IMG/VR virus record: IMGVR_UViG_2563366861_000002
Length of the DNA: 49,107 nucleotides
Origin: a virus
Lineage: Duplodnaviria; Heunggongvirae; Uroviricota; Caudoviricetes
Reading direction: 5' to 3' (one strand)
Numbering within the stretch: position 1 is the first letter of the stretch; the number at the start of each line of letters is the position of its first letter. Position numbers and translations under genes: made by a program. The notes beneath the pieces were generated by a model, which saw only the letters and a program-made list of their open reading frames with translations, was not told where the DNA came from and did not search any database. Positions 1 through 49,107 of this stretch are shown here, piece after piece.

Positions 1-1080
1 CTAAATCAGTAAGTTGGCAGCATCACCCAAAATTTGGGTATCAATTCCCTGCTCTCTGAACAATCGCTCTGATAAAGATCTCTGCTCATGGAAAGAGGGT
101 GGGGTGCCATTAGCACGCCAGTTGTAATCCACAGAATCCCGCGCTTTTTTAAATGCAACGGTTAACGTTGCTGGCTTAACCATCCCGCCGCGCTTAGCTG
201 TCCCTTTCGCGTGATGATGGTGCAATAGCCACGGACTAAGAACGCAATCGCGACAGGATGACACCACATCATCCAGGGTGAGATTTAATTTATCGCAACG
301 CAGAGCCAGAGGGATGGCAATCCGGGTTCCTGTTTTTTGCTGTTCGACATGAAGATAACCATCCCGGATATCCGAAAATTGCATTTTGCAAATATCTGAA
401 AGGCGCTGGCCTGTCATCAGTGCCAGCAGCATACCGCGCTGTAAAAAGTAACCATCCTTTTCCGCTGCGTTATAAATCATCGTCCACTCATCAAAAGTCA
501 GTCGCTGTCTTGATATCCGCACCTGTGGTTTTTTTGCCGATTCTGCAGGATTAAAGCCTGGCGGGGCATCGCCCGTTTGCTGAGCCTCCCGGAAAACATC
601 GATCAGTACCTTCCTGAAAATTTGTCCCATTCTGTTATGTCCTCTGGACTTGTACTCTTCCAGCACCGATACCACATCCTTTACGGTTATGGCATCTAAC
701 GGTCTGGTGCCAAAACGTTCATCAAAAACCCTGAGAGGGGCCGCTTTCTGTTTCAGCGTGTTGAGTTTGATTTCTCCGTTTTCATATCTTTCCTGTTGAA
801 TTTTTCTGTAATTATTCAGAAAAATGGAAACGGTTGATGAACCGCCGGTATCATTAATAATTTTCTCCTGCAGACTGAGCATTTGCTCCATTTGTTGTCT
901 GGCAAGACGGCTGTTCGCTTCTGCTGCAATGGTTTCCGCCAGTTTCTGGTCAATACTGCCGAGACCGTGATTTTTGCCTGTTATGGGATGCCTGTAACGC
1001 CAGTAAACTTTGTTATTTCTTTTGTCAAAATACGGAGATAATCCCGGAACATCGGTTTTATATTTTCGCGGGCGCGCCAT
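1..1080 (-). CDS. int: tyrosine integrase (lambda Int-like); C-terminus ends before the expected catalytic His/Tyr segment
   Basis: 359-aa ORF; collinear with lambda Int including box I (TGQRLSDI) and HxxR (FHEQRSL), but terminates ...ILGDAANLLI* where lambda Int continues LLGH...ASQY (catalytic Tyr). Stop codon is window positions 1-3. Confidence 0.85.
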   Translation of the reverse strand: MARPRKYKTDVPGLSPYFDKRNNKVYWRYRHPITGKNHGLGSIDQKLAETIAAEANSRLARQQMEQMLSLQEKIINDTGGSSTVSIFLNNYRKIQQERYENGEIKLNTLKQKAAPLRVFDERFGTRPLDAITVKDVVSVLEEYKSRGHNRMGQIFRKVLIDVFREAQQTGDAPPGFNPAESAKKPQVRISRQRLTFDEWTMIYNAAEKDGYFLQRGMLLALMTGQRLSDICKMQFSDIRDGYLHVEQQKTGTRIAIPLALRCDKLNLTLDDVVSSCRDCVLSPWLLHHHHAKGTAKRGGMVKPATLTVAFKKARDSVDYNWRANGTPPSFHEQRSLSERLFREQGIDTQILGDAANLLI

Positions 1081-1306
1081 CTTCCAGTATCCTCTTCAAA
1101 GCAGGGTGATCTGTGGCGATCACCTCCGGCTTGTTTACCATTCCGACAAAGCGAGCTTGCGGATCCACTCGCCAGCGTCTTCCAACTTTTTTGGGGAGAG
1201 GAAATATCATTCCGGCTTTAGCGTATTTACTTAACGTGCCCGGAGTAGGGACCGGTTCACTGAATTCCTCTTTTGCCCACTCAGTGAGCAGAATAAGTCT
1301 TGCCAT
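1058..1306 (-). CDS. xis: excisionase (Xis-like DNA-binding protein)
   Basis: 82-aa ORF overlapping int start as in lambda; LTEW...IFPLPKK resembles lambda Xis LTLQEW...IFPPPVK. Confidence 0.7.
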   Translation of the reverse strand: MARLILLTEWAKEEFSEPVPTPGTLSKYAKAGMIFPLPKKVGRRWRVDPQARFVGMVNKPEVIATDHPALKRILEDGAPAKI

Positions 1307-1427
1307 GGGCGTCGTTCGCTAATCATGGTCGCCGCCACTATAGCTGGTGGGCAACGACCGGGGTTGAACATTAAAAATCAGCCTGACTCGGGATCAGTTT
1401 TTGCCAGATAACTGAAACGTATTTTGC

Positions 1428-3842
1428 CTAGTAACGGGCGTCATCAAGTGCATTATGGCGCTCACCTTCGAATGGAATAGCCGTTCTGGCATCGAAGTCT
1501 ATGGCTTTCCCCAGCTCAACGATTGTGCGTACATCGCGATCGTTGTAGTAACGCCACGGGCAGGGGATCCCCTGCCGTTCGTATGAACGGCGCAAAATCG
1601 TGTTGTCGAAGTTGGCTCCATTTCCCCAAACCTGAACAAAAAATTCACCGGAGTTTTCGTCGATAAATTCCCGCAATTGTAACAGTGCATCATCTAACGG
1701 GATTTCATCGGTCATAATGGCAGATTGCGCTTCGCGTGATTGCTTAAGCCACCATTTAATGGTGTCCCGATCAATGACTCCGCCAGCAGTTTCCAGATCG
1801 ATAGTCTTACTAAATTCCGGTCCCATATCTCCGGTTTGCGGATCGAAAAATATTGCACCTATTGAGATGATCGGGGCATCAGGATTTTTTCCCATGGTTT
1901 CAAGGTCTATCATTAGATGGTCACACGTCCTGCTGGTGGATGTGATTACGTGATGACTGTTCACCTTAATTGAGTGATTTGCCGTCTCGCCAGTTTCATT
2001 ATCGCTATCGTGATGCTGATTGCCGCCAGTGTTCTCCTTGTGTGGATGTTCAGCGCCTTCCATTTCCTCCGGATCATCTTCCTGAACTTCAACCTGATAC
2101 TCTTCATCGAATGTTTCCTGGTATGTTGCGTCGCCCATCACCGCGCCACAATCAGGGCAATTGCCGCCGCCGGTCTGACCGCAGGCGGTGCAGACTTTTT
2201 CCACTTCCTGTTGCGCCACTGGTTCAGGCTGTTTCGTTTCTGGCTCGTTTTGTAACGCATTTGGGCTGTTTTGTTCCGCTTTTTGGTAGTTCCGTTCCGA
2301 TTCATGCTGGTTCTGGTTTACAGAATCGCGGGTCTGGATCCCCTTAACCCATTTCGGATCATTCGGGTCGCTAATCCCTGCAACAAATTCTCCGCGAGAG
2401 GCAGCAAGCAACTTATCGGCGTCAGGCTGGCTGATATTGGCTGCCTGCATAATTTTGTTTACTTCGTCAGCGGTAACTTTTACCGGCCCTGGTTGTGCGG
2501 TCGTGTCAGATGCACCAGTATTTTGTTGTGAACCTGAGTATGTACCGTTTTTGTGGGCGAAATATTCTTCTTTCGTGATTTCAGTAGCCCCGGCAGCCAG
2601 TGCCTTATCCAGACCAGAAAGTTTGTTTGCGCGACCGTATTTTTCGCCATCCTTGTCGGTGAAGAGGAAGTAGAACGGCCCCTCACGCTCTACAGATGGT
2701 TCGACTTCCACTTTGCATTCGGTTTTTTCGTTGTCCGGAATTGCCGTTTCCACTGCATCAGTTTCTGGTACTGGCGACGAGAGAGTATCAGTTGCGCTCT
2801 GATTTCTTCCTTCATCTTCAAACACGCCCTTTGTAGTCAGGTATTCAGTAATGTATTTGTTCAGTGCCACAGGGTCTTTGTGAATGTCGATCGGACGTTC
2901 ACGGACAAGGCCAAAAATAGTCTGGCGGTCGTAGCGAAGGGCATCAGGCTGTTTGCGCATTGATGCCGAGATACGCTTCCAGTCTTCGCGGTCGTTGTCG
3001 ATAACTTCATTTTTTGCCCAGCGATGGATGCTGCCGTCAATGTTTCCGGCATCCACATCACCAGGCCAGAGAGCGTAGGCCAGTTCGTCATCCAGTGTTT
3101 TCCATGTCTGCTTGTATTCGCGATGAATGGCAGCAATGACCAGGCTGATTTTTCCTGTTGAATTTTCAGTGTGCTGTTGATTGACTCTGGCGCGGGCGAG
3201 ATCAACAACAGACGTGTATTTTCCGGTTTCCTTGCGTTCACCTTCGCGACGTTTTTTCCAGATGCGCATCTCTGCCTGAATTTCGGGCCATTTGGCACCA
3301 GGCTTACATTTATGCTTAACCCACCCGATGGCATGCAGCTTAAGCTCCGGATACATGGCGTTAACATCTGGCATTTTCATCAACGCTTCAACGATATGTC
3401 CGTCGAATGTTGCCATGTCTTCCTGCAACAATTCCTGTGCGCTAATAACCATATCAACGGTGATGTTTTCACATGTGTCGAACTTAACCATGACAGCGTT
3501 CTGTACTTCAGGGGCCAGCTTGTCAAAAGTGACGTTCATCGGATCGGATTCAGTCTCAACCGGGACAAAGGAAGCAGACTCCTCATCCCAGCGGTTTTCC
3601 TGCATATATTCAGCATCCCAGGAATCGAGGGCAGGGCGGGGTATACCGGGTTTATCCTCGCAGACAAGAAATTTATAAGCGCAGTCCTGAGCAGCCGGAT
3701 AATGTTCCAGGAATTGCCAGTGAAATTTTGCGCGGGCGCGACGTTCATCACCGGCTTCAATGGCAGTGGCTACAGCGACGGCACCTTCTTCCTTTATTGC
3801 CTGTTCGTCCGGAATGGCGGCGCAAATAAAGACTTTACTCAT
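1428..3842 (-). CDS. large exonuclease-domain protein (DEDDh 3'-5' exonuclease fold at C-terminus, Cys4 zinc-ribbon in middle)
   Basis: 804-aa ORF; C-terminal motifs MIDLETMG (Exo I), GNGANFD (Exo II), HNALDDARY (Exo III) match DnaQ/RNase T-like DEDDh; CTACG...CPDCG zinc ribbon; acidic/Q-rich linker. Confidence 0.8.
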   Translation of the reverse strand: MSKVFICAAIPDEQAIKEEGAVAVATAIEAGDERRARAKFHWQFLEHYPAAQDCAYKFLVCEDKPGIPRPALDSWDAEYMQENRWDEESASFVPVETESDPMNVTFDKLAPEVQNAVMVKFDTCENITVDMVISAQELLQEDMATFDGHIVEALMKMPDVNAMYPELKLHAIGWVKHKCKPGAKWPEIQAEMRIWKKRREGERKETGKYTSVVDLARARVNQQHTENSTGKISLVIAAIHREYKQTWKTLDDELAYALWPGDVDAGNIDGSIHRWAKNEVIDNDREDWKRISASMRKQPDALRYDRQTIFGLVRERPIDIHKDPVALNKYITEYLTTKGVFEDEGRNQSATDTLSSPVPETDAVETAIPDNEKTECKVEVEPSVEREGPFYFLFTDKDGEKYGRANKLSGLDKALAAGATEITKEEYFAHKNGTYSGSQQNTGASDTTAQPGPVKVTADEVNKIMQAANISQPDADKLLAASRGEFVAGISDPNDPKWVKGIQTRDSVNQNQHESERNYQKAEQNSPNALQNEPETKQPEPVAQQEVEKVCTACGQTGGGNCPDCGAVMGDATYQETFDEEYQVEVQEDDPEEMEGAEHPHKENTGGNQHHDSDNETGETANHSIKVNSHHVITSTSRTCDHLMIDLETMGKNPDAPIISIGAIFFDPQTGDMGPEFSKTIDLETAGGVIDRDTIKWWLKQSREAQSAIMTDEIPLDDALLQLREFIDENSGEFFVQVWGNGANFDNTILRRSYERQGIPCPWRYYNDRDVRTIVELGKAIDFDARTAIPFEGERHNALDDARY

Positions 3843-3934
3843 TTTGTTTTACCTCATTACAGATTTAAGGGTGAACAAATCCCTGCCATTGCTGGCATAT
3901 AAGAATGAAACCGGATATTTATTACGGAACTGTT

Positions 3935-4135
3935 TTAAAGACCTGCCGGGATTTCGTTATTATCCTGGTGAATAACTTTATCGACCGGGTAACAGTTACC
4001 GGGAATTTTCTGTTCGGTTGCTGCAGTCACACACTCCTGCATTGTCCTGTGAACACTGACTGCAATATCAACTGGCTCTCCGGAAACAAGAAAAACTGTC
4101 AGAACAAGTGCAAATGCTGTATTCATTGCCAGCAT
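3935..4135 (-). CDS. hypothetical small secreted protein (signal-peptide-like N-terminus)
   Basis: Internal start MLAMNTAFALVLTVFLVSG... of the 81-aa ORF; hydrophobic N-terminus; AT-rich region; no homology recognised. Confidence 0.3.
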   Translation of the reverse strand: MLAMNTAFALVLTVFLVSGEPVDIAVSVHRTMQECVTAATEQKIPGNCYPVDKVIHQDNNEIPAGL

Positions 4136-4416
4136 CCTTTTTGTATCGGACGTAAACGGGCCAGCATTGAAAGAATGCATATTTTATTTAATAGCTCCCG
4201 TTCGTGTTTTCTCTTGTTAATGGCATCTTCAGTAAATACAGGGTTACTGATATTGACACCAATTTCAAAACAACCTTCAGACGTATTAACGTTTGGTAAT
4301 AACGTTTCCATTATCGCGTCCTCAACAATGAATTTTGTGATGCGGTGCCTGGTGCCTCCAGGTGACGTTAACCAGTTAACAATTAACGCCGGATACAGAG
4401 AATCCACCCATAACAC
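4123..4416 (-). CDS. hypothetical protein
   Basis: 97-aa ORF in AT-rich early-left region; better RBS (GAGGA) precedes internal start METLLP (4311); function unknown. Confidence 0.3.
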   Translation of the reverse strand: MLWVDSLYPALIVNWLTSPGGTRHRITKFIVEDAIMETLLPNVNTSEGCFEIGVNISNPVFTEDAINKRKHERELLNKICILSMLARLRPIQKGCWQ

Positions 4417-4873
4417 TGTTTTTGGTTTTAACTGTTCCGCGTGCGCTCAGCCGCATTCACCACATCACAAAATTCACTTTAAAAAGGGCGGCAGAGCAGT
4501 CACGGAGTAAAACTGATACCGCCAAACGTCACCAGAAAATTGATAACAGAGGGCGTTGCAGCGGGGTTGTCACTTAAGCGTATGGTCAACCTGACAACCC
4601 GGTGTCCTCAACGGGGGAAGGAATAACCCCGCCATACTTACCGCCGCGCCATTTCGCGGATTGCCACAACCGGAAGCGCACGGTCGACGAAAATTTAACG
4701 ACAGGCTATCTATGAACCAGCTACCTCGCCGTGCGCTTTCGCGTTATGGTCTGACTTTTCAGGGAAATATCCTTTCAGTAAACTGTCAGTGCCGGATGCT
4801 CACCCGTGTCCGGCGCACGCACTCCACCTCACCCGTGGAGAACTCCTTAATCACCAACCCTCAGGAGGGTGAA

Positions 4874-5149
4874 ATGTCGACTGAAAATGATGAAATCATT
4901 AACTCCCTGATACGCCAGATTAATAATTTTGATAAAGCATTGCAACATGCTGCGGCGCGTAGTGATATAACTCTTTTAGCAATTTCATTTCTTGCATCTG
5001 TTATGGATAAAAATGAAGTCGTACGACAGAGTCTTGTTGATTATATCGACTCGCTTCAACCCGGCACTTTCAATCATGAGAGCTTCAATCATGAGAAAGA
5101 GCATGTTAAGTCTGTAATTAATTCTCTTATTTTGAATCAAAAGAATTAA
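4874..5149 (+). CDS. hypothetical protein (AT-rich moron-like gene, opposite to early-left operon)
   Basis: ATG at 4874 preceded by GGAGGG RBS; 91 aa; visibly AT-rich; 3' end overlaps convergent gene 5127-5459 by 23 bp. Confidence 0.5.
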   Translation: MSTENDEIINSLIRQINNFDKALQHAAARSDITLLAISFLASVMDKNEVVRQSLVDYIDSLQPGTFNHESFNHEKEHVKSVINSLILNQKN

Positions 5150-5459
5150 TGCTTTTTGTTGCAAAGTAATTTTCAAGGGGTTCTATTCGAATCCCTTTCT
5201 TTTTCATTAACAAGCCAAACCCCTTATCAATGATGTCCATTAGATCCAGGAAGTATTTTTCATGTAAATCCTGGTTATCAGAGAGCTGCTTCTCTTCGTA
5301 CAGCCCGATAAAGGCTCGGCGTACGTTACCGGATATATTGTCGATGGTTTCTTTTTCTACGGTACTCAGGTCAAGAGTCGCCAGTTGAGAGCGAACCACA
5401 TTCGATGCCATTTCCTGGAATGGGACTGGTAAATCTTTAAATTCCATCGTCAACCTCAT
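5127..5459 (-). CDS. hypothetical protein (early-left operon)
   Basis: 110-aa ORF; start overlaps stop of upstream gene in ATGA arrangement (translational coupling). Confidence 0.5.
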   Translation of the reverse strand: MRLTMEFKDLPVPFQEMASNVVRSQLATLDLSTVEKETIDNISGNVRRAFIGLYEEKQLSDNQDLHEKYFLDLMDIIDKGFGLLMKKKGIRIEPLENYFATKSINSFDSK

Positions 5460-5692
5460 CAGTCAGTGTTTCTGGTTAACCAGCGACGTGCGCCAGCTTC
5501 AGTTTTAAACGTTTTGCTTCTGGTATATGTCATCGCGGTAAACGTGCCGTCCTGGTTGGGAAACACGCCGCATACCAGAGATTCGTTGTTGCCAAGCTCG
5601 ATAGTATCCATGCTGACCTCATTTCCCCTTAACGCCGGGGTAGCGGAACAAAAACCTGCTGCATAGTTATTAAAGTTGAACCCTGCCGTCAT
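5459..5692 (-). CDS. hypothetical protein, first gene downstream of leftward early promoter
   Basis: 77-aa ORF immediately downstream (leftward) of candidate PL/OL; not similar to lambda N. Confidence 0.55.
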   Translation of the reverse strand: MTAGFNFNNYAAGFCSATPALRGNEVSMDTIELGNNESLVCGVFPNQDGTFTAMTYTRSKTFKTEAGARRWLTRNTD

Positions 5693-5789
5693 GTTCTTAC
5701 GCCTCGGGCTGGCTACTTAACCCCTGACCACTGCCTGGTAACTCGAGGTATTGCCCTGTATTGTGTGGGACGGGATGGGTTGGTATGGG

Positions 5790-5836
5790 AAAACTATAGG
5801 AAATGCCTAATTACTTGTCAATAGGCTATGCCTAAT
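5790..5836 (-). promoter_or_regulatory. candidate leftward early promoter PL with operator OL
   Basis: Minus strand: -35 TTGACA (plus 5816-5821), 17-bp spacer, -10 TATAGT (plus 5793-5798); overlapped by palindrome TAGGCTATGCCTA (5822-5834) and half-sites GCCTAA. Confidence 0.5.
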
Positions 5837-5929
5837 AATTTGGGCGCAACCTAATAGGTGATGGTTTGTGGGAGAGGTAGTAGGAGTTAACTAACGGGAA
5901 CTAGGAATTTCCCGTCGGACCATATAAGT

Positions 5930-6406
5930 TTAAGTTCCTGTCTTGGTGATGTTCTGGCTTTTCCGTTTTGATTCTTGATTTTTCAGATAGTTAGCTACCT
6001 TCATTTCCATTGCGGCAATGTAGGCGCGAACGTCATGATCAACCCAACTAGGCTCCGTAGCATTTCCAGATAAGATGAAAGCCACAATTGCTCTTTTTTC
6101 ATCAGAGGCGGCTTGATAAAGGCTGTTTATGTCTAAAAGTTCACTTTTTGTATCTGAAGTGGATGGGGTTGGTATGGGGTATTCGTTAAGCCCCCAATGC
6201 TCTGGACCAACCACATCAGAAAAGAAACGCCATAGTTCTGGAAGTTTGTCTTTACTTATCGAACCTTTCTTAATCCAGTCATGGATTGATGGTGGTTGGA
6301 CTTTGAAATGACGTGCGATTTCCGCCTTTGATTTGACGGCTCCTGATGCAATTTTTTTGTTAATGGCCTGCTCTATCGCTCGGCCTAAGTCTTTACCACT
6401 AAGCAT
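5930..6406 (-). CDS. CI-type prophage repressor (RacR-like HTH protein)
   Basis: 158-aa ORF with N-terminal HTH (SKAEIARHFKVQPPSIHDWIKKG); divergent from Cro-like gene; flanked by operator palindromes; resembles my memory of E. coli RacR. Confidence 0.8.
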   Translation of the reverse strand: MLSGKDLGRAIEQAINKKIASGAVKSKAEIARHFKVQPPSIHDWIKKGSISKDKLPELWRFFSDVVGPEHWGLNEYPIPTPSTSDTKSELLDINSLYQAASDEKRAIVAFILSGNATEPSWVDHDVRAYIAAMEMKVANYLKNQESKRKSQNITKTGT

Positions 6407-6458
6407 TGCTTAATAGTCTCCTATGCGCATCGCGTTAGGCAATCCCTACTCTCGATGT

Positions 6459-6503
6459 ATTAGGCATAGCCTATTGACAATTTCATTAGGCTAAGCCTAA
6501 TAT
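6459..6503 (+). promoter_or_regulatory. candidate rightward early promoter PR with operators OR
   Basis: -35 TTGACA (6474-6479), -10 TAATAT (6498-6503); two 15-bp palindromes TTAGGC-N3-GCCTAA at 6460-6474 and 6487-6501 overlap -35 and spacer/-10. Confidence 0.55.
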
Positions 6504-6530
6504 TGTTGCGTGTTTTTTGGAGTTCATTCG

Positions 6531-6854
6531 ATGAAAAAAGATAACTATTCATTCAAACGAGCTTGTGCTGTTGTCGGTGGGCAATCAGCAATGGCTAGGC
6601 TTTTAGGTGTATCTCCTCCAAGCGTAAATCAATGGATCAAAGGTGTACGTCAGTTACCTGCTGAGAGATGTCCTGCGATTGAACGAGCAACAAAAGGTGG
6701 TGTCCTGTGTGAAGAACTTCGTCCTGATGTTGATTGGACATACTTACGACGCTCGTCATGTTATTCGCAGAATATGTCGATGAAGCAACCAAATGACGAA
6801 AACGATCATACCCGAAGCATCAAGAGGCAAATGATTCATGAAAATCAAACATGA
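6531..6854 (+). CDS. Cro/YdaS-like HTH protein
   Basis: ATG 6531 with GGAG RBS; HTH (QSAMARLLGVSPPSVNQWIKG); first gene of rightward operon, position of cro / Rac ydaS. Confidence 0.75.
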   Translation: MKKDNYSFKRACAVVGGQSAMARLLGVSPPSVNQWIKGVRQLPAERCPAIERATKGGVLCEELRPDVDWTYLRRSSCYSQNMSMKQPNDENDHTRSIKRQMIHENQT

Positions 6855-7263
6855 GCACATCCGCATGGCGATGAATGCCTGGGCATACCCTGATGGTGAG
6901 AAAGTTCCTGCAGCTGAAATAGCCCGGACTTATTTCGAACTGGGGATGACGTTCCCTGAACTGTACGACGACAGCCATCCGGAAGCCCTGGCCCGTAATA
7001 CCCAGAAAATTTTCCGTTGGCTGGATAAAGACACCCCTGATGCTGTTGAAAAAATGCAGGCTCTGTTACCGGCGATCGAAAAGGCGATGCCGCCTTTGCT
7101 GGTGGCCCGTATGCGCAGCCACAGTTCTGAATATTACCGTGAGATCGTCGAACGGAGGGATCGGCTGGTGAAGGATGTCGATGATTTTGTTGCGTCAGCG
7201 GTTGTTTTGTATGACCAGATGAATCGCGGCGGCCCGGCAGGGAATGCTGTGGTGATGCACTAA
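6838..7263 (+). CDS. YdaT-like protein (CII-position regulator / putative toxin)
   Basis: 141-aa ORF beginning MKIKHEHI..., matching my recollection of Rac YdaT; follows Cro-like gene. Confidence 0.7.
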   Translation: MKIKHEHIRMAMNAWAYPDGEKVPAAEIARTYFELGMTFPELYDDSHPEALARNTQKIFRWLDKDTPDAVEKMQALLPAIEKAMPPLLVARMRSHSSEYYREIVERRDRLVKDVDDFVASAVVLYDQMNRGGPAGNAVVMH

Positions 7264-7285
7264 AAGCACGGTGTTCGGGGGTTTT

Positions 7286-8248
7286 ATGAGCAGCAAGCTT
7301 CATGGTCTTGTCTGGGAAGGGTGCGCCTTCACCGGCATGATCTTATCCAGGGTGGCGGTTATGGCCCGTCTTGCAGACTACAGCAATGACGAGGGCGTGT
7401 CATGGCCTGCCATTGAAACTATCCGGCGTCAGATCGGTGCAAGAAGTGAATCCACAGTGAAATCGGCTATTGCAGAACTGGCGAAAGAGGGCTGGCTGAC
7501 GAAGGAAGAGCGTAAGGTCGGTGGGCGTAATGTAAGCAATATCTATCGGCTTAATGTGGAAAAACTCGAAGCAGCTGCGGCGGCGGCGCGTGAGTCATAT
7601 AAACCGAAAAGAAAAATTAGCCCGGCAAAAAATGACCCGTTAACAGTTGACCCGTCAAATATTGACCCCTCAACGGTTGACCCGTCAAATTTTGATGGAT
7701 CAACTGTTGATAAAAAACTGCCGATTAGGGGGGCGATGATTGACCCCGATCCGTCAGTATTAAAACCTGATCCGTCAGATAAAAGATCTTCTTGTCCGGA
7801 CGCTTCGCAACCGGACCCGCAGACGGCTGAACAGGATTTTTTAACCCGACACCCTGACGCGGTTGTGTTCAGTGCGAAAAAACGCCAGTGGGGAAGTCAG
7901 GAAGATTTGGTGTGCGCACAGTGGATCTGGGGACGAATCGTGAGTCTTTACGAGCAGGCGGCCAGCGATGATGGCGAGATCACTAGACCGAAAGAACCCA
8001 ACTGGACAGCATGGGCCAATGACGTTCGCACAATGCGGATGCTGGATGGCAGAACTCACAGACAAATTTGTGAAATGTTTGGGCGTCTCCAGCGGGATTC
8101 GTTCTGGGTAAAAAACATCATGAGTCCGGCAAAACTCCGGGAAAAATGGGATGAACTGGTTATCCGCCTGGGGCGTTCGCCTGCGCAGCGTTGCGTGAAT
8201 CACATTTCTGAACCGGACACTGAAATTCCGCCGGGCTTCAGGGGGTAA
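7286..8248 (+). CDS. replication initiation protein (lambda O-like / YdaU-like, winged-helix N-terminus)
   Basis: ~320-aa ORF; N-terminal winged-helix-like region; contains tandem iterons within its coding sequence like lambda O. Confidence 0.75.
   Translation: MSSKLHGLVWEGCAFTGMILSRVAVMARLADYSNDEGVSWPAIETIRRQIGARSESTVKSAIAELAKEGWLTKEERKVGGRNVSNIYRLNVEKLEAAAAAARESYKPKRKISPAKNDPLTVDPSNIDPSTVDPSNFDGSTVDKKLPIRGAMIDPDPSVLKPDPSDKRSSCPDASQPDPQTAEQDFLTRHPDAVVFSAKKRQWGSQEDLVCAQWIWGRIVSLYEQAASDDGEITRPKEPNWTAWANDVRTMRMLDGRTHRQICEMFGRLQRDSFWVKNIMSPAKLREKWDELVIRLGRSPAQRCVNHISEPDTEIPPGFRG
7632..7706. repeat. iteron array (candidate replication origin) inside the O-like gene
   Basis: Five ~15-bp direct repeats: ATGACCCGTTAACAG, TTGACCCGTCAAATA, TTGACCCCTCAACGG, TTGACCCGTCAAATT, TTGATGGATCAACTG, followed by A-rich TTGATAAAAAACTG. 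Confidence 0.55.
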
Positions 8249-8288
8249 GTGTTAATTTCTGGTCATGAGGTAATTTTCAGGAGGGCTT

Positions 8289-8711
8289 GTGGCAAAAGTT
8301 TTTACACAAGAAGAGCGGGAAAAAATTAAAGGGCAGGTTGTTGAACTCGTACGCCAGAGTGGGCGCGAGACGTTACGACAACTGGAAACTAAAACTGGGG
8401 CAACAAGATATCTGATGAGCGTTCTGGCCAGAGAGCTGGTTGCCAGTGGCGATGTATACAACTCTGGTTACGGGTTATTCCCGTCTGAACAGGCGCGTAA
8501 GGACTGGCAAAATGCCCGTAAAAAGCTCTCAAGGGCAAAGCTGAAGAAACCATCTGCGGTTGATCCGGACCTTATCTGGTCATTACCTGACGGAGAAATA
8601 CGTCGCTACGACAGGCGTCAGAACATAATCTGTCGCGAGTGCCGGAAGAGCGAAGTTATGCAGCGCATATTGTCGTTTTATCAGGGTAATTTTCAGAAGG
8701 TGCTGTTGTGA
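8289..8711 (+). CDS. hypothetical protein (replication-module position)
   Basis: 140-aa ORF, GTG start preceded by AGGAGGG RBS; occupies position of lambda P / Rac ydaV but no AAA+ motif seen. Confidence 0.55.
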   Translation: MAKVFTQEEREKIKGQVVELVRQSGRETLRQLETKTGATRYLMSVLARELVASGDVYNSGYGLFPSEQARKDWQNARKKLSRAKLKKPSAVDPDLIWSLPDGEIRRYDRRQNIICRECRKSEVMQRILSFYQGNFQKVLL

Positions 8712-8816
8712 GCCAAATTAACAATCGGAACTTCGTGAAGAGAAAGCATAATCCAAATCTGAATAATTAAGTTCAGCACTGTAAATAAAATTTAATCCTT
8801 AACTGGAGGTATATCT

Positions 8817-9029
8817 ATGTCAAATACACAGAAAATTATTAACACTGAAAAATATAACGAGTGGGTGAAAAAATTCTCTGAACAGATTTTTAAAATTACT
8901 GGCGACGAGAATGTGGCAAAAAATGAATTAGAACCGTGGACACCTGAAGGAAACGCACCAAATTATTGCTGGTGGGAAGTTGATCCGGTTGATGCTGCAA
9001 ATGAAGCCATGAGTTACCACAACGATTAA
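8817..9029 (+). CDS. hypothetical protein (nin-like region)
   Basis: 70-aa ORF with strong RBS (CTGGAGG) 7 nt upstream. Confidence 0.6.
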   Translation: MSNTQKIINTEKYNEWVKKFSEQIFKITGDENVAKNELEPWTPEGNAPNYCWWEVDPVDAANEAMSYHND

Positions 9030-9061
9030 TGTCGGGAGGCCGCCCGAAAGGGCGGTAAGAA

Positions 9062-9280
9062 ATGACTACATTATTCAGAAAAGAATATCCGCAAAAAAGT
9101 AGAGCGACAGAATTTTTGTTTCTCATTCTGTTTATCGTATTGATGATACCGATATCCCCTCTAATTTTTGTCTGGGCAATCGGGAAAATAATTGAGCCAG
9201 TTACTGAATTGTATACCGACGTTGTATGGGCGTCGTTCAACACACTGCACAATAAAATTAATCCGTATAAGGAAAACTGA
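9062..9280 (+). CDS. hypothetical small membrane protein
   Basis: 72-aa ORF with hydrophobic segment FLFLILFIVLMIPISPLIFVWAIG; stop adjoins next start. Confidence 0.4.
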   Translation: MTTLFRKEYPQKSRATEFLFLILFIVLMIPISPLIFVWAIGKIIEPVTELYTDVVWASFNTLHNKINPYKEN

Positions 9281-9281
9281 T

Positions 9282-9545
9282 ATGGCAACTTTGACAAAAA
9301 AAGAACGGGCATGGTTGAACGAATTACAGGAAGTTCTTGATCGCTGTCCATCACCGAAAAAAATTGGCTTTTACACCATTGGCGATAAAAGCATTTACCT
9401 GTATGACCTACGCCGCATGGATGAAATCATGGAGGCTCTTGATAATCGTTCGTCGATGGATTGGTGTGTTGCTGTTCATGATATGAATGCAGGGTTTGAT
9501 GAAAAGATTTTGTTCCCCTCATCAGTTGAAAGCACTGCGGGTTAA
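9282..9545 (+). CDS. hypothetical protein
   Basis: Internal ATG (MATLTKKERAWLNEL...) of the 117-aa ORF; 87 aa. Confidence 0.55.
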   Translation: MATLTKKERAWLNELQEVLDRCPSPKKIGFYTIGDKSIYLYDLRRMDEIMEALDNRSSMDWCVAVHDMNAGFDEKILFPSSVESTAG

Positions 9546-9555
9546 GGAGTAACAC

Positions 9556-9723
9556 ATGACCACTATTACCAAAGAACGTATTGAATTGTTCATTAAAAAC
9601 CCGCTTGAAAACGGGCTTACCCGTGGTGAACAAATGGAACTGGCACGGATTGCGCTGGCATCGCTGGAAGCAGAGCCGGTTGTGTTCTGGTTTGAAAAAT
9701 ATCAAGAAGGGGCTACGGCATGA
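9556..9723 (+). CDS. hypothetical small protein (paralogous to N-terminal part of next ORF)
   Basis: 55-aa ORF not in the track (<60 aa); AAGGAG RBS; shares motif [10 protein letters not shown] with [10 protein letters not shown] of 9720-10064; ATGA overlap with next gene. Confidence 0.45.
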
Positions 9724-10064
9724 CGACTTTTACCAGAGAGCAGTTAATAGCTCACGCAGAGGAGACTATTGAAGCACAGAGACTGTGCATACCGGGCACA
9801 ATCGACCATGACATCATCCGCACATATAAGATGGATATTGCTGTTCTGGAAATCGCACTGGTATCGCTGGCAGCAGAGCCAGCCGGTAAATTGCATGAAT
9901 ACAAACCAGTGGGATATCAGCGTCTGGTCGATGAGTTAACCATGCTGGTAAAGCAGTTAACCTGGCAACTGAGGAAAGCGAAGCCAGACTGCAAATTACC
10001 GGATAAGGCGATGAGTTATCTGGAGCGGAACGGACTGATAAGCGTGGAGGATATTTTACGATGA
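9720..10064 (+). CDS. hypothetical protein
   Basis: 114-aa ORF, translationally coupled to neighbours. Confidence 0.6.
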
Positions 10065-10144
10065 CCTGGCCTGAAGCATTAACAACGGTAGGAATTGCGA
10101 TGGCGGTGGCGCTGGTGGTGTATTCGATTTGCCGCTGGGGATAA
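10061..10144 (+). CDS. possible 27-aa hydrophobic peptide
   Basis: ATG overlaps preceding stop (ATGA); [27 protein letters not shown] is a single TM-like helix; very short, speculative. Confidence 0.3.
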
Positions 10145-10355
10145 AAACGGTTTGCGGGAAAAGGAGAGTTAAGTAGAATTGCAGCGGGTGCTTGAGGCTA
10201 TCTGTCTCAGGCATGAACACCAAAAGGCAGATAGAGAAAAGCCCCAGTTAACATTACGCGTCCGGCAAGACGCTTAACATTAATCTGAGGCCATATCTAT
10301 GCTCTACACACGTAGGTTAGCCTCTTACGTGCCGAAAGGCAAGGAGAAGCAGGCT

Positions 10356-10511
10356 ATGAAGCAGCAAAAGGCGATGCTAATCGCCCTGATCGTCATCTGT
10401 TTAACCGTCATTGTGACGGCACTGGTAACGAGGAAAGACCTCTGCGAGGTACGAATCCGAACCGGCCAGACGGAGGTCGCTGTCTTCACAGCTTACGAAC
10501 CTGAGGAGTAA
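10356..10511 (+). CDS. Hok/Gef-family type I toxin (small membrane toxin)
   Basis: MKQQKAMLIALIVICLTVIVTALVTRKDLCEVRIRTGQTEVAVFTAYEPEE matches Hok/Gef family signature (TM helix + LTRKxLCE...EVAxFxAYE); in-frame upstream ATG at 10299. Confidence 0.8.
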   Translation: MKQQKAMLIALIVICLTVIVTALVTRKDLCEVRIRTGQTEVAVFTAYEPEE

Positions 10512-10580
10512 GAGACCTGGCGGGGGAGAAATCCCTCGCCACCTCTGATGTGTCAGGCATCCTCAACGCACCCGCACTTA

Positions 10581-10610
10581 ACCCGCTTCGGCGGGTTTTG
10601 TTCTTTTTGT
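10581..10610 (+). terminator. rho-independent terminator
   Basis: CCCGCTTCGGCGGG hairpin followed by TTTTGTTCTTTTT; identical hairpin recurs at 11937-11966. Confidence 0.7.
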
Positions 10611-10755
10611 GAAAAAAATTCCCTTAAAGGAGATTTTTTTAACTAAAAAGGTTTACTTTGCTTTCGTATATGGTAAATTTTAGGAATTAGAATTTAAGCG
10701 CCCATCAGGCTTGCGTTAGGCAAGTCTGCTAAATCAACAAATTGAGGATAAAATC

Positions 10756-11115
10756 ATGGCACTCACTGAATTCGGTAAGGCCGTTAGAAAAGCGAGGATC
10801 GATACTGACAGTACTCTTCTGACTATGTCTCAAGAACTGGGCACTACGCCAGCGTTTCTTAGCGGTTTAGAAACTGGTAGCAAAAAAATACCTCTGAAGT
10901 GGGTTAAGAAGATTGATTCTTACTTCAAGGCCAAAGGTGTAGAAATTGAAGGGTTACAGGAGCTAGCGGCAGTTGCGAATGACTCAGTTCCAGTAAACGG
11001 TTTGTCTCAGCAACAGAAAATGCTTGTAGCGGGATTCGCTAAGTCGCAGTTTACGCCGGAACAGCTAAAGAGTTTTGCAGATTTATTGCAAAAGATTAAT
11101 AACAATGAGGGGTAA
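10756..11115 (+). CDS. XRE-family HTH transcriptional regulator
   Basis: 119-aa ORF; HTH (STLLTMSQELGTTPAFLSGLETG); GAGGA RBS; own promoter-like AT-rich upstream region. Confidence 0.8.
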   Translation: MALTEFGKAVRKARIDTDSTLLTMSQELGTTPAFLSGLETGSKKIPLKWVKKIDSYFKAKGVEIEGLQELAAVANDSVPVNGLSQQQKMLVAGFAKSQFTPEQLKSFADLLQKINNNEG

Positions 11116-11117
11116 TT

Positions 11118-11594
11118 ATGTATCAAATGAGAGGTAACAGGGTGTCACCGATGCAAGAAGAAGAAATAGCCTACAGAGCTATAAACTTCTGTAATGCTAT
11201 TGGTCTTACAGCCTCAAAGCGCAAAAGAAAGCGTTATGATATGTTCTTTGAAAGCCTGTCAATTTATGGGGTTACTCTTGACGTCAGGACCGACAAAGAG
11301 TGGGAGGCTCTGACGTATGATCTAACTATCGGACATTGTGACCCCGCTTCTCTAACAATTACGGTTCCCAATAAAATATATGTGAATGCTTGCCTTGGGG
11401 AAGAGCATGCACTTGCTGTTATCTTCCACGAGCTAGGTCATTTGCTTCTTGGACACAAAGCAGTTTTACACTTTTCAGTTAAAGAACCTACTCGTATTGA
11501 GGATGCAGAATGGCAGGCAGATACATTTGCGGATATCGTACTGGAAACAATTGGCGTGAGAACACAACAGATGTCGTTCGATTTTTATATGTAA
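11118..11594 (+). CDS. ImmA/IrrE-family zinc metallopeptidase
   Basis: 158-aa ORF with HExxH motif (HELGHLLLGH) typical of ImmA/IrrE (COG2856-like) peptidases; immediately downstream of XRE gene. Confidence 0.8.
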   Translation: MYQMRGNRVSPMQEEEIAYRAINFCNAIGLTASKRKRKRYDMFFESLSIYGVTLDVRTDKEWEALTYDLTIGHCDPASLTITVPNKIYVNACLGEEHALAVIFHELGHLLLGHKAVLHFSVKEPTRIEDAEWQADTFADIVLETIGVRTQQMSFDFYM

Positions 11595-11620
11595 AAGCCC
11601 TGCGCTAACAGGGCTTTTAG
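11594..11620 (+). terminator. rho-independent terminator
   Basis: AAAAGCCCTG-cgctaa-CAGGGCTTTT hairpin directly after ImmA stop. Confidence 0.6.
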
Positions 11621-11761
11621 GGACGGAAAGTGCGCTAACACATTCCGTAGTGTATGGAGATAATCCAATCACAACACTTTTTGTAGACAAGCGAAGTGTA
11701 GTGGTTCTCCCAACAAAGTGCAACCTGTGTGGATTCACAGGTGAGCAGGGAAAACGAAATC

Positions 11762-11911
11762 ATGGCAATGGGTACCTGTCGCAAATGTGGCTGTCCATGT
11801 GAGATCATTTTTCGCTACTCTGTGTGTGTAGATGGTGTAATGCGCCACGCGAAAAAAGGGAAGCCTTTCCCGATCCCACTTTGCAGTTGTAGTGGCAAGC
11901 ACGCAGCTTGA
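11762..11911 (+). CDS. hypothetical Cys-rich small protein
   Basis: 49 aa with 7 Cys (CRKCGCPCE...CSCSG), possible metal-binding; ATG within the 60-aa track ORF. Confidence 0.4.
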   Translation: MAMGTCRKCGCPCEIIFRYSVCVDGVMRHAKKGKPFPIPLCSCSGKHAA

Positions 11912-11936
11912 TATTCAGTACTGACAAAACCCGCTT

Positions 11937-11966
11937 CGGCGGGTTTTGTTTTTTCTTGGCATTCAG
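11937..11966 (+). terminator. rho-independent terminator (copy of 10581-10610 hairpin)
   Basis: AAACCCGCTTCGGCGGGTTTTGTTTTTTC. Confidence 0.7.
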
Positions 11967-12026
11967 GTTTACAATTCGCACGTCAGCCTGAACAACTGGC
12001 ACCTGCTGCGCCAGCAGAGAAAGACG

Positions 12027-12305
12027 ATGGCGCACAATACCAAATCACACAATTCTGATAATTCAGCTGTCTTTGCCAGCAGGCACGGGCGGCGTTCCCG
12101 CACATTCAAATCTGATTGGTACCAGCATCCCCCATGTACTGAAGAACAAGCTGAATGGCTAATTCAGTGCTACCGCAGACACGGATACGAGATTAAGAAA
12201 GCCCTCAGCCTCGATTATCGTCACTGGATAATCTCCGTCAGGCTTCCTTACTCTGAACGCCCACCGCGTCCGTCCCGCACATTCCAGCAACGCATCTGGA
12301 GGTAA
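12027..12305 (+). CDS. hypothetical protein
   Basis: Internal ATG (MAHNTKSH...) of 119-aa ORF; 92 aa; basic. Confidence 0.5.
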   Translation: MAHNTKSHNSDNSAVFASRHGRRSRTFKSDWYQHPPCTEEQAEWLIQCYRRHGYEIKKALSLDYRHWIISVRLPYSERPPRPSRTFQQRIWR

Positions 12306-12306
12306 C

Positions 12307-13353
12307 GTGCGGGTATTACTTCGACCTGTTCTGGTACCGGAACTCGGGCTGGTGATCGTTAAGCCGGGCCGTGAATCCATGCCGGTATTCCACAATACCC
12401 GGGTACTGGTGGAGCCGGAACCGAAAAGCATGCGTAATCTGTCGTCCGGGGTCGTTCCTGCCGTTCGCCAGCCGCTGGCGGAGGATAAATCATTACTGCC
12501 ATTTTTCAGCGACGAACGAGTGATTCGTGCTGCTGGTGGCGCTGGCGCATTGTCTGACTGGTTACTGCGCCATGTTAAATCCTGCCAGTGGCCACACGGC
12601 GATTATCACCACAGTGAAACCGTCATTCACCGTTATGGTACCGGCGCAATGGTGTTGTGCTGGCACTGCGACAACCAGCTGCGCGACCAGACCTCCGAAT
12701 CACTCGGGCAACTTGCTCACCAAAACCTGTCTGCATGGATGATTGACGTCATACGCCATGCAATGAATGGCTCGCAGGAACGGGAATTATCGCTGGCTGA
12801 ATTATCCTGGTGGGCGGTCCGCAATCAGGTGGCGGACGCGCTACCGGAAGCGGTATTACGTCGTTCGCTGGGGTTGCGTGCGGAAAAAATCCGCTCAATG
12901 TACCGTGAAAGCGACATCGTACCGGGAGAGCAGACCGCCACCAGCATACTGAAGCAGCGCACAAAAAATCTTGCGCCGCTGCCTCACGCCCACCAGCAAA
13001 ACCCGCCACAGGAAGAGACGGTGGTCAGCATTGCCGTTGATCCTGAGTCTCCGGAATCTTTCATGAAACGACCTAAACGTCGCCGCTGGGTTAACGAGAA
13101 ATACACACGCTGGGTGAAGACACAGCCGTGTGCGTGTTGTGGTAAGCCAGCCGACGATCCCCATCACCTGATTGGTCATGGTCAGGGCGGAATGGGGACA
13201 AAATCTCACGATATTTTCACGCTACCGCTGTGTCGGGAGCATCACAACGAGCTTCATGCGGATCCTCTGGCGTTCGAAGAAAAGCATGGTTCTCAGGTTG
13301 ATTTAATTTTTCGTTTTCTTGATCACGCCTTTGCAACTGGCGTGCTTGGGTAA
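12307..13353 (+). CDS. DUF968-like protein with C-terminal Cys/His (HNH-like) motif
   Basis: 348-aa ORF; C-terminal CACCGK...HHLIGHG...CREHHNELH; position upstream of rusA typical of lambdoid prophages. Confidence 0.7.
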   Translation: MRVLLRPVLVPELGLVIVKPGRESMPVFHNTRVLVEPEPKSMRNLSSGVVPAVRQPLAEDKSLLPFFSDERVIRAAGGAGALSDWLLRHVKSCQWPHGDYHHSETVIHRYGTGAMVLCWHCDNQLRDQTSESLGQLAHQNLSAWMIDVIRHAMNGSQERELSLAELSWWAVRNQVADALPEAVLRRSLGLRAEKIRSMYRESDIVPGEQTATSILKQRTKNLAPLPHAHQQNPPQEETVVSIAVDPESPESFMKRPKRRRWVNEKYTRWVKTQPCACCGKPADDPHHLIGHGQGGMGTKSHDIFTLPLCREHHNELHADPLAFEEKHGSQVDLIFRFLDHAFATGVLG

Positions 13354-13365
13354 AAGAGGTGACTG

Positions 13366-13740
13366 ATGCTCATAGATTTGGTTTTACCTTACCCGCCGAC
13401 GGTGAACACTTACTGGCGACGCCGTGGCAGCACATATTTTATCTCGGAGGAGGGAAAGCGTTATCGCCGGGCTGTGGCGCTTATTGTTCGCCAGCAGCGG
13501 CTGAAATTAAGCCTGTCCGGAAGGCTGGCGATAAAGGTGATTGCAGAGCCACCGGATAAGCGTCGTCGCGACCTGGACAATATTCTGAAAGCACCACTGG
13601 ATGCGCTGACGCATGCCGGACTTCTCATAGACGACGAGCAGTTTGATGAAATCAATATTGTGCGCGGTCAGCGCGTTCCTGGGGGGCGGCTGGGCGTGAA
13701 GATTTACCCCATAATGCTTGAAGGGCAGGTCAAAAAATGA
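13366..13740 (+). CDS. rusA: Holliday-junction resolvase RusA
   Basis: 124-aa ORF; PDKRRRDLDN and DALT...DD motifs match RusA; AGAGG RBS. Confidence 0.85.
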   Translation: MLIDLVLPYPPTVNTYWRRRGSTYFISEEGKRYRRAVALIVRQQRLKLSLSGRLAIKVIAEPPDKRRRDLDNILKAPLDALTHAGLLIDDEQFDEINIVRGQRVPGGRLGVKIYPIMLEGQVKK

Positions 13741-14558
13741 AACTGGAAGATTTACCGAAATACTACTCCCCAAAATCCCCCGGCCTGACTGATGCATCGG
13801 CCTCAACGTCGAAAGATGCGCTGAGTATCACTGATGTGATGGCCGCGCAGGGCATGACACAGAATCGGGCTGAGATGGGGTTTTCTGCGTTCCTTGGGAA
13901 AATGGGCATTAGTATGAATGACAGAGAGCGGGCAACAGAATTGCTGACAGAATATGCACTCAGTCGGTGTGATCGCGTGGCGGCGTTAAGAAAACTCCCG
14001 GCAGAAATAAAACCGGCAGTGATGCGTATTATGGCTTCGTATGCGTTTGAAGATTATGCCCGCAGCGCGGCGAGCAAAAAACAGTGCTCCTGCTGTCACG
14101 GAAACAAATTTATTGAAAGCGAGGTTTTTACAAACAAGATCCAGTATCCGGATGGTAAGCCGCCGGTATGGGCAAAGTGTACGAAAGGTGTGTATCCGTC
14201 TTACTGGGAAGAATGGAAAAAAGTCAGGGAGGTGGTAAAAGTTGCCTGTCCGGAGTGTGGCGGAAAGGGTGAGGTTTCCACCGCCTGTAAGGATTGCCGT
14301 GGGCGTGGTGTCGCCATTCATCGTGAAGAGTCGGTAAAACGTGGTATGCCTGTTATCAGAGACTGCCAGCGTTGTGGTGGTCGTGGCTGTGAAAGACTAC
14401 CATCAACGGAGGCATTTAATGCCATATGCAAAGTGACGAGTGCTATCACGCTTGATACGTGGAAAAAATCAGTGAAACGCTTTTACGATACGTTGGTGGT
14501 TCGGTTTGACATTGAAGAGGCATGGGCGGAGCGGCAGTTAAAGAGGGTAACGCGATAG
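13737..14558 (+). CDS. Q: late-gene antiterminator Q (lambda-Q family with Cys-rich insert)
   Basis: 273-aa ORF; N-terminal YSPKSP...DVMAAQGM and C-terminal FYDTLVV resemble lambda Q; followed by lambda-like pR'. Confidence 0.8.
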   Translation: MKLEDLPKYYSPKSPGLTDASASTSKDALSITDVMAAQGMTQNRAEMGFSAFLGKMGISMNDRERATELLTEYALSRCDRVAALRKLPAEIKPAVMRIMASYAFEDYARSAASKKQCSCCHGNKFIESEVFTNKIQYPDGKPPVWAKCTKGVYPSYWEEWKKVREVVKVACPECGGKGEVSTACKDCRGRGVAIHREESVKRGMPVIRDCQRCGGRGCERLPSTEAFNAICKVTSAITLDTWKKSVKRFYDTLVVRFDIEEAWAERQLKRVTR

Positions 14559-14560
14559 TG

Positions 14561-14592
14561 TTGTTGATTTTTCCCGAATCTGTGGTAAATTT
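14561..14592 (+). promoter_or_regulatory. late promoter pR' (with qut-like region)
   Basis: TTGATT -35 and TAAATT -10; downstream CTCTAACGATGGG nearly identical to lambda pR' region (GACTCAACGATGGG). Confidence 0.6.
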
Positions 14593-14638
14593 GCTCTAAC
14601 GATGGGCGTTTTATGCCTGACGTTAGAAGATTTTTTAC

Positions 14639-14663
14639 ACCCCGCCGCCTGGCGGGTTTTTTA
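14639..14663 (+). terminator. tR'-like terminator of short late leader RNA
   Basis: CCCGCCgcctGGCGGG hairpin plus TTTTTT. Confidence 0.65.
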
Positions 14664-14784
14664 TGACTGAAATCGCGTCAGTATAGTAAACGCGCTGGTG
14701 GCGGTGAATACCTGTCTTTCAGCTTGCTGGCTTTTTCGACAAGAGTTATTGGTGTGTCACGTTAACCGGAAAAGGGAAAAAGAC

Positions 14785-14982
14785 ATGCTAAAACAGCAGG
14801 ATATGACAGAAACCGCCAGAGTGGTGTTTAATGAATTAAGCGTTACCGAACCGGCGACAGTCGGGGAGATAGCGCAGAATACTTACCTTTCACGCGAACG
14901 CTGCCAGTTAATACTGACCCAGCTGGTTATGGCGGATCTGGCAGACTATCAGTTCGGTTGTTACAGACGCCTTCCGCAGTGA
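14785..14982 (+). CDS. hypothetical protein
   Basis: Internal ATG (MLKQQDMTE...) of 94-aa ORF; stop lies inside a terminator hairpin. Confidence 0.45.
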   Translation: MLKQQDMTETARVVFNELSVTEPATVGEIAQNTYLSRERCQLILTQLVMADLADYQFGCYRRLPQ

Positions 14983-14992
14983 AGGCTTTTTT
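14969..14992 (+). terminator. rho-independent terminator
   Basis: GCCTTC-cgcagt-GAAGGC followed by TTTTTTATTT. Confidence 0.6.
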
Positions 14993-15132
14993 ATTTGTGG
15001 TAAATGGGCGGCTGGTGGGTGTTAGGGGCACCCACCAGCCATCTGCTCATGCGTTGGGTTCACAAGCAAACCTCAGGCCCACTGCTTTGCGCAAAAGCAG
15101 AATGAGCCTATCAGAGACAGGCTTAATGATCC

Positions 15133-16182
15133 ATGCTTAATACTGTAAAAATATCCAGTTGTGAGTTAATCAACGCCGACTGCCTGGAATTTATCCGGTC
15201 GTTACCCGAAAATTCTGTTGACCTGATAGTCACGGACCCGCCGTACTTTAAAGTGAAGCCTGAGGGCTGGGATAACCAGTGGAAGGGCGACGATGATTAC
15301 CTGAAGTGGCTGGACCAGTGTCTGGCGCAGTTCTGGCGGGTGCTGAAACCTGCCGGAAGTCTTTACCTGTTCTGTGGTCATCGCCTGGCATCTGATATCG
15401 AAATCATGATGCGTGAACGCTTCAGTGTGCTGAACCATATTATCTGGGCGAAGCCGTCCGGACGCTGGAACGGATGCAACAAGGAAAGCCTGCGGGCGTA
15501 TTTCCCCGCCACAGAGCGCATTCTGCTCGCGGAACATTATCAGGGGCCGTATCGTCCGAAAGATGCCGGGTATGCGGCGAAGGGCAGTGCACTGAAACAG
15601 CATGTGATGGCCCCGCTGATTTCTTACTTTCGTGATGCGCGCGCGGCCCTGGGGATAACGGCAAAACAGATTGCAGATGCCACAGGAAAGAAAAACATGG
15701 TGTCGCACTGGTTCAGTGCCAGTCAGTGGCAGCTACCGAACGAAAGCGATTATCTGAAATTACAGTCGCTGTTTGCCCGGGTGGCAGAAGAGAAACATCA
15801 GCGCGGTGAACTGGAAAAGCCCCACCACCAGCTGGTGGATACGTATACGTCACTGAACCGGCAGTATGTGGAGCTGCAGAGTGAATATAAGCATCTGCGG
15901 CGGTATTTTGGTGTGACGGCGCAGGTGCCGTACACGGATGTGTGGACACATAAACCGGTGCAGTTCTATCCCGGGAAACATCCGTGCGAAAAACCGGCAG
16001 AAATGCTGCAGCAGATAATCAGCGCAAGCAGTCGTCCGGGTGACCTGGTTGCAGATTTTTTTATGGGCTCAGGTTCAACGGTAAAAGCGGCACTGGCGCT
16101 CGGGCGTCGTGCGATTGGCGTTGAGCTGGAGACCGGACGTTTTGAGCAGACAGTCAGGGAAGTTCAGGATTTAATCGTTTGA
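15133..16182 (+). CDS. orphan DNA methyltransferase (beta-class amino-MTase, DPPY motif)
   Basis: 349-aa ORF; motif IV VTDPPYF near N-terminus and motif I FFMGSGST near C-terminus; no adjacent restriction endonuclease. Confidence 0.85.
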   Translation: MLNTVKISSCELINADCLEFIRSLPENSVDLIVTDPPYFKVKPEGWDNQWKGDDDYLKWLDQCLAQFWRVLKPAGSLYLFCGHRLASDIEIMMRERFSVLNHIIWAKPSGRWNGCNKESLRAYFPATERILLAEHYQGPYRPKDAGYAAKGSALKQHVMAPLISYFRDARAALGITAKQIADATGKKNMVSHWFSASQWQLPNESDYLKLQSLFARVAEEKHQRGELEKPHHQLVDTYTSLNRQYVELQSEYKHLRRYFGVTAQVPYTDVWTHKPVQFYPGKHPCEKPAEMLQQIISASSRPGDLVADFFMGSGSTVKAALALGRRAIGVELETGRFEQTVREVQDLIV

Positions 16183-16231
16183 AACGGATGAGATTGCAGA
16201 ATTAATTACGCACCATTATTATTCTGCTCCC

Positions 16232-16307
16232 GGCCCTTTAGCTCAGTGGTGAGAGCGAGCGACTCATAATCGCCAGGTCGCTGGTTCAAATCCAGCAAGG
16301 GCCACCA
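16232..16307 (+). tRNA. tRNA-Ile (anticodon CAT, ileX-like)
   Basis: 76-nt cloverleaf GGCCCTT...AAGGGCC-A-CCA; anticodon loop CTCATAA; near-identical to E. coli tRNA-Ile2 as I recall it. Confidence 0.85.
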
Positions 16308-16316
16308 TATCACATA

Positions 16317-16393
16317 CCACCATTAGCTCATCGGGATAGAGCGCCAGCCTTCGAAGCTGGTTGCGCGGGGTTCGAGTTCTCGATGGCGGTCCA
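16317..16393 (+). tRNA. tRNA-Arg (anticodon TCG), imperfect stems
   Basis: D-arm GCTC-ATCGGGATA-GAGC, anticodon stem CCAGC/GCTGG with loop CTTCGAA, T-loop TTCGAGT, 3' CCA; one acceptor mismatch and wobble-rich T-stem. Confidence 0.55.
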
Positions 16394-16407
16394 TTTATCG
16401 GTATTCT

Positions 16408-16455
16408 GCGTTGTTAGCTCAGCCGGACAGAGCAATTGCCTTCTAAGCAGCTGTG
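16408..16455 (+). pseudogene. truncated tRNA-Arg-like fragment (5' half only)
   Basis: GCGTTGT-TA-GCTC-AGCCGGACA-GAGC and anticodon arm with CTTCTAA loop (TCT), but no T-arm or matching 3' acceptor strand downstream. Confidence 0.35.
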
Positions 16456-16644
16456 GTTGCACTCCTGTTGTTTCTGGTGGTGATGGTGGACTTCAGCAGC
16501 CGGATAATGTCGGTGCTGTCTGATGGTGTTTTGGTGGCGGGTGTGTGGTTGTTGCTTTCCCGTTGCTGAAAAAGAAAGCATCAGGCGATTAGCAGGGTAT
16601 CAGTTACACGTTGAAATTTTTAAATACCTCACAATTCCACAGCT

Positions 16645-16848
16645 TGATGATTGTCTGGCTGCCGGAGAATTTGTTAAAAATTACATCGCATGGTGAATCC
16701 CCCTCAGCGGCGGGGCATCTGGCAAAGTGTATGATCCAGAGAACATGCAAATTCAGTAGACAGGCTGAATTTACCGGGAGGCCCCTGGCACCATGCGACA
16801 GACAGAAATTAGGCTATACTTCAGCCCCTCTCCGGAGGGGCTTTTCTG
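16645..16848 (+). ncRNA. candidate structured small RNA / small transcription unit, copy A
   Basis: Promoter-like TTGTCT-17-TAAAAA, conserved GCATGGTG...CACCATGC segments, GC hairpin, and terminator AGCCCCTC-TCCG-GAGGGGCT + TTTTCTG; paralog at 17115-17308. Confidence 0.35.
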
Positions 16849-17114
16849 TGCAGGATGTGTCACAGTTTCCTGAATTCTGAGTACTGTCCTGTTACTCAGG
16901 GTGCTATATTTTCTGACGTGATGAAAGTCTGCCGGAAGGCGGAACGTATCGGAAATGACCCAGTAGAGAAAACGTTGACTCAGATACCGATGCTGAGTTA
17001 CCGGGAAACCGGCATCACATGACCGCTATCCTTCCAGGCTCGCTCCGGCGGGCCTTTTTACTGCAGAAAACAGTTTTCCCGTAAAATGCCACGTTGCTCA
17101 TAATTCAGGCTGGC

Positions 17115-17308
17115 GATTATTGTCTGGCCGGCGGGAAGTTTGTTAAAAAATTTCGCATGGTGAATCCCCCTGTGCGGAGGGGTAATCAGCGAGTAGGTAT
17201 ATGGGATAATCGCGGATTCAGGTGCTGGTACTGAATTCACCGGGAGGCACCCGGCACCATGCAATGGCACATAGCGCCACTCTCCAGCCCCTCTCCGGAG
17301 GGGCTGTT
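17115..17308 (+). ncRNA. candidate structured small RNA / small transcription unit, copy B
   Basis: Same architecture as copy A; internal hairpin differs by compensatory changes (CCCCTCAGCGGCGGGG vs CCCCCTGTGCGGAGGGG). Confidence 0.35.
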
Positions 17309-17340
17309 TATATTGATTTTGTCAGATGTGAGTAAACTCC

Positions 17341-17676
17341 TTATGGACTTTGTTGTTTTAGCCCATAAGGACATATTTGCAGAGTGCAACGGTTATTAAA
17401 GCATTCATTCAATACGTTATCTGTATTTGTAGGGCATTCCTGGCTGTTTTTGATTAAATTCCAGAATGTTTTATTGAATGGTACTACGTTGTAAATGGTT
17501 ACAGGTAGCACTTTGTTATTGAGCATGATGCCTGTGTGAGTCAGTGTAAATATACTTTCAGGAGGTAAGAAAGCATCCGATTGATACCAGATTATTAATT
17601 TTATTTTACTCCATATGACTGAAAAAGATATTCCGCATGATGGCTGGATAACTGTATCAATCACAATCCACTTCAT
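17341..17676 (-). CDS. hypothetical protein (very AT-rich ORF)
   Basis: 111-aa ORF in AT-rich segment upstream of esterase gene; no homology recognised; may be spurious. Confidence 0.25.
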
Positions 17677-17936
17677 TTAGTTTCCTTGTTTATGCCTTGC
17701 TGGTGATGTTCTGAAAAGTATAAATGATATTTTTGATTGTAAACCATAGAGCAGAATTATTTTTCTGATGTTGTTTATTGTTTATTTAAATGCAGGGTGG
17801 TTTATATCTCGTCTTGTAGTTTATCCATGCATATCTGCTTGATGATGAGGTTTTTATTTAAGGTATGGTTTTGTGTTTTTTCTGTATTACATGTCAGGTA
17901 TTTTAAAGAATCATTTTTCAGATGGTGGAAAGAACC

Positions 17937-19793
17937 ATGGCATTTAAACACTATGATGTTGTCAGGGCGGCGTCGCCGTCAGATCTTGCGGAAAAGCTGA
18001 CACATAAACTGAAAGAGGGCTGGCAGCCGTTTGGTAGTCCGGTGGCCATAACCCCTTATACCCTGATGCAGGCGATTGCAGCAGAAGGTGATGTGGTCGT
18101 CAGTGGTGCAACTGAGCCGGAGTGGTACTACGTCATCGTACTGGCCGGGCAATCCAATGCCATGGCTTACGGTGAAGGGCTTCCGCTTCCGGATTCATAC
18201 GATGCGCCCCATCCGCGCATTAAGCAACTGGCCCGTCGTAACACAGTGACTCCCGGTGGTGAAGTATGCGTATTTAACGACATCATTCCTGCTGACCATT
18301 GTCTGCATGATGTTCAGGATATGAGTACGATTAATCATCCCCGGGCTGACCTGAGCAAAGGGCAGTACGGCTGTGTCGGACAGGGCTTACATATTGCCAA
18401 AAAACTGCTTCCGTATATCCCTAATAACGCGGGGATCCTGCTGGTACCATGCTGTCGTGGTGGTTCGGCATTCACCCAGGGCACGGAGGGGACATTCAGC
18501 GAGTCCACGGGGGCCAGTCAGGATTCGGCTCGCTGGGGAGTGGGTAAGCCGTTATATCAGGATCTGCTTTTCCGCACGAAGGCAGCATTGCAGAAAAATC
18601 CGAAAAACGTTTTGCTGGCGATATGCTGGATGCAGGGGGAATTCGATATGACGAATGCCAGTTACGCCCAGCAGCCAGCAGCATTTCTTGCAATGGTACA
18701 GCAGTTCCGTGCTGACCTTGCCGGGCTGGCGGCGCAGTGTCACGGTGGAAGTCCGGCATCAGTCCCCTGGATTTGTGGCGACACGACATACGCGTGGAAA
18801 CAAGAACACGGTACGCAATATGAAGTGGTATATGGTGCATATAAAGGTAAAGAATCCCAGCAGATTTATTTTGTTCCCTTTATGACCGATGGTAGCGGAG
18901 TTAATACACCGACAAACAACCCGTCAGAAGATCCTGATATTGCCGGGTCTGGTTATTACGGTTCGGCATCCCGAACGAACAAAAACTGGGTATCATCAAA
19001 TCGCCCGACGCATTTCAGCTCATGGGCGCGTCGTGGCATTATTCCCGATCGTATGGCAACTGCTATTCTGAACGTAGCCGGTCGCACCTTAGCCTTCATT
19101 AGTGGTAAGGCACCGGAAATCAAACCCTCGCCCGGCGGCGACACTCCATCGGGGCCGTCTGATGGTGACACATCCGTTCGTACAGTCTCCCTGCTGCCGA
19201 CAGCCGGAGAGGCTGCTGCGCAGGGCTGGACCATCACCGGCGGCAGTGTTGCGCTGGAAGATGGTGTGTTTAAGGTTACCAAGCAGAGCAATAAAACTTG
19301 GTCCCTGATGCATCCGGTGGATGACGCAGTCTCCCTGCTGACACGGGGTGGCAGACTGAGCTGTAAGTTTCGACTGTCAGGCGCACTGACCAACAACCAG
19401 TTCGGTCTGGGAATTTATCTGTATACCGATGTAGCGTTACCTGACGTCGTGGCGATGACCGGGACTGGTAACCCGTTCCTGATGTCGTTCTTCACCCAGA
19501 CCACAGACGGCAAACTGAATCTGATGCATCACAGGAAAGCAGGAAACACAAAGTTGGGCGAGTTCGGGAATTACAGTAACGACTGGCAGACGCTGGAGCT
19601 GGTGTTCACCGCCGGCAGTGCCACGGTTACTCCGAAACTGAATGGAGTGGCTGGCCCGGCATTCCAGGTCATAAAAGACAGTCTGACACTGGGGCTGAAT
19701 GCGCTGACGCTGACGGATATTACCAAAAATGCAGCGTATGGCGTTGAGATAGAAAGTCTGGTGCTGGAGATAAATGCACCAGCATCATCATAA
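17937..19793 (+). CDS. sialate O-acetylesterase-like protein (prophage NanS-p-type, SGNH/SASA fold)
   Basis: ~618 aa; GQSN motif (VLAGQSNAMAYGEG) of SGNH-type esterases; occupies the Q-tRNA-[stx]-esterase-lysis position known from Stx and related lambdoid prophages. Confidence 0.8.
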   Translation: MAFKHYDVVRAASPSDLAEKLTHKLKEGWQPFGSPVAITPYTLMQAIAAEGDVVVSGATEPEWYYVIVLAGQSNAMAYGEGLPLPDSYDAPHPRIKQLARRNTVTPGGEVCVFNDIIPADHCLHDVQDMSTINHPRADLSKGQYGCVGQGLHIAKKLLPYIPNNAGILLVPCCRGGSAFTQGTEGTFSESTGASQDSARWGVGKPLYQDLLFRTKAALQKNPKNVLLAICWMQGEFDMTNASYAQQPAAFLAMVQQFRADLAGLAAQCHGGSPASVPWICGDTTYAWKQEHGTQYEVVYGAYKGKESQQIYFVPFMTDGSGVNTPTNNPSEDPDIAGSGYYGSASRTNKNWVSSNRPTHFSSWARRGIIPDRMATAILNVAGRTLAFISGKAPEIKPSPGGDTPSGPSDGDTSVRTVSLLPTAGEAAAQGWTITGGSVALEDGVFKVTKQSNKTWSLMHPVDDAVSLLTRGGRLSCKFRLSGALTNNQFGLGIYLYTDVALPDVVAMTGTGNPFLMSFFTQTTDGKLNLMHHRKAGNTKLGEFGNYSNDWQTLELVFTAGSATVTPKLNGVAGPAFQVIKDSLTLGLNALTLTDITKNAAYGVEIESLVLEINAPASS

Positions 19794-19943
19794 AAAGTGA
19801 GCCAGTCAAATGGAAGGTATCGTTAAACTCACCGGTAGTGTCAGTGGGTCGTCTGAGATGCCTGCATGAGTTATCAGAGCCATCAGTACTTAACTGGTGG
19901 CTTTTTTTATTGTTGTCAGCTTCCGGATAACGGGAGACGGGGT

Positions 19944-20159
19944 ATGTACCAGATGGAAAAAATCACAACAGGTGTGTCATACACCACGTCAGCGGTGGGA
20001 ACGGGCTACTGGTTCCTGCAGTTGCTGGACAGGGTTTCCCCGTCTCAGTGGGCGGCAATAGGCGTGCTGGGGAGTCTGCTGTTTGGGCTGCTGACATATC
20101 TGACTAACCTGTATTTCAAAATCAGAGAGGACCGTCGTAAGGCTGCACGGGGAGAGTAA
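19944..20159 (+). CDS. S: class II holin / pinholin (phage 21 S21-like) with dual-start motif
   Basis: MYQMEK dual Met starts; WFLQLLD...[39 protein letters not shown] closely matches S21 as I recall it. Confidence 0.85.
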
Positions 20160-20163
20160 TTCA

Positions 20164-20478
20164 ATGACTCAAAACTATGAACTGATTGTGAAAGGGATCC
20201 GCAATTTTGAGAATAAAGTTACGGTAACTTTAGCGTTACGGGACAAAAAACGCTTTGACGGTGAAATTTTTGACCTGGACATCTCGCTGGACCGTGTTGA
20301 AGGTGCCGCGCTGGAGTTTTATGAGGCAGCAGCCAGAAGGAGCATCAGACAGGTCTTCATGGATGTTGCTGCCGGGTTATGTGAAGGGGACGAGCTGTTG
20401 CCAGAAACGCGCCCCTGTTCAGAGGCGCGGTATACCATAAAAATTAACAGTTCTGATAACTCGATTACGGGTTGTTAG
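20164..20478 (+). CDS. hypothetical protein inserted between holin and endolysin
   Basis: 104-aa ORF with GGGGAGAG RBS; no TM segment; not present at this position in lambda or phage 21 as far as I recall. Confidence 0.55.
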   Translation: MTQNYELIVKGIRNFENKVTVTLALRDKKRFDGEIFDLDISLDRVEGAALEFYEAAARRSIRQVFMDVAAGLCEGDELLPETRPCSEARYTIKINSSDNSITGC

Positions 20479-20533
20479 CTTTTTGCAGTTGGCTTTCCAG
20501 TATCTTTCATTGGTAGCATCCTGATAAATATCC

Positions 20534-21067
20534 ATGAGCGCAAAAATCAAATACGGCCTGTCAGCTGCTGTTCTGGCGCTGATTGCTGCAGGCGCGTCTG
20601 CTCCTCAAATACTTGACCAGTTTCTGGATGAAAAAGAGGGTAACCACACTACGGCATACCGCGATGGTTCCGGTATATGGACCATCTGTCGTGGTGCCAC
20701 AATGGTGGATGGTAAGCCCGTCATACCGGGAATGAAGCTGTCGAAGGAAAAATGCGACCAGGTTAACGCTATTGAACGTGATAAGGCGCTGGCATGGGTG
20801 GAGCGCAATATTAAAGTACCACTGACCGAACCACAGAAAGCGGGTATAGCGTCATTCTGTCCCTATAACATTGGCCCCGGTAAGTGTTTCCCGTCGACGT
20901 TTTATAAGCGGCTGAATGCCGGTGATCGTAAGGGCGCATGCGAGGCGATTCGCTGGTGGATAAAAGATGGTGGGCGCGATTGCCGCATACGTTCAAATAA
21001 CTGCTATGGACAGGTTATTCGTCGTGACCAGGAAAGCGCATTAGCCTGTTGGGGGATAGATCAGTGA
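20534..21067 (+). CDS. R: SAR-endolysin (lysozyme, phage 21 R21-like)
   Basis: 177 aa; N-terminal signal-anchor-release segment ([16 protein letters not shown]), T4-lysozyme-like core with E/D/T catalytic region ([20 protein letters not shown]). Confidence 0.9.
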
Positions 21068-21522
21068 GCAGAGTCGCAGCGATTATTTATACTCTGGTTA
21101 TCTGCACCATCGTCTGCCTGTCATGGGCTGTTAATCATTACCGCGATAACGCCATTACCTACAAAGCCCAGCGCGACAAAAATGCCAGAGAACTGAAGCT
21201 GGCGAACGTGGTAATTACTGACATGCAGATGCGTCAGCGTGATGTAGCAGATCTCGACGCCAGATACACAAAGGAGCTTGCTGATGCTAACGCGACTATC
21301 GAAAGTCTTCGTGCTGATGTTTCTGCTGGGCGTAAGCGCCTGCAAGTCGCCGCCACCTGTGCAAAGTCAACGACCGGAGCCAGCAGCATGGGCGATGGAG
21401 AAAGCCCAAGACTTACAGCAGATGCTGAACTCAATTATTACCGTCTCCGAAGTGGAATCGACAAGATAACCGCTCAGGTCAACTACCTGCAGGAGTACAT
21501 CAGGACGCAGTGCTTAAAATAA
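21064..21522 (+). CDS. Rz: i-spanin Rz
   Basis: N-terminal TM helix then coiled-coil-rich periplasmic domain; overlaps endolysin stop; contains embedded +1-frame Rz1. Confidence 0.75.
21278..21469 (+). CDS. Rz1: o-spanin Rz1 (lipoprotein embedded in Rz)
   Basis: Signal peptide with lipobox (LLGVSAC), Pro-rich mature part ([16 protein letters not shown]), fully within Rz in another frame. Confidence 0.65.
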
Positions 21523-21562
21523 TTTTAATTTCACTGAAATTTAATACGTGACTTTCAGGAAA

Positions 21563-21589
21563 ATGCCTCGCAGATGCGGGGCATTTTTG
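21563..21589 (+). terminator. rho-independent terminator after lysis cassette
   Basis: ATGCCTCGCA-ga-TGCGGGGCAT hairpin followed by TTTTT. Confidence 0.65.
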
Positions 21590-21938
21590 TACAGGTATTT
21601 CACCGCGCACCGCAGCGCACTCAACCACGTCGAACCAAACCCTTTGGAATGAGCCTTTGAGTAGTCAGTTAGTGCTGGTGAGCCTTGACGGGCTGATCTC
21701 CTATGCAGCAAAGGTTCATCTCAAAGTAAGACGAACGCTATGACAAACCAAGATTCTATAGACCTATCTGATCTTCGTGGAATGGTCAGTTTTCCAGACA
21801 AAAGGTAATCACCATAGTCGTATGGCTATGAATCTTGTTGCTGCAGATAAGCATTTTGTGATTGAAGTGGTCAAATCTCTCAAATGCAGTAAAATGCAGT
21901 GCGCTATAATTCAATAACGGAGGGAGTAAGGAGAAGTC

Positions 21939-22559
21939 ATGAAAGATCAAGATGTTAGGTTCGCGGTGCATCATAAGCTTTTGAAAGAATCGCATTTAGA
22001 TCCAGACTGCCTTGTGGTCGATGAATTTTCCATATCCCTTGGCGCCAGTAGAGCAGACATTGCTGTAATAAATGGTGTTATACACGGGTACGAGCTCAAA
22101 AGTGAATATGACTCTTTGGAGCGTTTGCCTCTTCAAATCAAGCATTATTCTTCTGTAATGGACAAGGTTACTCTTGTCGTAGCTGAGAAACACCTTGAGG
22201 GAGCATTAAAGTTAATCCCAGGTTGGTGGGGCGTTAAAACGGTTTCTGTTGGGCCAAAAGGCGCCATTCTTATAAAGCACATGCGTGGAGAAAAGCTTAA
22301 TCGAAACCATGACACATTGATGCTCGCTCAATTGCTTTGGAAAGATGAATGTATCGACGTACTTGAACGATGGGGCTATTCCAAAGGAATCAAAAGCAAG
22401 CCCCGATTTGAGTTATGGAATATTATTGCGGAAAATATTCCAATAGCGAATCTCAGGCCTGAAGTCAGAACAGCCTTAAAGAAACGCGTAGGCTGGAAAG
22501 TTAAGGCTTGGCAGGCTGAGTCTGCGCCAACCAATAAAGCTGTCTCACGACTAACGTAA
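21939..22559 (+). CDS. predicted PD-(D/E)xK-fold nuclease-like protein (uncharacterised accessory gene)
   Basis: 206-aa ORF, AT-rich; own -10 TATAAT (21905-21910) and AAGGAG RBS; motif VVDEF...RADIAVINGVIHGYELK fits D...D...ExK nuclease core. Confidence 0.7.
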   Translation: MKDQDVRFAVHHKLLKESHLDPDCLVVDEFSISLGASRADIAVINGVIHGYELKSEYDSLERLPLQIKHYSSVMDKVTLVVAEKHLEGALKLIPGWWGVKTVSVGPKGAILIKHMRGEKLNRNHDTLMLAQLLWKDECIDVLERWGYSKGIKSKPRFELWNIIAENIPIANLRPEVRTALKKRVGWKVKAWQAESAPTNKAVSRLT

Positions 22560-23568
22560 TATGGTGCGTATGTGCAACTTTACGCCATTCTTTAGAGCCG
22601 CCAGATTTGTTAGCGCCTAATGATCTTTGGTAAATGTAATCATCCCCCCAACTAAATTTGGAGCCAAAGACTTGATACTCTGGCGAACTAACAAGGGTAG
22701 TACATAAGTTTTTAGTTTGGCCCCATCCATTTCCTTTAACTGCGGTACCTTTTACAAAGATCCATGAGGTATCGTTCGAATATCTCACTGAGACATACTG
22801 AGACATGAAGCGTGGGTCTACGCTCGTAATGGTAGAGCTAGCGGTGGGATAATCACTAAAACTTGGCGTTCTTCCATTGCTAAAATTCTGTACTACGTAC
22901 ATCCAAAGATCGTATTCATGGCGCGGAATATGATGAACTTGATGTTGCGGTATCCCTGCCTGTGATGCCGGGTATGCGGTTGAAGATAAAATCAAGTTTC
23001 TCCACGGAGCTTGGCCTGATAATGTGTTGACCATGCTTAATGCTTGTTGTTTTAAACTATCAGTTGCGTTTTGAATATCTCCAAAATCAATGATTACATC
23101 AATTAAACTAGGATGAATATTTAAGTGGTTAACCAGACTTGTGAATTGGTGCCATGTCTGGGGGGTGATAGACATAGCGAGCCCATTGATTAAGTTGCGT
23201 TGAACAGCATGTATATAGTTTGTTGAATATGCGGGAGAAACAACAGGGATAATTTCCTTACCATTTACTCTAGCATCTTGGATACACATATCTAGAGGAT
23301 GATGGCGGCTCGAACCATGTTTATCTAAATATTTAACATCCAGCAAAACAGGACGATTGGCTTTCCAGGATGCCGCAAGGTTAATACCGAAGTCAGATAA
23401 GTAAGAACTCAAACTCTTCTTGTAGCATTCGTTTTCATAATCCCAGTCTATGTCTGGAATGGTAATGATCGGAGTAAAACCAGAGAGCGTAGTTTGATCT
23501 AAAAGCATCAGAGATTCATATTCAGCAGGCTTCCATTTCAGCTGTGGATAATATTGATGTTGACTCAT
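22501..23568 (-). CDS. uncharacterised 355-aa protein, convergent partner of the nuclease-like gene
   Basis: AT-rich ORF with AAGGAG RBS and promoter-like upstream region; 3' end overlaps 21939-22559 by 59 bp on opposite strand; no catalytic motif recognised by eye. Confidence 0.7.
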   Translation of the reverse strand: MSQHQYYPQLKWKPAEYESLMLLDQTTLSGFTPIITIPDIDWDYENECYKKSLSSYLSDFGINLAASWKANRPVLLDVKYLDKHGSSRHHPLDMCIQDARVNGKEIIPVVSPAYSTNYIHAVQRNLINGLAMSITPQTWHQFTSLVNHLNIHPSLIDVIIDFGDIQNATDSLKQQALSMVNTLSGQAPWRNLILSSTAYPASQAGIPQHQVHHIPRHEYDLWMYVVQNFSNGRTPSFSDYPTASSTITSVDPRFMSQYVSVRYSNDTSWIFVKGTAVKGNGWGQTKNLCTTLVSSPEYQVFGSKFSWGDDYIYQRSLGANKSGGSKEWRKVAHTHHITLVVRQLYWLAQTQPAKP

Positions 23569-23739
23569 TAAAACTCCTTAAAATCTTTACTTATCCTAAG
23601 TATAGTGTTATGGCGTAACGCCAATTGTTTTTATACACTTGAAAACATTGGGAAAAGTTGAGCTATATCTAAATTTACAAAATTGGATGTTATAGAAATC
23701 GAGGTTTCAACTAGGCATGGAACTGCAAAATTTTTAATG

Positions 23740-23972
23740 CCTGCACGCGAAAGTCGTTGGCGGGTCCTTTCCGGTGATCCAGATCGTTACGGGGCGGCGA
23801 CCTCGCGGGTTTTCGCTATTTATGAAAATTTTTAGGGAAAAATCAGATCCGTTCTTCTTCTTTTTAACTGATTGATTATCAATAGAATTTTAAAAATATA
23901 AAAGGATCTGACAAAGGCTGTTTTTGTTAGAAAACGCCATTTTCAGATCCTTTCTGGTTCCCGGGGGAGTGT
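23740..23972 (+). other. cos site (cosQ-cosN-cosB) for lambda-type DNA packaging
   Basis: GGGCGGCGACCT (23792-23803) is identical to lambda cohesive end; flanks (GTCGTTGGCGGGTCCTTTCCGGTGATCC ... CGCGGGTTTTCGCTATTTATGAAAATTTT) match lambda; directly upstream of Nu1. Confidence 0.8.
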
Positions 23973-24521
23973 ATGAACGTCAATAAGAAAAAACTGGCCG
24001 ATATTTTTGGCGTTGATGTCAGGACCATCACCGCCTGGCAGAGTCAGGGGTTACCACTAGTTTCTGGTGGAGGGAAAGGGACTGAATCAGTTTTTGATAC
24101 AACTGCTGCCATTCAGTGGTATGCGCAGAGGGAAGCTGATATTGAAAACGAAAAACTCCGTAAAGAGATCGAGGATTTGAGGGCTGCCAGCGAATCAGAC
24201 CTTCAGCCCGGCACCATTGATTACGAACGTTACCGACTGACGAAGGCACAGGCCGATGCACAGGAGCTGAAAAATGCTCGTGAGGAAGGCCTTGTCCTCG
24301 AGACGGAGTTATTTACCTACATCTTTCAGCGAGTGGCACAGAATATATCAGGGATCCTTGTCCGTGTCCCTCAGACACTGCAGCGTAAATACCCTGATAT
24401 ATCACCCGTACATCTTGATGCTGTGAAAACTGAAATCGCGAAAGCATCCGATGTGGCTTCTGAAGCCGGTGAGAATGTGCGCAGGTGGATTGATGATTTC
24501 AGACGAACTGAGGGCGGCTAA
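23973..24521 (+). CDS. nu1: terminase small subunit Nu1
   Basis: 182 aa; [19 protein letters not shown]...GGGKG closely matches lambda Nu1. Confidence 0.9.
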
Positions 24522-26421
24522 TTCTGCAGGAGCGATAGCAACCGGCCTCCTTGCGCTAAAAATTCCTGTCCCTCTGACGACAGTTCAGTGGGCAGATCGA
24601 CATTATTACCTTCCGAAAGAGTCATCTTACACCCCGGGGCGGTGGGAAACACTGCCGTTTCAGGTTGCCATCATGAACAGCATGGGGAATGACCGGATCC
24701 GCACTGTTAATCTGATTAAATCTGCCCGTGTTGGTTATACAAAGATGTTGCTGGGAGTGGAGGCTTATTTTATTGAGCATAAATCACGCAACAGCCTTCT
24801 TTTCCAGCCCACGGATTCTGCTGCTGAAGATTTTATGAAATCTCATGTGGAACCCACGATCAGGGATGTGCCGGTTTTACTCGATCTTGCACCGTGGTTT
24901 GGGCGTAAACATCGTGATAATACCCTCACGCTGAAACGTTTTTCATCGGGCGTGGGCTTCTGGTGCCTGGGCGGGGCTGCCGCTAAAAACTACCGTGAAA
25001 AATCCGTGGACGTGGTCTGCTATGACGAACTTTCCTCGTTCGAACCGGATGTCGAAAAAGAGGGTTCGCCAACCCTGCTTGGGGATAAACGTATTGAGGG
25101 CTCTGTATGGCCCAAATCCATTCGCGGCTCGACGCCTAAAATCAAAGGCACCTGCCAGATCGAAAAAGCGGCCAACGAGTCGGCGCATTTCATGCGTTTT
25201 TATGTGCCCTGCCCACACTGTGGGGAGGAGCAGTATCTGAAATTTGGCGATGAATCCACGCCTTTTGGCCTTAAATGGGAGAAGGACAGCCCCGAAAGCG
25301 TTTTCTACCTCTGTGAACATCATGGCTGCGTGATCCATCAGTCTGAGCTTGACCAGAGCAACGGGCGGTGGATCTGTGAAAACACGGGGATGTGGACCCG
25401 TGACGGTCTGACGTTTTTCAGCGCCGCGGATAATGAAATTCCGCCGCCGCGCTCCATCACGTTCCATATCTGGACGGCGTACAGTCCGTTCACCACCTGG
25501 GTACAGATAGTCTATGACTGGCTGGATGCACTGAAAGATCCCAACGGCCTGAAAACCTTTGTGAACACCACGCTGGGCGAGACCTGGGAAGAGGCCGTGG
25601 GCGAAAAACTCGATCACCAGGTACTGATGGATAAGGTCGTGCATTACACGGCGGCGGTGCCAGCCCGGGTGGTTTATCTGACGGCGGGCATTGACTCGCA
25701 GCGAAACCGTTTTGAGATGTATGTCTGGGGATGGGCACCGGGAGAGGAAGCTTTTCTGGTGGATAAAATCATCATTATGGGCCGTCCCGATGAGGAAGAG
25801 ACGCTGTTACGTGTGGATGCGGCGATCAACAAAAAATACTGCCATGCAGACGGAACCGAAATGACCATTTCCCGTGTCTGCTGGGACACCGGGGGGATCG
25901 ATGGTGAAATTGTCTATCAGAGGTCAAAAAAACACGGTGTTTTCCGGGTGCTGCCGGTAAAAGGCGCATCTGTCTATGGCAAGCCGGTGATCACCATGCC
26001 GAAAACCCGCAATCAGCGGGGCGTGTATCTGTGTGAAGTGGGGACGGACACCGCAAAAGAAATTCTCTATGCCCGTATGAAAGCCGATCCCACGTCTGCG
26101 GATGAAGCCACGTCGTATGCCATCCGTTTTCCTGATGATCCGGAGATTTTTTCGCAGACAGAGGCGCAGCAACTGGTCGCGGAAGAGCTTGTGGAGAAGT
26201 GGGAAAAAGGAAAGATGCGTCTGCTGTGGGATAACAAAAAGCGGCGTAACGAAGCGCTGGACTGCCTGGTGTATGCCTATGCGGCATTACGTGTGTCCGT
26301 GCAACGCTGGCAGCTTGATCTGGCTGTACTGGCAAAATCCCGGGAAGAAGAGACGACCCGGCCAACCCTTAAAGAACTGGCAGCGAAGCTGTCCGGAGGA
26401 GTGAATGGTTACAGTCGCTGA
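24493..26421 (+). CDS. A: terminase large subunit A
   Basis: ~642 aa; extensive identity to lambda gpA ([12 protein letters not shown]..., [10 protein letters not shown]..., [18 protein letters not shown]); overlaps nu1 3' end. Confidence 0.9.
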
Positions 26422-26611
26422 ACTACAGGCGCTGCGTCAGGCGCGCCTTGATTTATTAACCGGTAAACGGGTGGTGTCTGTCCAGAAAGATGGTCGCAGA
26501 ATTGAATATACGGCGGCTTCTCTGGATGAGCTTAACCGGGCGATCAATGATGCGGAGTCGGTACTGGGGACAACCCGACGTCGCCGTCGTCCGCTGGGAG
26601 TGAGGTTATGA
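26405..26611 (+). CDS. W: head-tail connector protein W
   Basis: 68 aa; TGKRVVSVQKDGRRIEYTAASL matches lambda gpW. Confidence 0.85.
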   Translation: MVTVAELQALRQARLDLLTGKRVVSVQKDGRRIEYTAASLDELNRAINDAESVLGTTRRRRRPLGVRL

Positions 26612-28200
26612 AACGAACGCCTGTCCTGATTGATGTGAACGGCGTTCCGCTTCGTGAGAGTCTCAGCTACAACGGGGGCGGCGCAGGATTTGGCGGGCAA
26701 ATGGCGGAGTGGTTGCCACCGGCGCAGAGTGCCGATGCGGCCCTGCTACCCGCGTTGCGTCTGGGGAATGCCCGGGCAGATGATCTGGTGCGCAATAACG
26801 GAATAGCGGCTAATGCGGTGGCTCTGCATAAGGATCACATTGTCGGGCATATGTTTCTGATCAGCTACCGTCCGAACTGGCGCTGGCTGGGGATGCGGGA
26901 GACCGCAGCAAAAAGCTTTGTCGATGAGGTGGAGGCGGCCTGGTCGGAATACGCCGAAGGGATGTTTGGTGAGATCGACGTGGAAGGAAAACGCACGTTC
27001 ACGGAATTTATCCGTGAAGGTGTGGGCGTTCATGCGTTTAACGGCGAAATCTTTGTGCAGCCGGTCTGGGATACGGAAACCACGCAGTTATTCCGTACGC
27101 GTTTTAAAGCCGTGAGTCCGAAACGGGTGGACACGCCTGGACACGGTATGGGGAACCGTTTTCTGCGGGCCGGTGTGGAGGTCGATCGATATGGCCGTGC
27201 CGTCGCGTACCATATTTGTGAGGACGATTTTCCGTTCTCTGGTAGTGGACGATGGGAACGGATCCCGCGTGAACTTCCCACCGGGCGTCCGGCCATGCTG
27301 CATATTTTCGAGCCGGTGGAGGACGGGCAGACCCGTGGGGCTAATCAGTTTTACAGCGTCATGGAACGGCTGAAGATGCTCGATTCCCTGCAGGCAACAC
27401 AGCTTCAGTCGGCCATAGTGAAGGCGATGTATGCAGCGACGATTGAAAGTGAACTTGATACCGAAAAGGCCTTTGAATATATCGCCGGTGCGCCGCAGGG
27501 GCAGAAGGATAATCCGCTTATTAATATTCTGGATAAGTTCTCCACCTGGTATGACACGAATCACGTGACGCTGGGCGGTGTCAAAATTCCGCACCTTTTC
27601 CCCGGTGATGATCTGAAACTTCAGACCGCGCAGGATTCAGACAATGGATTTTCGGCGCTTGAACAGGCGCTGCTGCGGTATATCGCCGCCGGTCTTGGCG
27701 TTTCCTACGAACAGTTGTCCCGTGATTACTCGAAGGTCAGTTATTCAAGTGCCCGCGCCTCCGCCAATGAGTCGTGGCGCTATTTTATGGGGCGGCGAAA
27801 ATTTATTGCGTCCCGGCTGGCCACGCAGATGTTTTCCTGCTGGCTGGAAGAGGCACTTCTTCGGGGGATTATTCGTCCGCCACGGGCACGTTTTGATTTT
27901 TATCAGGCGCGATCAGCCTGGTCACGGGCTGAGTGGATTGGAGCCGGAAGAATGGCCATTGACGGGCTCAAGGAGGTTCAGGAATCAGTGATGCGCATTG
28001 AGGCCGGACTGAGCACGTATGAGAAAGAGCTGGCGCTGATGGGCGAGGATTATCAGGACATTTTCCGCCAGCAGGTCAGGGAATCTGCAGAGCGGGAAAA
28101 AGCCGGACTCTCACGTCCGGTGTGGATAGCGCAGGCGTATCAGCAGCAGATAGCGGAGAGTCGCAGGCCGGAAGAGGAGACAACACCACGTGAGACGTAA
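26608..28200 (+). CDS. B: portal protein B
   Basis: 530 aa, lambda gpB-like in size and position. Confidence 0.9.
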   Translation: MKRTPVLIDVNGVPLRESLSYNGGGAGFGGQMAEWLPPAQSADAALLPALRLGNARADDLVRNNGIAANAVALHKDHIVGHMFLISYRPNWRWLGMRETAAKSFVDEVEAAWSEYAEGMFGEIDVEGKRTFTEFIREGVGVHAFNGEIFVQPVWDTETTQLFRTRFKAVSPKRVDTPGHGMGNRFLRAGVEVDRYGRAVAYHICEDDFPFSGSGRWERIPRELPTGRPAMLHIFEPVEDGQTRGANQFYSVMERLKMLDSLQATQLQSAIVKAMYAATIESELDTEKAFEYIAGAPQGQKDNPLINILDKFSTWYDTNHVTLGGVKIPHLFPGDDLKLQTAQDSDNGFSALEQALLRYIAAGLGVSYEQLSRDYSKVSYSSARASANESWRYFMGRRKFIASRLATQMFSCWLEEALLRGIIRPPRARFDFYQARSAWSRAEWIGAGRMAIDGLKEVQESVMRIEAGLSTYEKELALMGEDYQDIFRQQVRESAEREKAGLSRPVWIAQAYQQQIAESRRPEEETTPRET

Positions 28201-29695
28201 TCTTTCACACATTATTGCCGCAGCATTCAATGAACCGCTGCTTCTGGAGCCCGCCTATGCGCGGGTTTTCTTTTGCGCGCTCGGGCGCGAGATGGGGGCA
28301 GCAAGTCTTTCGGTACCACAACAGCAGGTACAGCTTGATGCTCCCGGAATGCTGGCTGAAACGGACGAGTACATGGCCGGAGGTAAACGACCGGCCCGTG
28401 TTTACCGGGTGGTGAACGGTATTGCGGTACTGCCGGTGAGCGGCACGCTGGTGCACCGGCTGGGGGGGATGCGGCCATTTTCCGGAATGACTGGCTATGA
28501 CGGCATTGTCGCCTGTCTTCAGCAGGCAATGGCAGATAGCCAGGTGCGGGGCATACTGCTGGACATTGACAGTCCGGGCGGGCAGGCCGCCGGCGCGTTT
28601 GACTGCGCTGACATGATTTACCGCCTCCGTCAGCAGAAGCCGGTCTGGGCACTGTGCAATGACACGGCCTGTTCTGCAGCCATGCTGCTGGCGTCGGCCT
28701 GCTCCCGACGGCTGGTTACCCAGACATCCCGTATCGGCTCCATTGGCGTGATGATGAGCCATGTCAGCTATGCCGGTCATCTGGCGCAGGCCGGTGTGGA
28801 TATCACGCTGATTTATGCCGGGGCGCACAAGGTGGATGGCAATCAGTTTGAAGCGTTGCCGGCAGAGGTTCGCCAGGATATGCAGCAGCGGATTGATGCG
28901 GCGCACCGGATGTTTGCCGAAAAAGTGGCGATGTATACCGGGTTGTCTGTGGATGCGGTCACGGGAACAGAGGCCGCCGTTTTTGAAGGTCAGTCCGGCA
29001 TTGAGGCCGGGCTGGCGGATGAATTAATCAATGCGTCGGATGCCATCAGTGTGATGGCCACGGCGCTGAACAGTAATGTCAGAGGAGGCACTATGCCGCA
29101 ATTAACTGCAACGGAAGCCGCCGTGCAGGAGAACCAGCGAGTGATGGGGATCCTGACATGCCAGGAAGCGAAAGGACGTGAACAGCTTGCCACGATGCTG
29201 GCAGGGCAACAGGGCATGAGCGTTGAACAGGCCCGGGCGATTCTGGCCGCGGCGGCACCGCAGCAGCCGGTGGCATCCGCGCAGAGTGAAGCCGATCGCA
29301 TTATGGCGTGTGAAGAAGCGAACGGTCGTGAACAACTGGCAGTAACGCTGGCGGCGATGCCGGAGATGACGGTGGAAAAAGCCCGCCCGATCCTGGCTGC
29401 TTCACCGCAGGCGAATGCCGGACCATCACTCCGTGATCAGATCATGGCCCTGGATGAGGCAAAAGGGGCTGAGGCGCAGGCTGAACAGCTGGCTGCCTGC
29501 CCGGGAATGACCGTGGAGAGCGCCCGGGCTGTGCTGGCTGCGGGATCAGGTAAGGCAGAACCGGTCTCTGCATCCACAACCGCCCTGTTTGAACATTTCA
29601 TGGCGAACCATTCACCGGCTGCGGTCCAGGGGGGCGTGTCACAGGCGTCAGAAGACGGTGATGCGGACGTGAAAATGCTCATGGCCATGCCATGA
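28190..29695 (+). CDS. C: head maturation protease C with C-terminal Nu3-like scaffold repeats
   Basis: 501 aa; ClpP/S49-like core (GIAVLPVSGTL...) as in lambda gpC; C-terminal three ~35-aa tandem repeats. Confidence 0.85.
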   Translation: MRRNLSHIIAAAFNEPLLLEPAYARVFFCALGREMGAASLSVPQQQVQLDAPGMLAETDEYMAGGKRPARVYRVVNGIAVLPVSGTLVHRLGGMRPFSGMTGYDGIVACLQQAMADSQVRGILLDIDSPGGQAAGAFDCADMIYRLRQQKPVWALCNDTACSAAMLLASACSRRLVTQTSRIGSIGVMMSHVSYAGHLAQAGVDITLIYAGAHKVDGNQFEALPAEVRQDMQQRIDAAHRMFAEKVAMYTGLSVDAVTGTEAAVFEGQSGIEAGLADELINASDAISVMATALNSNVRGGTMPQLTATEAAVQENQRVMGILTCQEAKGREQLATMLAGQQGMSVEQARAILAAAAPQQPVASAQSEADRIMACEEANGREQLAVTLAAMPEMTVEKARPILAASPQANAGPSLRDQIMALDEAKGAEAQAEQLAACPGMTVESARAVLAAGSGKAEPVSASTTALFEHFMANHSPAAVQGGVSQASEDGDADVKMLMAMP

Positions 29696-29731
29696 AGTCA
29701 GTGCTGAACATCAATACGAGGTTTTAACAAT

Positions 29732-30079
29732 ATGGTGACGAAAACCATCACTGAACAGCGTGCGGAAGTACGTATTTTTGCCGGTAATGATCCGGCTCAC
29801 ACCGCCACAGGCAGCAGCGGGATTTCCTCGGCAACACCGGCACTGACACCCCTGATGCTGGATGGGGCCACCGGGAAACTGGTGGTCTGGGACGGACAGA
29901 AAGCCGGTAGTGCGGTTGGCATACTGGTACTGCCGCTTGAAGGCACAGAGGCGGTGCTGACCTATTACAAGTCGGGGACCTTTGCGACGGAGGCAATCCG
30001 CTGGCCTGAAAGTGTGGATGAACACAAAAAGGCCAACGCCTTTACCGGCAGTGCCCTGAGTCACGCGGCGCTGCCGTAA
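29732..30079 (+). CDS. D: head decoration protein D
   Basis: 115 aa; DPAHTAT...PLMLD...VGIL...YKSGTF matches lambda gpD. Confidence 0.85.
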   Translation: MVTKTITEQRAEVRIFAGNDPAHTATGSSGISSATPALTPLMLDGATGKLVVWDGQKAGSAVGILVLPLEGTEAVLTYYKSGTFATEAIRWPESVDEHKKANAFTGSALSHAALP

Positions 30080-30136
30080 CACGTTATCAGGCCACCGCGT
30101 TGGCCTGACTGATTTCTTAATGAAAGGAACTGATTT

Positions 30137-31165
30137 ATGGGATTGTTTACGACCCGCCAGTTACTCGGTTATACCGAACAAAAAGTTAAATTCCGTGCGC
30201 TGTTTCTGGAGCTGTTTTTCCGCCGTACGGTGAATTTCCACACCGAAGAGGTGATGCTGGACAAAATTACCGGAAAAACGCCGGTGGCGGCCTATGTCTC
30301 CCCGATCGTTGAAGGAAAAGTGCTTCGCCATCGCGGTGGTGAAACCCGCGTGTTACGTCCGGGCTACGTCAAGCCCAAACACGAATTTAATTACCAGCAG
30401 GCGGTTGAGCGCCTTCCTGGTGAAGATCCGGCTCAGCTGAACGACCCGGCCTACCGTCGTCTGCGTATCATTACCGATAACCTCAAACAGGAAGAGCACG
30501 CCATTGTCCAGGTGGAAGAAATGCAGGCGGTGAATGCCGTGCTGTATGGCAAATACACCATGGAAGGGGAACAGTTTGACACGGTCGAGGTGGATTTCGG
30601 ACGCTCTGAAGGAAATAACATTGAGCAGGCCGACGGTAAAAAATGGTCTGAGCAGGACCGTGATACGTTTGATCCGACGCATGATATTGACCTTTACTGC
30701 GATCAGGCCAGCGGTCTTGTAAATATTGCCATTATGGACGGTACGGTCTGGCGTCTGCTGAATGGCTTTAAGCTGTTCCGCGAAAAACTGGATACCCGTC
30801 GCGGCTCAAATTCACAACTCGAAACGGCAGTGAAAGACCTGGGAGCGGTGGTGTCTTTCAAAGGGTATTACGGTGATCTGGCCATTGTGGTGGCGAAAAC
30901 GTCTTATGTGGCAGACGACGGTACCGAAAAACGTTATCTGCCGGTGGGCACACTGGTCCTGGGGAATACGGCAGCAGAGGGCATTCGTTGCTATGGTGCC
31001 ATTCAGGATGCGCAGGCGTTGTCCGAAGGTGTGGTGGCCTCTTCCCGTTATCCGAAACACTGGCTGACTGTGGGCGATCCGGCCCGTGAATTCACCATGA
31101 CGCAGTCCGCACCGCTGATGGTGCTGCCGGATCCGGATGAGTTTGTGGTGGTGCAGGTGAAATAA
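30137..31165 (+). CDS. E: major capsid protein E
   Basis: 342 aa; strong identity to lambda gpE (YVSPIV, GYVKPKHE, TRRGSNS.LETAVKDLG, GDPAREFTM.QSAPLM). Confidence 0.9.
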   Translation: MGLFTTRQLLGYTEQKVKFRALFLELFFRRTVNFHTEEVMLDKITGKTPVAAYVSPIVEGKVLRHRGGETRVLRPGYVKPKHEFNYQQAVERLPGEDPAQLNDPAYRRLRIITDNLKQEEHAIVQVEEMQAVNAVLYGKYTMEGEQFDTVEVDFGRSEGNNIEQADGKKWSEQDRDTFDPTHDIDLYCDQASGLVNIAIMDGTVWRLLNGFKLFREKLDTRRGSNSQLETAVKDLGAVVSFKGYYGDLAIVVAKTSYVADDGTEKRYLPVGTLVLGNTAAEGIRCYGAIQDAQALSEGVVASSRYPKHWLTVGDPAREFTMTQSAPLMVLPDPDEFVVVQVK

Positions 31166-31216
31166 TCCGTGAGCGGGGGCGAAATGCCCCCGTGTCTTTT
31201 TTCACAGGAGGCTGAG

Positions 31217-31600
31217 ATGGCAACAAAAGAAGAAAATCTGAATCGTCTTCGTCAACTGGCTGGCCTGCTGGGGCGCGAGGCGGATATGTCGGGGAGTGCT
31301 GCGGATATTGCGCAACGTGTGTCTGAGTGGGAAGAGGAGCTTGCTGTTTCCCCGGAGGGCATTATGCACTCTGATGAGAGCGGGGCTGATCAAAATCACA
31401 CAGACGATGGTGAGCAGTTGAACAACACGGATGCTCCGGATGATGTTAAAGCCGTCCGGGTACGGAAGTGCCTGCAAGTAATGGGGTATTGCCCGGAGAC
31501 AGGTCGTCCCGTTGAGCTGGCGTTACGGGGTATGCGTGTTCTGGTGCCATCATCACTGGCAACGGCCATGATACAGCACGGAACGGCTGAATATGCGTGA
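31217..31600 (+). CDS. FI: DNA packaging protein FI
   Basis: Internal ATG with AGGAGG RBS; acidic 127-aa protein at FI position. Confidence 0.7.
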   Translation: MATKEENLNRLRQLAGLLGREADMSGSAADIAQRVSEWEEELAVSPEGIMHSDESGADQNHTDDGEQLNNTDAPDDVKAVRVRKCLQVMGYCPETGRPVELALRGMRVLVPSSLATAMIQHGTAEYA

Positions 31601-31946
31601 TTTTCAGAATGCCTTTGATGCTGCCCTCGCCGGGGTAGACAGTACGATCGTTGAAGTGATGGGACTCTGTGCGCAGTTCACCTCGGGGGCACAGTGTGGC
31701 AGCGAAGTTCAGGGGGTTTTTGACGATCCGGAGTCGCTGGGGGTTGCCGGTGGCGGGGTCCGTATTGAAGGAAGCTGCCCGTCATTATTTGTGCGGACGG
31801 ATACGGTTCGTGCCGTGCGGCGTGGTGACACGCTGACCATTAATGGTGAGACATTCTGGGTGGATCGTGTTTCTCCGGATGACGGGGGCAGCTGTTATCT
31901 CTGGCTCAACCGTGGGCAACCACCCGCAGTTAACCGGCGACGATAA
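31593..31946 (+). CDS. FII: head-tail joining protein FII
   Basis: 117 aa; C-terminal GDTLTI..E.FWVDRVSPDDGGSC.LWL.RG.PPAVNRRR matches lambda FII. Confidence 0.85.
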   Translation: MRDFQNAFDAALAGVDSTIVEVMGLCAQFTSGAQCGSEVQGVFDDPESLGVAGGGVRIEGSCPSLFVRTDTVRAVRRGDTLTINGETFWVDRVSPDDGGSCYLWLNRGQPPAVNRRR

Positions 31947-31960
31947 ACGCAGGGTGAATT

Positions 31961-32536
31961 ATGGCGATAAAAGGGCTTGATCAGGCGATTGACAATCTGA
32001 GCCGGGTTCGTAAAAACGCCATTCCGGCTGCTTCTGCAATGACCATTAACCGCGTGGCCATAACGGCGATTAATCAGTCTTCGTCACAGGTTGCCCGGGA
32101 AACCAGGGTGAGACGGAAACTGGTAAAGGAACGGTCCAGACTGAAACGGGCGACGGTCAGAAATCCGAATGCCAGAATTATCGTTAACCGCGGTGATCTC
32201 CCTGTGATTAAGCTGGGGATCAGAATGCTGGGGCGTCGTCCGAACAGCATACTCAAAGCCGGTCAGCATCGTTATCAGCGGGCATTTATCCAGCGATTAA
32301 ATAATGGGCGCTGGCATGTTATGCAACGTCTTCCCCAGGCCAGATATGAGGAGGGCAATGACGACAAGGGAAGGAAAAAGCGTAATCGCCTTCCCATTCA
32401 GGTGGTGAAAATCCCGATGGCGGCCCCACTGAAACAGGCATTTGATGAGAATGTTGACCGTATCCGGCGTGAACGCCTGCCTAAAGAACTGGCATACGCG
32501 CTGAAACAACAACTGAGGATTGCGATAAAACGATGA
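31961..32536 (+). CDS. Z: minor tail protein Z
   Basis: 191 aa; MAIKGL.QA..NLSR...INRVA...QVARET.VRRKLVKER.RLKRATV matches lambda gpZ. Confidence 0.85.
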   Translation: MAIKGLDQAIDNLSRVRKNAIPAASAMTINRVAITAINQSSSQVARETRVRRKLVKERSRLKRATVRNPNARIIVNRGDLPVIKLGIRMLGRRPNSILKAGQHRYQRAFIQRLNNGRWHVMQRLPQARYEEGNDDKGRKKRNRLPIQVVKIPMAAPLKQAFDENVDRIRRERLPKELAYALKQQLRIAIKR

Positions 32537-32928
32537 AAAACACTGACATTCGTGCCGCAGTGCTGGATGCACTCGAGCAGCATGAACACGGGGCGACGCT
32601 GTTTGATGGTCGCCCCGTTGTTTTTGACGAAGAGGATTTTCCTGCGATCGCGGTTTATCTGACGGATGCAGAGTATACCGGTGAAGAGCTGGATGCAGAT
32701 ACCTGGCGGGCCACGCTGCATATTGAGGTGTTTTTACCGGCACAGGTACCGGATTCAGAGCTTGATCAGTGGATGGAAAGCCGGATTTACCCGGCGATGA
32801 CCGCGATCCCGGCACTGGCAGGACTGATTACCACGATGGTTACGCAGGGCTATGAGTATCGTCGTGATGACGATATGGCGTTATGGAGTTCTGCAGATCT
32901 GACTTATTCCATTACATACGAGATGTGA
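32533..32928 (+). CDS. U: tail terminator protein U
   Basis: 131 aa; near-collinear with lambda gpU ([26 protein letters not shown]). Confidence 0.85.
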
Positions 32929-32935
32929 GGACGAT

Positions 32936-33688
32936 ATGGCAACACCAAATCCCCTTGAGCCGGTAAAAGGTGCCGGTACCACTCTGTGGGTTTACAACGG
33001 CAAGGGTGATGCTTATGCAAACCCGTTGTCAGACGATGACTGGCAGCGACTGGCTAAGGTGAAGGATCTGACGCCGGGCGAGATGACGGCAGAATCCTAC
33101 GATGATAACTACCTGGATGATGAAGACGCGGACTGGACCGCGACCGGGCAGGGGCAGAAATCTGCAGGTGATACCAGTTTTACGCTGGCCTGGAAACCGG
33201 GAGAGGAAGGCCAGAAAGGGCTTATAGGCTGGTTTGAAAGCGGCGATGTCCGGGCCTATAAAATCCGTTTTCCGAATGGCACGGTGGATGTGTTTCGTGG
33301 CTGGGTCAGCAGTATCGGTAAGGCCGTGACGGCGAAAGAAGTGATCACCCGCACGGTGAAAGTCACTAACGTGGGTAAACCTTCTGTAGCGGAAGAACGC
33401 AGCAAAATTACGCCGGTCAGTGCGATTAAGGTGACGCCGACATCCGGTACGGTGGCAAAAGGGAAAACAACCACCCTGACGGTTTCTTTTGAGCCGGAAA
33501 GTGCAACCGACAAGACGTTCAGAGCGGTTTCCGCCGATCCGTCGAAAGCCACCATTAGTGTGAAAGATATGACAATTACGGTAAACGGCGTGGCGACAGG
33601 TAAGGTGCAGATCCCTGTGGTGAGCGGAAATGGTCAGTTCGCCGCAGTGGCTGAAGTCACCGTTACTGAAGCGGGCGCTGCAGGGTAA
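32936..33688 (+). CDS. V: major tail tube protein V
   Basis: 250 aa; very similar to lambda gpV ([70 protein letters not shown]). Confidence 0.9.
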
Positions 33689-33701
33689 ACGGAGGTAATA
33701 C

Positions 33702-34133
33702 ATGTTTCTGAAAACAGAACAATTTGAATATAACGGTGTGTCTGTCACGCTTTCCGAATTGTCTGCGCTGCAGCGTATCGAGCATCTTGCCCTCCTGAAA
33801 CGGCGTGCAGAACAGGCAGAATCCTGCGGCAACCTGCAGGTTAGCGTGGAAGATCTCGTCAGAACCGGCGCGTTTCTGGTGGCGATGTCCCTGTGGCATA
33901 ACCATCCACAGAAAACGCAGTCACCGTCAATGAATGAGGCCGTGATGAAGATAGAGCAGGAAGTGCTCACCACCTGGCCTGCCGATGCCATTGCCCGGGC
34001 GGAAGACGTGGTGTTGTGCCTGTCCGGGATGATCGAAGCTGTTCGTCCGGATACTGATATTACTGAAGTGGCGAAAAATAACACGCTGACTGATGATGAT
34101 TTTTCTGCGGGAAAGTCTTCGACGGCGAGCTGA
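33702..34133 (+). CDS. G: tail assembly chaperone G
   Basis: 143 aa; MFLKTE.FE.NGV.VTLSELSALQRIEHLAL.KR.AEQAES matches lambda gpG. Confidence 0.85.
   Translation: MFLKTEQFEYNGVSVTLSELSALQRIEHLALLKRRAEQAESCGNLQVSVEDLVRTGAFLVAMSLWHNHPQKTQSPSMNEAVMKIEQEVLTTWPADAIARAEDVVLCLSGMIEAVRPDTDITEVAKNNTLTDDDFSAGKSSTAS
34109..34115 (+). promoter_or_regulatory. programmed -1 ribosomal frameshift slippery heptamer (G-T fusion)
   Basis: GGGAAAG in G frame as gcG GGA AAG, same heptamer as lambda G/T; T ORF (34160-34573) is in the -1 frame. Confidence 0.6.
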
Positions 34134-34159
34134 ACTTTGCCCTCAGACTGGCGCGTGAG

Positions 34160-34573
34160 ATGGGGAGACCCGACTGGCGCGCCATGCTTGCCGGGATGAC
34201 ATCCACCGAATATGCCGACTGGCACCGTTTTTACCGCACGCATTATTTTCAGGATACCCAGCTGGATATGCATTTTTCCGGGCTGACGTACGCTGTACTC
34301 AGCCTGTTTTTTTGCGATCCGGATATGCATCCCTCTGATTTCAGTCTGCTTGTCCCCCGGCATGAGGAAGAGCAGGTGGAGAGGCCGGATGAGGACAAAA
34401 TGCTGATGCAGAAAGCGGCAGGACTTGCCGGAGGCGTCCGGTTCGGTGGGGACGGAGGGCGCGATATTTTATCGTCTGCGGATGTGGCGGATGTCATGGT
34501 GGATGATGCCGCATTAATGATGGCTTCAGCGGGGATTCCGGGAGGTGTGAGATATGTCCCAGCCGGTTGGTGA
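34160..34573 (+). CDS. T: tail assembly protein T (expressed as G-T fusion via -1 frameshift)
   Basis: 137-aa ORF in -1 frame relative to G, directly downstream of the slippery site. Confidence 0.75.
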   Translation: MGRPDWRAMLAGMTSTEYADWHRFYRTHYFQDTQLDMHFSGLTYAVLSLFFCDPDMHPSDFSLLVPRHEEEQVERPDEDKMLMQKAAGLAGGVRFGGDGGRDILSSADVADVMVDDAALMMASAGIPGGVRYVPAGW

Positions 34574-37127
34574 TCTTGTTATTGACCTGAGTCTGGATGC
34601 TGTCCGTTTCGATGAGCAGATGAGCCGGGTAAGGCGTCATTTTTCAGGTCTGGATACCGACGCCAGAAAAACCGCCAGTGCTGTTGAACAGGGCCTGAGC
34701 CGCCAGGCGCTGGCTGCACAAAAAGCCGGGATTTCCGTCGGGCAGTATAAAGCGGCCATGCGAACCCTGCCCGCACAGTTTACGGATATCGCCACGCAGC
34801 TTGCCGGTGGTCAGAATCCCTGGTTGATCCTGCTGCAACAGGGCGGTCAGGTGAAGGACTCCTTCGGCGGGATGATCCCCATGTTCAGGGGGCTTGCCGG
34901 TGCGATCACCCTGCCGATGGTCGGGGTCACCTCGCTGGCGGTGGCGACAGGTGCGCTGGCGTACGCCTGGTACCAGGGCGACGCCACGCTTTCAGAATTT
35001 AATAAAACGCTGGTCCTTTCCGGCAATCAGGCCGGACTGACTGCCGATCGTATGCTGACGCTCTCAAGAGCCGGGCAGGCAGCAGGGCTGACGTTTAACC
35101 AGGCGAGAGAGTCACTGGCAGCCCTGGTGAATGCCGGTGTGCGTGGTGGTGAACAGTTTGATGCCATCAACCAGAGTGTCGCGCGTTTTGCGTCTGCATC
35201 CGGTGTGGAGGTGGATAAAGTCGCTGAAGCCTTCGGGAAGCTGACCACTGACCCGACGTCGGGACTGATGGCGATGGCGCGCCAGTTCCGTAACGTGACG
35301 GCAGAGCAGATTGCGTATGTTGCACAGCTGCAGCGTTCCGGAGACGAGGCCGGGGCATTGCAGGCGGCGAACGATATCGCCACGAAAGGCTTTGATGAGC
35401 AGACCCGTCGCCTGAAAGAAAACATGGGAACACTGGAGACCTGGGCGGATAAAACAGGGAAGGCATTCAAATCGATGTGGGATGCCATTCTGGATATCGG
35501 TCGTCCGGAATCCTCAGCGGATATGCTCGCCAGTGCGCAGAAGGCATTTGATGAGGCGGATAAAAAATGGCAGTGGTACCAGAGCCGGAGCCAGCGCCGG
35601 GGAAAGACCTCCTCTTTTCGTGCGAACCTTCAGGGGGCATGGGATGACCGGGAAAATGCCCGTCTGGGTCTGGCAGCGGCCACGCTGCAGTCGGATATGG
35701 AAAAAGCCGGTGAACTGGCGGCAAGGGACAGGGCTGAGCGTGAGTCGTCACAGCTGAAGTATACCGGAGAGGCGCAGAAGGCGTATGAGCGCCTGCAGAC
35801 GCCGCTGGATAAATATACCGCCCGTCAGAAAGAGCTGAATAAGGCCCTGAAAGACGGAAAAATCCTGCAGGCGGATTACAACACGCTGATGGCGTCGGCA
35901 AAAAAGGATTATGAATCGACGCTGAAAAAGCCGTCAGGTGTGAAGGTGTCTGCCGGTGAGCGCCAGGAAGACCGGGCGCATGCAGCCCTGCTGGCGCTTG
36001 AAACCGAGCTCAGGACGCTGGAAAAACACAGCGGTGTGAATGAGAAAATCAGCCAGCAGCGCCGGGATTTATGGGAAGCGGAAAGTCAGTATGTGGTCCT
36101 GAAAGAGGCCGCCACGAAACGGCAGTTATCTGAGCAGGAAAAATCCCTGCTGGCTCATGAGAAAGAGACGCTGGAGTACAAACGCCAGCTGGCTGAGCTG
36201 GGAGACAAGATTGAACACCAGAAGCGGCTGAATGAGCTGGCACAGCAGGCGGCGCGGTTTGAACAGCAGCAAAGCGCGAAGCAGGCGGCAATCAGCGCAA
36301 AAGCCCGCGGCCTCACCGACCGTCAGGCGCAGCGGGAGTCGGAAGAGCAGCGCCTTCGTGAGGTGTACGGTGATAATCCGGCTGCGCTGGCGAAGGCCAC
36401 ATCGGCACTGAAGAACACCTGGTCTGCGGAGGAGCAGCTTCGTGGAAGCTGGATGGCCGGGATGAAGTCCGGCTGGGGAGAGTGGGCGGAAAGTGCGACG
36501 GACAGTTTTTCGCAGGTTAAAAGTGTGGCCACGCAGACCTTTGACGGTATTGCACAGAATATGGCGGCGATGCTGACCGGCAGCGAACAGAACTGGCGGG
36601 GATTCACCCGTTCCGTGCTGTCCATGATGACAGAAATTCTGCTTAAGCAGGCAATGGTGGGGATTGTCGGGAGTATCGGCAGCGCCATTGGCGGGGCTGT
36701 TGGTGGCGGCGCATCCGCGTCAGGCGGTACAGCCATTCAGGCCGCTGCGGCGAAATTCCATTTTGCAACCGGAGGATTTACGGGAACCGGCGGCAAATAT
36801 GAGCCAGCGGGGATTGTTCACCGTGGTGAATTTGTCTTCACAAAGGAGGCAACCAGCCGGATTGGCGTGGGGAATCTCTACCGGCTGATGCGCGGCTATG
36901 CCACCGGTGGTTATGTCGGTACACCGGGCAGTCTGGCTGACAGCCGGTCGCAGGCGTCCGGGACGTTTGAGCAGAATAACCATGTGGTGATTAACAACGA
37001 CGGCACGAACGGGCAGATAGGTCCGGCTGCTCTGAAGGCGGTGTATGACATGGCCCGCAAGGGTGCCCGTGATGAAATTCAGACACAGATGCGTGATGGT
37101 GGACTGTTCTCCGGAGGTGGACGATGA
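34554..37127 (+). CDS. H: tail tape-measure protein H
   Basis: 857 aa; position, size and coiled-coil-rich sequence as lambda gpH. Confidence 0.9.
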   Translation: MSQPVGDLVIDLSLDAVRFDEQMSRVRRHFSGLDTDARKTASAVEQGLSRQALAAQKAGISVGQYKAAMRTLPAQFTDIATQLAGGQNPWLILLQQGGQVKDSFGGMIPMFRGLAGAITLPMVGVTSLAVATGALAYAWYQGDATLSEFNKTLVLSGNQAGLTADRMLTLSRAGQAAGLTFNQARESLAALVNAGVRGGEQFDAINQSVARFASASGVEVDKVAEAFGKLTTDPTSGLMAMARQFRNVTAEQIAYVAQLQRSGDEAGALQAANDIATKGFDEQTRRLKENMGTLETWADKTGKAFKSMWDAILDIGRPESSADMLASAQKAFDEADKKWQWYQSRSQRRGKTSSFRANLQGAWDDRENARLGLAAATLQSDMEKAGELAARDRAERESSQLKYTGEAQKAYERLQTPLDKYTARQKELNKALKDGKILQADYNTLMASAKKDYESTLKKPSGVKVSAGERQEDRAHAALLALETELRTLEKHSGVNEKISQQRRDLWEAESQYVVLKEAATKRQLSEQEKSLLAHEKETLEYKRQLAELGDKIEHQKRLNELAQQAARFEQQQSAKQAAISAKARGLTDRQAQRESEEQRLREVYGDNPAALAKATSALKNTWSAEEQLRGSWMAGMKSGWGEWAESATDSFSQVKSVATQTFDGIAQNMAAMLTGSEQNWRGFTRSVLSMMTEILLKQAMVGIVGSIGSAIGGAVGGGASASGGTAIQAAAAKFHFATGGFTGTGGKYEPAGIVHRGEFVFTKEATSRIGVGNLYRLMRGYATGGYVGTPGSLADSRSQASGTFEQNNHVVINNDGTNGQIGPAALKAVYDMARKGARDEIQTQMRDGGLFSGGGR

Positions 37128-37453
37128 AAACCTTCCGCTGGAAAGTGAAACCCGGGATGGATGTGACATCGGCTCCTTCCGTCAGGGAGGTGCGCTTTGG
37201 TGATGGCTATTCCCAGCGTGCGCCTGCCGGGCTGAACGCTGACCTGAAAACGTACAGCGTGACGCTGTCTGTTCCCCGTTGGGAGGCCACGGCGCTTGAG
37301 TCGTTTCTGGCTGAGCACGGGGGCTGGAAGGCCTTTCTGTGGACGCCGCCTTATGGCTACCGGCAGATAAAGGTGACCTGCGCAAAATGGTCGTCGCGGG
37401 TCAGTATGCTGCGTGTTGAGTTCAGCGCAGAGTTTGAACAGGTGGTGAACTGA
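37124..37453 (+). CDS. M: minor tail protein M
   Basis: 109 aa; almost identical to lambda gpM (MKTFRWKVKPGMDV...CAKWSSRVSMLRVEFSAEFEQVVN). Confidence 0.9.
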   Translation: MKTFRWKVKPGMDVTSAPSVREVRFGDGYSQRAPAGLNADLKTYSVTLSVPRWEATALESFLAEHGGWKAFLWTPPYGYRQIKVTCAKWSSRVSMLRVEFSAEFEQVVN

Positions 37454-38151
37454 TGCAGGATATCCGACAGGAAACACTGAATGAATGCACCCGTGCGGAG
37501 CAGTCGGCCAGCGTGGTGCTCTGGGAAATCGATCTGACAGAGGTCGGTGGAGAACGTTATTTTTTCTGTAATGAGCAGAACGAAAAAGGTGAGCCGGTCA
37601 CCTGGCAGGGGAGGCAGTATCAGGCGTATCCCATTCAGGGGAGCGGTTTTGAACTGAATGGCAAAGGCACCAGTACGCGGCCCACGCTGGCAGTCTCTAA
37701 CCTGTACGGCATGGTCACCGGTATGGTGGAAGATATGCAGAGTCTGGTCGGCGGAACGGTGGTCCGGCGTAAGGTTTACGCCCGTTTTCTGGATGCGGTG
37801 AACTTCGTCAACGGAAACAGAGACGCCGATCCGGAGCAGGAGGTGATCAGCCGCTGGCGCATCGAGCAGTGCAGCGAACTGAGCGCGGTCAGTGCCTCCT
37901 TTGTACTGTCCACGCCGACGGAAACGGACGGCGCTGTTTTTCCGGGACGTATCATGCTGGCCAACACCTGCACCTGGACCTATCGCGGCGATGAGTGCGG
38001 TTATCACGGTCCGGCGGTCGCGGATGAATATGACCAGCCAACGTCCGATATCACGAAGGATAAATGCAGCAAATGCCTGAGCGGTTGTAAGTTTCGCAAT
38101 AACGTCGGCAACTTTGGCGGCTTCCTTTCCATTAACAAACTTTCGCAGTAA
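37453..38151 (+). CDS. L: minor tail protein L
   Basis: 232 aa, lambda gpL-like. Confidence 0.9.
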   Translation: MQDIRQETLNECTRAEQSASVVLWEIDLTEVGGERYFFCNEQNEKGEPVTWQGRQYQAYPIQGSGFELNGKGTSTRPTLAVSNLYGMVTGMVEDMQSLVGGTVVRRKVYARFLDAVNFVNGNRDADPEQEVISRWRIEQCSELSAVSASFVLSTPTETDGAVFPGRIMLANTCTWTYRGDECGYHGPAVADEYDQPTSDITKDKCSKCLSGCKFRNNVGNFGGFLSINKLSQ

Positions 38152-38155
38152 TCCC

Positions 38156-38899
38156 ATGACAGAGACAGAATCAGCGATTCTGGCGCACGCCCGGCGATGT
38201 GCGCCAGCGGAGTCGTGCGGCTTCGTGGTAAGCACGCCGGAGGGGGAAAGATATTTCCCCTGCGTGAATATCTCCGGTGAGCCGGAGGCGTATTTCCGGA
38301 TGGCTCCGGAGGACTGGCTGCAGGCAGAGATGCAGGGTGAGATTGTGGCGCTGGTCCACAGCCACCCCGGTGGTCTGCCCTGGCTGAGTGAGGCTGACAG
38401 GCGGCTGCAGGTGCAGAGCGATTTGCCGTGGTGGCTGGTCTGCCGGGGGGCGATTCACAAGTTCCGCTGTGTGCCGCATCTCACCGGGCGGCGCTTTGAG
38501 TACGGGGTGACGGACTGTTACACACTGTTCCGGGATGCTTACCATCTGGCGGGGATTGAGATGCCGGATTTTCATCGCGGGGATGACTGGTGGCGTCACG
38601 GTCAGAATCTCTATCTTGACAATATGGAGGCTACTGGTTTTTACCGTGTCGCACTGACAGAGGCGCAGCCGGGCGATGTGCTGCTGTGCTGTTTTGGTTC
38701 ATCGGTGCCGAATCACGCCGCCATTTACTGCGGCGACGGTGAGCTGCTGCACCATATTCCTGAACAACTGAGTAAACGAGAGAGGTATACCGACAAATGG
38801 CAGCGACGCACACACTCCCTCTGGCGTCACCGGGAATGGCACGCATCTGCCTTTACGGGGATTTGCAACGATTTGGCCGCCGCATCGACCTTCGTGTGA
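38156..38899 (+). CDS. K: tail assembly protein K (JAB/MPN + NlpC/P60-like)
   Basis: ATG at 38156; HSHPGG (JAMM-like) and cysteine-peptidase-like C-terminus as in lambda gpK. Confidence 0.85.
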   Translation: MTETESAILAHARRCAPAESCGFVVSTPEGERYFPCVNISGEPEAYFRMAPEDWLQAEMQGEIVALVHSHPGGLPWLSEADRRLQVQSDLPWWLVCRGAIHKFRCVPHLTGRRFEYGVTDCYTLFRDAYHLAGIEMPDFHRGDDWWRHGQNLYLDNMEATGFYRVALTEAQPGDVLLCCFGSSVPNHAAIYCGDGELLHHIPEQLSKRERYTDKWQRRTHSLWRHREWHASAFTGICNDLAAASTFV

Positions 38900-39438
38900 A
38901 AACGGGGGCTGAAGCCATCCGGGCACTGGCCACACAGCTCCCGGCGTTTCGTCAGAAACAGAGCGATGGCTGGTATCAGGTACGGATTGCCGGGCGGGAT
39001 GCAGGAGAAACCGAATTATCATCCCGTCTTAATGAGCCGCTGGCAAATGGTGCCGTGATCCACATCGTGCCGCGTCTTGCGGGAGCAAAAAGTGGCGGTG
39101 TGTTTCAGGCGGTGCTGGGTGCGGCGTTGATTGCTACGGCAATCTGGATGCCGGGGATCAGTATCGCTTTCAGTGACATTCTCTTTTCAATGGGTGCGGC
39201 GATGACGCTTGGTGGTGTGGCGCAGATGCTGGCACCGAAAGCCAGAACTCCCCGTACACAGACAACGGATAACGGCAAACAGAACACCTATTTCTCCTCA
39301 CTGGATAACATGGTTGCCCAGGGCAATGTCCTGCCTGTTCTGTACGGTGAAATGCGCGTGGGGTCACGTGTGGCATCTCAGGAGATCAGCACGGCAGATG
39401 AAGGGGATGGTGGTCAGGTTGTGGTAATTGGGCGGTAA
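38797..39438 (+). CDS. I: tail assembly protein I
   Basis: 213 aa; MAATHTLPLASPGMARICLYGDLQRFGRRIDL matches lambda gpI. Confidence 0.85.
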   Translation: MAATHTLPLASPGMARICLYGDLQRFGRRIDLRVKTGAEAIRALATQLPAFRQKQSDGWYQVRIAGRDAGETELSSRLNEPLANGAVIHIVPRLAGAKSGGVFQAVLGAALIATAIWMPGISIAFSDILFSMGAAMTLGGVAQMLAPKARTPRTQTTDNGKQNTYFSSLDNMVAQGNVLPVLYGEMRVGSRVASQEISTADEGDGGQVVVIGR

Positions 39439-39498
39439 TATTATTTACTCATGTTCTAACTGATTTAATATTTATATCGAACACTGATAATTATTCTA

Positions 39499-39849
39499 TT
39501 GGTTAGCTATATGAACAAAACGATTTTATTCTGCACGATTATTGCCTTAACAGGATGTAAATCTTTGGATTACGTAAAATCCGGAAAACCTGTAATGGAA
39601 GGTAATTCATTAAAAAATATTGATGAATTGTCAGGCTGCATATCCAGACAATGGGCTGGTAATGGAACACCTATAACATCCCTTCCTATTGAGAATGGGG
39701 TAAGCCTTTTAGTTCCACAGGCTATGGGGGGATATGATGTTGTGCTTGATATCAAAAAAGCAGGAAATGGCAGTAGTTTTACTCTTTATGAACGTGTACC
39801 AGCATTAACGCCAAAAATTTTTGCTGATAGTGTTAATGCATGTAAATAA
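39499..39849 (+). CDS. putative lipoprotein (AT-rich moron between I and J)
   Basis: Signal peptide with lipobox (IIALTGC); visibly AT-rich; followed by terminator; not part of the lambda tail module. Confidence 0.6.
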   Translation: MVSYMNKTILFCTIIALTGCKSLDYVKSGKPVMEGNSLKNIDELSGCISRQWAGNGTPITSLPIENGVSLLVPQAMGGYDVVLDIKKAGNGSSFTLYERVPALTPKIFADSVNACK

Positions 39850-39873
39850 TAGTTAATCCTGCCGTAACTCATG

Positions 39874-39903
39874 AGCCGCCTTTTGGGCGGCTTTGTTGTT
39901 TAT
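39874..39903 (+). terminator. rho-independent terminator after lipoprotein moron
   Basis: AGCCGCC-ttttg-GGCGGCT followed by TTGTTGTTT. Confidence 0.6.
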
Positions 39904-39915
39904 GGAGTGTGAGGA

Positions 39916-42900
39916 ATGGGTAAAGGAAGCAGTAAGGGGCATACCCCGCGCGAAGCGAGGGACAACCTGAAGTCCACGCAGCTGCTGAGTGTGCTCGATG
40001 CCATCAGCGAAGGGCCGGTTGAAGGTCCGGTGGACGGATTAAAAAGCGTGCTGCTGAACAGTACGCCGGTGCTGGACAGTGAGGGGAATACCAATATATC
40101 CGGTGTCACGGTGGTGTTCCGGGCAGGTGAGCAGGAGCAGACACCGCCGGAGGGATTTGAATCCTCCGGCTCCGAGACGGTGCTGGGTACGGAAGTGAAA
40201 TATGACACGCCGATCACCCGGACCATCACGTCGGCAAACATCGACCGTCTGCGCTTTACCTTCGGTGTGCAGGCACTGGTGGAAACCACCTCAAAGGGGG
40301 ACAGGAATCCGTCGGAAGTCCGCCTGCTGGTTCAGATCCAGCGTAACGGTGGCTGGGTGACGGAAAAAGACATCACCATTAAGGGCAAAACCACCTCGCA
40401 GTATCTGGCCTCGGTGGTGGTGGATAACCTGCCGCCGCGCCCGTTTAATATCCGGATGCGCAGAATGACGCCGGACAGCACCACAGACCAGCTGCAGAAC
40501 AAAACGCTCTGGTCGTCATACACCGAAATCATCGATGTGAAACAGTGCTACCCGAACACGGCACTGGTCGGCGTGCAGGTGGACTCGGAACAGTTCGGCA
40601 GCCAGCAGGTGAGCCGTAATTATCATCTTCGCGGGCGTATTCTGCAGGTGCCGTCGAACTATAACCCGCAGACGCGGCAATACAGCGGTATCTGGGACGG
40701 AACGTTTAAACCGGCATACAGCAACAACATGGCCTGGTGTCTGTGGGATATGCTGACCCATCCACGCTACGGCATGGGGAAACGTCTTGGTGCGGCGGAT
40801 GTGGACAAATGGGCGCTGTATGTCATCGGCCAGTACTGCGACCAGTCAGTGCCGGATGGCTTTGGCGGCACGGAGCCGCGCATTACCTGTAATGCGTACC
40901 TGACCACACAGCGCAAGGCGTGGGATGTGCTCAGTGATTTCTGCTCGGCGATGCGCTGTATGCCGGTATGGAACGGGCAGACGCTGACGTTCGTGCAGGA
41001 CCGACCATCAGATAAGGTGTGGACCTATAACCGCAGTAATGTGGTGATGCCGGATGATGGCGCGCCGTTCCGCTACAGCTTCAGCGCCCTGAAGGACCGC
41101 CATAATGCCGTTGAGGTGAACTGGATTGACCCGAACAACGGCTGGGAGACGGCGACAGAGCTTGTGGAGGATACGCAGGCCATTGCCCGTTACGGTCGTC
41201 ACGTCACGAAGATGGATGCCTTTGGCTGTACCAACCGGGGGCAGGCGCACCGTGCCGGGCTGTGGCTGATTAAAACGGAACTGCTGGAAACGCAGACCGT
41301 GGACTTCAGCGTGGGTGCAGAAGGGCTTCGCCATGTACCGGGCGATGTCATTGAAATCTGTGATGATGACTATGCCGGTATCAGCACCGGCGGGCGCGTG
41401 CTGGCGGTGAACAGCCAGACCCGGACGCTGACGCTCGACCGTGAAATCACGCTGCCATCCTCCGGTACCACGCTGATAAGCCTGGTTGACGGAAGTGGTA
41501 ATCCGGTCAGCGTGGAGGTTCAGTCCGTCACCGACGGACTTAAGGTGAAAGTAAACCGGGTTCCTGACGGCGTTGCAGAATACAGTGTGTGGGGGCTGAA
41601 GTTGCCGACGTTGCGTCAGCGCCTGTTCCGCTGTGTGAGTATCCGTGAGAACGATGACGGCACGTATGCCATCACTGCCGTGCAGCATGTACCGGAAAAA
41701 GAGGCCATCGTGGATAACGGGGCGCACTTTGACGGCGACCAGAGCGGCACGGTGAATGGTGTCACGCCGCCAGCGGTGCAGCACCTGACCGCAGAAGTCA
41801 CCGCAGACAGCGGGGAATATCAGGTGCTGGCGCGCTGGGACACGCCGAAGGTGGTGAAGGGCGTGAGCTTCCTGCTTCGCCTGACCGTGGCAGCGGACGA
41901 TGGCAGTGAGCGGCTGGTCAGCACGGCCAGGACGACGGAAACTACATACCGCTTCACGCAACTGGCGCTGGGAAATTACAGGCTGACAGTCCGGGCAGTA
42001 AATGCGTGGGGACAGCAGGGCGATCCGGCATCGGTATCGTTCCGGATTGCCGCACCGGCAGCACCGTCGCGGATTGAGCTGACGCCGGGCTATTTTCAGA
42101 TAACCGCCACGCCGCATCTTGCTGTTTATGACCCGACGGTACAGTTTGAGTTCTGGTTCTCGGAAAAGCGGATTACCGATATCAGGCAGGTTGAAACCAC
42201 AGCCCGCTATCTTGGTACGGCGCTGTACTGGATAGCCGCCAGTATCAATATCAAACCGGGCCATGATTATTATTTTTACGTTCGCAGTGTGAACACCGTT
42301 GGCAAATCGGCATTCGTGGAGGCTGTCGGTCGGGCGAGCGATGATGCGGAAGGTTACCTGGATTTTTTCAAAGGAGAAATCGGGAAAACACATCTGGCCC
42401 AGGAGTTGTGGACGCAGATTGATAACGGTCAGCTTGCGCCGGACCTGGCTGAAATCAGGACGTCCATTACGAATGTCAGCAATGAAATCACGCAGACCGT
42501 CAATAAAAAACTGGAAGACCAGAGTGCGGCAATCCAGCAGATACAGAAAGTTCAGGTTGATACAAATAATAACCTGAACAGCATGTGGGCCGTGAAACTG
42601 CAGCAGATGAAGGACGGACGCCTTTATATTGCGGGTATCGGAGCCGGTATTGAGAATACGCCAGCAGGTATGCAGAGTCAGGTGCTTCTGGCTGCTGACC
42701 GGATTGCGATGATTAATCCTGCGAATGGCAACACAAAGCCGATGTTTGTTGGTCAGGGCGATCAGATATTCATGAACGACGTGTTCCTGAAACGCCTGAC
42801 GGCTCCGACCATTACCAGCGGCGGTAATCCTCCGGCATTTTCCCTGACACCGGACGGGCGGCTGACGGCGAAAAATGCCGATATCAGCGGTAACGTGAAT

Positions 42901-43395
42901 GCGAACTCCGGGACGCTCAACAACGTCACGATTAACGAGAACTGTCGGGTTCTGGGAAAATTGTCCGCCAACCAGATTGAAGGCGATCTCGTTAAAACAG
43001 TGGGCAAAGCTTTCCCCCGGGACTCCCGTGCACCGGAACGGTGGCCATCAGGGACCATCACCGTCAGGGTTTATGACGATCAGCCGTTTGACCGGCAGAT
43101 TGTTATTCCGGCGGTGGCATTCAGCGGCGCTAAACATGAGCGGGAGAATAACGATATTTATTCGTCATGCCGCCTGATAGTACGGAAAAACGGTGCTGAA
43201 ATTTATAACCGTACCGCGCTGGATAATACGCTGATTTACAGTGGTGTTATTGATATGCCAGCTGGTCGCGGCCACATGACGCTGGAGTTTTCGGTGTCAG
43301 CATGGCTGGTGAATAACTGGTATCCCACAGCAAGTATCAGCGATTTGCTGGTTGTGGTGATGAAGAAAGCCACCGCAGGCATCAGTATCAGCTGA
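39916..43395 (+). CDS. J: central tail fiber / host specificity protein J
   Basis: 1159 aa; size, position and fibronectin-III-like middle region as lambda gpJ. Confidence 0.9.
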
Positions 43396-43414
43396 ATTTT
43401 ATAACCCATATACG

Positions 43415-43439
43415 GGCGCCAGAAATGGCGCCTTTTTTA
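43415..43439 (+). terminator. rho-independent terminator after J
   Basis: GGCGCC-agaaat-GGCGCC hairpin plus TTTTTT. Confidence 0.7.
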
Positions 43440-43462
43440 TTGCAGAAAAGCGAGAGGTAATT

Positions 43463-44062
43463 ATGCGTAAAGTTTGTGCAGTCATTTTGTCCGCAGCCAT
43501 CTGTCTGTCCGTATCCGGTGCGCCTGCATGGGCGTCTGAACATCAGTCCACACTGAGCGCAGGGTATCTTCATGCCCGTACGAACGCTCCCGGCAGCGAT
43601 AATCTGAACGGGATTAACGTGAAATACCGTTATGAGTTTACGGACGCGCTGGGGCTGATTACGTCCTTCAGTTATGCCAATGCTGAGGATGAGCAAAAAA
43701 CGCACTACAGCGATACCCGCTGGCATGAAGATTCCGTGCGTAACCGCTGGTTCAGCGTGATGGCGGGGCCGTCTGTACGCGTGAATGAATGGTTCAGCGC
43801 GTATTCGATGGCGGGTGTGGCTTACAGCCGTGTGTCGACTTTCTCCGGGGATTATCTCCGCGTAACTGACAACAAGGGGAAAACGCACGATGTGCTGACC
43901 GGAAGTGATGACGGTCGCCACAGCAACACGTCTCTGGCGTGGGGGGCTGGCGTGCAGTTTAACCCGACCGAATCCGTGACCATTGACCTTGCTTATGAAG
44001 GTTCCGGTAGTGGCGACTGGCGAACGGATGCATTTATTGTTGGTATCGGATACCGTTTCTGA
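43463..44062 (+). CDS. lom: Ail/Lom-family outer-membrane beta-barrel protein
   Basis: 199 aa with signal peptide and C-terminal GYRF; same position as lambda lom. Confidence 0.85.
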   Translation: MRKVCAVILSAAICLSVSGAPAWASEHQSTLSAGYLHARTNAPGSDNLNGINVKYRYEFTDALGLITSFSYANAEDEQKTHYSDTRWHEDSVRNRWFSVMAGPSVRVNEWFSAYSMAGVAYSRVSTFSGDYLRVTDNKGKTHDVLTGSDDGRHSNTSLAWGAGVQFNPTESVTIDLAYEGSGSGDWRTDAFIVGIGYRF

Positions 44063-44213
44063 CAACAGACGCCGATTTATCTTCTGTAAATATTGTTATG
44101 ATACGCAGGTTCATCCACTTTATGGGGTGAACTGCGTTTGAGGAAACGTAAAGTTACACTGTCCTGAAGCCCGTGGCGTCACTGCTGCGGGCTTTTTTTA
44201 TTGGTGGAAAAGT

Positions 44214-47189
44214 ATGACAGTAAAAATTTCTGGCGTGCTTAAAGATGGCACAGGAAAACCAGTACAGAACTGCACCATTGTGCTGAAGGCCAGACGAACC
44301 AGCAGCACGGTGGTGGTGAACACGGTGGCCTCTGAAAATCCGGATGAAGCCGGACGTTACAGCATGGATGTTGAGCATGGTCAGTACAGCGTCACCCTGC
44401 TGGTTGAAGGTTTTCCGCCTTCACATGCCGGGACCATTACCGTCTATGAAGGTTCCAGACCAGGTACGCTGAATGATTTTCTCGGTGCCATGACGGAGGA
44501 TGATGTCCGACCGGAGGCACTGCGCCGCTTTGAGCAGATGGTGGAAGAGGTGTCACGTAACGCCTCCGCGGTTGCACAGAATACGGCAGCCGCGAAAAAA
44601 TCAGCCAGCGATGCCAGTGCATCAGCCAGCGAGGCGGCAACTCATGCAACCGATGCTGCAGCCTCAGCACGTGCCGCCAGCACGTCAGCCGGACAGGCCG
44701 CGTCGTCGGCTCAGTCAGCGTCTTCCAGCGCAGGAACGGCATCGACAAAGGCCCGTGAAGCAGCAAAAAGTGCTGCTGCTGCAGAGTCATCAAAAAGCGC
44801 GGCAGTTACCAGCGCCAGTGCCGCGAAAACGTCAGAAACGAATGCCGCAGCGTCACAACAATCAGCAGCCACTTCTGCATCCACCGCGACCACGAAAGCG
44901 TCAGAAGCAGCCACTTCAGCACGGGATGCGTCGGCTTCAAAAGAGGCGGCAAAATCATCAGAAACGAACGCAGCCTCGAGCGCCAGCAGCGCAGCTTCCT
45001 CGGCAACGGCGGCAGCAAATTCTGCGAAGGCGGCAAAAACGTCCGAGACGAACGCCAGGTCTTCTGAAACGGCAGCGGGACAGAGCGCCTCAGCTGCGGC
45101 AGACTCAAAAACAGCGGCTGCATTATCTGCCAGTGCCGCGTCAACAAGTGCCGGGCAGGCCTCAGCCAGTGCCACCGCCGCCGGAAAATCGGCAGAAAGT
45201 GCTGCATCGTCTGCTTCAACAGCCACAACGAAGGCTGGCGAAGCCGCTGTACAGGCCAGCGCAGCAGCGAGGTCTGCTTCCGCAGCGAAGACATCCGAGA
45301 CGAACGCGAAAGCGTCGGAAACCAGCGCAGAATCCTCAAAAACGGCTGCCGCATCGTCCGCCAGTTCGGCGGCGTCATCGGCATCATCTGCGTCTGCTTC
45401 AAAAGATGAGGCGACCAGACAGGCGTCAGCAGCAAAGGGCAGCGCCACGACGGCATCCACGAAGGCGACAGAGGCAGCTGGCAGTGCGACGGCGGCAGCT
45501 CAGAGCAAAAGTACGGCGGAATCCGCGGCAACGCGCGCTGAGACAGCGGCAAAACGGGCAGAGGATATTGCATCCGCCGTGGCGCTTGAGGATGCGAGCA
45601 CGACGAAAAAGGGGATAGTTCAGCTCAGCAGTGCGACTAACAGCACTTCCGAGTCACTGGCGGCAACGCCAAAAGCCGTTAAGGCCGCGTATGAGCTGGC
45701 TAACGGGAAATACACCGCACAGGATGCAACGACAGCACAGAAAGGGATAGTTCAGCTTAGCAACGCGACCAACAGCACATCTGAAATGCTGGCGGCAACG
45801 CCAAAGTCGGTAAAGGCAGCCTATGACCTTGCTAACGGGAAATATACTGCTCAGGACGCTACGACAGCACAAAAAGGAATTGTCCAGCTCAGTAGTGCAA
45901 CCAACAGCGCATCTGAAACGCTTGCCGCGACACCGAAAGCAGTGAAAGCAGCTAATGATAATGCGAATGGTCGGGTACCTTCTGCCCGTAAGGTGAATGG
46001 TAAGGCGCTTTCAGCGGATATAACACTGACGCCGAAAGATATTGGTACGCTTAACTCAACAACAATGTCATTCAGCGGTGGTGCTGGTTGGTTCAAATTA
46101 GCAACGGTAACCATGCCACAGGCGAGTTCTGTTGTTTCAATTACGTTGATTGGTGGTGCGGGATTTAACGTGGGGTCACCTCAACAGGCAGGTATATCTG
46201 AACTTGTTTTGCGTGCAGGTAATGGTAATCCGAAGGGGATTACTGGTGCTTTATGGCAGCGCACATCGACAGGGTTTACAAATTTTGCCTGGGTCAATAC
46301 ATCTGGTGATACTTACGATATTTACGTTGCAATCGGAAATTATGCGACTGGTGTAAATATTCAATGGGATTATACCAGTAATGCCAGCGTGACGATTCAT
46401 ACGTCACCAGCATATTCTGCTAATAAGCCGGAAGGGTTAACGGACGGTACAGTTTATTCACTCTATACGCCATCAGAGCAGTTTTATCCGCCTGGCGCAC
46501 CAATCCCGTGGCCATCAGATACCGTTCCGTCTGGCTATGCCCTGATGCAGGGGCAGACTTTTGACAAATCTGCATACCCGAAACTTGCAGCCGCTTATCC
46601 GTCAGGCGTGATCCCTGATATGCGTGGCTGGACGATTAAGGGCAAACCCGCCAGTGGTCGTGCCGTATTGTCTCAGGAACAGGACGGCATTAAATCGCAC
46701 ACCCACAGCGCCAGCGCATCCAGTACGGATTTGGGGACGAAAAACACATCGTCGTTTGATTACGGAACCAAATCCACGAATAACACCGGGGCGCATACGC
46801 ACAGTCTGAGTGGCTCTACGGGGTCTGCCGGTGATCATACTCATGGTAATGGTATTCGTTGGCCAGGAGGCGGCGGTTCTGCGTTAGCATTTTATGATGG
46901 CGGTGGGTTCACTTATGTCCAGGATTCACAGTATCAAGTAAGCCCGGGGACTTCTTCCCGTAGATCGTATTATCAACGTATTCAGACACAGTCAGCAGGT
47001 GCTCATACCCACTCGCTGTCTGGTACTGCAGCAAGTTCTGGCGCACATGCACATACTGTAGGTATTGGTGCGCATACGCACTCCGTTGCGATTGGTTCAC
47101 ATGGACACACCATCACCGTTAACGCTGCTGGTAACGCGGAAAACACCGTCAAAAACATCGCATTTAACTATATTGTGAGGCTTGCATAA
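44214..47189 (+). CDS. stf: side tail fiber protein Stf
   Basis: 991 aa; N-terminus near-identical to lambda Stf ([20 protein letters not shown]); Ala/Ser-rich low-complexity region, three ~42-aa tandem fiber repeats, C-terminal His-rich receptor-binding region. Confidence 0.9.
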
Positions 47190-47773
47190 TGGCATTCAGA
47201 ATGAGTGAACAAGCACGGACCATAAAAATTTATAATCTGCTGGCCGGAACTAATGAATTTATTGGTGAAGGTGACGCATATATTCCGCCTCATACAGGTC
47301 TGCCAGCAAACAGTACCGATATTGCACCACCAGATATTCCTGCTGGCTTTGTGGCTGTTTTCAACAGTGATGAGGCATCGTGGCATCTCGTTGAAGACCA
47401 TCGGGGTAAAACGGTTTATGACGTAGCGTCAGGGGACGAGTTATTTATTTCTGAACTCGGTCCGTTACCGGAAAATGTTACCTGGTTATCGCCGGAAGGG
47501 GAGTTTCAGAAGTGGAACGGCACAGCCTGGGTGAAGGATACGGAAGCAGAAAAAATGTTCCGGATCCGGGAGGCGGAAGAAACAAAAAACAACCTGATGC
47601 AGGTAGCCAGTGAGCATATTGCGCCGCTTCAGGATGCTGCAGATCTGGAAATTGCAACGGAGGAAGAAACCTCATTGCTGGAAGCCTGGAAAAAGTATCG
47701 GGTGTTGCTGAACCGTGTTGATACATCAACTGCACCTGATATTGAGTGGCCTACGAACCCTGTCAGGGAGTAA
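47189..47773 (+). CDS. tfa: tail fiber assembly protein Tfa
   Basis: 194 aa; [17 protein letters not shown]... matches lambda Tfa; start overlaps stf stop. Confidence 0.85.
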
Positions 47774-47827
47774 TCATTGGGATTATGCCGCAGCACGTCT
47801 TAAGCAAGAACGTGCTGCGGTTGGATG

Positions 47828-48496
47828 CTATTTTTTCCCTGAAGCGGAAAACATTACTACAGTACCTTGAACCTTGGTTTTAACATTCTCGAAATGCTCT
47901 GAGAGTATATGTGTTAAGCCTTCTTCGGAATCTTTTGTGTTTGAAAAGATGCCTTTCTGATTGTAAATGCGCATCAGTTTTTGACCGAAGCTATTGTGCA
48001 CAACTCCATCGCCAAGAATTGTGGCTCCGTATAGAGTTCCATCGTCAGTTAAGGCCTGCGCCGCATTGCGTATTACACAGCTTTTTGTAGATATATTTCC
48101 AGGCAGGCAGTGAAGAAGGTAAAACATGGAAATGGAATCAAATTGACCATGTAACGCCGCGGGATAAGGTTCAAAAACATCATGGCTAATTTTATGTTTA
48201 ATTTTTGATTCCCCAGCCCTTGTAGATGCCGCGTTCAGGCTAGCTTCGTTCAAATCCATTAAAGATATCAGACTACTCTCAGGTACGTGAGTAAGGTAAA
48301 ACCCAGTTCCAACACCAATATCCAGATGGTTGTTACCTACATGTTCCAGAAAGTGTGGAAGAAGGTGTTCCTTTGTAGGACATCCCCATGCAAGCCGATT
48401 TGATACTCCCAAAACCCACCAGTCATAAAGCTTTAGGGTAAGTGGTGTGTAAATTTTAGCCCCATCATCTGTGTTTTTTTTCATTGATTTCACCAT
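47828..48496 (-). CDS. class I SAM-dependent methyltransferase (moron in tail-fiber region)
   Basis: 222-aa ORF with motif I LDIGVGTGFY; AT-rich; opposite strand to tail genes; flanked by duplicated tfa 3' ends. Confidence 0.7.
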   Translation of the reverse strand: MVKSMKKNTDDGAKIYTPLTLKLYDWWVLGVSNRLAWGCPTKEHLLPHFLEHVGNNHLDIGVGTGFYLTHVPESSLISLMDLNEASLNAASTRAGESKIKHKISHDVFEPYPAALHGQFDSISMFYLLHCLPGNISTKSCVIRNAAQALTDDGTLYGATILGDGVVHNSFGQKLMRIYNQKGIFSNTKDSEEGLTHILSEHFENVKTKVQGTVVMFSASGKK

Positions 48497-48552
48497 GTTA
48501 TAGTTTTATTTGTGAATTAAATCAATTATGGCGATGAATTACAAGGGGTTAA

Positions 48553-48822
48553 ATGCTGCCGCAGCATAGCGATATTGAAATAGCCTGGTATGCTTCGATA
48601 CAGCAGGAGCCGAATGGCTGGAAGACCGTCACCACACAGTTCTACATCCAGGAATTCAGTGAGTATATTGCGCCACTGCAGGATGCTGTAGATCTGGAAA
48701 TCGCAACGGAGGAAGAAAGATCGTTGCTGGAGGCATGGAATAAATATCGGGTATTGTTGAATCGTGTTGATACATCAACTGCACCTGATATTGAGTGGCC
48801 TGCAAATCCTGTCAGGGAGTAA
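48553..48822 (+). pseudogene. tfa-like fragment (duplicated 3' portion of tail fiber assembly gene)
   Basis: 89-aa ORF whose C-terminal ~50 aa repeat the tfa C-terminus; DNA about 205 bp similar to 47617-47822 including downstream hairpin. Confidence 0.5.
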
Positions 48823-48936
48823 TCATTGGGATTATGCCGCAGACACGTCGTATGCAGGAACGTGCTGCGGTTAGTTTGTGAGCTTTCGATAGTGGTTGTT
48901 ATTTTTGCCCTTATTTGTTCCGGAGGCCATGGTTCA

Positions 48937-49107
48937 ATGGTCCGTCTGCCCCCTGTGGTGATGTCAGCAAAATCAGCCACTGCGCGAACCACAATAGCCC
49001 GGGAAGATGCTGAAGATCACCAGGTAAAGCTATCAGCGCAGAAACTGGAAGAACTGCTCGCATCAATGGTTAAGGATGAGGTTGATCGCAATGATGGGAT
49101 TTATTGA
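48937..49107 (+). CDS. hypothetical small protein
   Basis: Internal ATG (MVRLPP...) with GGAGG upstream; 56 aa; no homology recognised. Confidence 0.3.
   Translation: MVRLPPVVMSAKSATARTTIAREDAEDHQVKLSAQKLEELLASMVKDEVDRNDGIY

Follow-up and report, generated by a model that had tools for sequence, protein, structure and literature searches.

In the attenuators of ermC and cat, pairing of RNA segment 1 with segment 2 and of segment 3 with segment 4 hides the start of the gene, and the alternative pairing of segments 2 and 3 frees it. In the leader of the phage MS2 maturation gene, translation is controlled by delayed folding of the RNA, and a long-distance interaction closes a cloverleaf. In the com-mom operon of phage Mu, a small ORF lies directly 5' of a toxic DNA adenine-modification gene, the start of which is held in an inhibitory RNA structure.

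We analysed a window of 49,107 nucleotides from a virus of the Caudoviricetes (IMG/VR record IMGVR_UViG_2563366861_000002), in which two strong hairpins are parts of a leader of about 137 nt (14996-15132) directly 5' of a DNA methyltransferase gene. Like the ermC and cat attenuators, this leader has four segments, a methyltransferase start that would be hidden in one of its folds and a short ORF overlapping segment 1; unlike them, it has no conserved peptide or stop position, two further helices (H1 and H3) are inserted, and a GCCCA stretch offers segment 1 an extra partner. There is no sequence homology with ermC or cat and no known inducer. The likeness to MS2 lies in a leader of about 130 nt, in a long-distance pairing to the ribosome-binding region that encloses hairpins, and in a closed equilibrium fold reached through open intermediates, as predicted here. 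However, we are dealing with the late mRNA of a DNA prophage rather than with the genome of an RNA phage, homology is absent, and kinetic control is in our case only a prediction. With com-mom the locus shares the small ORF directly 5' of the modification gene and the start within a putatively inhibitory structure, and by analogy the likeness may extend to late, tightly gated expression; but Mu Com is an RNA-binding zinc finger, while the protein found here is a winged helix and is dispensable in some phages, and both the enzymes and the RNAs of the two loci are unrelated.

The gene served by the leader (15133..16182, + strand) encodes a beta-class N6_N4_Mtase of 349 aa, with a Pfam PF01555 match at E = 3e-44 and the DPPY and FMGSGS motifs. 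Its product is 95% identical to the enzyme of phage 1720a-02, which has been named as very similar to M.EcoGII (PMC5778455), and it is through this enzyme that we place it in the M.EcoGII family; non-specific, sequence-independent adenine methylation is accordingly a putative activity, ascribed by family. M.EcoGII, also of 349 aa, is not expressed in the lysogen, and its constitutive expression harms the cell (PMC5778455).

Upstream, the antiterminator gene Q (13737-14558; Pfam Antiterm, E = 6e-50) is followed directly by the putative late promoter pR' (14564..14603, + strand). On the letters alone, pR' has a -35 element TTGATT (14564-14569), an extended -10 element TGgTAAATT (14583-14591) and an AACGAT stretch (14598-14603) resembling a sigma-dependent pause element; we take it to be the late promoter from its resemblance to lambda pR'. 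The terminator scan placed the intrinsic terminator tR' at 14641..14664 on the same strand (CCCGCC-GCCT-GGCGGG, then TTTTTT), and the SfV and Ayreon annotations likewise mark this element as a terminator. A small ORF of 65 aa follows (14785..14982, + strand), and then, between it and the leader, a second terminator-like hairpin (14969..14992, + strand; folding z = -2.6 vs shuffles). The latter had been called a terminator in an earlier sequence-only reading, and indeed a stem at 14969-14986 (GCCTTC/GAAGGC) is followed there by TTTTTT. A hairpin of variable sequence occupies this position in copies from Enterobacteriaceae and Erwiniaceae, with T-runs of differing quality, and is absent from those of Providencia, Proteus and Morganella. 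In the window the stop codon of the small ORF (14980-14982) falls partly in the loop and partly in the 3' arm of the hairpin, and in the other copies with a small ORF it likewise lies in the loop.

The two hairpins of the leader proved to be as the same reading had described them. The first is an inverted repeat of 12 nt, 100% complementary, at 15010-15021 and 15029-15040; RNA 15006-15044 folds with -29.1 kcal/mol (z = -5.8), a stability equalled in 0 of 200 shuffles. The second has a 7-bp stem, CUGCUUU/AAAGCAG, at 15082-15100 (-8.4 kcal/mol, z = -3.2; equalled in 2 of 200 shuffles). Folding of 14960-15140, the kind of check that had been proposed, gave z = -3.8. A G+C-rich hairpin followed by a U-tract, as in intrinsic terminators, is found at 14641-14664 and 14969-14992; no T-run comes after either hairpin of the leader, the next letters being ATCTGCTC and AATGAGCC in the DNA and AUCUGCUC and AAUGAGCC in the RNA. 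In some Xenorhabdus short leaders, the 12-bp helix is followed by UUUU.

At the 5' edge of the leader stands the sequence TGTGGTAAAT (14996..15005, + strand), which also occurs at 14581-14590 within the extended -10 region of pR' and nowhere else in the window. By chance 0.04 matches would be expected, and 1 of 100 shuffles gave two. This repetition raises the possibility of a second pR'-like -10 element, used for transcription start or for a second loading of Q; besides the exact 10-nt copy in only two places in 49 kb, ATGGGCG comes after both boxes, and the likeness reaches 12 of 13 nt (ATCTGTGGTAAAT in pR' vs ATTTGTGGTAAAT). Nevertheless the repeat is limited to 14993-15005 (13 nt), and the actual lambda-type unit of pR' and tR' lies 400 nt upstream (14564-14664). 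In the register of pR' the hexamer of the leader box reads TAAATG instead of TAAATT, so that T-7 is lost; no TTG-type -35 was found 16-18 nt upstream of it, the promoter scan gave no match there, and no terminator follows. The upstream region of pR' is not duplicated and AACGAT has no counterpart at the box, which is followed at once by GGGCGGCTGG; for Q binding, the comparison covered the duplication of pR' sequence.

Homologues point the same way. The exact 10-mer is lineage-specific, other copies having TGTGAAAAT, TGTGGAAAT, TGTGAAAT, TGTGGAAT or TTGAGAAAT; the hexamer before GGG is GGAAAT, TGAAAT, TGGAAT or AGAAAT, in which A-11 is not kept or T-7 is lost, and the spacing from the box to the AUG varies. 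In SfV and Ayreon another type of pR' (TGGATAAGAT) is accompanied by an identical leader box, which indicates that the box does not track pR'. With T-7, the -35, the upstream part of pR' and AACGAT all missing from the copy, the proposal of a second Q-utilisation-like element is not supported, and we regard a promoter or Q-related function of the box as most improbable. We also considered a sigma-dependent pause element (a -10-like hexamer plus GGG) and rejected it, as homologues mostly have G at the second position of this hexamer. What is common to the copies is a core of UGUG, 3-6 purine-rich nt and AUG. In the window UGUGG (14996-15000) has a complement in UCACA (15060-15064), and in Xenorhabdus short leaders the equivalent of the box, GGUGAA, pairs with UUCACC flanking H1.

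Across prophages of Enterobacterales the leader stands before a methyltransferase of the M.EcoGII family. The module was found in many lambdoid phages (phiP27, SfV, mEp460, cdtI, Ayreon and Stx2a/c/d phages among them) and in 80 genomes from Escherichia through Proteus; of 5426 complete E. coli genomes 2032 carry it, some of them as many as 7 times. A scan of IMG/VR with the protein recovered only relatives at least 95% identical and added no diversity. In the alignment of 50 distinct copies, pairwise identity is 0.82 in the leader vs 0.49 at codon position 3 of the adjacent gene and 0.50 in the upstream DNA; 50 columns are invariant, and conservation is continuous into the start codon of the methylase. 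Conservation in homologues, one of the checks called for in the earlier reading, holds for the hairpins, which persist with compensatory changes as far from Escherichia as Providencia, Proteus and Morganella. In three complete phages, Flotzy, Eeyore and LLS, homology begins exactly at window position 15002 and the small ORF is absent, indicating that the leader travels with the methylase. The full predicted switch described below is not universal, since short leaders in Xenorhabdus and Photorhabdus are without H3 and without GCCCA, and their segment 1 is variable in sequence.

On the + strand, the leader gave no match with Rfam 15 at E <= 1, and no known aptamer class of riboswitch was thus recognized in it; the sole match was P26 on the - strand, at chance level (24 bits vs a gathering score of 36), and a - strand "terminator" at 15123-15105 was likewise dismissed as being at chance level. 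We found no paper describing the leader: the M.EcoGII paper (PMC5778455) does not discuss the upstream sequence, the StxS paper (PMC7547250) does not mention the methylase, and neither does the Hfq-CRAC paper with its supplement (PMC4104026), where no Hfq-bound sRNA is listed beside a methylase. As far as we could find, this is a widespread RNA element of enterobacterial prophages, undescribed in the literature and without an Rfam family.

Regulatory sRNAs do arise from prophage late regions, such as StxS, which extends from pR' to tR' (PMC7547250), and as DNA the 12-bp stem of the window forms a perfect palindrome, so that a trans-acting sRNA cut from the late transcript, or a palindrome bound by a protein, had to be considered. 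Several observations make either hardly credible: no terminator lies at the 3' end of the leader, conservation is unbroken into the start codon, the Hfq-bound sRNAs just mentioned include none beside a methylase, and the linkage to the methylase is nearly constant, this gene coming after the 5' motif of the leader in 112 of 116 independent IMG/VR occurrences. Moreover G·U pairs are frequent, dominating several positions (in 41, 37 and 42 of the 50 copies), and together with bulged stems in homologues they fit an RNA and not a DNA palindrome. On the - strand these pairs would be C-A mismatches, which, with the compensatory changes, argues that the leader acts as + strand RNA; an antisense RNA or other - strand element was rejected on account of the G·U pairs.

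The comparative analysis resolved the leader into four segments with two alternative sets of pairings that exclude each other, fold A and fold B. Two hairpins are constant: H1 (15010..15040, + strand), identical with the 12-bp hairpin, and the tip of helix H3 (15076..15108, + strand), whose upper stem (15082-15088/15094-15100) is the 7-bp hairpin. Segment 1, AUGGGC (15004..15009, + strand), is invariant in all 50 copies: it pairs with GCUCAU (15045-15050) as helix Ia of fold B, or through its last five nucleotides, UGGGC (15005-15009), with GCCCA (15077-15081) as helix P1 of fold A. Segment 2, UCUGCUCAUG (15042..15051, + strand), has as partner either segment 1 (Ia) or segment 3 (helix H2 of fold A); H2 joins 15042-15051 with 15061-15070. 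Segment 3, GGUUCACAAGCAAA (15057..15070, + strand), pairs either with segment 2 or, in the long-range helix P5 of fold B, with segment 4, GCUUAAUGAUCC (15121..15132, + strand), the 12 nt immediately 5' of the methylase AUG. P5 joins 15057-15067 with 15121-15132 and encloses the 7-bp hairpin; the lower stem of H3, GGCCCA (15076-15081) with UGAGCC (15103-15108), competes with P1 for GCCCA. In fold B, that is Ia plus P5, the 12 nt before the AUG are therefore buried. In fold A, H2 and P1 form a three-way junction with H1, the 5' part of segment 4 pairs with GAGCC/GUGAGC (helix H6, GUGAGC/GCUUAC), and UGAUCC is free, the start region being single-stranded. A helix H4 (AUCAG/CUGAU) had also been considered for hiding the start, but its pairs do not covary and 20 of the 50 copies break the helix, and P5 is the better candidate.

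Both folds are well represented in the alignment. Fold B has 93.9% of alignment cells paired vs 31-42% with the partners slid, and 12 pairs changed on both sides vs 4.5 +/- 1.5 in shuffled alignments (reached in 0 of 500); since the alignment and the structures come partly from the same sequences, the tested structure is favoured over the slid controls. For fold A, 88.5% of cells are paired and double changes occur in 13 pairs vs 7.0 +/- 1.4 (0 of 500). These counts refer to sequences and not to independent events, and in P5 and upper H2 much of the covariation comes from one clade of 6 sequences, Providencia/Proteus/Morganella. By helix, H1 is paired in 93.8% of cells with 5 pairs changed on both sides (for example GACUGUA/UACAGUC in Providencia), P5 in 93.6% with 4, H3 in 91.8% with 3, of which 2 are in the lower stem, and H6 in 90% with 2. 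P1 and Ia have no double change, as their 5' partner is invariant. Comparative evidence thus indicates that helices specific to fold A (H2, H6) and to fold B (P5, lower H3) both covary, and the leader appears to have the properties of a bistable leader: exclusive pairings, one of them over the ribosome-binding region, with comparative support for each. The suggestion of the sequence-only reading that a structured leader controls methyltransferase translation is in this way supported within the limits of sequence analysis; that reading had seen two of the helices and had missed the alternative pairings, which hint at the mechanism.

It could be asked whether a single structure would be sufficient. 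A static leader without switching, serving as 5' protection, as an RNase III/E processing site or for constitutively low translation, would agree with the high stability of H1 (-29 kcal/mol) and its presence in both folds, and fold B, the predicted equilibrium fold, accounts by itself for the 93.9% pairing. However, fold B alone leaves columns 55 and 81 unpaired, yet this pair of H2 gives the top covariation of the whole alignment (CG 23, AU 10, UA 7, UG 4); H6 covaries too, and stretches that are invariant although they look unpaired are better explained if each has two partners; dual pairing likewise accounts for the invariance of segment 1, GCCCA and UCAC. We therefore consider a static leader a serious but rather improbable alternative to a bistable one.

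The energies are compatible with two states. The prediction for E(B) - E(A) came to -2.7 +/- 4.0 kcal/mol, with B lower in 35 of the 50 copies, and a gap of about 3 kcal/mol between two folds does not exceed the error of the energy model. In predicted ensembles of growing 5' fragments, Ia appears first (0.93), then P1 (0.65) together with H2 (0.46); in longer fragments Ia (0.76) and lower H3 (0.77) prevail, and at full length Ia stands at 0.70 and P5 at 0.54, so that the preferred predicted pairing flips as each segment emerges.

The upstream AUG (15004-15006) lies inside segment 1 and opens an ORF of 33 aa in the window (15004-15105). Together with the topology of the segments, 1:2 and 3:4 vs 2:3 as in ermC, this suggests translational attenuation of the ermC/cat kind, in which ribosomes on this ORF would melt Ia and H1, segment 2 would pair with segment 3, and the start would open. 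The AUG is invariant, and the stop codon of the small ORF, 21 nt upstream, makes reinitiation conceivable. On the other hand, the ORF ranges from 3 to 58 aa among homologues, and its peptide is conserved only as the nucleotide constraints dictate (MGDCK in Providencia, MGDSE in Proteus); the predicted energy of pairing to the 16S rRNA tail does not exceed background either for this AUG or for that of the methylase; the AUG is missing from many Xenorhabdus short leaders, and where it is present its invariance is equally explained by pairing. A conserved leader peptide driving the switch was therefore not recognized, which argues against a classical stalling-peptide attenuator, and we judge attenuation of this kind to be quite unlikely. 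A peptide MGGWWVL, possibly Trp-sensing, was also discarded, as it is conserved neither in length nor in sequence and WW does not occur in Providencia and Proteus. No canonical Shine-Dalgarno is present in segment 4, and UGAUC and GUGA, tried as non-canonical ones, gave only background pairing energies with the 16S tail.

A further possibility is that the leader, or its three-way junction, is a platform for a trans partner that sets the fold, such as the winged-helix protein, the methyltransferase in an autoregulatory role, a host factor, or SAM/SAH in a riboswitch. Conservation is strong at nucleotides of loops and junctions, for example in the GCGC loop of H3 and in the AACC linker, and the methyltransferase uses SAM; about 69 of 88 loci, Xenorhabdus and Proteus included, have the winged-helix ORF immediately 5' of the leader. 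Its product, named "TrmB family" or "DprA-like WH" in databases, was modelled with AlphaFold2 (pLDDT 90.7) as a fold H-H-H-strand-strand, with Foldseek matches that include 2uwm and 2ply of SelB, whose winged-helix domains bind RNA hairpins. These matches are nevertheless those of a generic winged helix (E >= 3.5e-3), and a functional assignment from the fold was given up. The leader persists in Flotzy, Eeyore and LLS although these phages lack the small ORF, it matched none of the riboswitch families in Rfam, and dual-partner pairing is already enough to explain its invariance. A trans partner seems to us unlikely.

We thus consider it probable, although far from assured, that 14996-15132 is the bistable 5' leader of an M.EcoGII-type gene on a Q-dependent late transcript, where it gates translation. 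In this model the transcript from pR' (14564-14603) would carry the leader as + strand RNA; P5 in fold B would bury the 12 start-proximal nucleotides and fold A would free them, so that translation of the harmful enzyme would be held low or made conditional. In the lysogen, tR' and the hairpin at 14969-14992 may keep transcription off. The silence of M.EcoGII in lysogens and the harm done by its constitutive expression provide a rationale for such a translation gate. That the folds interconvert in vivo and that fold B blocks initiation is what we infer, as is the trigger of the switch. For this trigger our first preference would be the order of folding during transcription, with a start open on nascent RNA and closed at equilibrium; the second, loading of ribosomes at the invariant upstream AUG in segment 1; the third, a protein or small molecule recognising the three-way junction.

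Q-loaded polymerase delays and alters the folding of nascent RNA through an exit-channel "nozzle" (PMC9388147). From this effect and from the predicted flips of pairing with each segment, it may be speculated that the leader senses the modification state of RNA polymerase, transcripts of Q-loaded polymerase becoming trapped in the open fold A and the rare read-through by unmodified polymerase giving the closed fold B. We regard this as very improbable, but if it were true, a lethal non-specific methyltransferase would be translated only in genuine late transcription.

Enzymes of the M.EcoGII type methylate every adenine and harm the cell when constitutively expressed, and more than one third of the complete E. 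coli genomes have at least one prophage copy, several of them beside Shiga toxin genes. We found no description of how these prophage copies are silenced and then switched on. The leader, being more conserved than silent sites, having two covarying folds and belonging to no Rfam family, is a concrete candidate for that control. It may explain why clones with and without the native upstream DNA differ in toxicity, and it would add a widespread element of enterobacterial phages to the catalogue of cis-regulatory RNAs.

The leader (14996-15132, + strand) lies at the start of a lambdoid late operon. The Q gene (13737-14558; Pfam Antiterm) is followed by a pR'-like promoter, read in the sequence 5' of tR', and by tR' itself, which the terminator scan gives as a strong terminator (14641-14664); then come a 65-aa ORF (14785-14982), a second terminator-like hairpin (14969-14986, then T6), also recovered by the scan and matching the terminator that the sequence-only reading had placed there, and, after a gap of 137 nt, an N6_N4 methyltransferase gene of 349 aa (15133-16182; Pfam). 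Q is a long antiterminator of the quuQ type (273 aa), in which a zinc-finger stretch of the DnaJ type (CXXCXGXG) lies on the N-terminal side of the Antiterm domain. Downstream of the methylase there are two tRNA genes, tRNA-Met(CAT) and tRNA-Arg(TCG) (16232-16393), three STnc100 copies (an Rfam sRNA family) arranged in tandem (16658-16851, 16887-17062 and 17127-17315, +), two of which score strongly in the Rfam scan, at 138 and 132 bits, while a degenerate one reaches 30 bits, and a 623-aa nanS-p-like ORF (17922-19793). In phiP27 and Stx2 phages the ileZ/argO pair likewise follows the methylase, but there stxA comes next, while here the STnc100 copies and the nanS-p-like ORF take its place; the region is a Stx-phage late-region layout without stx. 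The pR'-to-tR' short transcript region (14592-14664, +) holds the near-repeat GGGCGTTTTATGCCTGA / GGGTTTTTTATGACTGA and matches by position, the likeness being a positional one, StxS, a regulatory sRNA of Stx phages (PMC7547250). In an E. albertii NBRC 107761 contig, the methylase, leader and small ORF are 100% identical to those of the window.

BLAST against phage genomes found small ORF, gap and methylase together as a block in phiP27, SfV, mEp460, cdtI and Ayreon, as well as in many Stx2 phages and in Klebsiella and Citrobacter phages. The homology in Flotzy, Eeyore and LLS starts at window position 15002, at the box's 3' end; the DNA before it is unrelated and lacks the small ORF, which indicates that the leader travels with the methylase. 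Taking one genome per species, we collected 80 loci from Escherichia to Proteus with methylases 60-100% identical, and from these and the phages 50 distinct leaders were aligned. The alignment has 50 invariant columns, and pairwise identity is 0.82 in the leader versus 0.49 at third codon positions of the adjacent gene and 0.50 in upstream DNA; the hairpins are part of this conserved leader. Among IMG/VR occurrences of the leader 5' motif the methylase follows in 112 of 116, the other 4 being recombinants cut just after the first hairpin, H1, like phiSTEC1575-Stx2k. Recombination breakpoints within or just after H1 were seen at L009 (phiSTEC1575-Stx2k, 1740-1800), L010 (PhiR5_1, 1744-1765) and four further loci (L188, L229, L255, L275); in these the small ORF, the terminator and the box persist, H1 is decayed, and other genes replace the remaining leader and the methylase.

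Both hairpins first noticed in the leader are present: H1 is a 12-bp perfect inverted repeat (15010-15021 / 15029-15040; as RNA -29.1 kcal/mol, z = -5.8), and the 7-bp hairpin at 15082-15100 (z = -3.2) forms the upper stem of H3 (15076-15108); neither is followed by a T-run, as had been read. Further helices were found by eye and with RNAalifold: H2 (alignment columns 53-62 with 74-83), Ia (AUGGGC with GCUCAU), P1 (UGGGC with GCCCA), P5 (GGUCA-C-AAGC with GCUU-AC-UGAUC) and H6 (GUGAGC with GCUUAC). The alignment gave no support to H4 (AUCAG/CUGAU), a helix considered earlier. As judged from the aligned sequences, the helices fall into two complete, mutually exclusive predicted folds, B (Ia, H1, P5 and H3) and A (P1, H1, H2, upper H3 and H6). 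Fold B has 93.9% of its cells paired, versus 31-42% with slid partners, and 12 pairs changed on both sides versus 4.5 +/- 1.5 in shuffles (0/500 reach 12), a good share of them from one clade (Providencia, Proteus, Morganella). Fold A has 88.5% of cells paired and 13 pairs changed on both sides versus 7.0 +/- 1.4 in shuffles (0/500), again with a good share from this clade. Each fold has covariation of its own. The top-scoring column pair of the whole alignment belongs to H2 (columns 55-81: CG 23, AU 10, UA 7, UG 4), neither of which pairs in fold B; P5 shows AU-to-GC and GC-to-AU exchanges, its AUG-proximal pair (columns 70-148), usually A-U, being G-C in two copies including the window. P1 and Ia are supported by invariant sequence. 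Since G·U is the majority pair type at several positions, the strand is + and the molecule RNA.

In the fold B model, the 12 nt before the AUG (15121-15132, segment 4) would be paired with 15057-15067, within segment 3 (15057-15070), while in fold A the stretch UGAUCC-AUG would be single-stranded. No Shine-Dalgarno sequence above background precedes the methylase AUG. When each fold was imposed in turn, the mean of E(B) - E(A) was -2.7 +/- 4.0 kcal/mol and fold B had the lower energy in 35 of the 50 copies, differences that lie within the error of the energy model. When growing 5' fragments were folded as equilibrium ensembles, the preferred pairing shifted with each newly appearing segment: Ia (0.93) early, P1 (0.65) and H2 (0.46) once GCCCA appears, Ia (0.76) and lower H3 (0.77) once GUGAGCC appears, and at full length Ia 0.70, P5 0.54, H2 0.16 and H6 0.19.

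The sequence-only reading had also proposed a second pR'- or Q-utilisation-like element, on account of the box TGTGGTAAAT. This 10-mer is indeed present at 14581-14590 and 14996-15005, with no third copy in the window (expected count 0.04), and the similarity to pR' reaches 12/13 nt. However, the hexamer in pR' register is TAAATG, with T-7 lost and no -35, A-11 is missing in most homologues, the repeat of pR' covers 13 nt only, without the upstream part and the AACGAT element, and the same leader box occurs in phages with a different pR' type. The exact 10-mer is confined to the window's lineage; before GGGCGG other copies have TGTGAAAAT, TGTGGAAAT, TGTGAAAT, TGTGGAAT or TTGAGAAAT, and the conserved features are UGUG, then a spacer rich in purines and variable in length, then AUGGGCG. 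Nearly every copy shows complementarity between UGUG(A/G) and the UCAC(A/G) of segment 3, which is invariant; this provides a reason for the box at the RNA level. For all these reasons the promoter or Q-utilisation reading is not supported.

The other proposal, that a structured leader controls the methyltransferase, finds support in the conserved leader and the covarying folds, and can be refined to a putative bistable gate on the start site that would be shut at equilibrium and open when the alternative fold forms. The leader would share with translational attenuators the logic of 1:2 and 3:4 versus 2:3 pairing, but its segments are separated by constant hairpins, and segment 1 (15004-15009) has an additional partner. 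That every segment would have to fit two partners accounts for a leader much better conserved than the neighbouring gene's third codon positions, and no protein would be needed. A trigger by folding order would agree with the fragment ensembles. Ribosome loading at the invariant AUG of segment 1 is possible, although the ORF that begins there is unconserved and varies in length (3-58 aa). It is also conceivable that the three-way junction of fold A has a partner; a 65-aa winged-helix protein is usually encoded upstream, and is missing from three complete phages that retain the leader. In Enterobacteriaceae and Erwiniaceae copies with the small ORF, its stop codon lies in the loop of the next hairpin (CAG-TAA or CAG-TGA), so a terminating ribosome could mask that terminator (14969-14986), which may add a further layer of control. 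In Xenorhabdus and Photorhabdus (loci L054-L085) a short leader of about 80 nt without H3 precedes the methylase; around H1 of the Xenorhabdus ones, GGUGAA is paired to UUCACC. Some short leaders carry UUUU(C/A) after H1, as an intrinsic terminator would, which suggests a transcriptional variant. Several Xenorhabdus copies have ATG-GAA-TAG ahead of a GTG start.

The methyltransferase of the window shares 95% identity with the phage 1720a-02 enzyme. According to the paper on M.EcoGII (PMC5778455), the 1720a-02 enzyme closely resembles M.EcoGII, which has 349 aa, methylates adenine non-specifically, is silent in lysogens and does harm under constitutive expression. No Rfam family matches the leader, our literature search found no paper mentioning it, and no RNA annotation covers it in complete E. 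coli genomes; 2032 of 5426 of these carry it, with up to 7 copies each, and leaders identical to that of the window are found in many E. coli genomes. It is apparently a hitherto undescribed RNA element, of a kind that is already known and widespread among E. coli prophages as an element.

Follow-up and report, generated by a model that had tools for sequence, protein, structure and literature searches.

What fills the cargo slot of a prophage that carries no Shiga toxin genes at the position where Stx phages have them? The window, by which we mean the whole 49,107-nucleotide stretch of Caudoviricetes DNA analyzed here, includes the slot in which a Qin-like, lambdoid prophage of E. coli carries its cargo ('moron'), with the Q antiterminator on one side and the lysis genes on the other. 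From an identical locus annotated in RefSeq, together with comparison to 933W, the gene order is Q, methylase, tRNAs, STnc100 region, IraM-like gene, SASA esterase and holin, with the IraM-like gene on the opposite strand between the STnc100 units and nanS-p (RefSeq, identical locus). In 933W the order is argO, stx2AB, STnc100 (207.7 bits), AsxR and nanS-p, with STnc100 75 nt after stx2B, which bears out the earlier proposal that this site is the stxAB position of Stx phages. No stx is present at this locus, nor was a convincing intact protein gene found in the slot, which holds RNA genes instead. Our reading, to which we assign a probability of about 0.8, is that the slot carries three STnc100-family transcription units, independent of one another and arranged head to tail, whose products presumably act in trans as small RNAs (sRNAs).

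The slot is preceded by a tRNA cluster on the plus strand. A preliminary description of this DNA listed two intact-looking tRNAs followed by a truncated third, and ARAGORN and the Rfam tRNA model call exactly the first two. The one at 16232-16307 has a CAU anticodon and is of the ileZ type (labeled Met by ARAGORN, and tRNA-Ile by RefSeq and the 933W record), whereas the one at 16317-16393 is an intact tRNA-Arg (UCG) of the argN type (ARAGORN, Rfam and RefSeq). Neither program calls a complete argO cloverleaf, as only nt 1-43 of this tRNA-Arg (UCU) gene are present, at 16408-16450. The remnant retains the 5' strand of the acceptor, the D arm, the 5' strand and loop of the anticodon arm and the first 3 nt of its 3' strand, and is without the T arm and 3' acceptor. 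It differs from nt 1-43 of 933W argO at a single position, in the anticodon loop, and the similarity stops within the 3' strand of the anticodon stem. The truncation and a recombination junction at argO had thus been recognized correctly, but the junction is not near 16455: megablast homology to about 290 Stx phages stops at 16449, and with the alignment to 933W argO this places it at 16450/16451, where a remnant of a DUF3927 gene begins. In order, spacing and near-identical sequence up to argO nt 43, the cluster is like the ileZ-argN-argO cluster of Stx2 phages (933W). It differs in that argO is cut inside the anticodon stem, and in that the DUF3927 remnant stands in place of the argO terminator and stx2AB.

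The small ORF that follows the tRNA scar on the plus strand (16451-16569) is best read as what is left of a DUF3927 small membrane-protein gene, truncated and frameshifted. Its match to Pfam PF13064 spans only positions 11-39 of the 53 in the profile, and alignment with the full-length L186 gene indicates that the first ~8-9 codons are gone and that loss of 1 nt has put the C-terminal part out of frame. RefSeq annotates a 38-aa CDS with a GTG start here (16453-16569). Illegitimate recombination probably joined argO nt 43 to about codon 9 of the DUF3927 gene, so that a tRNA stub and a small ORF, both dead, now lie where Stx2 phages have stx2AB. The zone is a mosaic hot spot, with the tRNA/DUF3927 junction here, another junction in mEp460_ev081 and stx in 933W.

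Downstream of this scar are two paralogous units of ~200 bp, described before as duplicated structured elements, and a search with Rfam identifies both as STnc100 (RF02076). The first match (16658-16851, 138 bits, E = 2e-30) and the second (17127-17315, 132.5 bits, E = 5e-29; both E-values for the whole window) are full-length, covering model positions 1-206, and far exceed the curated gathering score of 47 bits; the two copies are 74% identical to each other. The predicted RNAs, U1 (16687-16845) and U2 (17154-17310), are both on the plus strand and share one layout. In U1, a closing helix (16688-16695/16789-16796) encloses helix P1 (16699-16715), a UUCAG hairpin (16749-16772) and a CCGGG hairpin (16774-16788), followed by a linker (16797-16822) and a terminator (16823-16842) with a U run. 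The corresponding parts of U2 are the closing helix (17155-17162/17255-17262), P1 (17166-17182), the UUCAG hairpin (17214-17238), the CCGGG hairpin (17240-17254), the linker (17263-17284) and the terminator (17285-17306). The minimum free energies (MFEs) are -62.5 kcal/mol for U1 and -69.8 kcal/mol for U2, each with a z-score of -3.1.

This layout accounts for the complementary 8-nt segments noted at the outset. GCATGGTG at 16688-16695 and 17155-17162 forms the 5' strands of the two closing helices, and CACCATGC at 16789-16796 and 17255-17262 the 3' strands, so both copies do contain the pair, though the two segments start about 100 nt apart rather than ~80. Compensatory change between the copies had been attributed to an internal GC hairpin. 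A two-sided change is indeed found, but in the UUCAG hairpin (A-U at 16749/16772 versus G-C at 17214/17238), whereas in the G+C hairpin (CCGGG/CCYGG) a change from G-C to G-U is the sole difference. The terminators were described as identical, and their hairpins do have the same 20 nt (16823-16842 and 17286-17305); the U tracts that follow are short (UUUU and UGUUUAU). RefSeq places a minus-strand pseudo-CDS antisense to U2, at about 17145-17270. The present analysis supplies an annotation for 0.9 kb in which RefSeq has either nothing or wrong calls, namely the 38-aa CDS and this pseudo-CDS opposite an sRNA gene.

Between U1 and U2 lies a third terminator-ended unit, first described as carrying a 33-codon ORF (16921-17022). 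Unit, ORF and terminator are all there, but the unit is better understood as a divergent third paralogue than as an ORF-bearing element. We call the predicted RNA UM (16916-17059, plus strand). It has a closing helix formed by GUGAUG (16918-16923) and CAUCAC (17013-17018), P1 (16928-16943), a CUCAG hairpin (16977-16999), a CCGG hairpin (17001-17012), a C/U-rich linker (17019-17035) and a plus-strand terminator (17036-17055 followed by U5). UM aligns to Rfam STnc100 over the full length of the model, with a score of 30 bits that is under the 47-bit threshold (E = 2.3e-4 when 1.3 kb was searched, 0.0088 for the whole window). With R2, a covariance model of STnc100 only and built without UM, the scores are 31.5 bits for UM (E = 3e-5), 41.7 for a UM variant and 40.5 for PasD2, against 13 bits for the best noise. 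The MFE z-score is -2.6, and identity to the other units is ~58%. From sequence and model scores, UM appears to be a divergent relative of STnc100, though not a member by the Rfam criterion.

UM occurs in 672 of 5426 E. coli genomes, about 12% of complete ones, and annotation at the Rfam threshold misses a whole subfamily. It exists as two sequence variants that differ at 8 bases, 7 of them in P1, which stays paired through compensatory changes. The same differences bring five non-synonymous and two synonymous codon changes to the 33-codon ORF, which shows no sign of coding.

A promoter-like element had been noted for each repeat, and one is present upstream of both. It consists of TTGTCT (16651-16656 for U1 and 17120-17125 for U2) and an extended -10 TGtTAAAAA (16672-16680 and 17141-17149), spanning 16651-16680 and 17120-17149 on the plus strand. 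Forty-two distinct upstream regions of family members conserve this pattern, with 17/18 nt separating TTGnCT from TGtTAAAAA. A simple promoter consensus scan did not call these promoters, however, because the -35 boxes are weak. UM has the extended -10 TGcTATATT (16902-16910, plus strand), which is kept in both UM variants while the sequence upstream diverges. The fixed distance of the element places the predicted start at the closing helix (in U1, at G16688 or immediately before it), and the RIL-seq 5' end of PasD2 (E2348/69 position 741157; PMC8550237) agrees with this geometry. The Rfam model also pairs positions 14-16 with 156-158 in a 3-bp outer helix, which we did not take as RNA as it falls in the inferred -10 region. 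Each unit would be transcribed from its own sigma-70 promoter of the extended -10 type, beginning with the first base of the closing helix, and would consist of a ~105-nt multi-hairpin 5' domain shut by that helix, a variable linker of 17-26 nt and an intrinsic terminator. The three terminator-like sites (16823-16842, 17036-17055 and 17285-17306) are all on the plus strand, in a 650-bp interval that immediately precedes the lysis region.

Selection on RNA structure, previously argued from the two copies, is seen across the family. Among 65 distinct 5' domains, gathered by a P1 pattern search and therefore biased to canonical copies, 25 base pairs in four helices are 99.2% paired, and 9 of these pairs have double-sided changes. 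None of 500 shuffles reached the observed pairing, and slid controls were 33-45% paired. Five MFE folds have one common architecture (z between -2.5 and -3.3), which all three units adopt. Selection thus acts on the RNA fold of the STnc100 5' domain, the unpaired positions of which are also strongly conserved. A search of genome contigs with a pattern of 14 specified bases yielded nothing beyond chance matches in phyla that are unrelated.

Within the family, the 5' domain is reassorted independently of the 3' tail, each behaving as a module. There are 15 classes of inner region and 16 of 3' tail, with one inner class occurring with 8 different tails; the tails reassort independently of what follows them, and the shuffling occurs at the conserved closing-helix region. 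Arrays of 2-4 STnc100-type units exist, and every unit in them has a terminator of its own. With identities of 74% and ~58% between its units, the array here looks assembled by recombination between prophages.

The kind of RNA is already known, and in this respect the finding is real but mostly ordinary. STnc100, also named EcOnc27 (O157 Sakai) and sRNA103 (EDL933), is a published Hfq-bound prophage sRNA. In eight Sakai prophages the moron site, located 3' of PR', encodes sRNAs bound by Hfq, and for EcOnc27 the binding was found by Hfq-CRAC (PMC4104026; PMC7873438). In EDL933, 11 copies of STnc100 are listed with RNA-seq reads, one of them confirmed by Northern (PMC5331693). U1 and U2 share with these RNAs the closing helix, P1, the UUCAG and CCGGG hairpins, the linker, the terminator and the promoter geometry, as well as the location in a lambdoid prophage, after Q/PR' and ahead of the esterase and lysis genes. 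The early suggestion that the repeats are candidate sRNAs is thereby upheld, as they belong to a family with relatives reported to be transcribed and Hfq-bound. There are differences. Known STnc100 is one unit facing a convergent sRNA of the AgvB/AsxR type, whereas here three units stand head to tail; and the linkers, as putative seeds, are unlike those of STnc100 in the Stx2 phage, stx itself being absent here. STnc100 variants beside stx2 have been linked statistically to disease severity (PMC12711010), and the promoter, start point and modular build described here help in reading such associations.

PasD1 and PasD2 of EPEC E2348/69 (Pearl Mizrahi 2021) are also related, and PasD-STnc100 homology has been reported (bioRxiv 10.64898/2026.05.13.724894; Zhu, Shabalina and Storz 2026). 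They lie in the same kind of slot, with a DUF3927 gene, the sRNA and SASA esterase, and the position in E2348/69 PP2 is the same. PasD has the closing helix, P1, a transcript start at the closing helix and a variable linker before the terminator, and PasD2 scores near UM with R2. It is without the CCGGG hairpin and has a UGUGAG seed absent from all three linkers here. Blastn with PasD finds only 35-36 nt at 83% in each canonical copy; PasA and PasB are absent from the window by the same program. Whereas Pas copies are dispersed, with those of pasD at minimum 74 kb apart (Zhu preprint, bioRxiv 10.64898/2026.05.13.724894), the units here are in tandem, so that members of the STnc100/PasD group can form head-to-tail arrays in which the putative seeds are all different.

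The AgvB/AsxR anti-sRNA dyads (Tree et al. 2014) resemble the array in occupying the cargo site downstream of PR' and in being terminator-ended sRNA genes with one conserved and one variable part. These RNAs are only 51-60 nt long, lie on the opposite strand and have a conserved 3' and a variable 5' part. Even with E allowed to reach 10, neither AgvB nor AsxR was found in 16395-17700, whereas the same method finds both in 933W. We found no description of a head-to-tail STnc100 triad, of the unannotated UM or of the structured domain in the dicF-dicB spacer discussed below. Adjacent paralogous sRNAs with a common scaffold and diverged pairing regions exist in OmrA/OmrB, PrrF1/PrrF2 and Qrr, examples to which the Zhu preprint also refers; these are chromosomal core-genome genes that share seeds. 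Here, in contrast, the scaffold is at the 5' end and the putative seeds all differ.

By analogy with these relatives, the three copies probably function by base pairing in trans through the variable 3' linker. The three RNAs would be made in the lysogen, the 5' domain would serve as a stable scaffold and the three differing linkers would be Hfq-assisted seeds that pair with different mRNAs, of the host or the phage. Until polymerase modified by Q reads through them, the three terminators could also keep the lysis genes free of stray transcription. The present analysis itself shows family membership, selection on RNA structure, a conserved promoter geometry and module reassortment, while transcription in lysogens, Hfq binding and chimeras are known for relatives.

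Could the units instead be cis-acting, attenuator- or riboswitch-like leaders of the late operon, with the 'sRNAs' as terminated leader products? The 5' domain would then sense a protein or ligand and set stop versus continuation into the esterase and lysis genes. All units are co-directional with the late operon and upstream of nanS-p, the unpaired positions of the domain are under strong conservation, and a homologous domain without its own terminator leads dicB and other ORFs, all of which would suit leaders. Nevertheless, we regard this as unlikely. Every unit has its own conserved promoter-like element, the arrays consist of self-terminated units, and a convergent sRNA gene (933W) or the opposite-strand IraM-like gene (here) intervenes before nanS-p. 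Moreover, tails are exchanged regardless of the following sequence, and the PasD linker forms Hfq-dependent RIL-seq chimeras with many trans mRNAs, mapped to the linker seed (PMC8550237). There is no match to an Rfam cis-regulatory family, and inspection by eye found no alternative pairing conserved across tail types. An antiterminator pairing between the 3' strand of P1 and the 5' strand of the terminator is possible for CCCCUC-type terminators and 933W, but is absent, again by eye, in PasD2 and both UM variants.

Somewhat less likely still is a role at the level of DNA and transcription alone, in which the units are terminator cassettes and homology patches for cargo exchange and the RNAs have no regulatory role. 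Three intrinsic terminators in so short an interval before the lysis region, the mosaic nature of the site and the shuffling of modules at the closing helix would fit. Compensatory change in four helices, of which three lie well away from the terminator, nevertheless points to selection on the RNA fold itself, a conserved 105-nt upstream domain and a promoter of its own being superfluous for a terminator; and relatives are abundant and Hfq-bound, with mapped partners. That the repeats are decayed protein-coding sequence, raised from the start as what might overturn an RNA interpretation, is very improbable, even though RefSeq places pseudo-CDSs over U2 and over PasD2 (E2348/69) and ORFs of 30-89 codons overlap the units. 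Pfam finds nothing for the 33-codon ORF, the 70-aa and 89-aa ORFs overlapping the units or the IraM-like ORF. Copy lengths vary in steps of 1-2 nt that are not multiples of 3 (107, 109, 111, 112, 113 and so on), base pairing rather than codon position explains the variation, and the covariance-model matches are very strong. Trans-acting sRNAs therefore remain our preferred reading of the array.

The domain is also found elsewhere in the window. On the minus strand, an STnc100-type structured domain fills the dicF-dicB spacer (4338-4467), with 38.7 bits against Rfam STnc100, 49 bits with model R1 and 45.9 bits with R2, being in the training set of neither of the latter. It begins directly after the DicF terminator, ends ~27 nt before the dicB start codon and is without a terminator of its own; its fold has a z-score of -5.3 and a closing helix of 21 bp. 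The domain follows DicF in 115 of 115 assessable DicF loci, whatever the next ORF, and is also present in E. coli K-12.

Because the 5' domain is elaborate beyond the needs of stabilization, and because of this terminator-less homologue, it may have a function beyond the base-pairing model. Tentatively, the ~105-130-nt domain might be an autonomous RNA module with its own function, for example as a protein-binding or processing signal, and not a mere seed scaffold, although we hold this to be the less probable view. If true, lambdoid prophages would use one RNA module twice, as the body of cargo-site sRNAs, whether single or arrayed with up to four members, and as a leader for dicB mRNA. The dicF-dicB homologue offers a K-12 handle on the role of the conserved domain. 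An RNase III cut just downstream of DicF, matching the 21-bp helix, was considered and dropped, as the literature maps the site upstream of DicF, yielding a 190-nt species. The dicB mRNA encodes a cell-division inhibitor, and the domain shows compensatory changes in Qin-type prophages.

We assign the three head-to-tail units between 16687 and 17310 to the STnc100 family of prophage sRNAs (Rfam RF02076; also EcOnc27 in Sakai and sRNA103 in EDL933, and related to PasD of EPEC E2348/69) with a probability of about 0.8. The two outer units, copy 1 (16687-16845, +) and copy 2 (17154-17310, +), are 74% identical and cover the full RF02076 model at 138 bits (16658-16851) and 132.5 bits (17127-17315), the gathering score being 47. 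Their description as structured RNA elements is borne out by these scores and by compensatory changes in the alignment of 65 domains discussed below.

The middle unit (16916-17059, +) is a divergent relative that scores below the Rfam gathering value. RF02076 at a permissive threshold aligns over its full length to 16887-17062 with 30 bits (local E = 2.3e-4), and by eye the homology of CUGAGUUACCGGGAAACCGGCAUCAC in this unit to CUGAAUUCACCGGGAGGCACCCGGCACCAU in copy 2 is evident. Its closing helix, GUGAUG/CAUCAC versus AUGGUG/CACCAU, carries two double-sided changes. An unfiltered search with R2, a covariance model built from 62 canonical 5' domains only, recovered the middle unit of the window at 31.5 bits (E = 3e-5), a variant of ~86-91% identity at 41.7 bits (E = 1.3e-7) and EPEC PasD2 at 40.5 bits (E = 2.5e-7), with the best noise at 13 bits (E = 0.52). 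The unit occurs, as two sequence variants, in 672 of 5426 complete E. coli genomes and in viral contigs is flanked by two canonical copies every time; in 40 sampled records it carries no annotation save a CDS beneath one partial match. The third unit of the preliminary description stands, and the 33-codon ORF assigned to it is rejected as a gene, because the eight positions within the ORF at which the middle-unit variants differ include seven in hairpin P1 that retain pairing (U-A to C-G, U-G to U-A and C-G to U-G), the codon changes are five non-synonymous to two synonymous, no Shine-Dalgarno sequence precedes the ATG and the ORF has no Pfam match.

The three units, PasD2 and the copy in the Stx2 phage 933W adopt a single architecture in their minimum-energy folds (z-scores -2.5 to -3.3): a closing helix of 8-9 bp, hairpin P1, a variable inner region, a UUCAG-type hairpin, a CCGGG hairpin adjoining the 3' strand of the closing helix, a linker of 17-26 nt and the terminator. 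PasD2 lacks the CCGGG hairpin, unlike the window units and the 933W copy. Selection on RNA structure is shown by an alignment of 65 distinct 5' domains, which draws on the window, E2348/69, 933W and, through a pattern search in P1, 120 IMG/VR loci. Across its four helices the 25 base pairs are kept in 99.2% of cells, with double-sided changes at nine pairs, the domains being mutually related and gathered through the P1 pattern. None of 500 shuffles matched any measure, and sliding the partners by 1-3 columns reduced pairing to 33-45%. P1 and the CCGGG hairpin are nearly invariant and therefore reveal little; it is the closing helix and the UUCAG hairpin that provide the signal.

Upstream of family members, TTG(T/C)CT, a spacer of 17-18 nt and TGtTAAAAA form a conserved element whose distance from the closing helix is constant. 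In the middle unit, TGcTATATT occupies the equivalent place and is kept between the variants while the sequence farther upstream diverges. A consensus promoter scan did not call these sites, so the promoters are proposed from conservation. The predicted +1 is placed at, or 1-2 bases ahead of, the first G of GCAUGGUG, in agreement with the 5' boundary of PasD2 in RIL-seq, E2348/69 position 741157, 3 nt ahead of GCAUGG (PMC8550237). With the start so placed, the initial ~30 positions of the Rfam model would be promoter rather than RNA. The motif CTCACAATTCAG is conserved ~55-60 nt upstream of the predicted start in most STnc100 copies (16600-16650 and 17090-17120 in the window); the motif that the PasD seed UGUGAG reportedly targets is likewise CUCACA. 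The conserved motif might bind an activator or serve for pairing within a read-through late transcript.

Gene order was read from the RefSeq annotation of E. coli AST198, which has a 100% identical locus. It runs from RusA through a Q-type antiterminator (13737-14558), a small hypothetical gene, a DNA methyltransferase (15133-16182), tRNA-Ile and tRNA-Arg to a 38-residue 'DUF3927 family protein' (16453-16569), a pseudo-CDS ('hypothetical protein', ~17145-17270, -), an IraM-like gene (17341-17676, -), a SASA-family esterase, holin, YdfR, lysozyme and Rz. Both tRNAs, one with a CAU anticodon (16232-16307) and tRNA-Arg UCG (16317-16393), are called by ARAGORN and the Rfam tRNA model. This order, together with the DicF, dicB and hokD/sok also present in the window, identifies a lambdoid, Qin-like E. 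coli prophage. The IraM-like anti-adapter gene, which separates the sRNA array from the esterase gene and is encoded on the opposite strand, adds a second gene to the contents of the moron slot, the cargo site between Q/PR' and the lysis genes; it has no Pfam or PADLOC match. The pseudo-CDS is antisense to copy 2 (17145-17270), as is another to PasD2 (5198-5439, -, of the E2348/69 locus L002), and the antisense strand of the STnc100/PasD family has apparently given rise to a spurious protein family. A 1.55-kb query around the array matches 3336 of the 5426 genomes (741 at ≥80% coverage), with a median of two places per genome and a maximum of 16.

The truncated tRNA-Arg and the recombination junction proposed at its end are confirmed by alignment with 933W. 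Positions 16408-16450 correspond to nucleotides 1-43 of argO (tRNA-Arg UCU) with one anticodon-loop difference, and similarity ends within the 3' strand of the anticodon stem, just past 'GCA'. Homology to ~290 Stx-type phages ends at 16449 (megablast, phage collection), and neither ARAGORN nor the Rfam tRNA model calls a tRNA from 16408 onward. To the right, similarity to a DUF3927 gene sets in at about codon 9 (full-length copy in comparison locus L186), a 1-nt deletion shifts the C-terminal frame, and only positions 11-39 of 53 in PF13064 are matched. Because of the missing first codons, the frameshift and the partial match, the 38-residue 'CDS' is most likely a remnant that retains an in-frame GTG by chance. 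In phage mEp460_ev081, where argO is intact, ~0.5 kb of other sequence separates it from a DUF3927 fragment with a different truncation, after which comes an STnc100 copy. Phage 933W carries, in this order, argO, stx2A, stx2B, STnc100 (207.7 bits), AsxR on the opposite strand and nanS-p, which places the array, as had been suggested, at the stx position of Stx phages. From these differing contents the interval is a mosaic cargo slot, from which the stretch from argO to DUF3927 was lost in this prophage; stx is absent from the interval in the window.

Modules of the family reassort. When 149 units, taken from viral loci as well as from the window, E2348/69 and 933W, were grouped by inner region (15 classes) and, separately, by the 45 nt that follow the closing helix (16 classes), the two sets combined freely: the inner class of copy 2 occurs with eight different tails and its tail, the commonest type, with five different inner classes. 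Copy 1 has a tail similar to the one in the Stx2-phage copy (ACAGA.AUUAGGC.AUAC), and the middle unit has a C/U-rich linker of its own (CGCUAUCCUUCC). A second array type (L130 and others) keeps the order with a copy-2-type domain in first position, and arrays of two to four units occur elsewhere (two each at L128 and L181, four at L127). This reassortment and the other array types make the triad look like a product of recombination among prophages rather than of recent duplication. The L127 array, four head-to-tail domains in ~1 kb of one IMG/VR contig (2324-3352, -), is the largest found.

The kind of element and its location are established by published work, and the preliminary observation and its interpretation were both correct. 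In eight Sakai prophages the moron site 3' of PR' holds Hfq-crosslinked sRNAs, one of which is EcOnc27, which follows stx2B and converges with AsxR (Tree et al. 2014, PMC4104026). EcOnc27 is sRNA103 of EDL933, whose overexpression increases the levels of fimZ and espA transcripts (PMC7873438; PMC12711010). STnc100 lies 75 nt past stx2B and is also found in outer-membrane vesicles (PMC12370729), and 11 EDL933 copies are listed with RNA-seq reads, one Northern-confirmed (PMC5331693). PasD1 and PasD2 are abundant, form Hfq-dependent chimeras with many mRNAs and carry the seed UGUGAG directly ahead of the terminator (PMC8550237). A 2026 preprint concluded that PasD and STnc100 share an ancestor, the Pas copies being dispersed rather than tandem (bioRxiv 10.64898/2026.05.13.724894). 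We found no description of the head-to-tail triad or the sub-threshold middle subfamily in the literature; new here are the triad arrangement, the divergent unannotated middle copy, the precise tRNA/DUF3927 junction and the revised RNA start.

The present analysis supplies the family membership, the evidence of selection on structure, the layout of the proposed promoters and of the terminators, and the reassortment of modules; expression in the lysogen, Hfq dependence and linker pairing would follow by analogy with relatives. The locus would then yield three separate primary transcripts of ~145-160 nt, with 5' ends locked in the closing helix, which should protect them from 5'-end-dependent decay. 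Three different linkers would address different mRNAs, Hfq would bind the terminator hairpins and U tails, and the three terminators would keep upstream transcription, whether started at the tRNA promoter or within the array, from entering the esterase and lysis genes until read-through by Q-modified polymerase. For these particular copies, we consider the pairing mechanism somewhat better than an even bet. Alternatively, though with low probability, the units could act in cis, as attenuator- or riboswitch-like leaders of the late operon, and this reading rests on a homologue of the 5' domain in the dicF-dicB spacer. In a permissive Rfam scan of the whole window, 4279-4488 (-), immediately after DicF, matches STnc100 at 38.7 bits, below threshold, and 4338-4467 (-) scores 49 bits with R1, a second model built here, and 45.9 bits with R2, the domain being outside both training sets. 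K-12 MG1655 has the same domain between dicF and dicB of Qin (L244, 1954-2083; 44.4 and 41.7 bits), and it follows DicF in all 115 IMG/VR DicF loci with sufficient flanking sequence (44 distinct sequences), whether dicB or another ORF comes next. Its CCUGG/CCAGG hairpin differs from CCGGG/CCCGG by a compensatory change, and its closing helix is 21 bp long (fold z -5.3). That helix is not the mapped RNase III site of the dicBF transcript, since the site lies upstream of DicF. We found no paper describing the domain. Its presence in this spacer suggests that the 5' domain is a portable module, which may do more than stabilize an sRNA.

Several further features were seen. IS009 RNA matches lie at 47532-47730 and 48576-48779 (+; 223.8 bits, and 112.5 bits just under threshold) and a weak isrG-like match at 44962-45210 (-; 33.6 bits); these RNAs are reported to flank PasB in other strains, and PasB is not in the window. 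In E2348/69 PP2, downstream of the esterase gene (L002, 7270-7480, -), there are apparently two adjacent PasA-like units, each by eye with a promoter-like TTGACA element and a GCCAGC...GCTGGC terminator. Directly past the lysis cassette of the window, a convergent overlapping gene pair (21939-22559, +, and 22501-23568, -), named by RefSeq as sce7726 family and beta family protein, matches PADLOC 'cll' (E = 4e-31) and 'PD-Lambda-2_C'/'beta' (E = 4e-32) and may be anti-phage defence cargo.

Follow-up and report, generated by a model that had tools for sequence, protein, structure and literature searches.

The open reading frame (ORF) that lies between the holin and endolysin genes of the viral DNA analysed here (a stretch of 49,107 nucleotides, hereafter the window) is, by its family matches, a member of the YdfR family (DUF1327). 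The finding itself, described in a sequence-only reading of the window as an extra gene inserted between S and R, is not new: ydfR is a named and very common prophage gene of Escherichia coli. As to its function, the explanation that we favour, and to which we would give about an even chance, is that YdfR, rather than belonging to the lysis machinery, is an accessory protein of the late phase whose target is RNase E, RNA or both.

Identity of the gene and of its lysis cassette

The features of the window considered in this study are the following (coordinates, strand, description).

19944..20159, + strand: class II (phage 21 S-type) holin gene, 71 aa, with dual start MYQM (Pfam PF04971 'Bacteriophage P21 holin S', E = 2.3e-32; PHROG holin families)
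20149..20156, + strand: Shine-Dalgarno sequence GGGGAGAG for ydfR, within the 3' end of the holin gene (anti-SD pairing -8.5 kcal/mol)
20164..20478, + strand: ydfR-family gene (DUF1327; Pfam PF07041, PHROG 2735), ATG start, 104 aa
20164..20379, + strand: conserved N-terminal domain of YdfR, residues 1-72 (AF2 pLDDT 77-92; alignments)
20380..20475, + strand: variable C-terminal tail of YdfR, residues 73-104 (low-confidence linker and short beta hairpin in the AF2 model)
20453..20487, + strand: weak, G-U rich hairpin resembling a terminator, at the 3' end of ydfR, with CTTTTTG after it (pattern scan and fold)
20479..20518, - strand: 40-nt remnant of the 3' end of a reverse 79-aa ORF (PHROG 21218; alignment with locus L030)
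20519..20533, + strand: leader of R, TCCTGATAAATATCC, without a Shine-Dalgarno sequence, conserved before R
20534..21067, + strand: lysozyme gene R, 177 aa (Pfam Phage_lysozyme, E = 1.1e-24; PHROG endolysin)
21064..21522, + strand: Rz spanin gene (Pfam Phage_lysis, E = 6.9e-41; PHROG Rz-like spanin)
21278-21469: Rz1-like lipoprotein ORF inside Rz, in another frame (LGVSAC lipobox)

The 104-aa protein matches Pfam PF07041 over residues 1-96 with 133.7 bits (E = 2.7e-39), the curated cut-off of DUF1327 being 25 bits, and PHROG 2735, a family of unknown function, with E = 3e-55. The RefSeq 'YdfR family protein' WP_000193285.1 is 100% identical to it, and the identical DNA carries the same label in many RefSeq E. 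coli genomes. Matches to ydfR were found in 4284 of 5426 complete E. coli genomes, and covered most of the gene (near full length, defined as at least 80% of the query) in about 2098. The gene is thus detectable in about four out of five complete E. coli genomes, that of K-12 included, and it is also carried by Shiga toxin (Stx)-converting phages. The Pfam score, the identical RefSeq copies and the purifying selection described below establish that the ORF is real, while the identical copies, the matches throughout E. coli and the same gene order in the Qin prophage of K-12 imply that the gene was already known, though uncharacterised. The homology comparison that had been proposed for this ORF accordingly led to the DUF1327/YdfR family, with the K-12 Qin gene among its members.

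As the sequence-only reading had it, the gene is an addition inside an S-R-Rz cassette, with the holin gene upstream and lysozyme R and then Rz downstream. The holin gene, labelled 'class II holin family protein' by RefSeq at an identical locus, ends with its stop codon at 20157-20159, and a 4-nt spacer separates it from the ATG of ydfR; this order (class II holin, ydfR, lysozyme R) and this spacing are those of the typical Escherichia context. The N-terminus of R is rich in Ala, Gly and Leu as in SAR endolysins, which suggests a putative SAR character.

Two further features that had been ascribed to the ORF were borne out. Its ribosome-binding site is indeed good, in that the pairing energy of its Shine-Dalgarno sequence compares with values of -7 kcal/mol or below at only 8% of the 984 ATGs of the window. 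The product does look soluble: its pI is 4.85, the maximum Kyte-Doolittle hydropathy over 19 residues is 0.68, and hydropathy analysis of the 104 residues gave neither a transmembrane segment nor a signal peptide. DUF1327 and PHROGs of unknown function were the only matches of the protein in family scans, with no holin, antiholin or other lysis-family match in Pfam, PHROGs or NCBIfam; the NCBIfam scan and the PADLOC defence-system scan each returned zero matches. No other DUF1327 copy was found elsewhere in the 49,107-nt window.

The gene lies on the late strand, and after the holin stop codon there is no room for a promoter of its own. In K-12, ydfR reads were almost nil under standard growth (PMC13232886). 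A promoter scan around ydfR gave no excess over the shuffled expectation and no sigma-70-like site upstream, and the number of terminator-like sites near the gene was not above that expected by chance for the region, again from shuffled sequences. The GC content of ydfR is 0.47, compared with 0.51-0.53 in the neighbouring genes. The spacer between ydfR and R is 55 nt long, and its RNA fold is not unusual (z = -0.36).

Protein anatomy and selection

Within the conserved domain, the AF2 model predicts three antiparallel strands (residues 5-14, 18-27 and 34-43) followed by a long helix (residues 50-73). The overall mean pLDDT was 75.6 with distant members added to the alignment and 63.5 with close homologues only, and it drops below 50 at residues 77-87, in the linker of the tail. 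In alignments of 29-30 diverse members, Y53, E54 and A57 are invariant, giving the motif Y53-E54-x-x-A57, and G47 and L50 are conserved. The predicted arrangement is beta-beta-beta-alpha; that of a dsRBD is alpha-beta-beta-beta-alpha, with conserved RNA-contact motifs. A search of the PDB by sequence profile gave only chance matches (E > 1), and Foldseek against the PDB and viral predicted structures gave nothing at E < 0.01.

The family owes its range of total lengths to the tail, the tail types corresponding to proteins of 103, 104, 114-116, 161, 176 and 263-287 aa, while distant members consist of the bare domain of 72-76 aa and one is a tandem duplication. An apparent pair of tandem DUF1327 genes in loci L105-L107 is actually one frameshifted gene of the 176-aa type.

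Among 40 close alleles, ydfR has a dN/dS of 0.38 (0.15 for the C-terminal tail), and values against diverged alleles are 0.24-0.33; judged by these ratios, the gene is under purifying selection. The constraint is only moderate, since dN/dS is 0.11 for the holin gene and 0.08 for R, and this difference counts against the reading of YdfR that we favour.

Evidence for a possible link with RNase E

The functional data on YdfR come from one study only (Göpel et al., 2026; PMC13232886), dealing with the K-12 protein. There, a bacterial two-hybrid assay against Rne(1-597) gave a signal with residues 1-72 of K-12 YdfR alone; Rne(1-598) was recovered together with Strep-YdfR, the eluate contained DNase-resistant nucleic acid, and co-purified RNA was reported (PMC13232886). 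The window protein is identical to K-12 YdfR(1-72) at 58 of 72 positions (81%), and it is the combination of this identity with the K-12 data on RNase E and RNA that favours the reading of YdfR as a late accessory protein acting on either or both.

Several aspects of the same study (PMC13232886) weigh against this reading. It is a single study of a homologue, carried out by over-expression, which stopped short of demonstrating a direct and nuclease-resistant contact for YdfR; over-expression altered few transcripts and left growth unaffected, and the full-length YdfR fusion gave a signal with one Rne construct only.

In the literature searched, the term 'DUF1327' occurred in a single paper, and b1555 (K-12 ydfR) had a single mention, as a slightly changed entry of a microarray table. 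Most literature matches to 'ydfR' were discarded, being the name of a melanoma cell line.

Distribution and genomic contexts of the family

The family is very small: a profile search of 1.84 billion representative proteins returned only 78 DUF1327 cluster representatives at E <= 1e-3, all of them from Enterobacterales prophages. A scan of one genome per species (185,579 species) found the family in Escherichia and Shigella only, plus two contigs from metagenome-assembled genomes (MAGs), and further searches added members from Salmonella, Yersinia and Cronobacter. The MAG loci labelled 'Veillonella' and 'Bacillota' are probably mis-binned, their holin and R being E. coli-like (79-97% identical). 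The same cassette order as in the window is found in phages mEp460, BP-4795 and Tritos and in the Stx1a phage Stx1_699.

In Escherichia, ydfR follows the holin gene in every locus that was fetched. Loci apparently lacking a holin gene or R were considered as exceptions, and proved to be due to IS insertions where inspected (L037, L075). The other contexts in which DUF1327 genes were found are listed below, with the loci concerned.

Between tail genes M and L: L096; L115/L116
Between tail genes L and K: L111-L113
After tail gene I, before J: L098, L108, L114
After the tape measure gene: L095
After Rz: L100, L117
Upstream of other holin families: L101, L109
Between a PF16080 holin gene and a lysozyme gene: L105

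The occurrence of distant members at tail, Rz and other-holin junctions indicates that the DUF1327 domain is not specific for lysis, and such a spread of contexts would fit an accessory gene that is useful whenever the late genes are on. A megablast search of one of the distant loci (L111) against sequenced phages gave no match.

A convergent partner gene

The DUF1327 gene is directly followed, in each of the 12 distant contexts, by a small ORF of opposite orientation. The same arrangement is seen in Escherichia where the distance between ydfR and R is long: of six such loci examined, five (L030, L008, L009, L093 and L005) have a reverse ORF, the exception being L013, which encodes a YdfR of 206 aa and has no reverse ORF. 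In the 17 module loci so defined (12 distant contexts plus 5 Escherichia loci), the gap between the DUF1327 gene and the reverse ORF ranges from -53 to +49 nt. The partner proteins fall into ten unrelated groups; they are soluble and mostly acidic, had no match in Pfam or the PDB, and are encoded by genes with a GC content of 0.30-0.43, below that of their loci. One of them, the PHROG 25324 partner (98-100 aa), is found beside DUF1327 at six different genome positions, and its saturated synonymous divergence (pS 0.70-0.90), combined with a pN of only 0.11-0.26, implies a genuine gene, under strong purifying selection, that has long accompanied DUF1327.

The clearest view of the limits of the module comes from Yersinia, where a nearly identical block of about 755 bp occurs at two junctions, between tail genes I and J and between tail genes M and L. 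The block extends from the stop codon of the upstream gene to the ATG of the downstream gene, with unrelated flanks on either side. It comprises a Shine-Dalgarno sequence, the DUF1327 ORF, a GC hairpin, the reverse ORF and another hairpin, this last accompanied by a T-run and the SD-like GGGTGA; the ends of the cassette read TTAATTAA ... hairpin-T6-ATGGGTGAAATATG. Because the same block is found at two unrelated junctions, DUF1327 and its partner must move as a unit. Within such units, nearly identical DUF1327 domains are accompanied by unrelated partners (L100 and L117, 87% identity; the E. coli loci L030, L008 and L093, 95-98%), so that the reverse gene has the behaviour of exchangeable cargo, DUF1327 being the constant part.

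Locus L030 carries an intact 79-aa partner after the same ydfR allele as the window. Compared with it, the window is missing about 315 nt between the short repeats TCCAGAT and TCCTGAT, and the alignment thus indicates that the window holds a degraded module, in which ydfR survives and the partner has been deleted. Of the 80 viral loci fetched, 7 have the intact 79-aa partner, as do 103 of the 5426 E. coli genomes; the partner-less form of ydfR is far commoner than the partnered one.

The combination of a constant late-strand gene with exchangeable reverse cargo was not found in the literature searched, and the pattern of convergent cassettes could serve as a simple handle for finding exchangeable cargo genes of prophages. 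Tentatively, it might also account for the function of YdfR. According to this proposal, which we regard as possible although doubtful, DUF1327 would be the constant late-strand part of undescribed mobile convergent two-gene cassettes of Enterobacterales lambdoid prophages that insert exactly between late genes; the protein would bind RNase E and/or RNA and would serve its cassette either by keeping the late transcript, which runs antisense through the cargo, intact and translatable, or by shutting the cargo down late, and the orphan ydfR of most E. coli lysis cassettes, that of the window included, would be what is left after loss of the cargo.

It is also conceivable, but in our opinion unlikely, that the reverse cargo gene would be expressed from the prophage and that the DUF1327 protein antagonises or regulates, in the late phase, what this gene encodes or its mRNA, in which case the ydfR of the window would be orphaned, having no job or only a secondary one. 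Such a relationship would agree with the convergent pairing in 17 of 17 module loci, with the movement of the two genes as one block, with the retention of phrog_25324 beside DUF1327 through saturating synonymous divergence at six genome positions, and with the GC content of the reverse ORFs, which is below that of their loci, as expected of prophage-expressed cargo. The idea of a cognate antidote was nevertheless given less weight because near-identical DUF1327 domains have unrelated partners, and ten partner families argue against specific recognition; moreover, most E. coli copies have no partner, yet are intact and under purifying selection (about 2098 near-full-length matches versus 103 partnered genomes).

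Position after the holin gene and capture of the ribosome-binding site of R

The start codon of ydfR lies 4 nt past the holin stop codon in all 88 Escherichia-type loci with an intact holin gene. A YdfR relative is present in about 101 of the 434 phage records that encode this holin, about three quarters being without. In the Stx2 phage P13374, whose holin is 98.6% identical, ydfR is absent, and R itself begins 4 nt past the holin stop, at the exact position where ydfR starts in the window. With respect to related cassettes, the gene is thus an extra one, as had been claimed, and the proposed comparison of S-R spacing shows it to be present in some close cassettes and absent from others, such as that of P13374.

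In every Escherichia-type locus, ydfR directly follows the holin gene with a spacing reminiscent of translational coupling, and the question arises whether cytoplasmic YdfR could regulate lysis in trans by tuning the triggering of the pinholin or the release of the SAR endolysin, in the manner of T4 RIII or P1 LydB. The constant position after the holin in the fetched Escherichia loci makes a holin-related role possible and so speaks against the non-lysis reading that we prefer; furthermore, a DUF1327 gene is also found between a PF16080 holin gene and a lysozyme gene, and YdfR is acidic (pI 4.85), the cytoplasmic tail of the holin being very basic. However, a single insertion that spread by way of homologous flanks would likewise account for the position, about three quarters of the phage records with this holin manage without ydfR, the protein has no membrane segment and no similarity to lysis or antiholin families, and the members from Yersinia, Cronobacter and metagenomic prophages lie between tail genes, far from any lysis gene. 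Regulation of lysis in trans therefore appears improbable, and the suggestion that the gene could modulate lysis timing found no support. A further observation in favour of such regulation, and against the non-lysis reading, is that the supplements of Paradis-Bleau et al. (2014; PMC3879167) include the ydfR deletion mutant of the Keio collection among the envelope-leaky strains; this leakiness may come from polarity on the lysozyme gene downstream.

Insertion of ydfR probably has consequences for the translation of R. In P13374, the same GGGGAGAG that serves ydfR in the window serves R, with a pairing energy of -8.5 kcal/mol, whereas the energy calculated for R is -2.8 kcal/mol in the window and +0.3 kcal/mol in BP-4795 and L030. 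The sequence ATAAATATC[C/T]ATGA precedes R in all the ydfR-bearing cassettes compared, whichever the type of ydfR tail. From these comparisons, insertion of ydfR is seen to have taken the Shine-Dalgarno sequence of R, leaving R without one, and the loss probably lowers or changes endolysin translation relative to that of the holin. In K-12 the stop codon of ydfR overlaps the start of R, so that there coupling would be possible. The dosage of endolysin is thus probably not the same in cassettes that have ydfR as in those that lack it, which bears on the tuning of lysis. Neither this capture of the Shine-Dalgarno sequence nor the convergent-cassette architecture was found in the literature searched.

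One could go further and suppose that ydfR acts in cis only, the inserted DNA uncoupling R from the Shine-Dalgarno sequence of the holin gene and altering the ratio of endolysin to holin, while the protein is dispensable. All three ydfR-bearing cassettes that were scored do have an R without a Shine-Dalgarno sequence (-2.8 to +0.3 kcal/mol, versus -8.5 kcal/mol in P13374), but the ORF stays open in thousands of copies and through many tail variants, with a dN/dS of 0.15-0.38, and the 72-aa domain is conserved as far as Yersinia and Cronobacter at sites unrelated to lysis; we consider a purely cis effect very unlikely. Least credible of all is that ydfR is the decaying, functionless remnant of a degraded module in a defective prophage, as could be thought from the deleted partner in the window, the constraint relaxed relative to holin and R and the many frameshifted or fused copies in databases, since purifying selection is measurable and the gene is intact in the plaque-forming phages mEp460 (98% identical) and BP-4795 (an Stx phage; 58%).

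Proposed role of YdfR

The reading that we favour can be put together as follows. In Enterobacterales lambdoid prophages, ydfR would be an accessory gene outside the holin-endolysin-spanin machinery. It would belong to a compact module of two convergent genes, being the one on the late strand, and the module would insert with precision between two late genes, directly after the stop codon of the first and directly before the start codon of the second. In the window, the reverse partner has been deleted to a 40-nt remnant, and ydfR persists alone as in most E. coli copies. The small, acidic and presumably cytoplasmic protein would be made from the Q-dependent late transcript, being translated from the Shine-Dalgarno sequence at the end of the holin gene. 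Its most likely activity, by homology with K-12 YdfR, would be the binding of the 72-residue beta-beta-beta-alpha domain to the catalytic N-terminal half of RNase E and/or to RNA, through which it might adjust RNA decay late in the lytic cycle, perhaps so that the late polycistronic transcript stays intact. The takeover of the ribosome-binding site of R, seen in the sequence comparisons, is a side effect in cis.

Should YdfR indeed target RNase E at a late stage of induction, it would be the first modulator of this enzyme known from temperate lambdoid phages. It could then affect the timing and the yield of late products, including, in Stx phages, the Shiga toxin produced from the same late transcript.

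Comparison with known systems

The closest known system is K-12 YdfR itself (b1555, P76160), encoded in the cryptic prophage Qin. Like the window gene, it belongs to PF07041, lies in the same order (essQ-ydfR-rrrQ-rzpQ) and starts 4 nt past the holin stop. The two differ at their ends: the C-terminal tails are unrelated (...SEKVESYLQHQYSFKIENPANKHERPHHKYL in K-12, ...CEGDELLPETRPCSEARYTIKINSSDNSITGC in the window), and the overlap of the ydfR stop with the R start in K-12 (ATGA) is replaced in the window by the 55-nt spacer with its gene remnant.

Lambdoid phages carry 'morons', a concept of Juhala and Hendrix, such as bor and lom of lambda and gp15 of HK97. With these, ydfR shares its nature of optional DNA placed exactly between two late genes, variable among close relatives and possibly marked by its lower GC. 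The suggestion that it could be a late-expressed moron is thus upheld as regards the late strand, the variable presence and the relatives at other late-operon junctions, but not as regards autonomy: a classical moron is a unit of promoter, gene and terminator, while ydfR, which lacks its own promoter and relies on the late transcript, falls outside that definition. The moron-like unit is rather the reverse-strand partner, which is missing in the window.

T4 RIII and P1 LydB are cytoplasmic or soluble regulators of lysis encoded next to holins, and YdfR resembles them as a small non-membrane protein whose gene lies beside that of a holin. It differs from them in that family scans revealed no similarity and in having relatives away from lysis genes.

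As to RNase E, family scans detected no homology of YdfR beyond DUF1327, and any likeness to T4 Srd or phiKZ Dip, which are possible functional analogues, would be one of function. T4 Srd is reported to attach to the N-terminal half of RNase E and to speed up the decay of host mRNA (Qi et al., 2015; PMC4649665, as cited in PMC13232886), while gp37/Dip of phiKZ is an inhibitor of the RNA degradosome (PMC4980113; PDB 5ft0). Srd and YdfR are both small cytoplasmic phage proteins for which contact with the catalytic half of RNase E has been reported (for YdfR, in K-12). The gene for Srd, however, is expressed early and belongs to a virulent phage, that for YdfR being a late one in temperate phages.

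Genomic context of the ydfR cassette

The genome that best matches the prophage (NZ_CP019005.1 2651096-2700202) is identical to the window in the lysis region. When the full 49 kb are compared position by position, however, no more than 44% of positions agree, and the window prophage therefore differs from that of the matching strain by indels or mosaic segments elsewhere. Immediately 5' of the lysis cassette lies an esterase gene, which is followed by a terminator-like element, and a defence-like island composed of a convergent gene pair was observed between Rz/Rz1 and the small terminase gene. The features flanking the cassette are:

17922-19793, + strand: SASA-family sialate O-acetylesterase, 623 aa, with DUF1737 and DUF6645 domains
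19876-19914: terminator-like hairpin plus T-run, between the esterase and holin genes
21939-22559, + strand: sce7726-family protein gene (PADLOC 'cll' match, E=3.8e-31)
22501-23568, - strand: Beta_protein gene (Pfam Beta_protein, E=8e-56; PADLOC PD-Lambda-2_C, E=4e-32)

In Stx prophages, the same type of protein as the window esterase is annotated as 9-O-acetyl-N-acetylneuraminic acid deacetylase, yjhS.

ydfR and its relatives in other genomes

Two of the comparison loci come from otherwise near-identical prophages in which ydfR is intact and a neighbouring lysis gene is disrupted: in one (L037, 3700-5500) the lysozyme gene is broken by an IS element, and in the other (L075, 2225-2900) an IS element has replaced most of the holin gene. 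Two contigs assigned to Veillonella parvula and Bacillota MAGs (L011 and L013) also contain the E. coli-type holin-ydfR-R cassette, whose holin and R share 79-97% identity with their window counterparts; these taxonomic assignments are probably binning errors.

In Yersinia prophages, a near-identical block of about 755 bp, comprising a DUF1327 gene and a reverse-strand 99-aa gene, occupies two distinct tail-gene junctions (L114 3470-4225 and L115 3470-4225). Its limits are the stop codon of the upstream gene and the ATG of the downstream gene, and neither a recombinase nor flanking repeats are visible for the block at either locus.

One protein (P0162; 1179 aa, acidic and highly repetitive) has eight stretches that match the tail part of the YdfR profile (E=2e-8). 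As judged by eye, the match depends on ...SLCENGESD... repeats, and it probably arises as an artefact of composition or repeats.

In K-12, ydfR lies on the minus strand (6055-6366 of the Qin prophage locus, L002). The PMC3879167 supplements place the Keio ydfR deletion among the envelope-leaky (CPRG-positive) orphan-gene mutants; this deletion may have a polar effect on rrrQ, the prophage lysozyme gene that lies downstream.

Translation start of lysozyme R

All the ydfR-bearing cassettes compared share a conserved leader upstream of R, ATAAATATC[C/T]ATGA, and in the window R has no Shine-Dalgarno sequence (20519-20536). In contrast, in phage P13374, which lacks ydfR, a Shine-Dalgarno sequence at the 3' end of the holin gene serves R.

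Follow-up and report, generated by a model that had tools for sequence, protein, structure and literature searches.

A low-GC two-gene cassette between Rz and cos

The window analysed here, the whole 49,107-nucleotide stretch of IMG/VR record IMGVR_UViG_2563366861_000002, is a complete lambdoid E. coli prophage, whose genes run in the order integrase, early genes, Q region, two tRNAs, esterase moron, lysis genes, cos, terminase, head and tail. As a first-pass annotation of the sequence had described, two convergent genes between the lysis genes and cos overlap by 59 bp at their 3' ends. The strong ribosome binding sites claimed for them are present as well, with AAGGAG located 6 nt before the ATG of each gene. 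The features of the locus and its flanks are as follows.

20534-21067, left flank: lysozyme R
21049-21522, left flank: Rz, with embedded Rz1
21853-21938, plus strand: conserved block 5' of the cII-like gene (promoter scan match, six-lineage conservation, ribosome binding site from the sequence)
21939-22559, plus strand: cII-like gene of the sce7726 family, 206 aa
22501-22559: 59-bp overlap of the convergent 3' ends, encoding the C-terminal tails of the two proteins, which are poorly conserved
22501-23568, minus strand: beta-family gene, 355 aa, predicted divergent TIM barrel
23569-23700, minus strand: conserved block 5' of beta (six-lineage upstream alignment and sequence)
about 23793-23804, right flank: lambda cosN sequence GGGCGGCGACCT
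23973-24521, right flank: Nu1-like terS
24451-26421, right flank: terL, A-like terminase gene

The conserved edges of the cassette, near 21853 and 23700, agree with the limits of 21860 to 23700 given earlier. The cassette had also been called AT-rich, and its GC content (0.406 for 21853-23700, against a window mean of 0.514) bears this out. When windows of cassette length were taken across the prophage (sd 0.048), the cassette fell within the lowest 0.2% of GC values, and virtually no other stretch of equal length in the prophage has a lower GC content. The third-position GC contents of its two genes are 0.41 and 0.37, compared with 0.49-0.58 in R, Rz and terL.

The site after Rz and before cos was regarded from the start as a moron slot, and a check of related lambdoid phages showed that they indeed carry other cargo there or none. 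The slot holds bor/ybcV/ybcW in lambda, csp/ynfN/gnsB/ybcV in PhiR42_1 and bor in PhiR11_1, and it is empty in PhiR5_1. Like rexAB, bor is a lysogen-expressed moron; it encodes a lipoprotein for serum resistance and, apart from its position, has no homology to the cassette. The same two genes are annotated by RefSeq in E. coli 55989, and the whole cassette was found at no less than 98.8% identity in 126 of the 5,426 complete E. coli genomes, while cultured-phage records gave no DNA-level match to it. Both cassette genes are real and conserved. The two form a self-contained module, about 1.85 kb long and horizontally mobile, which is carried as a moron between Rz and cos.

Conserved promoter-like blocks upstream of both genes

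Each gene had been credited with its own promoter, a claim that is supported in part, by conservation and not by motif scanning. Upstream of each gene, some 45 bp of sequence are shared by six lineages (the window, Providencia, Pectobacterium, Pantoea, Klebsiella and Edwardsiella), whose farther flanks cannot be aligned. A σ70 consensus scan, on the other hand, found 5 sites where 6.4 were expected from shuffled sequence. One predicted site, TGGTCA-16-TAAAAT (21868-21895), falls inside the conserved block on the cII side, which also contains a second TATAAT-like box and the AAGGAG ribosome binding site. On the minus strand, the block upstream of beta reads TTTAGAT.TAGCTCAA.TTTT...TTTTCA...TATAAA, followed by AAGGAG, and forms the right edge of the mobile cassette. 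The scan recognised no canonical -35/-10 pair in this beta-side block, and it is conservation that suggests promoter function there. Judged from the alignments, these promoter-like blocks travel with the cassette. An inverted repeat in the same block, TGGCGTAACGCCA (23611-23623), was considered as a conserved operator and rejected, as it is not kept in relatives; it has a weak terminator-like score on the plus strand.

The 206-aa protein is a predicted PD-(D/E)xK nuclease

The resemblance of the 206-aa protein to the sce7726 family, which had been noted before, was confirmed by a match of 184.1 bits (cutoff 70) to NCBIfam NF033832 sce7726_fam, with residues 1-183 aligned to profile positions 1-182. 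The protein also matches the PADLOC model 'cll' (3.8e-31) and phrog_984. No family match was returned by the Pfam-A copy that we searched, which apparently lacks PF26915; this entry, Phage_P4_cII, is precomputed for near-identical homologues.

The predicted structure is a confident model with an alpha-beta-beta-beta-alpha-beta core, and the PD-(D/E)xK fold expected from the sequence was thus recovered. The proposed D...D...ExK core (VVDEF / RADIAVI / HGYELK) corresponds to E29, D40, E52 and K54. These four residues lie as E...D...ExK on strands 1-3 of the core, with D...(D/E)xK on strands 2-3 and an additional acidic residue upstream. All four are invariant in 57 homologues, and also in members from P4, actinophages, myxophages and Bacteroidetes. 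The nuclease core occupies the N-terminal part (residues about 1-116) and is followed by a helical C-terminal domain (about 120-190) and a disordered 15-residue tail that is specific to this lineage.

Among solved structures, the closest to the model is the uncharacterised protein SPO1766. The core and the placement of E...D...ExK on strands 1-3 are those of PD-(D/E)xK nucleases such as SPO1766, Can2, NucS and the type II restriction enzymes. The cII-like protein differs from them by adding its own helical C-terminal domain and by having no sequence-level match to a solved structure. Three profiles (A1, A2 and A3) were searched for sequence links to solved structures and gave only noise. The 206-aa protein is therefore best described as a predicted PD-(D/E)xK nuclease with an intact catalytic tetrad.

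The 355-aa partner is a beta-family protein

The 355-aa protein had been compared with beta-like proteins, and this likeness is borne out by a full-length match to Pfam PF14350 Beta_protein (190.3 bits, cutoff 27; residues 6-342 on profile positions 1-342). An identical protein is named 'beta family protein' in RefSeq, and the sequence also matches phrog_9159. In PADLOC, the PD-Lambda-2_C models matched better (4e-32, over the C-terminal half) than the P4-type 'beta' model (3e-10). The suggested kinship with sce7725 was not recovered, since the NCBIfam scan at E of 1 or below returned only a spurious ndhI match (E 0.11).

The protein was modelled very confidently (pLDDT 93.1, pTM 0.92) as a very divergent TIM barrel. 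An exhaustive profile search found 3,757 clusters at 50% identity with E of 0.001 or below, and 1,426 of them at 1e-30 or below. The best 150 clusters are without exception stand-alone proteins; their lengths are approximately 340-420 aa, apart from a few shorter and apparently partial ones. Among 56 diverse members, P4 beta included, P33, D77, P108, D161, P200, D239 and H336 are invariant, and E16, R216, Y240, Y263, Q284, D309 and H335 are about 90% conserved. In the model, the three invariant Asp residues lie at barrel-strand ends or close to them, an arrangement that would resemble an enzyme active site and not a passive binding surface. On this model, beta looks like a stand-alone TIM barrel with an enzyme-like Asp-Asp-Asp-His set, namely D77/D161/D239/H336.

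The convergent pair is widespread and usually overlaps

More than 100 of the loci fetched carry the convergent pair, nearly always with overlapping 3' ends. When IMG/VR loci were fetched from the cII side, a convergent partner was present in 77 of 80; when they were fetched with diverse beta proteins, a convergent cII-like partner was present in all 22. Nearly all pairs overlapped in either set. In nine independent lineages the two genes converge, and in eight of them, P4 being the exception, they overlap by 11-59 bp, as listed below.

E. coli and E. albertii: overlap of 59 bp
Providencia, Pectobacterium, Pantoea, Klebsiella and Edwardsiella: overlap of 11 bp
P4-like satellites of Enterobacteriaceae: overlap of 44 bp
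Acinetobacter: overlap of 41 bp
Pasteurella: overlap of 53 bp
Burkholderia: overlap of 56 bp
Bacteroidetes MAG: overlap of 29 bp
Rac-SA53: overlap of 41 bp
P4: gap of 27 bp, no overlap

Because the overlap varies in length and encodes unconserved tails, it seems to be the absence of a spacer, and not a particular sequence, that is kept.

The pair is spread over Proteobacteria, a Bacteroidetes MAG and actinophages, and it is found at varied genomic positions. Within prophages it occupies sites of the kind used for cargo that is expressed in the lysogen. In Acinetobacter and Pasteurella prophages it lies directly downstream of a cI-like S24 repressor gene on the same strand, i.e. in the position of lambda rexAB, to which it has no homology; the RexAB system excludes phages by depolarising the membrane. 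A Klebsiella prophage whose HNH/Terminase_4 packaging module is unrelated has the pair, like the window, in the interval from the lysis cassette to the terminase genes. The overlapping pair of Gordonia phage DumpsterDude, whose cII-like ORF is unannotated, follows the lysis genes. In Rac-SA53 the pair is found beside hok/mok within the nin region, and it also occurs in P4-like satellites. Outside prophages, the pair lies next to a type II restriction-modification (R-M) system and a PDDEXK_4 protein in a Providencia island, next to type I R-M genes in islands of Pantoea and Edwardsiella, and near RHS toxins in Burkholderia. Since these are accessory slots in unrelated backbones, and most relatives of each backbone lack the pair, the pattern is one of cargo and not of a core phage function. 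The distribution of the pair is that expected of a mobile defence module.

A beta gene without a cII-like neighbour was never met among the fetched loci (22 of 22 paired). In contrast, a cII-like gene with an intact tetrad and no intact beta was observed at locus L072, at the rearranged locus L085 and in myxophage Mx4, and solo cII-like genes stand in co-directional operons of Mx4 and of Bacillus jumbo phages. Because the catalytic tetrad is invariant everywhere, solo copies included, real nuclease chemistry is suggested. As cII-like genes remain intact where beta is not, the nuclease is unlikely to be a constitutive toxin for which beta would serve as the necessary antidote. The solo genes would fit a latent nuclease and would equally fit a nuclease with an independent, non-defence role. 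An IS2 copy in strain CUVET17-972 was inspected as a clue to gene loss and dismissed, since the insertion is upstream of beta and outside both genes.

Relation to P4 gop-beta-cII and PD-lambda-2

The non-essential region of satellite P4 contains gop (plus strand), beta (plus strand, 355 aa) and cII (minus strand, 264 aa), and its beta and cII are convergent. RefSeq assigns the P4 proteins to the 'beta family' and the 'sce7726 family', respectively. In BLASTP the window beta shares 22% identity with P4 beta (E 2e-7), and the cII-like protein shares 27% with P4 cII (E 3e-19). By these comparisons the window proteins are distant homologues of P4 beta and cII. The likeness extends to the families (beta, PF14350; cII, sce7726 / PF26915), to the length of beta (355 aa in both), to the convergent layout, to a cassette that adjoins the cos of its element, and to the cII catalytic tetrad and the beta Asp triad plus His, all of which are kept in the P4 proteins.

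There are clear differences as well. The 3' ends overlap in the window but are separated in P4 by a 27-bp spacer that carries a terminator annotation; the cII-like protein has 206 aa instead of 264; and the carrier is a lambdoid prophage instead of a P4 satellite. Above all, gop lies directly upstream of beta in P4 and is missing here. A tblastn search of the window with P4 Gop (133 aa) gave a best E of 0.19, far from the locus, and no minus-strand ORF of at least 20 aa exists between the beta start codon and cos. A hidden gop was therefore excluded by tblastn together with a listing of small ORFs on both flanks. Among the 111 fetched loci, gop was found in P4 alone and in none of the 110 others. 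With respect to the three-gene system, which is called 'Rst_gop_beta_cll' in DefenseFinder and gop/beta/cll in PADLOC, the window thus has the beta and convergent cII homologues and lacks the gop component. The gop-less pair is a distinct two-gene architecture related to known systems, and in the loci fetched it has a far wider distribution than the P4 form.

In published work, P4 gop-beta-cII gave protection from lambda and P1 (PMC9122126). According to older genetics, in so far as that paper cites it, Gop is toxic without beta, and beta acts as the Gop antidote. The trigger of gop-beta-cII cell death is orf184, an accessory gene of lambda-like coliphages (bioRxiv 10.1101/2023.04.06.535777). 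Anti-phage activity has been shown for the three-gene P4 version alone; the searchable literature yielded neither a mechanistic study nor an experimental test of a beta-cII pair that lacks gop.

The second related system, PD-lambda-2, has a beta-family protein as its third component. [quoted passage not shown] 2022, PMC9519451). The sole component reported to be toxic when over-expressed alone is PD-lambda-2B, an Xre-peptidase (PMC9519451). PD-lambda-2 is one operon of beta, a HigB-like protein and the toxic Xre-peptidase, and no cII-like nuclease has been described for it. In the window, by comparison, component C is matched, and neither A (HigB-like) nor B (Xre-peptidase) is; beta is flanked by the cII-like gene and the cos/Nu1 region.

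Proposed function and competing explanations

A nuclease effector with a sensor or regulator, acting in superinfection exclusion or abortive infection, had been suggested for the two genes. This idea is supported in part; beta appears enzyme-like rather than a classic sensor. We consider it somewhat probable that the cassette is a lysogen-expressed anti-phage module, namely the beta-cII core of a P4-type system without the membrane protein Gop. Both genes would be expressed in the lysogen from their own promoters, and the pair would protect it against superinfecting phages. Before infection the nuclease would be kept latent; on infection a phage-encoded factor would act through beta, and the nuclease so licensed would cut phage DNA, host DNA or both, leading to exclusion or abortive infection. 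Antisense effects or transcriptional interference at the complementary 3' ends may link the expression levels of both genes. The least certain step of this explanation is the division of labour between beta and the nuclease.

This defence reading draws on the homology to parts of two validated anti-phage systems, P4 gop-beta-cII and PD-lambda-2, on the nuclease fold with its invariant tetrad, on the TIM barrel whose Asp triad plus His recurs in P4 beta, on the obligate-looking pairing and convergent geometry, and on positions typical of defence genes (the rexAB place, the post-lysis slot, beside hok/mok, beside R-M genes). The foreign base composition, the conserved promoter-like blocks and the variability of the slot in related phages point the same way. 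Counting against it, the toxic component of the validated relatives is Gop in P4 or the Xre-peptidase in PD-lambda-2, neither of which is encoded here. The low identity to the P4 proteins (22-27%), the enzyme-like character of beta and the chance-level σ70 scan also weigh on that side. Moreover, the nuclease gene of this prophage is read in the same direction as the Q-dependent late operon, so its product might also appear in the lytic cycle of the phage itself.

The roles of the two proteins may instead be reversed, which we regard as rather unlikely: beta would be a harmful TIM-barrel enzyme acting on a nucleotide, a cofactor or nucleic acid, and the cII-like protein a DNA-binding regulator or antidote. 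It is likewise rather unlikely that the nuclease fold of the cII-like protein serves binding or a secondary function, as this arrangement would entail. The invariance of the D77/D161/D239/H336 site across 56 diverse members would suit an effector enzyme, and by toxin-antitoxin logic the partner that is never found alone, beta, fits the dangerous one, the cII-like protein being found alone at times. The name of P4 cII comes from a clear-plaque phenotype, and this phenotype could reflect the killing of would-be lysogens on loss of cII. Against the reversal, P4 beta is reported as the Gop antidote and not as a toxin, in the genetics as cited in PMC9122126, and in PD-lambda-2 it is component B that was toxic when over-expressed singly (PMC9519451). 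The tetrad of the cII-like protein stays invariant even in solo copies, which speaks for real nuclease chemistry, and the sample of solo loci from which the pairing argument is drawn is tiny.

A function outside defence is improbable in our view. The pair would then be an addiction module (post-segregational killing) by which the mobile element is stabilised, or a phage pair for DNA metabolism or lysogeny control, for example with an MmcB-like repair nuclease. In favour of such a function, toxin-antitoxin-like behaviour is reported for relatives (PMC9122126, PMC9519451). Furthermore, the closest solved structure is the uncharacterised SPO1766, one database record labels a homologue (P0063) 'DNA repair protein MmcB-like protein', and the solo cII-like genes of Mx4 and the Bacillus jumbo phages stand in co-directional operons. 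The varied accessory slots filled by the pair (prophages, satellites, R-M islands) and its absence from most backbone relatives argue otherwise, and both experimentally tested relatives scored as anti-phage systems. Still less probable is an R-M-like scheme, in which beta would chemically modify resident DNA, e.g. by the base exchange known from TIM barrels of the TGT/DpdA type, and the cII-like nuclease would cut unmodified incoming DNA.

Implications of a proposed two-gene core

A more far-reaching reading, which we put forward tentatively and hold to be less likely than not, is that the convergent beta-cII pair with its overlapping 3' ends is an immune module of two components, ancient and self-sufficient, spread over bacterial phyla and the phages that infect them. 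Gop (in P4) and HigB/Xre-peptidase (in PD-lambda-2) would then be lineage-specific additions acting as effectors. Under the same tentative reading, beta might be a new kind of TIM-barrel enzyme that senses or signals infection through the chemistry of its Asp triad, with a nucleotide or a nucleic acid as the substrate. It might in this way control a dedicated PD-(D/E)xK nuclease, with the obligatory lack of a spacer giving antisense coupling.

If the two-gene core defends alone, a common prophage cargo would become recognisable as a defence system. To our knowledge, the current gop-dependent detection rules would miss the two-gene form. The three-gene P4 system is rare, the exact two-gene variant is present in the 126 E. 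coli genomes mentioned above (of 5,426), and the beta family comprises thousands of clusters. If the core does defend alone, this would separate the core of gop-beta-cII and PD-lambda-2 from their accessory parts. Immunity by a TIM barrel plus a nuclease could then be studied on two tractable proteins that have confident models and for which the point mutants to make are obvious. The data make a testable case for beta-cII as the conserved core.

Orientation relative to the late operon

The cII-like gene (21939-22559, plus strand), encoding the predicted nuclease, lies directly 3' of Rz and runs in the same direction as the lysis/late operon. The same arrangement was found in an unrelated Klebsiella prophage (L028), where the cII-like gene (6058-6645) also follows Rz, and in both prophages beta is antisense to the cII-like gene and the late operon. 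Given these opposed orientations, Q-dependent late transcription would raise the level of nuclease mRNA and work against beta when the prophage itself grows lytically.

Two further predicted signals were located between beta and Nu1, the terS-like terminase gene:

23611-23633, plus strand: inverted repeat TGGCGTAACGCCA with a T-rich run, in the 5' leader of beta
23875-23914, minus strand: sigma-70-like matches (TTGTCA-16-TAAAAT, 10/12), between cos and Nu1

The inverted repeat and its T-rich run scored weakly as a plus-strand terminator-like site, and the repeat was not conserved among relatives. If functional, it would stop transcripts of cII or of the late operon, but not before they had passed the whole of antisense beta. 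The sigma-70-like matches, the best of this region, point leftward across cos toward beta. From these predicted sites, transcription could reach beta only across a closed cos, as present in the prophage or the circular form.

Insertion site and cassettes at other loci

The first ~220 bp past Rz (21523-21743) share 87% identity with the Rz-rha junction found in P22 and in BTP1-like Salmonella phages; therefore, by sequence identity, the phage backbone on this side of the cassette is P22-like. The insertion site is a mosaic joint, with this P22-like backbone on the left and lambda-like cos and terminase genes on the right.

The cassette or its surroundings showed the following in other fetched loci:

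L112 3956-4633 (Gordonia phage DumpsterDude, MT024859.1, ~28621-29298), plus strand: full-length cII-like ORF (HMM E 3e-69)
L137 2728-3956 (E. coli CUVET17-972, NZ_CP115370.1): IS2 element, ~160 bp upstream of beta, between cassette and cos
L085 (IMG/VR Rac-like contig) 4056-4733, plus strand, and 6560-6919, minus strand: rearranged cassette

In DumpsterDude, gene 33 is beta-like (E 5e-54) and convergent with the cII-like ORF. This ORF has no GenBank annotation, and a small 'gene 32' is annotated there on the opposite strand. The IS2 element of CUVET17-972 leaves both cassette genes intact and parts the cassette from the packaging site. A rearrangement in L085 has broken beta in two, an N-terminal part and a C-terminal part that is inverted. 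The cII-like gene is still intact and identical to the copy in the Rac-type prophage Rac-SA53.

Other cargo upstream of the lysis genes

Additional cargo was noted upstream of the lysis genes:

16232-16307, plus strand: phage-borne tRNA-Met (CAT) gene
16317-16393, plus strand: phage-borne tRNA-Arg (TCG) gene
17922-19793, plus strand: 623-aa esterase-like protein with DUF1737, SASA (sialate O-acetylesterase) and DUF6645 domains

The SASA-domain gene is placed after the Q/tRNA region and before the holin. In Stx phages, this slot is occupied by stx and nanS-p. The 623-aa protein resembles a prophage esterase moron of the NanS-p type. The two tRNA genes lie shortly 5' of it, and Stx-type lambdoid phages likewise carry tRNA genes just upstream.

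Follow-up and report, generated by a model that had tools for sequence, protein, structure and literature searches.

The first moron to be described was gene 15 of phage HK97, the product of which is an inner-membrane superinfection-exclusion protein (PMC3594210). The criteria by which such genes are recognized (Juhala et al. 2000, summarised in PMC3594210) are extra DNA with respect to collinear relatives, a deviating GC content, an own terminator, and an own promoter that is active in the repressed prophage. Several small phage lipoproteins encoded within or beside tail and host-specificity genes, namely Cor and the mEpimmI proteins Lpp021 and Lpp010, exclude phages that depend on FhuA, OmpA or LamB (PMC11893012, PMC3594210). 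Superinfection exclusion by Cor, which is found in phi80, N15, HK022 and T1-like phages, has been reviewed (PMC3594210), and experiments have demonstrated that unrelated lipoproteins from phage structural clusters exclude OmpA- or LamB-dependent phages, with Lpp010 acting against LamB-dependent phages including lambda (PMC11893012). Phage T5 encodes Llp, an outer-membrane lipoprotein, beside its receptor-binding protein gene; Llp inactivates FhuA from the periplasmic side (PMC9586334).

Here we analyze a stretch of 49,107 nucleotides (IMG/VR record IMGVR_UViG_2563366861_000002), referred to throughout as the window. It is a lambdoid prophage with an integrase at its left end and terminase, head and tail genes in the order of lambda. 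A preliminary description had drawn attention to a putative lipoprotein gene between tail genes I and J, which we compare with the systems above.

Genomic context of the insert

The features of the I-J region are as follows, with lom and side tail fibre genes lying beyond J.

38797..39438, + strand: gpI tail-tip assembly protein, the upstream neighbour (Pfam Lambda_tail_I, E 4.4e-24; collinear with I of lambda-like phages)
39440..39862, + strand: inserted AT-rich block of ~423 bp (junction alignment with lambda, Ayreon, PhiR49_2 and PhiR47_2; low GC)
39440..39510, + strand: AT-rich leader of 71 bp, 5' of the start codon
39511..39849, + strand: prolipoprotein CDS, 112 aa (ORF list, phrog_914 match, AlphaFold2 model)
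39511..39558, + strand: predicted signal peptide (aa 1-15) and lipobox L13-T14-G15-C16 (direct sequence reading)
39873..39903, + strand: GC-rich hairpin with T-rich tail, terminator-like, resident in the I-J junction
39916..43395, + strand: gpJ central tail fibre / host-specificity protein, the downstream neighbour

Homology to Ayreon, PhiR49_2, PhiR47_2 and lambda ends directly after the gpI stop codon, which marks the left edge of the insertion, and restarts about 10 bases 5' of the GC-rich hairpin. Where these insert-less phages have a spacer of ~10 bases, the window has ~423 extra bases without counterpart in any of the four, and the junction is otherwise collinear. Base composition also sets the block apart from its neighbours: the lipoprotein gene has a GC content of 0.36 versus 0.58 in its 1-kb flanks, the insert as a whole ranges from 0.34 to 0.40, and the gene is the sole island below 40% GC across the structural region at 24.4-47.8 kb. 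The earlier placement of an AT-rich gene between I and J in a lambda-collinear tail module is thus borne out by the GC values and the four-phage alignment. Both the extra DNA and the deviating GC content are those of a moron, and support the view of the gene as an AT-rich, foreign-looking, moron-like add-on to the tail operon.

The terminator-like element consists of a 9-bp hairpin (39873-39893) with six G-C pairs and a T-rich tail that runs to 39903. The preliminary description had assigned it to the lipoprotein gene as the gene's own terminator. The hairpin and T-run exist, but a homologous hairpin occupies the I-J gap of lambda, Ayreon and the PhiR phages, all of which lack the insert, and therefore the terminator belongs to the junction and not to the lipoprotein gene; in Ayreon it carries a terminator annotation. 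The lambda hairpin reads AAACCGCCTGCGGGCGGTTTTGTCATTTATGGAG (locus L096, 165-197) and the window copy GAGCCGCCTTTTGGGCGGCTT, and the stems differ by a compensatory change on both sides that keeps the pair. The I-J hairpin is ancestral; the cargo came to lie 5' of a terminator already resident there. An Rfam scan of the region returned only GcvB, at 19 bits versus a gathering score of 42; this sub-threshold match was taken as chance.

A perfect 10-bp inverted repeat, TATTATTTAC / GTAAATAATA, is located at both edges of the insert (39439-39448 / 39842-39851), and an 8-bp direct repeat, TTGGGCGG, has one copy at the end of gpI (39428-39435) and the other in the 3' arm of the hairpin (39883-39890). 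These edge repeats could be chance occurrences in AT-rich DNA or footprints of recombination. Outside the structural region the window contains further AT-rich islands (GC 0.31-0.38) at 17301-18050, 23201-23950, 8551-9400 and 4851-5400. One of these is overlapped by a 355-aa minus-strand ORF (22501-23568; phrog_9159, function unknown) that lies between lysis and terminase genes and may be another cargo gene. A 222-aa minus-strand ORF (47828-48496; phrog_2132, function unknown) is found 3' of the tail fibre assembly gene. Its counterpart in E. coli 214-4, in a prophage that abuts potB, is annotated as a class I SAM-dependent methyltransferase.

Lipoprotein signal and predicted localization

The ORF encodes a product of 112 aa with the N-terminus MNKTILFCTIIALTGC (longer N-terminal reading, MNKTILFCTIIALTGCKSLD). 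It was read against a PROSITE PS51257-type rule, comprising K or R within the first 7 residues, an uncharged h-region, a Cys at positions 15-35, and the lipobox pattern [LIVMFWSTAG](2)-[LIVMFYSTAGCQ]-[AGS]-C. By direct reading, Lys3 belongs to the n-region, residues 6-11 carry no charge, and A12-L13-T14-G15 is followed by Cys16, encoded at 39556-39558; the earlier prediction of a ~112-aa lipoprotein with the lipobox LTGC holds. The mature protein, from Cys16, comprises 97 aa. In enterobacteria, the residue at position +2, following the lipobox Cys, governs membrane sorting. That residue is Lys17 and not Asp, so that Lol sorting to the outer membrane is predicted, where the lipoprotein is probably located.

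A scan of the whole window by the same rule identified only two lipobox ORFs, the one at 39511-39849 and an Rz1-like ORF, and no cor or bor homologue was seen in the window. The Rz1-like o-spanin lipoprotein ORF (21284-21469) is nested in an Rz-like ORF (21049-21522).

Predicted fold

In an AlphaFold2 model built from 12 sequences (mean pLDDT 83.7, pTM 0.76), the signal peptide is followed by a short helix, a strand, a helix at residues 37-50, four strands, and a C-terminal helix at residues 103-111. The mature domain is predicted to adopt a compact beta-alpha-beta4-alpha fold. C43 is positioned on the long helix and C111 on the C-terminal one, and a periplasmic Cys43-Cys111 disulfide probably joins the two.

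A Foldseek search of the PDB ranked Flpp3 first (E 5e-3, TM 0.52). The similarity to this DUF3568 lipoprotein of Francisella (PDB 6pny, 2mu4, 9nlt) is weak and at the level of fold, with an identity of 6-9%, and the DUF3568 Pfam model gave no match to the window protein even at E 10. Sequence searches of the PDB, whether by the single protein or by the family profile, returned noise or signal-peptide matches only. The one significant match in a viral structure library was a protein of Pseudomonas phage phiAH14a, itself a family member. As modelled, the fold is a generic helix-grip/TBP-like alpha+beta arrangement, and its likeness to Flpp3 carries no mechanism.

The phrog_914 family and its conservation

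The window protein matches phrog_914, labelled in PHROG as of unknown function, with residues 1-112 aligned to profile positions 1-118 of 118 (E 7.3e-33). The protein has no Pfam match at E up to 10 and no match in NCBIfam or PADLOC, and a VirB7 match (E 0.08) that covered the signal peptide alone was rejected. Pfam searches with 52 family members yielded no meaningful match (E up to 0.01), and literature searches found nothing on WP_001332187 or phrog_914. An exhaustive profile search recovered 125 representative clusters at 50% identity, almost all of 105-125 aa, in which distant members come mostly from short metagenome contigs. A scan of genome contigs found a single Kluyvera locus, and a tblastn search of the phage collection with the distant member P0041 was negative. 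Two long proteins, P0091 (1047 aa) and P0115 (782 aa), match the family profile in 5-6 stretches each, pointing to either tandem domain arrays or spurious repeat matches.

The lipobox Cys, C43 and C111 are invariant in an alignment of 52 diverse members, and P27, K35, W48 and G63 nearly so. The lipobox pattern is present in 109 of 116 family representatives, and in none of the 116 does Asp follow the Cys. Where dS could be computed against ~50% identical homologues, dN/dS is 0.08-0.31, with dS near saturation. Of 61 close copies in loci from IMG/VR and E. coli, 57 remain intact and differ from one another mostly at synonymous sites; three are frameshifted and one is truncated. The broken copies could be read as those of a non-functional or decaying passenger ORF, to which the frameshifted database variants P0002 and P0018 would add. 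We regard this as very improbable, given the intact majority, the low dN/dS, the motifs that stay invariant in distant members, and the confident fold prediction; the ORF is a real gene under purifying selection. Frameshifted or 5'-truncated copies occur in prophage loci L063, L064, L065 and L074, and the presence of broken copies in some prophages implies that the gene is dispensable for prophage maintenance.

At an identity of at least 95%, the 477-bp block is found in 336 of 5426 complete E. coli genomes (~6%), nearly always once and on the chromosome. In one of these genomes the annotation gives a hypothetical protein at this place, flanked by the tail assembly protein and gpJ, and human isolates account for many of the best E. 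coli matches. A megablast search with the block gave no match in 50,697 phage records; its known occurrences are confined to prophages and metagenomes.

Slots occupied by family members

Homologues from Enterobacteriaceae are 48-59% identical to the window protein and lie in lambda-type tail modules at several junctions. The slots of the family are as follows.

Between I and J: E. coli prophages, the window included
Between K and I: Klebsiella and Kluyvera prophages; metagenomic viral contigs; Hendrixvirinae phages Fraca, LMessi and Serratia OS31
Between chaperone T and the tape measure gene: Enterobacter HK97-like prophages
Just 3' of a cI-like repressor gene, on the repressor's strand: a Burkholderia gladioli prophage; Pseudomonas phage phiAH14a
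In the replication module of another element: a distant member
In a genomic island without evident phage genes nearby: one distant member

The enterobacterial branch is restricted to phages with an M-L-K-I-J tail tip, and a hairpin with a T-run stands directly before the next gene after nearly every copy in a tail module. The Enterobacter homologue, 51% identical to the window protein, occupies the exact slot of HK97 gp15. When the two junctions are aligned, the terminators correspond (GACCCGCTATCAAGCGGGTTTTTTTT and GACCCGCTCCGGCGGGTTTTTTT), as do the starts of the tape measure genes, and the cargo genes are unrelated; the terminators lie at 1399-1423 of the HK97 locus L100 and at 8360-8385 of the Enterobacter locus L087. 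Together with the lambda hairpin that stands without cargo, this suggests that cargo is exchanged upstream of fixed terminators. Comparison of these junctions suggests that terminator-marked junctions in the tail operons of lambda and HK97 serve as exchange sites for cargo genes.

In the Enterobacter prophage (L087, ~7975-7995), an inverted repeat, CCTCCttacttctGGAGG, lies 5' of the lipoprotein start and overlaps the strong Shine-Dalgarno sequence of the homologue; by sequestering the ribosome-binding site it might regulate translation. In phiAH14a (L090, 6962-7948), the phrog_914 member is followed by a second gpI, both 3' of the cI-like repressor gene and on the same strand. This second gpI is 79% identical to the gpI of the tail module, and the duplication has been described (PMC4936722). 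The K-I slot in the tail module of phiAH14a (L092, 24239-25310) holds an unrelated 140-aa lipoprotein. The annotated start of phiAH14a p33 is too far downstream, as the ORF extends 5' to include the signal peptide.

These neighbourhoods bear on when the gene is expressed. The window copy lies on the strand of the tail genes with no terminator between gpI and itself. A consensus scan of the 71-bp leader found no sigma-70 promoter on the + strand, the best relaxed match being 8/12 (TTTACT-17-AATATT), and the Shine-Dalgarno sequence is weak (GGT, 7 nt 5' of the ATG). Copies at the K-I junction have very short upstream gaps, 32 bp in Klebsiella, which is too short for a private promoter. An arrangement of this kind would suit a protein made solely from the late tail operon transcript that acts at or after lysis, for example by neutralising receptors on debris, as proposed for T5 Llp, or by modulating envelope disruption. 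Such a role restricted to the lytic cycle is nonetheless improbable in our estimation. That the copies beside cI-like repressors share the repressor's strand points to expression in the lysogen; a hairpin and T-run after almost every copy is how a prophage-expressed moron is classically laid out; and Rz/Rz1 are already in the window to serve lysis.

The same neighbourhoods, with the predicted fold, also bear on a function for the host that has nothing to do with phages, such as serum resistance (compare lambda Bor and TraT), adhesion, or protection against envelope stress. The lambda-type morons Bor and Lom have roles of this kind (PMC3594210), the best fold match is to a protein titled 'F. 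tularensis Virulence Determinant' in PDB 2mu4, human isolates figure among the best E. coli matches, and one distant member resides in the non-phage genomic island. In sequence, however, the protein matches neither Bor nor TraT nor any Pfam family, and the Flpp3 likeness is confined to the fold. The context of the family is overwhelmingly one of phages and prophages, including environmental phages of Pseudomonas, Serratia and Burkholderia. A host-fitness or virulence lipoprotein is in our view an unlikely explanation.

Comparison with known exclusion proteins

Like the window gene, HK97 gene 15 is an extra gene in the tail operon with a deviating GC content and a terminator before the next essential tail gene. 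The two products differ in kind: gp15 is a 62-aa YebO-like inner-membrane protein without a lipobox, located between T and the tape measure gene, whereas the window protein is a 112-aa lipoprotein with predicted outer-membrane localization, encoded between I and J. The hhalign probability of gp15 against the family was 0.1%, with no sequence relationship.

The Cor and Lpp proteins are ~72-82 aa long and encoded 3' of J, with Lpp010 and Lpp021 on the opposite strand, whereas the window protein, at 112 aa, is encoded 5' of J on the same strand. Aligned by hhalign to the family profile, the cor product of Fraca matched over 31 columns covering the signal peptide and few residues beyond it, and tblastn with the window protein found no cor genes. 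Lpp010 of mEp010, the sequence of which was taken from PP180001 gp116, aligned over 17 signal-peptide columns only, and the mEpimmI lipoproteins were rejected as homologues on this ground. T5 Llp (PDB 8a60_B) aligned over residues 1-19 only (E 1.7); it is unlike the window protein in size and predicted fold, and is absent among the top fold matches listed. Homology to Cor- and Llp-like families was not found, as only signal peptides align. Judged by these alignments, the window protein falls outside the Cor, Llp, Lpp010 and HK97 gp15 families and resembles them in kind and genomic position only. Fraca carries a phrog_914 member together with a separate cor gene, which suggests that the two are not redundant.

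Tail fibre types and the receptor question

The preliminary description had further raised the possibility that the lipoprotein blocks the phage's own receptor, as Cor and Llp do: it would mask or distort the outer-membrane protein recognized by the J protein of the same phage, so that this and related phages fail to adsorb. The gene adjoins J, and Cor, Llp and Lpp010/Lpp021 are precedents (PMC11893012, PMC9586334). We typed the last 250 residues of J in 37 loci that combine a complete J with a lipoprotein of at least 98% identity. Four C-terminal types were found, in 26, 6, 3 and 2 loci, that are 56-79% identical to one another, while the N-terminal 700 residues of J are shared by all four types at 97.5-98.5% identity. 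The predominance of one type among carriers is what matching to a receptor would give, and it is likewise consistent with such matching that only ~20 of the 287 records in the phage collection that match the J C-terminus exceed 90% identity, and that none carries the insert.

The strict form of this proposal is not supported by the four types, since a lipoprotein that stays constant while the receptor-binding end of J is swapped argues against strict receptor matching, although recent recombination could give the same picture. The enrichment for one type is explicable by lineage and physical linkage. Relatives also lie far from J, between chaperone and tape measure genes and beside repressors; Fraca has its separate cor; and homology to Cor, Llp and Lpp010 stops at the signal peptide. 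We therefore consider a block of the phage's own receptor to be unlikely, and on present evidence the lipoprotein is not matched to the receptor-binding end of its own phage's J.

The window J C-terminus (42646-43392) is closest to J of some Stx-converting and other E. coli prophages. All four types are at most 64% identical to lambda J, and a lambda-like end implying LamB was rejected for the window, as its last 249 aa share no more than ~58% identity with lambda J by tblastn. Four J ends on near-identical N-termini in related prophages (loci L012, L029 and L035) amount to swapping of receptor-binding domains.

Proposed role

We tentatively favor a phage-exclusion lipoprotein acting at the level of the envelope, with a probability of roughly 0.45. 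A horizontally acquired cassette entered a lambda-like prophage between the gpI stop codon and the I-J hairpin that was already there. Its prolipoprotein would be exported by Sec, lipidated at Cys16 and cleaved by signal peptidase II, and the Lys at +2 would direct Lol carriage to the outer membrane, as read from the N-terminal sequence. There the lipoprotein would bind to a component of phage entry in the outer membrane or periplasm, and binding would protect the lysogen, or the infected cell and progeny phage. Cargo genes of phrog_914 move between moron slots, namely the I-J, K-I and chaperone-tape measure junctions and the position beside a repressor. The exclusion-moron idea of the preliminary description retains its footing in relatives that occupy the slot of a proven exclusion gene, HK97 gp15, and in the precedent of unrelated lipoproteins; it loses homology to Cor and Llp and the matching to the phage's own receptor. 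The slot position lends guilt-by-association support only. Also weighing against exclusion are the negative PADLOC and Pfam searches, a leader in which no convincing sigma-70 promoter was found, the short K-I gaps of some relatives, and the distant member in a genomic island.

A more specific and rather doubtful version of exclusion dispenses with masking of a surface receptor. As a new class of exclusion factor, lipoproteins of phrog_914 might intercept a conserved part of the lambda-type tail tip as it enters the periplasm, acting from the inner face of the outer membrane on candidate targets such as ejected gpI, the C-terminus of the tape measure protein, or the gpK peptidase. Lambda-like siphophages would then be excluded whatever receptor their J uses. 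The uncoupling of the lipoprotein from J type, the restriction to phages with M-L-K-I-J, the frequent abutment to gpI, and the duplicated gpI of phiAH14a fit this version.

Envelope-level exclusion would make phrog_914 a plausible new family of a familiar kind, and not a surprise. If that role is true, a widespread and structurally unrelated family joins the short list of Cor, Llp and Lpp. Such a family would shape which phages infect a given strain, and with it the competition among prophages in the gut, and it would bear on the choice of therapeutic phages against carrier strains of E. coli, Klebsiella and Enterobacter.

Follow-up and report, generated by a model that had tools for sequence, protein, structure and literature searches.

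The closest described relative of the locus analysed here is the tfaD-ybcY-tfaX cassette annotated in the cryptic prophage DLP12 of Escherichia coli K-12, close to appY and ompT. There each of the three genes is a pseudogene, ybcY through a frameshift and the loss of its start, tfaD through the loss of its N-terminus and tfaX through an internal stop. The ybcY and tfaX literature that we searched held promoter, SELEX and context mentions and no functional study, and the literature on effector loci, morons and PhiR phages gave us nothing useful. It is textbook knowledge that lambdoid phages take up morons next to tail-fibre genes and are mosaic at conserved tfa ends. Morons of these phages, reportedly defined by Hendrix and co-workers, are extra genes between conserved phage modules, with atypical base composition and promoter-like signals, and are absent from collinear relatives. 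The position between tfa and the attachment site is a cargo slot of variable content in the lambda b region and in the effector loci of enterohaemorrhagic E. coli (EHEC) prophages, the latter said to have been described downstream of tail-fibre genes by Tobe and co-workers in 2006.

We analysed a stretch of 49,107 nucleotides (the window; IMG/VR record IMGVR_UViG_2563366861_000002), whose right end carries this same arrangement (Table 1). Since the order is that annotated as tfaD-ybcY-tfaX in DLP12, the arrangement is already known and cannot count as new. E. coli 120899 matches the region at 100% identity, and there, as in K-12 MG1655p, PGAP annotates tfa, a minus-strand methyltransferase (MTase) gene and a partial tfa in that order; in phage PhiR26_1 the MTase gene is annotated as YbcY. 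DLP12 matches the window over 1300 nt (window 47500-48799) at 96.9% identity and shares its gene order, orientation, chimeric junction, left junction at the hairpin and promoter hexamers. The homology ends inside the second tfa fragment, which in K-12 is cut at window 48777-48799 and followed by AT-rich DNA and appY; K-12 therefore has no second hairpin, and its repeat is only ~120 bp long. Whereas DLP12 is a cryptic prophage at argU, the window cassette lies in a prophage at ompW with a full lambda-like gene set. We consider it about 80% probable that this region is the right-end cargo of a lambdoid prophage carrying the DLP12-type ybcY-tfaX cassette, that the cassette originated by a single capture of the MTase gene and a later fusion of a small phage gene, here called X, to tfa, and that tfa 3′ ends have served as its homology arms.

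Table 1 Features at the right end of the window, in window coordinates
Feature	Position	Strand	Basis and remarks
stf, side tail fibre gene, 991 aa	44214..47189	+	ORF list; upstream of the locus
tfa, full-length tail fibre assembly gene, 194 aa	47189..47773	+	Pfam Caudo_TAP, E 1.3e-44, profile positions 1-130 of 131
Direct repeat copy 1	47608..47822	+	Last ~165 bp of tfa (conserved C-terminal domain), stop codon and hairpin
Conserved GC-rich hairpin, CCGCAGCACGT...ACGTGCTGCGG	47787..47821 (quoted sequence at 47788-47820)	+	Directly after the tfa stop, 7 nt from the MTase stop
Class I SAM-dependent MTase, intact ybcY homologue, 218 aa from the family-conserved start at 48484	47828..48484	-	Pfam, AF2 model
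Divergent intergenic region with promoter-like hexamers	48497..48552	.	Sequence reading, promoter scan
Chimeric 89-aa ORF, tfaX homologue	48553..48822	+	Caudo_TAP, phrog_3893
Direct repeat copy 2, including a hairpin with one bulged A	48657..48872	+	Repeat search, alignment, RNA fold
Remnant of another tail-fibre-associated gene	48873..49107	+	phrog_1141 (tail fiber protein), E 6.9e-10; phrog_7703; PGAP DUF4376 pseudogene

In collinear relatives stf is annotated as side tail fibre or as prophage tail fibre N-terminal domain protein, and tfa is 92% identical at the DNA level to lambda orf-194. On the right, the remnant extends beyond the window end, toward the right end of the prophage in ompW; a Pfam search of the part inside the window did not detect DUF4376. 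A preliminary description had placed direct repeats of about 205 bp at the 3′ end of tfa from 47617 and at 48665-48872. A repeat search found two matching segments offset by a 1-nt insertion (47597-47793 against 48646-48842, 197 nt, 89%; 47794-47822 against 48844-48872, 29 nt, 90%), and pairwise alignment set the limits at 47608/48657 (CAGTGAG...) on the left and 47822/48872 (...GCTGCGGTT) on the right. The copies are thus 215 and 216 nt long and 88.9% identical, far beyond chance; the repeats themselves are as described, with the proposed coordinates a few bases short on the left, and the low similarity on alignment that would have spoken against them was not seen. Each consists of the tfa 3′ end and the conserved hairpin, whose recurrence in the second copy (48837-48870) was also correctly anticipated.

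The hairpin has a centroid energy of -24.4 kcal/mol and z = -4.0 over the whole 76-nt stretch, and its inner stem covaries between alleles (CACGT/ACGTG in the window, AACGTT/AACGTT in lambda). It is likely the transcript-end structure for both convergent genes, tfa and the MTase gene, though not a canonical intrinsic terminator: a terminator scan of both strands did not call it as one because the T-run lies 10 nt away, and on the minus strand no U-run follows it. The 45-aa ORF spanning the hairpin had no match in Pfam. The Rfam family RF02111 (IS009) matches at 47532-47730 in tfa with 223.8 bits and at 48576-48779 in the chimeric ORF with 112.5 bits, slightly under the gathering threshold of 117 bits; since both matches fall within tfa sequence that codes for protein, what the family captures may be conserved coding DNA and not a small RNA.

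The second tfa end forms the 3′ part of a chimeric tfa-like fragment, as proposed in the preliminary description. Caudo_TAP matches only residues 31-86 of the 89-aa ORF (profile positions 75-130 of 131, E 6e-25), so that profile positions 1-74, the N-terminal fibre-binding domain, are missing. Codons ~36-89 (48657-48822) correspond to tfa codons ~141-194, and codons 1 to ~35 (48553-48656) come from an unrelated phage gene family with a 79-aa product, matched by phrog_3893 at residues 3-37; a full-length 79-aa relative occurs in Klebsiella phage Kp4882-3, and Pfam gave no match either for this X protein or for its neighbour in the Klebsiella phage. With the N-terminal part of Caudo_TAP absent and residues 1 to ~35 unrelated, the ORF is a fragment and not a full Tfa. 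One junction (...QEFSE[Y/H]IAPLQ...) is common to all copies of the chimera, which probably is a non-functional remnant. One could ask whether this ORF might be a working mini-Tfa, a free C-terminal domain that helps or hinders tail-fibre assembly, for instance that of superinfecting phages. The preserved junction, a frame open in ~80% of copies and coverage of the conserved C-terminal Tfa domain would suit such a role. We regard it as quite improbable: truncation or frameshift affects ~20% of copies, compared with 6% of those of the MTase, the C-terminal ends vary, with the DLP12-type domain cut at 48777, the fibre-binding domain is absent, and PGAP labels the ORF a partial pseudogene. Moreover, the -10 element proposed for K-12 tfaX (PMC3946193), read against the window sequence, overlaps the ATG.

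The cassette behaves as a unit whose surroundings change. The repeat spacing is 1049 bp in 37 of the 38 two-copy loci, and 46 of 88 left-hand copies are bare tfa 3′ remnants behind other tail-fibre genes. Of 76 left ends of homology, 38 fall at 47640-47680, and of 49 assessable right ends, 31 fall at 48770-48800, both ranges being inside the tfa 3′ ends; the survey is biased, its loci having been gathered by exact match to a 32-mer that covers the tfa stop and hairpin. This clustering of breakpoints agrees with the preliminary proposal of recombination at conserved tfa 3′ ends. Presence of the unit is itself polymorphic. The prophage of MS15047, also at ompW, lacks the 1049-bp unit: its one tfa runs straight into the copy-2 hairpin, and beyond this lies the downstream remnant known from the window. 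The 3′ end of that tfa is a mosaic. Of 22 sites that distinguish the copies, the first 15 include 10 of copy-1 type and the last 7 are all of copy-2 type; the prophage has private differences in addition. The site might have been empty ancestrally and need not have arisen by deletion. Phage Ayreon has kept the last 12 MTase codons and lost window 47865 to ~48527. The MTase gene is absent from these two and from lambda, all collinear relatives, and its GC content is 0.40-0.44 against 0.49-0.55 in stf and tfa, in keeping with the moron-like cargo that had been suggested; it would differ from a typical moron in sharing the tfa hairpin in place of a clean terminator of its own. The slot holds other cargo elsewhere, as also suggested: in EDL933, a Mn-catalase gene with yciEFG-like genes between tfa and the MTase gene, an IS66 element, a hydrolase gene and ompT, and in lambda, ea47. 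In the EHEC effector loci the cargo consists of secreted effectors, whereas that of the window is a metabolic-type MTase.

We propose that lambdoid phages of E. coli took up a host-type, stand-alone class I SAM MTase gene on a single occasion; the gene would have been placed, with a sigma-70-like promoter of its own, just past the tfa hairpin on the opposite strand. Later, the divergent neighbour X may have been cut at about codon 35 and its 5′ part fused by a non-homologous event to the 3′ end of a different tfa allele, which would have brought in the second tfa 3′ end and hairpin. Homologous recombination within tfa 3′ ends could then bring the 1049-bp unit to lie behind other tail-fibre genes, exchange the sequence on its right or delete it. 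The C-terminal domain of Tfa is described as conserved in PMC9608196, which cites North et al. 2019; because tail-fibre modules that are otherwise unrelated share this conserved domain, the two copies would act as portable homology arms.

Two direct copies of ~215 bp, 1049 bp apart, could also have come from tandem duplication of the tfa 3′ end within the prophage and later insertion of the MTase gene between the copies, and the preliminary description had indeed called the ends duplicated. That word does not hold. The copies are 89% identical here and 74-91% identical across the 38 two-copy loci, never near-identical; the second is read in frame with 5′ sequence from an unrelated gene family, which points to non-homologous fusion; and another prophage has, at its single tfa end, sequence identical to the 3′ part and flank of this second copy. 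On the divergence in the 38 loci and the mosaic sites of MS15047 we rejected duplication in place, which we hold to be very unlikely. The opposite orientation of the block between the copies might instead recall an invertible tail-fibre segment of the Gin/Cin/Pin type, now decayed, with alternative tfa genes at its flanks. Copies of tfa surround invertible segments in other E. coli prophages and phages (e14, Rac, Mu and P1). This idea, too, was rejected, and we give it almost no credence: the repeats are direct and not inverted, a search allowing up to 3 mismatches returned no gix/pix-like crossover site, from tfa to the prophage end at ompW there is neither an ORF nor an annotation for a serine invertase, and the inverted block is an MTase gene, not tail-fibre sequence.

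The AT-rich class I SAM-dependent MTase that the preliminary description had read on the opposite strand between the copies is borne out by a Methyltransf_12 match of 37.5 bits (Pfam cut-off 30), with Methyltransf_23, _25 and _11 also above their cut-offs, and the ORF, which in its longest form spans 47828-48496, is uninterrupted, so that the disruption raised there as grounds for doubt is not found. In the alignment, the upstream extension of this longest form is present only in the Citrobacter sequence P0004, and the other 35 homologues start at M5. The protein belongs to PHROG 2132, and 2296 homologues of it were collected. Motif I (DIGVGTG) and the acidic motifs II and III are conserved, and D59, G61, G63, G65, D81 and D106 are invariant in 37 homologues. 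The AF2 model (pLDDT 90.5) is a single domain of 218 aa with a Rossmann-like methyltransferase fold, whose matches form a flat list of small-molecule and lipid methyltransferases at 10-21% identity, which does not discriminate between substrates; the whole-length matches include a bacterial phosphatidylethanolamine N-methyltransferase. Sequence searches agree in kind, with weak PDB matches to JHAMT and UbiG and, in NCBIfam, only far sub-threshold matches (CpaM, RquA, PmtA). The Rossmann fold, N-terminal helical lid, motif I (GxGxG) and acidic motifs are common to UbiE/Coq5-like and related enzymes (JHAMT, bacterial PmtA, phosphoethanolamine methyltransferase, NodS), although identity to these is only 10-21% and the NCBIfam matches fall far below cut-offs. 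From its sequence and model, the protein looks like a small-molecule or lipid methyltransferase and not a DNA methyltransferase, and its action on such a substrate would benefit the host rather than the virion.

Orphan DNA methyltransferases are frequent in phages, and the enzyme might accordingly be thought to modify phage DNA or RNA, for anti-restriction or epigenetic ends, and so to serve the phage and not the host. The sole PADLOC match is in that direction, a weak one to mad2 (E 0.009, 12.9 bits). We judge this highly improbable: the translation contains neither a catalytic (D/N/S)PP(Y/F/W) nor a PCQ motif, the single domain leaves no target-recognition domain, the best sequence and fold matches are the small-molecule and lipid enzymes, the more distant relatives are stand-alone chromosomal genes, and the gene is retained in prophage remnants without phage functions.

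Direct reading of the divergent intergenic region gives minus-strand hexamers TTGATT (48525-48520) and TATAAC (48502-48497) with a 17-nt spacer, and an alternative candidate, TTAACC-16-CATAAT (48552-48525), matches at 9 of 12 positions in a scan whose total is no higher than in shuffled sequence. The K-12 ybcY promoter has identical hexamers and spacing, and the ybcY/tfaX spacer carries an H-NS mark there (PMC3946193), so the gene may be silenced. We infer that the MTase would be expressed in the lysogen from this putative promoter of its own.

The MTase gene occurs, annotated as such, in 3831 of 5426 complete E. coli genomes (~70-71%) and in only 15 of 50,697 phage records, where identity is never below 98.6%. 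It is intact in 76 of 81 copies (6% disrupted), and pN/pS is ~0.2 for the most diverged alleles, which suggests that it is retained and probably functional. In Nissle 1917 the prophage has shrunk to an integrase remnant, a fragment of tfa, the MTase gene, which is intact, and ompT. Three neighbourhoods were inspected for each class of relatives. At 56-65% identity the genes stand alone on chromosomes, in varied contexts outside phages; at 68-90% they have prophage-type cargo genes around them, dinI, sodC and sopA among these. None of these six neighbourhoods shares a conserved operon partner, and with none conserved in the three chromosomal ones the context, too, points to no particular substrate. 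The distribution is consistent with an enzyme of host-type origin captured by E. coli lambdoid phages; with the closer relatives lying among prophage-type cargo, that the gene passed from chromosome to phage is our interpretation.

As a discovery the locus carries little weight, being annotated in K-12 and in thousands of genomes. It does draw attention to a very common accessory enzyme of E. coli (~71% of complete genomes), mostly intact, that adjoins ompT in the DLP12 remnant. Because the gene is intact in a reduced prophage and the fold matches include phosphatidylethanolamine N-methyltransferase, one may speculate, as an outside chance, that selection preserves it in most E. coli as a domesticated prophage gene, whose product would methylate a lipid of the envelope or a small metabolite linked to stress and so change host physiology or phage susceptibility, or that the free Tfa C-terminal domain of the chimera disturbs the assembly of tail fibres in competing phages. 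More generally, the locus illustrates how a conserved chaperone domain can provide homology arms for the movement of cargo between prophages.

The window is a lambdoid prophage in which an inverted methyltransferase gene lies beyond tfa. The preliminary description placed direct repeats of the tfa 3′ end on either side of this gene, the second within a chimeric tfa-like fragment, and alignment, Pfam and GC content agree. It is correct: Caudo_TAP (the Pfam family of Tfa) covers only part of the 89-aa chimeric ORF, and the repeats and the intact methyltransferase were confirmed. This arrangement had been annotated before and is not new, given its occurrence in the DLP12 prophage of K-12, in phage annotations and in E. 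coli genomes, 3831 of 5426 complete ones carrying the methyltransferase gene (every one at ≥95% identity, with at most four copies per genome). DLP12 matches at 96.9% identity, in the order tfa pseudogene (tfaD), frameshifted methyltransferase (ybcY), partial tfa (tfaX), appY and ompT; the gene is named "YbcY" in phage PhiR26_1 and class I SAM-dependent methyltransferase in phages 2G7b and ev243. In the window the ybcY-tfaX cassette is at its most complete, with an intact methyltransferase, a full-length tfa and a hairpin still present at the second tfa end.

The E. coli 120899 chromosome is 100% identical to the cassette region, and there PGAP calls tfa and a class I SAM-dependent methyltransferase, together with two pseudogenes: a partial tail fibre assembly gene and a DUF4376 gene. 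The right end of the prophage lies ~300-800 bp past the window, adjoining a truncated ompW that is followed in 120899 by yciE and the trp operon. A series of tail-fibre module fragments occupies the ompW-side end. Within stf, three tandem 132-bp units (45589-45984; units 2 and 3 share 77% and 62% identity with unit 1) code for a repeated motif of ~44 aa.

Coordinates of the cassette and neighbouring features in the window
Feature	Position	Strand	Remarks
Integrase ORF	1-1080	minus	from ORF list
J	39916-43395		right of integrase ORF
lom	43463-44062		right of J
stf	44214-47189		right of lom
tfa	47189-47773		right of stf
Direct repeats	47597-47793 / 48646-48842		repeat search, 89%
Direct repeats	47794-47822 / 48844-48872		repeat search, 90%
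Repeat limits	47608-47822 / 48657-48872		pairwise alignment
First hairpin	47787-47821		
Second hairpin	48837-48870		
Methyltransferase	47828-48496	minus	open, 222 codons, between the repeats
Promoter-like hexamers	48525-48497	minus	TTGATT-17-TATAAC, upstream of methyltransferase
Chimeric ORF	48553-48822		
Third tail-fibre-related remnant	48873-49107; locus L004 7373-7912		3′ of second hairpin; phrog_1141 match; PGAP: DUF4376 pseudogene with internal stop

The repeat copies are 88.9% identical over 216/217 nt. The first hairpin is stable (centroid −24.4 kcal/mol; z = −4.0 for the containing 76-nt stretch), and the second carries one inserted A in pairwise alignment, which bulges and makes it less stable. 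The hairpin is conserved and its inner stem covaries, from CACGT/ACGTG in the window to AACGTT/AACGTT in lambda; a terminator scan did not call it as a canonical terminator. A weak Rfam match to CssrB, a Shigella small RNA (47757-47819, overlapping the tfa stop and hairpin; 32.6 bits vs a gathering score of 76), is probably not meaningful. A 45-aa GTG ORF on the plus strand (47746-47883), which runs across the tfa stop and hairpin into the methyltransferase 3′ end, is labelled "hypothetical protein" in 120899 and "nucleocapsid protein" in K-12 by PGAP, gave no match in a Pfam search and is probably a spurious call. RF02111 (IS009, an Rfam small-RNA gene entry) matches the coding 3′ part of tfa (47532-47730, 223.8 bits), the chimeric fragment (48576-48779, 112.5 bits, slightly below the gathering score of 117) and, in K-12, the interior of the tfaD pseudogene (locus L005, 5033-5231); it may describe conserved tfa coding DNA instead of a structured RNA.

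In the chimeric ORF, the Caudo_TAP match is restricted to residues 31-86 (profile positions 75-130 of 131). Residues 1 to ~35 are not Tfa and match phrog_3893; they are 51% identical to the N-terminal part of a 79-aa ORF of Klebsiella phage Kp4882-3 and 75% identical to a truncated ORF in phage Ayreon. The Kp4882-3 protein (locus L007, 4004-4243) is a full-length member of the family of the donor gene, here called X, and a Pfam search found no domain in it. Because all copies found (120 IMG/VR loci) have the one junction QEFSE[Y/H]IAPLQ, their sequences point to a single non-homologous fusion that would have joined gene X to tfa codons ~141-194. About 80% of copies have an open chimera, the others being truncated or frameshifted, and its C-terminal ends differ (WPANPVRE, WPTSPAE, WPEEPDTM); in the type found in DLP12, PhiR26, ev243 and 2G7b, homology ends at window position 48777 (about 48799 in K-12), beyond which the DNA is AT-rich and unrelated.

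The preliminary description also proposed cargo exchange by recombination at tfa ends, and its interpretation is partly supported: both this and the status of the insert as a moron hold, but its word "duplicated" is misleading. In any one locus the two tfa ends share 74-91% identity and near-identity was never seen; they therefore derive from different tfa alleles. In-place duplication is rejected on this divergence and on a prophage in MS15047, which at the same ompW site has a single tfa with the copy-2 hairpin immediately behind it and then the downstream remnant seen in the window. At the 22 copy-distinguishing sites, the MS15047 sequence resembles copy 1 at 10 of the first 15 and copy 2 at each of the last 7, the mosaic pattern expected from a crossover between the repeats, although MS15047 could instead represent an ancestral empty site. 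An invertible segment is ruled out, as the repeats are direct and no gix-like site with ≤3 mismatches occurs.

Use of the tfa ends as recombination arms is supported by the surveyed sequences. In 37 of 38 loci the copies lie 1049 bp apart. Of the left-hand copies preceding the methyltransferase (n = 88), 41 lie in full-length tfa and 46 are bare 3′ remnants that follow other tail-fibre genes, as in 2G7b and ev243. The left-hand break in homology to the window falls at 47640-47680 in 38/76 loci and the right-hand one at 48770-48800 in 31/49 assessable loci; this survey is biased, its loci having been gathered by exact match to a 32-mer across the tfa stop and hairpin. Conservation of the tfa 3′ end has a known reason: it encodes the conserved C-terminal Tfa domain described in PMC9608196, which cites North et al. 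2019. Ayreon (locus L006, 3786-4100) retains a tfa 3′ remnant, the hairpin, the last 12 methyltransferase codons and the truncated X ORF; a clean ~663-bp deletion (window 47865 to ~48527) removes the methyltransferase, and homology resumes at the X start. Ayreon also has another type of side tail fibre.

The ybcY-tfaX cassette behaves as a moron in a cargo slot downstream of the tail-fibre genes. In E. coli O157:H7 EDL933, the stretch from tfa to the methyltransferase holds four further cargo genes, encoding a Mn catalase, two ferritin-like proteins and a general stress protein, and an IS66 element follows the chimera. Besides the Mn-catalase gene, these stress-protection genes (locus L141, 2331-4544) are paralogues of yciE, yciF and yciG, whose chromosomal versions adjoin ompW. 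The prophage of the window is attached at ompW, and the EDL933 genes may have been picked up there.

The methyltransferase ORF has a GC content of 0.40-0.44 (about 0.5 in adjacent genes) and exceeds the Pfam cut-offs for Methyltransf_12, _23, _25 and _11. Across 37 aligned homologues, motif I (DIGVGTG), D81 and H105-D106 do not vary. The annotated 222-aa start (ATG 48496) is probably wrong and M5 (ATG 48484) the true one, because 35 of the 36 homologues compared begin at M5, the upstream extension being common only to a Citrobacter sequence (P0004), and because the reported K-12 −10 hexamer ends directly beside the first ATG. Text from PMC3946193 lists the K-12 ybcY promoter with identical hexamers and marks H-NS in the ybcY/tfaX spacer.

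Near-full copies are intact in 76 of 81 cases at the surveyed loci, pN/pS is about 0.2 for the most diverged alleles, and all that remains of DLP12 in Nissle 1917 is an integrase remnant, a tfa fragment, the intact methyltransferase and ompT. The gene occurs in only 15 of 50,697 phage records, each time at ≥98.6% identity. Relatives at 68-90% identity sit amid cargo genes of prophage type, among them dinI, sodC and sopA, and those at 56-65% are stand-alone chromosomal genes in varied contexts (Salmonella, Enterobacter, Erwinia). From the absence of a DNA-methyltransferase motif, a PADLOC search with no meaningful match and an NCBIfam search with nothing close to a cut-off, we infer a small-molecule or lipid methyltransferase. 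This very widespread E. coli accessory enzyme is probably host-beneficial cargo rather than a virion or DNA-modification function.
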